From Octopus bimaculoides (taxonomy: Eukaryota), in the NCBI RefSeq assembly GCF_001194135.2, contig NC_068988.1, forward strand, positions 5,603,999 to 5,639,890: a stretch of 35,892 nt of DNA. The letters are read 5' to 3'. Shown here piece after piece: positions 1-35,892 of this stretch. Both the position numbers and the translations under genes were made by a program. The notes below the pieces were generated by a model. That model was not told the origin of the DNA. It ran no database searches and saw only the letters and a program-made list of their open reading frames with translations. Every line of letters begins with the position of its first letter. The first letter of the stretch is position 1.

Positions 1-33
<33 letters not shown>

Positions 34-98
34 TTATATATATATGTATTGAGAATAACAAGGTAGTCAGAATGTTAGATGATTATAAATATTTCTTC

Positions 99-730
99 CT
101 TTATCGGATTTATCAAAAAAGTGGTTTATAGTAAGCTTGCTCGGCCTTTTTGTATAAAATTAAAAGTGATGATGCTTTAGAAAGAGAGAGAGAAAGTGAG
201 GGGGGAGGCGGGGGAAGAAAGAAACAAATTAGAAAGGAAGGTGCAGGGGTAAAAGAAAAGAGAGTGGGTGATTATGAAGATAGAGAAGAGAAGAGAAAGT
301 AGGAATGTATTGGTGGTTTGCAGAGGAAGGAAAAAGAAAGATCAAAAAGTTTGACAGGGAGGAAGAGGAGGAGGAGGAGGAAAGGCTTTTTTATCATTGC
401 GGTCAGACTTGTTTGATTCAATATGTTGTTTTTGACCTCACTGATGCAAAACCACACCTCCTCCTCCCTCTCAAAAATTGTTCTTCTTTCTTTTCCCTTC
501 CTCTCCAATCCACCAAAACACTCATACGTCATTTCTCTCTTCTTTATCTTCACCATCACCCACTCTCTCCTCCTCTCTCACCCCTGCACTTTCCTTTCTA
601 ATTTGTTACTCTCTTTCCCCCATCACCCTCCCTTCTCTCTCTCTCTCTAAAGCACCATCACTTTCAATTTTATATAAAAAGGCCAAGCAAACTTAATATA
701 TATCACTTTTTTGATAAACACGATAAAAGA
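99..730. repeat. Long imperfect inverted repeat (foldback/MITE-like); arms ~99-375 and ~453-730, spacer ~80 nt
   Basis: Reverse complement of 453-730 aligns by eye with 99-375, e.g. tttatcaaaaaagtg (112-126) vs cacttttttgataaa, and aacaaattagaaagga vs tcctttctaatttgtt. The purine-rich left arm mirrors the pyrimidine-rich right arm. Confidence 0.85.
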
Positions 731-1034
731 AGCGCTAAAAATATAAATAAATATAAATATATATAATCATCCAGCATTCTGACTACTTTGTTATTCTCGA
801 TATATATATATACTAGCAAACGACATCCCGTCCATTGGATGGTTTGTATAGGTGGAGAGGGTTAACTTGGACTGTGTTAAGTTGTGGAGATGTTTGGTTA
901 GTATATGAGGTTGTTACTTTTGGTTAAGAATAAATATGTGAATGGAAATTAAGTTTAATTTGTAGCCGAAATAGTACTGAATCTTTTGATACTCCATACA
1001 TCAAAAATCTGTAATCCTTTTGGGAAATGCATGA

Positions 1035-1070
<36 letters not shown>

Positions 1071-1510
1071 AGTGTGCATATCTAAGTATCTATATGTCTA
1101 TGCATTTTTTCCACTTTTGTATTGGAAGATTGAACAAGAGCAATTAGTTATGAAAACTTGGTAAGTGGTCTAATTTCTTGTAGAAGTAACACCTTCATAT
1201 TGTAGAACGAAAACATGATCACACTCACGATAACTCATCTGCTGAAGAGTTGATTATATTAAACGTAATTTCAGCAATGTATTATTTAATTACTAACTAA
1301 CCTTTTATTGTGTGTACCAAATGGGCGATGTTATAAACTGCTGCGAGGACAGTTGATAATCAATCACTTAGTATATATACTAATATTAGTGTTGCCTGAT
1401 GTAGTGTGTAATCTGCTTGCAAGTATGTAATCAAGCAAACAGACACATTAAACAAAGCTATATCTATAGGAGTGTGCAATTAACAGAACTTGTGCATATA
1501 TAAAAGTCTA

Positions 1511-1955
1511 ATGGCTTTGGAATATTTACCAACGTTCCAAATTTTCTTCCAGATTGGGAATCGTCACATAATATTATCGACAACTATCATTTGGTTTATA
1601 TAAATATTGAAGAATACAAGTCATATTCAATGAGCGATAGTATTCTTAATTCACCCCAGAAGAAAATTAGATAGCTTTCGATTCTGTACAAAGTTTCTCC
1701 TGAATTTAGTATAGAAAGTTGTCACTCGTCTGGTTTGACAAACCGATTTGGTTTCTGTGTCCTCTTCATCTATTTTATTTTTACTATTGAATTAGTACAC
1801 CTTCCGTGGTTTATTCTAACAAATTATTCTATTAAAGGCTCTGCGTTTCTATAAGCGAAAGTTCTGTTTTGTCGGTAAAGGTGTTCACTGTTATGTGTGC
1901 AATTAATTCAATTTGGACTAAGAATGCTACCAATCAGTTTCGGCATAACTACAGA
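1511..1955 (+). pseudogene. GRL/7TMIC variable first exon A, 5' part, pseudogenised
   Basis: Translates as MALEYLPT...INIEEYKS...SGLTNRFGFCVLFIYFIFTIELVHLPWFILTNYS...AK/SSVLSVKVFTVMCAINSIW, colinear with exons C/D. In-frame stops at 1672 and 1852, frameshifts near 1530 and 1860; homology stops near 1955. Confidence 0.85.
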
Positions 1956-1957
1956 GT

Positions 1958-2331
1958 TCTACCACCCAGACTTTGGAAGGTCATAACTTTCAGAAAAATA
2001 AATATTTTTTAATGAAATTTTCTATGCATATTGTATTTATTATGTAGATTCCGAATATACAAAAAGTTTCGGTGAAAGTGTTTTGGAATGGGGGTGGGGG
2101 ACAATTTTCGGAAATTCCAACTGAGTCCACTTAAATTCTTCTTAACTTCCAGGAAAATTAATATTTTTTCGTGAAATTTTCTACAAATATACCTTGATGT
2201 ATGTACATTTCGAACATGTAGGAATTTTGAAGGAAACGTCTGCAGGTTATTTTTGAGAAGCGTTCCCCACTCGGTGGTGTTTCGGAGAAAGTCGTCCATA
2301 ATTGTTTCATTTTTCTCTATTATGTGCGTAT
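1958..2331. mobile_element. Probable DNA transposon/MITE fragment truncating exon A
   Basis: Homology to exon A ends abruptly here. Contains an internal direct repeat (aaataaatattttttaatgaaattttcta ~1997 vs aaattaatattttttcgtgaaattttcta ~2156) and an aggtcataacttt motif. Runs into a gap; family not identified. Confidence 0.4.
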
Positions 2332-3225
2332 NNNNNNNNNNNNNNNNNNNNNNNNNNNNNNNNNNNNNNNNNNNNNNNNNNNNNNNNNNNNNNNNNNNNN
2401 NNNNNNNNNNNNNNNNNNNNNNNNNNNNNNNNNNNNNNNNNNNNNNNNNNNNNNNNNNNNNNNNNNNNNNNNNNNNNNNNNNNNNNNNNNNNNNNNNNNN
2501 NNNNNNNNNNNNNNNNNNNNNNNNNNNNNNNNNNNNNNNNNNNNNNNNNNNNNNNNNNNNNNNNNNNNNNNNNNNNNNNNNNNNNNNNNNNNNNNNNNNN
2601 NNNNNNNNNNNNNNNNNNNNNNNNNNNNNNNNNNNNNNNNNNNNNNNNNNNNNNNNNNNNNNNNNNNNNNNNNNNNNNNNNNNNNNNNNNNNNNNNNNNN
2701 NNNNNNNNNNNNNNNNNNNNNNNNNNNNNNNNNNNNNNNNNNNNNNNNNNNNNNNNNNNNNNNNNNNNNNNNNNNNNNNNNNNNNNNNNNNNNNNNNNNN
2801 NNNNNNNNNNNNNNNNNNNNNNNNNNNNNNNNNNNNNNNNNNNNNNNNNNNNNNNNNNNNNNNNNNNNNNNNNNNNNNNNNNNNNNNNNNNNNNNNNNNN
2901 NNNNNNNNNNNNNNNNNNNNNNNNNNNNNNNNNNNNNNNNNNNNNNNNNNNNNNNNNNNNNNNNNNNNNNNNNNNNNNNNNNNNNNNNNNNNNNNNNNNN
3001 NNNNNNNNNNNNNNNNNNNNNNNNNNNNNNNNNNNNNNNNNNNNNNNNNNNNNNNNNNNNNNNNNNNNNNNNNNNNNNNNNNNNNNNNNNNNNNNNNNNN
3101 NNNNNNNNNNNNNNNNNNNNNNNNNNNNNNNNNNNNNNNNNNNNNNNNNNNNNNNNNNNNNNNNNNNNNNNNNNNNNNNNNNNNNNNNNNNNNNNNNNNN
3201 NNNNNNNNNNNNNNNNNNNNNNNNN

Positions 3226-3260
<35 letters not shown>

Positions 3261-3261
3261 T

Positions 3262-3304
<43 letters not shown>

Positions 3305-3326
3305 AAGAGAGAGAGAGAGAGAGAAA
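3226..3326. repeat. (GA)n microsatellite directly upstream of exon B
   Basis: Visible GA/GATA repeat at the gap edge. Confidence 0.95.
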
Positions 3327-3372
3327 GATTAGCAAGGAACTATAATCATAAGAAACAGAAGTCTTTAACAGC

Positions 3373-3787
3373 TTGAGTGTGCTCATAGACATAATTTTAT
3401 TCATTCATGTGTATGATCCTTTCAATATAAACATCGATGAATACCAAGCAAAACCTATTAAACACACAACTCTAAATAATTTTCTGACGAAAATTGAACA
3501 GCTTTTAATATTTCTTAGGTTTCCTTCTAAAATGCATATCGACGTATGGAGATCGTCTGGATTCAAAAAAACGAAGTCTGCATTGTTTACTATTTCTGTT
3601 GTATTTCATGTTTATTATTGATTTCACTCGTTTGCCATGGTTTATTTTAGCAAAACATACCAGTGAGAATAGTCGGCCTCTGTTGGCCAAAAGTTCTCTT
3701 CTATTCTTGAAAATACTTCCATGCATGCTTACAATAAATACACTCTGGAATCGACATTTTATCGCTCTGCTTCTGCAAAAACTTCGT
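3373..3787 (+). pseudogene. GRL/7TMIC variable first exon B, pseudogenised 5' part
   Basis: VYDPFNINIDEYQAKPIKHTTLNNFLTKIEQLLIFLRFPSKMHIDVWRSSGF then, after a +1 A in the run at 3565-3571, YFMFIIDFTRLPWFILAKHTSENSRPLLAKSSLLFLKILPCMLTINTLWNR. Very close to C/D. The ATG and ~20 N-terminal codons are deleted relative to D; homology breaks at 3787. Confidence 0.9.
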
Positions 3788-5384
3788 ATTCTGTTACTCT
3801 CTTGGGCGACAGCCTGACGACTTTATACCTAGCATGGGCCGCCTACGTGCAGGTCACTGACTATATATGATTCCAATCCATCAGGTCTGCATGCTTTGCC
3901 ACCTTGCCATCACCGCAGGACATCCGAATAAAAATTAAATAAATATATACTAAAAGTAAAGATGAATACATGTTGAAAATAAAATATATAGAGGGGAAGA
4001 AGCAGCACATATTGATCAGAGGTCAACAATGCCTGTACAGTTTTAGGTCGAATAAGGCTTGCACGACACTTCATTGACCCTCTCCACTCTATTGAAATTA
4101 TCCAGAGACCGGCCAGAGCTAGATGTTTGGTGCCAATATGAGTCGCAGGTTCAGGGATATGGGAACGCCATGATCTCTAGCACAAAACAAAGATCACCAA
4201 AATGTCCAATGCCATTCCCTGCATACCTGGTTTTGTATCTGAGTGACCCTCTTCTAGAGACATGCTTAACAGAAGCTGAGGGGTCTTATAGCACGCCGGA
4301 CACGATCCTGGAATTTCTGCGTACCCGTACATACATACAAATATGCGTACATACACGCATACATATATGTAAGCCACTTTTTCTTTCAGCACCTACACCC
4401 AATTGGCAGTTATGTTCCATTAGAGGAATGAGATATATTCATTGATGTCAATAAGCTCATTTTCTGTATGGACGTGAAAGTGTATCATTTAGCCGACAAT
4501 GTCTGTGTGTGTGTGCGAATACATTACATATGACGACGGAATGGAAAAAAATAGGCAATTTCCATAAAATTTACTGATATATTAAAAGCAAAAAACAAAG
4601 CAGTCGACCACTTTTTGTCGTTTTCATCACATTATTAAGGAAAAGAGTACATAGTGCGTTCCTGATGAAAAATGTATTTTATTATTAGACGCAATAAGAT
4701 AGGCAGAATTTCAAGCCGCAGAATATCACTGGTATTTGGTGATATAATCGTATAATCGTAGCCGAAATCTAAACATTCAACCAAGACGGCGCCCAAGCAA
4801 TGATCATGTCATTTGGTTTTTTGTACGTATTTGAAGTCATACACATATTTTATATCTAAGTCCTGATATAATAATGAGTATGACTCACTTTTTGTTTTGA
4901 TGGCCAAATGGCATATATCAAATATGTTTCTAGATCAGACACTAAAGCATACGGTCTCAAAGGATAGCTAAACCCGGTAACGAACATCCAAGCGCCTTAC
5001 TAGAACGCAACCCGATTGTTATGAAAGACAAATTCGAAAAATGTGCTGGATATTCCTGAAGCGTACTACGTCGAGATAAATAATGCGAGGTATTTTTTCC
5101 AATGATCCAACGATGAAACCAATCTGGTGCCATTGGCATTTCACACAAAATCGAGTTGTTAATTACTTTTGTTTGCATCTATTAGCAAGATATCACATTA
5201 CAGAATCTTAACTCGGCCACAATCACAACATAACCAATAGGAATTAACATTATCATTGAAATAGTTATTTTATTAGTAATGGATAAATTGATAACATGGA
5301 AAGTAAATGTAAGAGCTTATTTACAAAGTGGGCCGGGTAAAATTAAATTTAGTAGTATAACAAGTTTCCATCGACTTATATCCA

Positions 5385-5640
<256 letters not shown>

Positions 5641-5725
5641 TAAAGAATTGTAATCACAAGGAACAGAATGCTTTGACACCTTGAGCGCGCGGATAGAGAT
5701 GACTTTATACAAATGCAGATGTTGA

Positions 5726-6808
5726 ATGGCTTTGCACTCGTTACCAACTGTTCTTACAAATATGGAAACATCTCACGCTGTCGTTGATATATTCAATCCA
5801 TTAAAAATAAATATGGAAGAATACAAATCAAAGCCTATTAAGCTGACGACTCTAAATATCTTTGTGGATAAATTTGAACAGCTTTCAATATTTCTTAGAT
5901 TTCCTTCTAAAGTGAATATCGATGTATGGAAATCGTTTGGATTAAAAAACCGCACACTGTATTGCTTACTACTTCTGTCGTATTTCGTGTTTAGTTTTGA
6001 TTTTATTCGTTTGCCATGGTATATTTTAGCAAAGTACTCCAGTGAGGGGACTGGGCCTCTGTTGGCCAAAAGTTCCCTTCTATTCGTGAAGACACTTCCA
6101 AGTATGCTTGCAATAAATATGCTTTGGAACAGACAGTTTATCATTCAGTTTCTACGAGAATTTCGTAGTTATATTCCAGCAGAGCAAAGTGATAGATATA
6201 TGACTAAATATAATAAAATGGGAATGTTTCAAATCAAATTCCATACATTTTTAGGTATCGTAATGTGTTTTACAGTTCAAATTTTGTTGCCAATTGTTTT
6301 AAAAGAACCGGAATATTTTCTTGATGTGATGTGTTTCCCATTAACACGTAAGAGCGAGTTATTTGAATTTACTTTGATTTTAAATTTTATAATACATTTA
6401 TTAGTTCATCTCCTGACGATGCTAAACAATATAATGTTCTTTATAGCAATATTACTTATGATAAATGAATTTAAATGTTTGTCGGATAAACTTGAAAATG
6501 TCATGCAGAAAATGATCCGGGAACACACAGGGATATTTGTTACACGTAGTCATTGCAGTAAAATCCTATATCAGATTATTAACCAGCATGGAAGACTTTG
6601 CAATTTGCTGAAATTTATGAATGCTGTATTTCAAGGCGGAGGCGCTATTTCCATATTGTCATTCGTTATAATCTGTTGTGTTATACTATATGCAGTAGCA
6701 AATAACTTAGTCACAGGAAATGGCTACATATTGCAAATTGTGTGCGGAGTACTAACAGCACTATCATTTATACTGTACACATATAAAGGACTACAGCTGA
6801 ATTTTAGT
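5726..6808 (+). CDS. GRL/7TMIC chemoreceptor variable first exon C (361 codons, N-term to TM6); predicted to splice to 20836 for a 431-aa protein
   Basis: Open frame with six hydrophobic segments and OR/GR-like motifs (CFPL after TM3, NEFKCL, HGRLCNLLKFMN, IICC, YKGLQL). Ends at a phase-0 AGT|GTAAGT donor (GT at 6809). The splice partner is inferred. Confidence 0.85.
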
Positions 6809-7608
6809 GTAAGTATTCGAATTGTTAATCTTATTCTGCCAACAGTCTTAAATGCAGTGCATTAGTTTGACTTCATCTTTATACGTCATAATCAACAGCT
6901 TTTCCTGAATTGTAAATATGAATTTATTCGCTTAACTATTTGTTTAAAAATAGAGAAGATTGTAGATTTTATGGCAGTAGAAGAAAATGAGCATCGTGAA
7001 AATTAAACTATAGAGAAGAGGGTTAACAGGGTTTCAATTTTCAAGAGGTTTCACTGGAAACGAATCAGAGAATTAGACTTTATACGTAATTTAGAAAAAA
7101 TAGTAACGTTCTGACATTTGTTCAGCTAAAGCAATTTGCTTTAACACAATCACTACAGCGTTGACCATAGAATGCCTTATATTTTTTTTATGATTCTCGT
7201 GTCAGTCACTGAACCAGGGTCATGAAGGCGAACGGTTCTGATGATCAATTATTACTCCAACAAACGGAGCCGTAAACTGGTTTTTTTTCTTTCTTTTCCC
7301 TTAACGCTAATTCACTTGGATTTAAAGAACATATGACCAGTTGTTGAAACGGTGGGAACACGAACAACGGTGTACCCCCTCTCACACACTCACAGAGACA
7401 CAAACGCACATACTCACACACACACACGCAATTAGGCACACACCTACCCATACATACAGACGCACATAAAAGGAGTCACACATATAAATATGCAGCAAAC
7501 ATCCACGCATTTTTTCTGTAGAAAGCAATGGTCGTCTCTATTCTATAAGAAAATTCATTCGCCGAACGGTCTGGGATTCAACTCGAAATCATGCAGTTGC
7601 AAAGCTGA

Positions 7609-8060
7609 GGGCGGTGAGCTGGCAGAAACGTGAGCACATCGGGAAAAATGCTTAGCAGTATTTCGTCAGCCGCTACGTTCTGAGTTCAAATTCCGCCGAG
7701 GTCGACTTTGCTTTCATCTTTTCGGGGTTGATTAAATAAGTACCAGTTACGCACTGGGGTCGATATAATCGACTTAATCCGTTTGTCTGTCCTTGTTTGT
7801 CCTCTCTGTGTATAGCTCCTTGTGGGCAATAAAGAAATTAGAAACGTGAGCACGCCCTAGAATTATAGGGTACATCAAATATTATGCTCAATACTGCAAT
7901 ACTGCAGATATGCTTGTTAGTTGCCTCACTTTAACTAGTTGAGCATGTCCCTTAACGGCTGACGATATGTGCGTCTCTGACAACGAGCAGATGTAGTGGA
8001 GAGGCATCATAGCCATATGTATAGAGGAATTCTTTGCGATTTGATTAATTCCCCTCTGGA
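7609..8060 (+). mobile_element. Nested tRNA-derived SINEs
   Basis: A-box-like ggtgagctggcaga and B-box gagttcaaattcc. Body is near-identical to the 24982-25218 copy. agaaacgtgagcac is duplicated at 7624-7637 and 7840-7853, consistent with insertion into another SINE head. Confidence 0.8.
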
Positions 8061-8596
8061 AATACGCGTGTTTTCTTCATCATCATTAAACAAAGCTTAT
8101 TCAGGGAACTCAAGAAATCTCTTACAAAGCCCCACCTGTTATATTAACAAAGTCGACATCGGTGCTATTTGTTCTTGGAGCGTACTAAATCGAGACATGT
8201 AATGCAAGTTATTTTTCCGATGTCCTAACGATAAAACCAATCCGCTATCATTAGTGTTTCATATAATATCGAGTAGTTACTTGCCTATGTTTGCATATAT
8301 CAGTTAGATAGCACATTATTTAATCATGGCTCTGTCACAGTCAGATAAAATAAATTAGTATGATTATTTATGTAATATTTAGTATCTCAACAATAAACAA
8401 CGTATTAATGAGTACCATGGAAAAGAAAACTGGTTAGTTTACTTACATAGTGGGTGAGGTTTTAGTTTAGTGGAAGAATACTTAATATATATGTAGTATG
8501 GCTTGTGTTCATTGATTTATATATTAATACAGGACCAGATCATTATAACCGCCAGGAGTGCTCATAAAAATAATTTTATACGTACAAGATTATAGA

Positions 8597-9679
8597 ATGG
8601 CTTTGCTCTCTCCACCAACTGTCCTTCCAAGTAAGGCAACATATCACACTATTGTTAACATATATAATCCTCTGGATATAAATACCGACGAATACAAATT
8701 AAATGCTGTTAAAGGCACTACTCTAAATATATTTCTGGAGAAAGTTGAACAGTTTTCAATATTTCTTAGATTTCCTTCTAAAATGAATATCAACATATGG
8801 AAGTCGTCTGGATTAAAAAAACGAACTCTGTATTGTTTACTACTTTTGTTGTATTTCGTGTCTATTGTTGATTTCATACGTTTGCCATGGTTTATTTTAG
8901 CAAAGTACTCCAGTGAGAAGACCGGGCCGCTGTTGGCAAAAAGTCTTCTCCTATTCCTAAAGATATTTCCCAATATGCTTGCAATAAATATAATTTGGAA
9001 TAGACAATTTGTCATTCAGTTTCTACGAGAATTTCGTAGTTATATTCCAGTAAACCAAAGTGATGAATATATGACTAAATATAATAAAATGGGAATGTTT
9101 CAAATCGCACTCAATATTTGTTTAATTCTAGTGTTGTGTGTTACAGTCCACATTATATTGCCAATAGTTTTAAAAGAACCGGAATATTTTCTTGATGTGA
9201 TGGGTTTCCCACTAACACGTAAAAGCGGCTTATTTGAATTTGTTTTGTTAATAAATTTCATGACACAAATATTGGTAAACCTAATAACGATGCCAAGCAA
9301 TGCATTGAACCTTGTGTTATTCTCATATATGACAGATGAGTTTAAATGTTTGTCAGATAAACTTGAAAAAGTCTTGCGGAATATGCACCGGGAAAATAGA
9401 AGAATATTTGTCTTACGCAGTCATTTCAATAAAATTATTTATCAGATTATTTACCAGCATGGAAGACTTTGCGATTTGCTGAAATTTATAAATGCTATAT
9501 CTAAAGGCGGAGGCGGTATTTCAATGTTTACATTTATTGTTATTTGTTGTGTCATAGCGTATGAAGTAGCAAATAACTTAGTGACCGGAAATGGTTACAT
9601 ATTGCAAATTATCAGCGGAATATTAACAGCACTAGCATGCCTAGGTGTAATATTCAAAGGACTACAGTTAAATTTCAGT
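8597..9679 (+). CDS. GRL/7TMIC chemoreceptor variable first exon D (361 codons, N-term to TM6); predicted 431-aa isoform
   Basis: Close paralog of C with the same length from the homologous ATG (MALLSPPTV...). Same motifs and the same phase-0 AGT|GTAAGT donor (GT at 9680). The ORF-track start at 8558 (GTG) lies in 5' flank homologous to the noncoding flank of B. Confidence 0.85.
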
Positions 9680-11609
9680 GTAAGTATTCATGTTCTAATT
9701 CTTACCTCTTCAGCAATCTTAAATACAATTTCTAATCCGATATAATTATTTCATGAATCTTTATCGAAATATTTCGCCTGAAATGTGAAAATGAATTTAT
9801 TCCCTTAATGTTCTTGTTTAGAATAGGTGAAACACATAGATTTTATGTATAAAGGCGCGTATTTTATATACATTTTCAAACAGAGAAAAAGAGGAAAAAA
9901 AGCTAGCGGAGTGATGTGAATAGATAGACAGACAGACAGACAGACGACTTCTAATAGGCTAATATTTTGTTTTACAGTGAATCAAATGTCTTAGCTGACT
10001 GTGATTGTGCTAGGAAATAACTCCTCCGACCGATTAAGGTGAAAATTCAGTTTCTACAAAATTCATTTTGCCCTTAGGAAAACGAATCCGTCAACCAATT
10101 TCTGTCGTTTTCAGGAACTTAATGAGACGGGTACACTTCCCGTTACACTTCAACAAAACATTTTAATTTTTCCACTATAACTATAGAGTTCTGTTACACT
10201 GAAGACATCGAATGACAAAAATTAATAAAGAATTTTTCCCAAATAAACAAGCTAAATTTTTGATTCTTGTATGAACAAAATACTGCGGAAAGGGCCATAT
10301 ATATANNNNNNNNNNNNNNNNNNNNNNNNNNNNNNNNNNNNNNNNNNNNNNNNNNNNNNNNNNNNNNNNNNNNNNNNNNNNNNNNNNNNNNNNNNNNNNN
10401 NNNNNNNNNNNNNNNNNNNNNNNNNNNNNNNNNNNNNNNNNNNNNNNNNNNNNNNNNNNNNNNNNNNNNNNNNNNNNNNNNNNNNNNNNNNNNNNNNNNN
10501 NNNNNNNNNNNNNNNNNNNNNNNNNNNNNNNNNNNNNNNNNNNNNNNNNNNNNNNNNNNNNNNNNNNNNNNNNNNNNNNNNNNNNNNNNNNNNNNNNNNN
10601 NNNNNNNNNNNNNNNNNNNNNNNNNNNNNNNNNNNNNNNNNNNNNNNNNNNNNNNNNNNNNNNNNNNNNNNNNNNNNNNNNNNNNNNNNNNNNNNNNNNN
10701 NNNNNNNNNNNNNNNNNNNNNNNNNNNNNNNNNNNNNNNNNNNNNNNNNNNNNNNNNNNNNNNNNNNNNNNNNNNNNNNNNNNNNNNNNNNNNNNNNNNN
10801 NNNNNNNNNNNNNNNNNNNNNNNNNNNNNNNNNNNNNNNNNNNNNNNNNNNNNNNNNNNNNNNNNNNNNNNNNNNNNNNNNNNNNNNNNNNNNNNNNNNN
10901 NNNNNNNNNNNNNNNNNNNNNNNNNNNNNNNNNNNNNNNNNNNNNNNNNNNNNNNNNNNNNNNNNNNNNNNNNNNNNNNNNNNNNNNNNNNNNNNNNNNN
11001 NNNNNNNNNNNNNNNNNNNNNNNNNNNNNNNNNNNNNNNNNNNNNNNNNNNNNNNNNNNNNNNNNNNNNNNNNNNNNNNNNNNNNNNNNNNNNNNNNNNN
11101 NNNNNNNNNNNNNNNNNNNNNNNNNNNNNNNNNNNNNNNNNNNNNNNNNNNNNNNNNNNNNNNNNNNNNNNNNNNNNNNNNNNNNNNNNNNNNNNNNNNN
11201 NNNNNNNNNNNNNNNNNNNNNNNNNNNNNNNNNNNNNNNNNNNNNNNNNNNNNNNNNNNNNNNNNNNNNNNNNNNNNNTATATATATAAGAAAGAAAAAT
11301 ATGTAAAAACGCACATGAGGTTTGTATAATAAAAATTAATGCTAATATTAATATCATAATGAAACAAAGAGTTGTATTACAACATTATATAATACACTAA
11401 ACTGGGTGATGCGGTTTCGCGTCTAACGCTTATCAAACTTCCATAGTCTCAGTTTCAACTCATGGGGGCGCCATTATTATTGACAATAACTTTTGACTGC
11501 AAAAATTATTGGCATAAATTTTGATTATACAAACTTCTTGTGCATTTTTACATATTTTTCTGTCTTGAATATCTACACTCTCGTGTAAACAAGATTTGAC
11601 ACCTTTATG

Positions 11610-11647
<38 letters not shown>

Positions 11648-12114
11648 NNNNNNNNNNNNNNNNNNNNNNNNNNNNNNNNNNNNNNNNNNNNNNNNNNNNN
11701 NNNNNNNNNNNNNNNNNNNNNNNNNNNNNNNNNNNNNNNNNNNNNNNNNNNNNNNNNNNNNNNNNNNNNNNNNNNNNNNNNNNNNNNNNNNNNNNNNNNN
11801 NNNNNNNNNNNNNNNNNNNNNNNNNNNNNNNNNNNNNNNNNNNNNNNNNNNNNNNNNNNNNNNNNNNNNNNNNNNNNNNNNNNNNNNNNNNNNNNNNNNN
11901 NNNNNNNNNNNNNNNNNNNNNNNNNNNNNNNNNNNNNNNNNNNNNNNNNNNNNNNNNNNNNNNNNNNNNNNNNNNNNNNNNNNNNNNNNNNNNNNNNNNN
12001 NNNNNNNNNNNNNNNNNNNNNNNNNNNNNNNNNNNNNNNNNNNNNNNNNNNNNNNNNNNNNNNNNNNNNNNNNNNNNNNNNNNNNNNNNNNNNNNNNNNN
12101 NNNNNNNNNNNNNN

Positions 12115-12183
<69 letters not shown>

Positions 12184-12703
12184 ATTGTTAAACAGGACGT
12201 CATACATTAAGGCAAGGCAAACATCTCCAGTCATATACAATATTATTACCGGAAGAAACTCAACATCTTATAGCTGTTTCTGGGATATCCCCGAGCATGG
12301 AATATTCCGTCATCAGAGACAAATTGGGTGTGGGGGTGAGATATGGAAAATGAGAATGGTATATATCAATAAGATGAAAACATAGAGGAAGGGAGTGAAA
12401 GAATATGGAGATGGAAAGGGAAGAGAAAAAAGAAACATAAAAGTTCATAGTTCAACTTTCTGAAATTATAGAACCCAAAGCATGAGTTCTTAGGTGCAAT
12501 CATGCGTATATCTATGTGGGTTAAAGTCCTGATATAACAGACATTCCAAGAAAAAGACGCGAACATATCAACCTAGCGTACCTAGTTCTATATCCGTCAA
12601 ATGTAAATAAAGTAAATAATCTAGTGTACCTAATCGTTTAGATCACCTGTGAACCAAACCCCCATACTTTGATATATACATACATGTATACATTTATCAG
12701 TGT

Positions 12704-12751
<48 letters not shown>

Positions 12752-12832
12752 GTGTATATATTTGTATGTATATATATGTGTGCATGTACATATGTGTATG
12801 CGTATGTATATATATATGTGTGTGTGTGTGCA

Positions 12833-12998
12833 TACCACGGGCTTCTTTCAGTTTCCCTCTACTACGTCCACTCACAGTGCTTTGGCTGACCGTAGGGGAC
12901 AGAGTAAAAGTCACTTGATCAAGGTACCAGACAGTGCGACTGAACACCAAACCATGGGGTTGGGAAGCAAGCTCTTTACCACACAGCCGTCCCTCCGC
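12833..12998 (-). mobile_element. tRNA-derived SINE (same family as 23226 and 26614), minus strand
   Basis: Reverse complement reads ggctgtgtggtaaagagcttgcttcccaacc...gggaaactgaaagaagcccg followed by a TA/TG microsatellite, matching the + strand copies. Confidence 0.85.
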
Positions 12999-25730: not shown

Positions 25731-26269
25731 TACAAGGTAAACTTACGTCGTAACACATGTCGGATGCAGTGCCACACCAATATAATCTACCGCAAATATT
25801 GCATAATATTTCACATGAAACCAAATCCCGGCAATGGTGTTAGAAGTGTAGCGGCACCGAGACAATGCTAACTAATTACAAAGTCATTCTAATTCCATTC
25901 TTCATTATGATAATTGCTATAAATCCACATATACATACAGATATATTTATAAATTTCGAAGTGCTATGCGGGAATATATTCTTAAGAAATTACTTTACGA
26001 AAATATTATTGAAAAACGAAGTGTTATTTGAAGTTGAGAGTAAACTAATGCAACGAAGACAGCTTAGTTGTAGAATAGTACTAATAATAATCAGATGCGG
26101 ATCTTTGAAAACTCCTAATTATGTGTTTAGAAATTAGTCCATATGCCATAGACAAACTGCAATATCATTTCTCTTATTCCAGTGCTGGTGTCTGCTGACA
26201 ACTCTGCTAATGCTTCTCACGTGTTTTACCTTATTTAAAATTTGATCTCTATCTCTCACCTCCCCTCTT

Positions 26270-26302
<33 letters not shown>

Positions 26303-26573
26303 TCAGCTTTACGCTTTCTAAATTACTTTCATAATTTCATAACAAACACTTTCAGAATGTCCGATTGCTCAAATAGCCAATTTTCTGAGTCCTTAATATA
26401 AATAATCATGTTGTAAAGCTCATAACACAGAAAAACAGGTATGGCGGTAAGGTTAAACTAGTCGCTTTTGAATTACGTACTTTCGAATTCAAACACTCTG
26501 TCCTGTGAGTGTGTTTGGTAGCTTGAAACTATATAGAACCCCTCCGTATATACATACATACATACATACATAC

Positions 26574-26613
<40 letters not shown>

Positions 26614-26614
<1 letters not shown>

Positions 26615-27040
26615 CGCAGGAGTGGCTGTGTGGTAAGTAGCTTGCTTACCAACCACATGGTTCCGGGTGCAGTCCCACTGCGTGACACTTTGAGCAAGTG
26701 ACTTCTACTATAGCCTCGGGTCGACCAAAACCTTTTGAGTGGTTTTGGTAGAGGGAAACTGAAAGAAGCCTGTATATGTTTGTGTGTGTGCGTACTTGCG
26801 TGCGTATGTGTATGTTTGTATGTATGTATGTATGTATGTATGTACGTATGTATGTCATTGACTGTCTACCGTTGAACACACGGTATTGGCTTACTACGTA
26901 CTCATAAATTTTTGCGGTTAGTCAAAGGCCCAGCAATAAGATCAGTACCCGGCTTGGAAAATTAGTATTACAATTGAGTTGTTCGTTTAAAACCTTCGTG
27001 GTGTCTCTCCTGAAAGGCAACAGTTCCGTAACAAATAAAA
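26614..27040 (+). mobile_element. tRNA-derived SINE (head, microsatellite, decayed tail)
   Basis: gcgcaggagtggctgtgtggtaagtagcttgcttaccaaccacatggttccgggtgcagtccc...gggaaactgaaagaagcc. Confidence 0.85.
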
Positions 27041-27228
27041 GATATGATGTATAAAAGTTATTACTACAAAAGCGTCATGTTCTATATATAAATGTTTAAA
27101 ATAAACGTGAATAACCTAACTTGTATAAAAGCATTATACAAATAGTGTCACATTTATATAAATGCAATATATAGACAATTATTAGTCATACAGATCGTTA
27201 ATACACGGTTATATATTATATATTGCAG

Positions 27229-27282
27229 CTCATTGGAAGTATCATCACCTATTCCATAGTGGCGTATCAGACAAGGAGTTAG
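27229..27282 (+). CDS. Shared terminal exon (54 nt with stop): LIGSIITYSIVAYQTRS* (TM7b)
   Basis: Acceptor atattgc-AG|CTC. Carries the TYxxxxxQ signature of the GR/GRL family; same length as the minus-strand paralog 34828-34881. Possible ATTAAA poly(A) signal ~27333. Confidence 0.92.
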   Translation, partial: LIGSIITYSIVAYQTRS

Positions 27283-27748
27283 AAGTGGCAGACGTTATAC
27301 GAGAGAGTCTAATTTCTCAAATTGAAAAGAAGAATTAAATGGATTTGTAAATTGATTATGTGTATGCATGCAAGTATTCACATATTATGTATGTTACTGT
27401 ACCTGTATGTATTCACGTGAGTGTGTATATAAGTATTTATGTAGATGTGCCTCTCTCTCTCTCTCTATATATATATTGTGTGTGTGTGTGTGAGAGAGAG
27501 AGCGAGAGATAGACAGAGAAGAGACATAAATCAAGAATTTTGGCAAATTAAAATACATACACATATCTCTCTCCCCCCTCTCTCTCCATATAGATGGATT
27601 CTCTGTCCTATAATGTAGCACAGATAACGAGAGCCAAACATGGTTAAAAATTGATAGAACACAAAATAAGCATGGATTATAAGAAGTAACCAAAATTTCT
27701 TGACAGATATTTTGACACATTCTGTTCATTTCAGCTACATGTGTGTGA

Positions 27749-27792
<44 letters not shown>

Positions 27793-27832
27793 GGGGTCAT
27801 TTTTCAATATGTGCTTAAACCTTTTAGAAGTC

Positions 27833-27875
<43 letters not shown>

Positions 27876-27886
27876 TGTATATATGT

Positions 27887-27931
<45 letters not shown>

Positions 27932-30851
27932 NNNNNNNNNNNNNNNNNNNNNNNNNNNNNNNNNNNNNNNNNNNNNNNNNNNNNNNNNNNNNNNNNNNNN
28001 NNNNNNNNNNNNNNNNNNNNNNNNNNNNNNNNNNNNNNNNNNNNNNNNNNNNNNNNNNNNNNNNNNNNNNNNNNNNNNNNNNNNNNNNNNNNNNNNNNNN
28101 NNNNNNNNNNNNNNNNNNNNNNNNNNNNNNNNNNNNNNATATAGTTAAATGTTAATTTCTGAAAATAATATAAAAGTAATATATAAACAACAGAACCGAA
28201 TCAGCAGCCTAGTGTAATCAGAAGGATCAACAATTTAGTCTTCCTAGTCATATATTCCGGTTTCAATCTCGGGCCTGATTTTGCACCTTTCCATATAATT
28301 AAGGGTTCTGATGATATTTAAAAAAATAAAATTGTGTTGATGATTTGGTTGGTTATAATCAGTATAATAATGACTGAATATTGAATAAATATTTCATTAT
28401 CTGTATGAATGAAGGTCATAAATATATTTTTATTGTAACATTTTTGGGAATAATTCCCCGTTGCCTTCATTAAGATCAAGTGATTGTGCATTCATAATTT
28501 TGTTGTCTGTCCAAAGATGGAATTCATACACGGAACTGTTCAATTTTCTAGAAAAATAGCAACAGCAAGATATTGCAATCAAACCTCCGGTTTTTAATAA
28601 ATACTAACTACAAGAAACTAACACGCAAATATGGAAAATTTGCAACAAAAACCGTTAAAATTTGGATATTGTCTTCTCTTTAATGAAACATATATACATT
28701 CGTTTTTTGTCGGTATCTGAATATGTGTGTTTGTATGTGAAGTGGGAGCGGGTAAGCGTGTAAATATTTACGGAAGTAAATATCTACAGACAGCCTAGAG
28801 GGGAGATCCTAAAGCAGATAGGTACTGTTATATTTAATCACTATCTGCTATCCCTCACGGTACCATGAATGCTACGAACGAATGGGATTGCCTTTCCATC
28901 GTGAAATATCCTTGAAAGGTGGTAAATGTACTCGTGGCGAGGCACATATTTCCTGAAACAGTCAAATCACTGAAAAGCTGGCTTATTTAATTTGTCTGCA
29001 ATACTGTCGACTAACGAGGAAAATGGCTATCCATATGAGTGTTGGTTTATGAAATGAATCACTAGCTATTGTAAACATTCAGGTATTACGAATTTATGAA
29101 ATATTAACTGTAATCTAATTACAAGTACTGCAACGTAATATTTTGCTGCATTATAATATTATATCTTTATAAATGATGTTGCATAAATAAACACTTATCC
29201 AACCAGTCTGCATTTGTTTTTGTATTATTTTCATTTGATTCGATTTCATTTGTTTTTTTCATTATGTTTTGTTTTTAGAAACGGTTAATGACTGTGAAGT
29301 GTCAAAAGTACAAAATTTCACAAATTTTAAGATTGTTGTAACGCGTAAGAAAAAGAATGTTTTGTTTATTTTATGTATTCTCTTCCTTGGTCTATGATTT
29401 GAATGAAGATGTTTAATCGTGCAAGGTTGGTATAGAAAAGATTATCTCACAGTCACTCACCATCAGGGCACAGCACAAGCTAAAATTTCAAATACGAATC
29501 TATTTCCCCCTTCCAATTGTATATATATAAAAAAATAATCGGGAATTTTGAGTAAATACTTTGTGGTAATAAATATGAAATCGATGATTGAAGTTAAGCT
29601 ACGCAAAACAAATAAGAGTCAAAAGAAACATAGTTATGAAATAACTATCGGGATTTTAAAAGATGGAAACTCCTCAGCAGGGAGTGAAATATGTTCGCCT
29701 AAAATATTCAGATAGGATTGTGTGTGCGTGTGCATAAATACACATATATATATACAGGGTTGACTGAAAGTCAACCGACAGTAAATCAAAAATGCGATAA
29801 ATTCTATCTGTTATTCTGCATTAACTCGAATGGCAAAATGTATCACTCGAGAAGGACTTCAGTTTGAACTGTTTTCATGATGTTTCATATTTAGATTCTT
29901 TTATTAAATTCATTCAGTTGTTGAACATAAATAAATTTCTGAATTAAACGGTTTTGATTTGCTGTCAGGTGACTTTTGACCAACCCTGTACATATCTATA
30001 TGCAAGGGAGAAAATATTGAAGTATTATGCCATCTGTGATTCGGAAAAAGTAATGACCATTCGTAAAAACATGACGAATGTAAAGTGTAGTTCTTATGAC
30101 TGAGTTGTGATGGAATAGCTTGGAGGGTATCGAAAAGAGGGAGAGGATTAATCATGTAGCATGATAATGGTACATGATAAATTCTTTCATAAATACCCCA
30201 AAATTAGAATATGAGTGTGCTTATAGTAAATGATGGAAGACTATAATTGTTACTATGCAACTAGGATATTTTAAACATCTACATTGCTAGAAATAAGAGT
30301 GAGCTAAAATGCTCTAATGTTGTAGTCAAAGTACATAATTATTTACGTATATATAGACGAGGATTTAATCGTCTGATAACGCCTTTCGAGAATTTCGTAT
30401 AAGAAATGTAAGTGTTCATAATACTTTTGTCGCATGTGTGTAATATATTTCTCTCATTGTATCCAATGAAGCAAATGCAACAAGATCAGTCGCTTGTTAG
30501 TTGCAGGGAAACTATCAATGCTGTCCAATAAAAACTAATTAGTTATTTGAGTATCAGTAAATAAAGATTAATCATGCCTTTAAACAAATGAGGTTTGCCA
30601 CATGATAACGATGACGACAGTAAAAGGCAACGCCTAGTTTCGTTCACTGCTGAAACAAACAACACTTATTTCATTTCTATACATCATTTCTTTAGTGGAT
30701 TCTACTGGATAACCTTGTAGAACTGAATCAGTCATTCACTACCAGCTGCGTTCATTGTAACACAAAAAAGGCATAATTAAAACCAACTAAAATCAGCAAG
30801 TGGCAATGCACAATACATAAATACATGTATGTTTGTATGTATGTATATATT

Positions 30852-30933
30852 TTTCATCAATTTTCATACACTTTAAAGGAAATTTCATATACTAAAGGAA
30901 TTTTCATACGCATTAAAGAAAGTTTCATGTACT
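30852..30933. repeat. Imperfect ~20-nt tandem repeat upstream of exon G
   Basis: tttcatacactttaaaggaaa / tttcatatactaaaggaat / tttcatacgcattaaagaaag / tttcatgtact. Confidence 0.7.
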
Positions 30934-30998
30934 GACGTGATTTAAAATTTGTTCGGATCTTTAAACAATATTGTGATACGTTGTAATTATTTTTTAAA

Positions 30999-31997
30999 AT
31001 GACGTCTTCGACTTCAGATGGAAACAAAGGATTTACAAAAGAATGTAGCCTTTATGATTTTATTCATTCCTTAAAACCACCAGATTACTTCCCTCTACGC
31101 CGCATGAAAATGACACGAAATATTTGGAATTCCCTTGGATTATTCGATCGCATTTCCTATTTATCTTATTGCTTACTCTATGCTATGATATTGGCTGATG
31201 CTCTGCGTTATTTTCTGTTCATTTGGTCAATATTTAAAGAAACAGAAGTGGGATTATTAATGGTATCAACCTTTATTTTATTATCAAAATTGTCTCGTAT
31301 AATATGCTTACTTTATTTCCTGATGCAAAAGTATGACCAGTTTGAGAAATCAACTTGCTTTACTGAGTATAGAATACCATCAGATCGACGGAAACATTTC
31401 GCTAACATATGGTATAAACGAAAGCGTATTGTTTTCTTTGCTATTTTAATGGATTACATTACACAATTTGTTTACGTCGTAATTTTTCCAGTTTGCTTTA
31501 GATATATACGTTTCCTAGAGATCTACTCGTTCCCAGCGTCAGACTCTGGCAACTTTTTTCTACCAATTATAATAACATCTCATATGCTAAAGTTAGCTAT
31601 TAGTTTAATGCTTGATAACGATAACTTAGTCTCCGCTTTCCTTATAATATTCGTGAAAGAAGAGTTCGATAAACTTACCGAAGACTTTCGACAAAATATG
31701 CTCGATATAAATCATGGAGAATCCATAGATAAGTGCAAAGTTAAAAGTCATCTGATAGCCGAAGCTTCGAAAAAACATAGAACACTTTGTAAATTGCTGG
31801 ACTTATGCAATGATAAATTCCAAATCGTGTTAGCAGTAGTTATATTCTTTGTCCCAAGCGGCATTTTTTGTGTGATATATGGAACTCTGAATGATATATT
31901 AATTATCGAAGAGATCATTTTTATGGTATGTTTCTTAATTGGAAGCGCCTATGCGATGCTTATGTATTTTGGGGAAGGCATAACACTGTATAGTAAG
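30999..31997 (+). CDS. Divergent GRL/7TMIC first exon G (333 codons, N-term to TM6); C-terminal exons not found on + strand
   Basis: Open frame with FP...IWNSLGLFDR, DALR, YSFP, EEFDKL, HRTLCKLLDLCN and YFGEGITLYSK. Phase-0 donor AAG|GTAAGT (GT at 31998). The ORF-track extension to 32195 is read-through into a (TG)n microsatellite. Confidence 0.85.
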
Positions 31998-32069
31998 GTA
32001 AGTATACGTATGTGTATTGATTACTTTGTGAAATTCACCAGAATCACATTCAACTATTACCTATATATA

Positions 32070-32164
<95 letters not shown>

Positions 32165-33658
32165 TTGTGTGTATATAGAGAGAATGAGAGGATAGATAGA
32201 TTGATTGATTGATTGATTGAATCATTCATTTATTCATTCATTCATCACTATAACGGTTGCTCTATTTACGTTGGCTGCTCGCGTGTGGGCAGCAAGAGTG
32301 ATGCTTTCGCGTTCGTTCCACAAGGAAAAACAAAAAACATTGTGTACAAGGAGGTTTTATACGATTATTTCGCTTCGTAGTTTTATAACTTTTTCAATTC
32401 TTTTTTAATTTTTGCCTTTTTGTCAGTACTTTCTAAGTAGGTGTAGGTTAATATTCATTGCAGTGCATTTGACACTCTCAAACATCAGCTGTAAAAAGGC
32501 TGATTCTCGCGGCGTTACAAAGCTTCATTACAAATCAGACCCTGCTCAAAAATCAGCTCTTGTTCCTCACCAACCCCCATTCGCCAGGCATCGGAGGACC
32601 ATGGAAACGTTACTATTTCACTTCCGTACGACTCTCAAACAGTCAACAATGCTTTTATGACAACATTTACATTCTTAGGCGGTTCCCTGCAATTACTTCA
32701 CACTTCGCCTACACCTGGCCTCCGCTCAGCTCTATTTCCCTCCCTTCGTCAGCACAGCAGCTTCATCTTCTACATCCAACGGACATGAAACATCTCCCCC
32801 CCCCCTTCCATCTCCTCTCTCAACATTACAGTTTACATCAGCGGCAACACGATCCCAATATACAATTTGAAAACCAAGCAACATATTTTATACAACAACA
32901 AATAACGACGACCAATGAAACAAATGGATAAAAATAATTACAAAAGTAACTATCTCTTACACGCCATTACAATTTACATCAAATAACAACACTTAAAAAG
33001 TCGATACAACTAAATACATACATCCTCTCTCTCACCATTATATTTTACACCATTACATTTTACATCAAATACAAAATATTCAAAAGCAACAGGTCATTTT
33101 ACACAACATCTCCATGACAGAGGTGTTCTGATTCATCTATTCATCACCACTACAGTCTTGCCAGTCTGACATGTTGAGTAGATGCTATTGTTGTACATTT
33201 TCAAACTTACCCGTATTTACTTACCCATGAAAAAATCCCCCTCTTTCCTCCATAGGGCCTCTATTCTGTTTTCGCAGAGCATGAAGTTGTGTAACAGNNN
33301 NNNNNNNNNNNNNNNNNNNNNNNNNNNNNNNNNNNNNNNNNNNNNNNNNNNNNNNNNNNNNNNNNNNNNNNNNNNNNNNNNNNNNNNNNNNNNNNNNNNN
33401 NNNNNNNNNNNNNNNNNNNNNNNNNNNNNNNNNNNNNNNNNNNNNNNNNNNNNNNNNNNNNNNNNNNNNNNNNNNNNNNNNNNNNNNNNNNNNNNNNNNN
33501 NNNNNNNNNNNNNNNNNNNNNNNNNNNNNNNNNNNNNNNNNNNNNNNNNNNNNNNNNNNNNNNNNNNNNNNNNNNNNNNNNNNNNNNNNNNNNNNNNNNN
33601 NNNNNNNNNNNNNNNNNNNNNNNNNNNNNNNNNNNNNNNNNNNNNNNNNNNNNNNNNN

Positions 33659-33699
<41 letters not shown>

Positions 33700-34827
33700 C
33701 ACATGCTGAGCTTTCACAGATTTACCCGAGAAGCCACACTAACTGAACTAGAAACCACACATTTACGAAGCGAACTTCTTAGCAACTATGTAACTTTTCT
33801 CCAAAACACGCAATACAAATTTATGCACAACCAAATGCTGAGATAAAAATGAATACCGAACCGAAAGTTTAGTATGTTTCATCGATTTGCAGGCTCCTCT
33901 TCAATAGTTCACAATTATATTCTTTCTCTATTTATTTTACTTCATCTGCTGCAAGAGAAAATACAGCAGACTTTCACAAAGGATCATGTAAATTTTTGCC
34001 GACCACAGGAACACTATCAAACCGACTCTGTTTTACTATGTTTCCATTTTACGTCCTTATGTTTCACCCCTCTTCTTTAATTCCATCGTCCCACTTATAT
34101 TCATCTGTTTGGCAGATATCTGTTCGCATCGAACCAAATAAAGTTTCCGTACTGATTATTATAACGAAGTGTTTATGCTCTTGTAATATTCATCGATCCG
34201 GCCGTAGTGGAAAAGCTTTCTCTGATCAAACACACATGAAATTGTTCGAAATATCACTGTGTCATGTGTCGCATTTATTATGGATATCTTTTCTTCCTTT
34301 TAGATATCATTCTCCATTGTGATGCACAGGCATATTTTTCAGTAAAAGAAAATTTAAACGCAACTGGTTTCATAATGATATTTAATGTTTAGAAAATATA
34401 TCACAATAATGAAAAATCTAACATTGAACACTTTCAGTAATGTATTATGCTATTTATTTATGGAAATGTGAGTTACAAACAAAGTGTGCAGATGAGAGAA
34501 TAAGAAAAATAGAAAAGAGAGAAAAACATTTTGACAAAATATTAGTTATGGTAAGATATCAGTTAAAAGATAGCAGACAGTTGTAAGTTAGTAAGGCGAA
34601 AATCAACGAGCAAATGATAGGAAAGAGAATAGAATCATCGCGGGTTTTAAATGGTAGGGTGACCCGGTACGCACTGCAATGTCACGTCCATCTTTACGCT
34701 CAAAGAAAAATTTGATCTTGTGTAGTTTGTACAGCAGAGTCTTGGTCTGAATGCATTTAATGGTAATGCAATGCAGTTAAATCCGATATCATATTGAATT
34801 TACTATAATAAAGAAGGGAGACCATTA

Positions 34828-34881
34828 TTACTCTTTTGTTTGAATCACCACCAGTATGTAAGTAATAAAACTTCCCATCAT
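34828..34881 (-). CDS. Terminal exon of a second GRL tail: MMGSFITYILVVIQTKE*
   Basis: Strong polypyrimidine acceptor on - strand (ccttcctttctctcttttctccttttc-AG|ATG), TYxxxxxQ motif, TAA stop; 54 nt like 27229-27282. Confidence 0.92.
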   Translation of the reverse strand: MMGSFITYILVVIQTKE

Positions 34882-35021
34882 CTGAAAAGGAGAAAAGAGA
34901 GAAAGGAAGGAATTGTTATTTTCAGAGAATTAATATATATATATATATATATCGTCAAATTTAATAAATTTTATACATATTAATATATATATATCGTCAA
35001 GTTTTATACATTTTATAAATT

Positions 35022-35070
<49 letters not shown>

Positions 35071-35197
35071 TTAAATTTTATAAACTCGTCAACTTAGCAT
35101 ATAAGACCCGAGGTGATATTATGAAATATTATCATGAATAAAAGAGCGCTTTTTTATAGAATTAAACGCAGCAATTATTAATCGCCGTGACATTTAC

Positions 35198-35287
35198 CGT
35201 AAGCGTTGACGAGGGAGTTATTACAAAGCAGCCACCAACATCAATTCCATAAGATTTAGTCGTTAGACGATTTAGGAAAACTAATAC
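35198..35287 (-). CDS. 90-nt phase 0-0 GRL exon: VLVFLNRLTTKSYGIDVGGCFVITPSSTLT
   Basis: Acceptor tctctttttctgtattac-AG|GTA and donor ACG|GTAAAT. Paralogous to 23834-23923. Confidence 0.93.
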
Positions 35288-35402
35288 CTGTAATACAGAA
35301 AAAGAGAGATAACACAAGTGGAGATTGTGCAGCAAGAGACGTTTAATAACTTTCTCATACATCAGATTGAGATATCAGTGGAGACATTGTTGCTGGTATT
35401 AC

Positions 35403-35468
35403 CTGGGGAAACTGTTCCCGATTTGCTTGTCCTCTTATAAATATTTCTACAAAACGGAAAACTTTGAA
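35403..35468 (-). CDS. Candidate 66-nt phase 0-0 exon: FKVFRFVEIFIRGQANREQFPQ
   Basis: Acceptor ttattctttgtgcat-AG and donor CAG|GTAATA. Size and phase fit the exon equivalent to 20836-20904, but sequence similarity is weak. Confidence 0.4.
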
Positions 35469-35892
35469 CTATGCACAAAGAATAATTTCAAGAAAGAATT
35501 ACATCTTGGTGGAATAGACTTCAGCCATGATTAGACGCATAGATAAGAATTGCATAGAAAATTGTAGAGGACGACATTTGCAGCAAGCAAATTCTGCGTA
35601 CTTCTGCAGAATAACCCACTAAAACTGCATATATACATACATAAATGCACACATACATACAGAAATACATACATACATACATACATACATACATACATAC
35701 ATACATACATACATGCATACATACATACATACACATATATATATGTATAGAGTGTTAGGTGTGATAACAGAATTGAATATTGAGAAAAAAAGTCGTCAGA
35801 ATTTTAGAAAAAATCTTTTTATTTCTTTATTATTATTAGCACTTTCATTCCTCTCTAGAACTTGTCAAATACAATTTGGTGAATGTACAAAC

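What the first reader, a model, noticed from the sequence alone, without database searches (positions are those of the whole stretch)
5726..35468. Expanded GRL (insect OR/GR-superfamily) cluster in a probable cephalopod genome
Seen: at least seven first exons and two tails with 7TM ion-channel-family hallmarks (H..LC.LL...N before TM5, FLxRL..GGxFxI, TYxxxxxQ). Known: GRL homologues have been reported in molluscs, annelids and cnidarians, generally as small families, whereas characterised octopus chemotactile receptors derive from nicotinic acetylcholine receptors. Inference: this may be a second, independent ionotropic chemoreceptor repertoire undergoing birth-and-death evolution (4 intact first exons, 3 pseudo-exons). 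The species assignment is inferred from the repeats.
Basis: partly seen in the sequence, partly recalled or inferred. Interest (0 to 1): 0.75.

Follow-up and report, generated by a model that had tools for sequence, protein, structure and literature searches.

The report
Octopus taste-receptor-like gene with swappable first exons
This stretch of an octopus chromosome holds relatives of insect taste receptors. They are not a row of separate genes but one large gene in which many alternative big first exons are spliced to the same three small end exons. This layout is known from fly taste-receptor genes but I found no description of it for cephalopods.

Summary
The window has seven first-exon elements, all on the + strand: four intact (5726-6808, 8597-9679, 19318-20388, 30999-31997) and three broken (1525-1967, 3403-3766, 16056-16957). 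It also has two "tails", and no exon is cut by an N gap.

The family call holds too. Spliced proteins pass Pfam 7tm_7 (30.7-42.6 bits, cut-off 26.6). An AlphaFold model (pLDDT 81, pTM 0.80) matches only insect OR/Orco/GR structures (21 top hits, TM 0.48-0.71). The nearest named proteins are from Octopus sinensis and O. vulgaris.

The "tandem gene cluster" reading needs correcting. The + tail is therefore three phase-0 exons (20836-20904, 23834-23923, 27229-27282).

In 86.5 kb of stitched sequence, 15 first-exon elements (9 intact) precede this single tail. The O. sinensis orthologue, LOC118764605, is annotated with two isoforms that have different first exons and the identical tail. This is a Gr39a/Gr28b-type complex locus.

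The minus-strand tail belongs to a neighbouring convergent unit. The first exon at 30999 has no tail within reach.

Genome-wide there are about 70 first-exon elements and about 9 tails. Function is untested.

The parts
1525..1967 (+). Pseudo first exon. It covers residues about 3-145 and has in-frame stops and a frameshift near 1850. The rest is lost or hidden in gap 2332-3225. It lies outside the finding's stated range.
3403..3766 (+). Pseudo first exon. It covers residues about 20-139, has a frameshift at about 3567 and is truncated. It lies outside the finding's stated range.
5726..6808 (+). Intact alternative (variable) first exon of 361 codons, ATG to ...LQLNFS. It ends in phase 0 at a GTAAGTAT donor and encodes the N-terminus and TM1-TM6.
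   Evidence: spliced product 42.6 bits on 7tm_7; AF2 model
8597..9679 (+). Intact alternative first exon of 361 codons with a GTAAGTAT donor. It is 72% identical to the exon at 5726 (dN/dS 0.47).
   Evidence: 30.7 bits on 7tm_7 when spliced
16056..16957 (+). Pseudo first exon. It covers residues 1 to about 297, has at least 5 in-frame stops and a frameshift near 16640, and has lost its 3' part.
19318..20388 (+). Intact alternative first exon of 357 codons with a GTAAATAT donor. It is the one closest to the constant exons.
   Evidence: 40.6 bits on 7tm_7 when spliced
20836..20904 (+). Constant exon 2 (69 nt, phase 0/0), AHQLADHIYAMPLHDLSHEAIVK. It encodes the end of TM6, a loop and the start of TM7a.
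   Evidence: HMM E=1.2e-10; present in O. sinensis P0065/P0066
23834..23923 (+). Constant exon 3 (90 nt, phase 0/0), LSFFLHRLTSEQIGISIGGCFVINPASVLT. It encodes TM7a and the loop before TM7b.
   Evidence: (E=2.7e-16)
27229..27282 (+). Constant exon 4, LIGSIITYSIVAYQTRS plus a TAG stop. It encodes TM7b with the TYxxxxxQ motif. An ATTAAA signal lies at 27334.
   Evidence: (E=9.5e-9)
30999..31997 (+). Intact but divergent first exon of 333 codons with a GTAAGTAT donor. No + strand tail lies downstream within reach. Its closest relatives are at C8:5816856 and 5823111, next to another + tail at 5826768. The contig that carries it (28139-33297) has gaps on both sides.
35198..35287 (-). Constant exon 3 of the neighbouring convergent minus-strand unit, VLVFLNRLTTKSYGIDVGGCFVITPSSTLT. 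That unit's exon 2 lies outside the window at C8:5641331-5641399. Its first exons lie at C8:5642688 (pseudo), 5651576 (pseudo) and 5661767.
34828..34881 (-). Constant exon 4 of the minus-strand unit, MMGSFITYILVVIQTKE plus a TAA stop.

Best explanation
The + strand elements in the window are the 3' half of one complex GRL (gustatory-receptor-like, 7tm_7 / 7TM ion-channel superfamily) locus of an octopus. It is the orthologue of Octopus sinensis LOC118764605.

The locus has 15 large first-exon elements, 9 of them intact, spread over about 60 kb (C8:5564837-5624386). Each intact one encodes the N-terminus and TM1-TM6 and ends in phase 0 at a strong donor. One of them at a time is joined to three small constant exons (window 20836-20904, 23834-23923, 27229-27282). 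The constant exons encode the end of TM6, TM7a and the pore-lining TM7b with its TYxxxxxQ motif.

The locus can therefore make about nine receptor isoforms. They differ in the part that forms the ligand pocket in insect OR/GR structures, and they share the anchor and pore helices. Exons are gained, diverge and die (birth and death at the exon level).

What is shown: family membership by sequence and fold, the exon anatomy, the single tail, the orthology and the annotated alternative isoforms in O. sinensis.

What is inferred: that every intact first exon is used; that each has its own promoter, as at Drosophila Gr28b/Gr39a; that the products form tetrameric ligand-gated cation channels; and that they act in chemosensation.

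The minus-strand tail at 34828-35287 is the 3' end of a neighbouring convergent unit of the same kind.
For: Family:
- The four-exon products score 40.6, 42.6 and 30.7 bits on Pfam 7tm_7 (cut-off 26.6) over profile positions 33-365 of 370.
- The AF2 model has pLDDT 81.4 and pTM 0.80.
- The top 21 Foldseek PDB hits are all insect OR/Orco/GR (probability 1.00, TM 0.48-0.71). The next hit has probability 0.18 and TM 0.15.
- The Lottia relative is named 'Gustatory receptor' in UniRef.

Single shared tail:
- In the stitched 86.5 kb, HMMs for each of the three tail exons give only two significant hits, the + tail and the minus tail. Every other hit has E>0.05.
- The interval between the first exons at 5726 and 8597 (6809-8596) has no N and no tail exon. 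Four further intervals between first exons upstream, free of N or nearly so, also lack one.
- Genome-wide there are about 9 tails and at least 70 first-exon elements.

Splicing competence and constraint:
- All 10 intact first exons end at the same aligned codon, in phase 0, before GTAAGTAT-like donors.
- dN/dS is 0.37-0.61 at dS 0.35-1.4, with the ORFs intact.

Independent annotation:
- O. sinensis LOC118764605 isoforms X1 and X2 have different first exons. X1 is 68% identical to the element at C8:5586218. X2 is 77% identical to the most distal element at C8:5564900.
- Both isoforms have an identical tail that differs from the window's at 2 of 70 residues. The gene range exceeds 105 kb.
- In gap-free O. 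sinensis DNA, the neighbouring LOC118764606 model splices its first exon over a second intact first exon to the only tail present.
Against: - No transcript data were available for this genome, so use of each first exon is inferred.
- The O. sinensis isoforms are pipeline (Gnomon) models whose RNA support I could not inspect.
- 15.5% of the stitched region is N (24 gaps), so a hidden compact tail cannot be excluded for every interval.
- No common upstream motif was found in front of the first exons, so separate promoters are unproven.
- The first exon at 30999 does not fit the scheme, because no tail lies downstream of it.
- The TM7 motif ends in QT rather than the insect QF.
- Non-arthropod GRLs have very little functional evidence for chemoreception (PMC7746228).
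Confidence: 0.8

Rival explanations
1. This is a tandem array of separate GRL genes. Each first exon would have its own three small 3' exons, and most of those would be hidden in the assembly gaps.
For: The region has many gaps (13.4 kb of N in 86.5 kb). Gene families of this kind commonly sit in tandem arrays.
Against: - Intervals between first exons that are free of N, or nearly so, carry no tail exon.
- The known tails span 2.6-6.4 kb, longer than any of the gaps but one.
- Gap-free O. sinensis DNA shows two first exons and one tail.
- The orthologous O. sinensis gene is annotated over more than 105 kb with two different first exons on one tail.
- There are only about 9 tails in the whole genome.
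Confidence: 0.04
2. Only the first exon nearest the tail (19318-20388) makes a protein. The upstream first exons would be unspliced relics of exon duplication that merely happen to be still open.
For: There is no transcript evidence here. Five of 15 elements are already dead. No shared promoter motif was found.
Against: - Nine ORFs of 345-362 codons remain open at dS up to 1.4, with dN/dS 0.37-0.61.
- All of them keep a consensus donor at the same codon.
- The O. sinensis isoforms X1 and X2 use a middle and the most distal first exon, not the proximal one.
Confidence: 0.08
3. The locus is built as described, but the proteins are not environmental chemoreceptors. They would serve a developmental, internal-sensing or other role, as has been suggested for some non-arthropod GRLs.
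For: Functional and expression data for GRLs outside insects are very sparse (PMC7746228). The reviews of octopus chemotactile sensing that I read name only nAChR-derived CRs (PMC11526382, PMC12635824). The family is barely annotated in octopus genomes, which could reflect low expression.
Against: Large, fast-diverging lineage-specific arrays are typical of environmental receptor families. Here the first exons are 68-77% identical between octopus species, while the tail differs at only 2 of 70 residues. Pseudo-exon turnover points the same way. None of this is direct evidence.
Confidence: 0.35

Closest known systems
Drosophila Gr39a (and Gr28b, Gr23a) complex gustatory-receptor loci
   Same: They belong to the same protein family (7tm_7) and have the same gene architecture. 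[quoted passage not shown] Here too there are large alternative first exons, three small constant exons, and exon death that differs between species.
   Different: - The phylum is different (Mollusca, Cephalopoda).
- The scale is larger: 9 intact plus 5 dead plus 1 partial exons over about 60 kb here, and at least 24 in the neighbouring minus-strand unit.
- Introns reach tens of kilobases.
- The TM7 motif ends in QT, not QF.
- Whether the architecture is inherited or convergent is unknown.
- Alternative use is shown here only through the sister species' annotation.
Gustatory-receptor-like (GRL) proteins of non-arthropod animals (Lottia, Capitella, Nematostella and others; Robertson 2015, Saina 2015, Eyun 2017, as cited in PMC7746228)
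   Same: They share seven TM helices, the TM7 motif and small exons with conserved introns at the 3' end. A Lottia protein (V4C6X0, 'Gustatory receptor') and scallop and oyster proteins are detectable homologues with the same tail exon structure.
   Different: No paper in the searchable library describes cephalopod members or their organisation. The octopus repertoire looks large (about 70 first-exon elements), and it is packed into about 9 loci.
Insect OR/Orco/GR channels with solved structures (Orco 6c70, MhOR5 7lic, AaegOR10 8v00, AgamOR28 8v3c, DmGr43a 8jm9, BmGr9 8vc1)
   Same: The fold is the same over about 400 aligned columns (TM 0.48-0.71, probability 1.00). This includes long TM4-TM6 helices and a split TM7a/TM7b.
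   Different: Sequence identity is only 10-15%. Tetramer formation, ligand gating and ion conduction are untested.
Vertebrate clustered protocadherin and UGT1A variable/constant exon arrays
   Same: It works the same way: many large variable first exons are each joined to a small set of shared constant exons far downstream.
   Different: The protein families are unrelated. Promoter choice and a conserved promoter element are defining there, and none was found here.
Octopus chemotactile receptors (CRs, nAChR-derived; Allard 2023, Kang 2023, van Giesen 2020, as cited in PMC11526382)
   Same: Both are lineage-expanded candidate ionotropic receptors of octopus.
   Different: The fold and family are unrelated (pentameric Cys-loop versus 7TMIC). 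No Cys-loop family was hit in Pfam. CRs have functional proof and these proteins have none.

Membership tests
GR/GRL family (Pfam 7tm_7, PF08395; 7TMIC superfamily) | The sequence matches the family profile above the curated threshold. | tested here: met
   The four-exon isoforms score 40.6, 42.6 and 30.7 bits against a cut-off of 26.6, over profile positions 33-365 of 370. The first exons alone give no hit.
GR/GRL family (Pfam 7tm_7, PF08395; 7TMIC superfamily) | A seven-helix fold of the Orco/OR/GR type, with long TM4-6 and a split TM7. | tested here: met
   The AF2 model has pLDDT 81.4 and pTM 0.80, with helices at 73-103, 109-148, 156-191, 213-265, 270-326, 331-370, 379-394 and 409-430. 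The top 21 Foldseek hits are all insect OR/Orco/GR, followed by a sharp drop.
GR/GRL family (Pfam 7tm_7, PF08395; 7TMIC superfamily) | The TM7 motif (TYhhhhhQF in insects; partial conservation is accepted in GRLs, PMC7746228). | tested here: met
   The motif reads TYSIVAYQT in the + tail and TYILVVIQT in the minus tail. T, Y and Q are kept and the final F is T, as in the scallop relative. Lottia has QF.
GR/GRL family (Pfam 7tm_7, PF08395; 7TMIC superfamily) | [quoted passage not shown] | tested here: met
   Three phase-0 introns delimit exons of 69, 90 and 54 nt. In the O. sinensis LOC118764606 gene the three tail exons start and end at the same aligned residues. The sequences of the other relatives line up with those boundaries. 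Identity of position with the insect introns was not aligned explicitly.
GR/GRL family (Pfam 7tm_7, PF08395; 7TMIC superfamily) | Intracellular N-terminus (topology inverted relative to GPCRs). | not tested
   No topology predictor was run. It is implied only by the full-length structural superposition on Orco/OR/GR.
GR/GRL family (Pfam 7tm_7, PF08395; 7TMIC superfamily) | Forms a tetrameric ligand-gated cation channel. | not testable with these tools
   This needs expression, electrophysiology or cryo-EM.
Alternatively spliced complex Gr locus (Gr39a/Gr28b type) | Several large 5' exons, each encoding TM1-TM6, lie upstream of one set of small shared 3' exons. | tested here: met
   There are 15 first-exon elements and one tail in C8:5563337-5631280. 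The gap-free intervals carry no other tail.
Alternatively spliced complex Gr locus (Gr39a/Gr28b type) | All 5' exons are splice-compatible with the shared exon (same phase, working donor). | tested here: met
   All intact first exons end in phase 0 at GTAAGTAT, GTAAATAT or GTAAGAAT. Exon 2 starts in phase 0 after ...CTTTTAG.
Alternatively spliced complex Gr locus (Gr39a/Gr28b type) | Transcripts join different 5' exons to the same 3' exons. | tested here: inconclusive
   No RNA data exist for this genome. In O. sinensis the orthologous gene is annotated with isoforms X1 and X2, which have different first exons and an identical tail. LOC118764606 skips an intervening first exon. I could not see the evidence behind those models.
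Alternatively spliced complex Gr locus (Gr39a/Gr28b type) | Each 5' exon has its own promoter. | tested here: inconclusive
   No 8-10-mer is shared by six or more of the ten upstream regions. A TATA-like block is conserved only in one subfamily.
Octopus chemotactile receptors (Cys-loop / nAChR-like) | A Cys-loop ligand-gated channel domain. | tested here: not met
   Pfam scans report no Neur_chan family hit; only 7tm_7 is significant. The fold matches 7TMIC structures only.

The most novel reading that the evidence does not exclude
Octopus packs a repertoire of about 60-70 receptor isoforms into about nine variable-exon arrays. The largest has at least 24 first exons on one tail. Under this reading the arrays work like clustered protocadherins: each chemosensory cell chooses one first-exon promoter. 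That would give a one-receptor-per-cell code built on a shared pore module, and a second ionotropic chemoreceptor system beside the nAChR-derived CRs.
Probability: 0.15. Interest if true: 0.8.

Novelty: new member of a known kind. Interest (0 to 1): 0.55.

Why it matters
Octopus contact chemosensation is currently explained by nAChR-derived chemotactile receptors. A large GRL repertoire that is almost unannotated and, in the papers I could search, undescribed is an obvious second candidate receptor set.

Its gene structure also matters for counting. Treating every first exon as a gene, or every annotated locus as one receptor, gives the wrong repertoire size. Here about 9 loci could yield roughly 60-70 proteins.

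The architecture matches Drosophila Gr39a/Gr28b, with large alternative exons on three small constant exons. This raises the question of whether that design is ancestral to protostome GR/GRL genes or has arisen repeatedly.

It also offers a practical handle: removing the three constant exons would delete all isoforms of a locus at once.

Tried and rejected
- Pfam and PDB sequence searches with first exons alone found nothing. A profile of three-exon models against PDB sequences also found nothing relevant. Only the fully spliced proteins and the fold search were informative.
- My first spliced model lacked the 69-nt exon. It scored only 27.3 bits and had a disordered tail. I corrected it after reading full-length relatives.
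- I looked for tail exons between the first exons at 5726 and 8597 by eye and by regular expression and found none.
- I considered that the contig 33659-35892, which has gaps on both sides, is inverted, so that the minus tail would belong to the first exon at 30999. I rejected this. The matching exon 2 and first exons of the minus unit lie beyond the window on the minus strand, in the right order.
- A search for a shared promoter motif upstream of the first exons was negative.
- A six-frame search of the genome with the 7tm_7 profile found only one distant locus, C8:91192043, so it cannot be used to count the family.
- The genome could not be searched with an alignment.
- Searches with 'GRL' mostly returned the unrelated GPCR GRL101.


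Full report
**1. What is in the window**

The window is G000:C8:5603999-5639890, from a 2.34-Gb genome in 145,327 contigs. It is 34% G+C and has ten N gaps.

Stop-to-stop ORFs and a tblastn map show seven elements on the + strand that are homologous to one another.
- Four are intact: 5726-6808, 8597-9679, 19318-20388 and 30999-31997.
- Three are broken by stops and frameshifts: 1525-1967, 3403-3766 and 16056-16957.

- On the + strand: 23834-23923 and 27229-27282.
- On the minus strand: 35198-35287 and 34828-34881.

No coding exon contains N. The gaps lie in introns or between first exons.

**2. A missed exon, and family membership**

First exons alone hit nothing in Pfam or among PDB sequences.

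An exhaustive HMM search of 1.8 billion representative proteins found only 57 relatives. Most are unspliced first-exon ORFs from read assemblies. The named ones are all molluscan: Octopus sinensis, O. vulgaris, Lottia (UniRef name 'Gustatory receptor'), Argopecten and Saccostrea.

The full-length relatives carry about 23 residues between exon 1 and the 90-nt exon. The corresponding exon is at 20836-20904. It is 69 nt and AG/GT-bounded, and encodes AHQLADHIYAMPLHDLSHEAIVK.

With all four exons, the three + strand isoforms score 40.6, 42.6 and 30.7 bits on Pfam 7tm_7. The cut-off is 26.6, and the match spans nearly the whole profile.

AlphaFold2 on the 431-residue isoform, with a 35-sequence alignment, gives pLDDT 81.4 and pTM 0.80. 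The helix pattern is that expected for Orco-type proteins.

Foldseek against the PDB returns 21 insect OR/Orco/GR chains first (probability 1.00, TM 0.48-0.71). The next hit drops to probability 0.18 and TM 0.15.

The features that Benton et al. list for GRLs are a TM7 motif and conserved 3' introns (PMC7746228). Both are present: TYSIVAYQT and TYILVVIQT, and three phase-0 introns.

**3. One locus, not a gene array**

No tail exon lies between the first exons at 5726 and 8597. That interval is 1.8 kb with no N.

I stitched C8:5563337-5649890 from the window and fetched loci. It is 86.5 kb, with 13.4 kb of N in 24 gaps and no conflicts. I scanned all six frames with HMMs for each tail exon. Each HMM gives exactly two significant hits, the + tail and the minus tail (E from 1e-9 to 1e-16). 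Everything else has E>0.05.

Upstream of the + tail lie 15 first-exon elements, at C8:5564837 to 5624386. Nine are intact, five are broken, and one is a fragment next to a gap. Four further intervals between first exons are free of N, or nearly so, and lack a tail.

Every intact first exon ends at the same aligned codon, in phase 0, before a GTAAGTAT-type donor. Paralogous first exons have dN/dS of 0.37-0.61 at dS of 0.35-1.4, so their reading frames are kept by selection.

**4. Independent support from a sister species**

A search with the tail found O. sinensis LOC118764605 isoforms X1 (421 aa) and X2 (403 aa).
- Their first exons are unrelated beyond family level.
- Their last 70 residues are identical to each other and differ from the window's tail at two positions.
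- The gene range exceeds 105 kb.
- X2's first exon is 77% identical to the most distal element of the locus here, which is a pseudo-exon in this genome. X1's first exon is 68% identical to a middle element.

The adjacent O. sinensis gene LOC118764606 was fetched with its DNA: 47.8 kb with no N. Its first exon (10001-11002) is modelled as spliced across a second, intact first exon (ORF 23165-24295). It then joins the only tail present, at 27093-27161, about 30169-30255 and 37719-37784. The same two-exon, one-tail unit exists in this genome at C8:5535510-5554168.

**5. The wider cluster**

Searches with divergent first exons and with both tails give at least 70 first-exon elements but only about 9 tails genome-wide.

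C8:5.51-5.83 Mb holds at least six such units:
- two small + units;
- the 15-element + unit described above;
- the minus unit whose 3' end is in the window. Its exon 2 is at C8:5641331-5641399, and its first exons are at 5642688 (frameshifted), 5651576 (pseudo) and 5661767;
- a minus unit with at least 24 first exons (5683591-5807005) and one tail at 5673902-5676666;
- a + unit at 5816856-5826875.

A second cluster lies at C8:9.85-9.95 Mb.

**6. What does not fit**

The first exon at 30999-31997 is intact and has a consensus donor. But it lies downstream of the + tail and upstream of the minus unit's 3' end, and no + tail follows it.

Its closest relatives are 190 kb away, in the unit at 5816856-5826875. 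The contig that carries it (28139-33297) is flanked by gaps on both sides.

It may be misplaced in the scaffold, stranded by a rearrangement, or spliced over a very long range. I cannot tell which.

**7. Mechanism**

In the model, exon 1 supplies residues 1-361: the N-terminus, TM1-TM5 and most of TM6. This is the part that builds the ligand pocket in insect OR/GR structures (established knowledge from those structures).

The constant exons supply residues 362-431: the end of TM6, TM7a and TM7b. In Orco and GRs these form the cytoplasmic anchor and line the pore.

The likely logic is one pore-and-assembly module combined with many sensing modules. Isoforms of one locus would share an assembly interface.

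All of the following are inferred, not shown: use of every first exon, separate promoters, tetramer formation, ligand gating and a chemosensory role.

**8. Comparison with what is known, and novelty**

[quoted passage not shown] That is the same family and the same design.

GRLs are known in Mollusca (PMC7746228). I found no paper in the searchable library that describes cephalopod GRLs or their organisation. Two reviews that touch on octopus chemoreception name only nAChR-derived CRs. The O. sinensis proteins are in NCBI as 'uncharacterized'.

I therefore class this as a new member of a known kind. It is notable for its scale and for being in a cephalopod.

**9. Species**

The nearest named proteins are from O. 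sinensis. The tail differs at 2 of 70 residues, and first exons are 68-84% identical. The source is therefore an octopod other than O. sinensis or O. vulgaris.

From memory only, the assembly size resembles the published Octopus bimaculoides assembly. I did not test that.

Noticed in passing
window 30999-31997 (+): An intact, divergent first exon with a consensus donor but no downstream + tail. Its nearest relatives lie 190 kb away beside another tail (C8:5816856-5826875). The contig that carries it is flanked by gaps on both sides.
   Followed up: partly
G000:C8:5683591-5807005 (-), tail at C8:5673902-5676666 (-): At least 24 minus-strand first exons, mostly with open frames, span about 123 kb. 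Only one minus-strand tail lies downstream of them. This is the largest variable-exon array of the family in this genome.
   Followed up: partly
G000:C8:9852174-9855322 (-) and C8:9858630-9860888 (+): Two complete tails face each other about 3 kb apart at the edge of the second cluster. This could be an inverted duplication, interleaved convergent units or an assembly artefact.
   Followed up: no
window + tail versus O. sinensis P0065/P0066; first exons versus the same proteins: The constant tail differs between the two octopus species at only 2 of 70 residues, while orthologous first exons are only 68-77% identical. The sensing part evolves much faster than the pore and anchor part.
   Followed up: partly
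G000:C8:5564900-5565901 (locus L007): The most distal first exon of the locus carries stops in this genome. Its O. sinensis orthologue is the first exon of annotated isoform X2. This is exon death specific to one lineage.
   Followed up: partly
L047 24278-24285 (O. sinensis): The second first exon of LOC118764606 is followed by GCAAGTAT instead of GTAAGTAT. This is either a rare GC-AG donor or a recently disabled one. The ORF is intact.
   Followed up: no
About 75-95 nt upstream of the ATGs at C8:5578158, 5586218 and 5570563: A TATA-like block (ATATAAATATT...TTTGCATTCAGG) is conserved among the three first exons of one subfamily. It was not found in the others. It may be a promoter element.
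   Followed up: partly
window 5773-6144 (-) and 8644-9015 (-): Antisense ORFs of 123 aa overlap the 5' parts of two first exons. They are similar to each other only because they mirror the paralogous sense exons, so they are probably not genes.
   Followed up: no
window, edges of most gaps (for example 5430-5600, 11600-12190, 18120-18380, 24030-24900, 27750-27930): Long (CA)n/(TG)n, (TA)n and (GATA)n microsatellites border nearly every N gap. They probably caused the assembly breaks.
   Followed up: no
G000:C8:91192043-91192636 (-): This is the only place in the genome that the Pfam 7tm_7 profile finds directly in six frames (28.7 bits, 400-aa open frame). It is a more conventional GRL gene far from the clusters.
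   Followed up: no
L047 12901-17897 and 32312-35510 (O. sinensis): ORFs resembling reverse transcriptase and other retroelement proteins fill the long introns between first exons and the tail.
   Followed up: no
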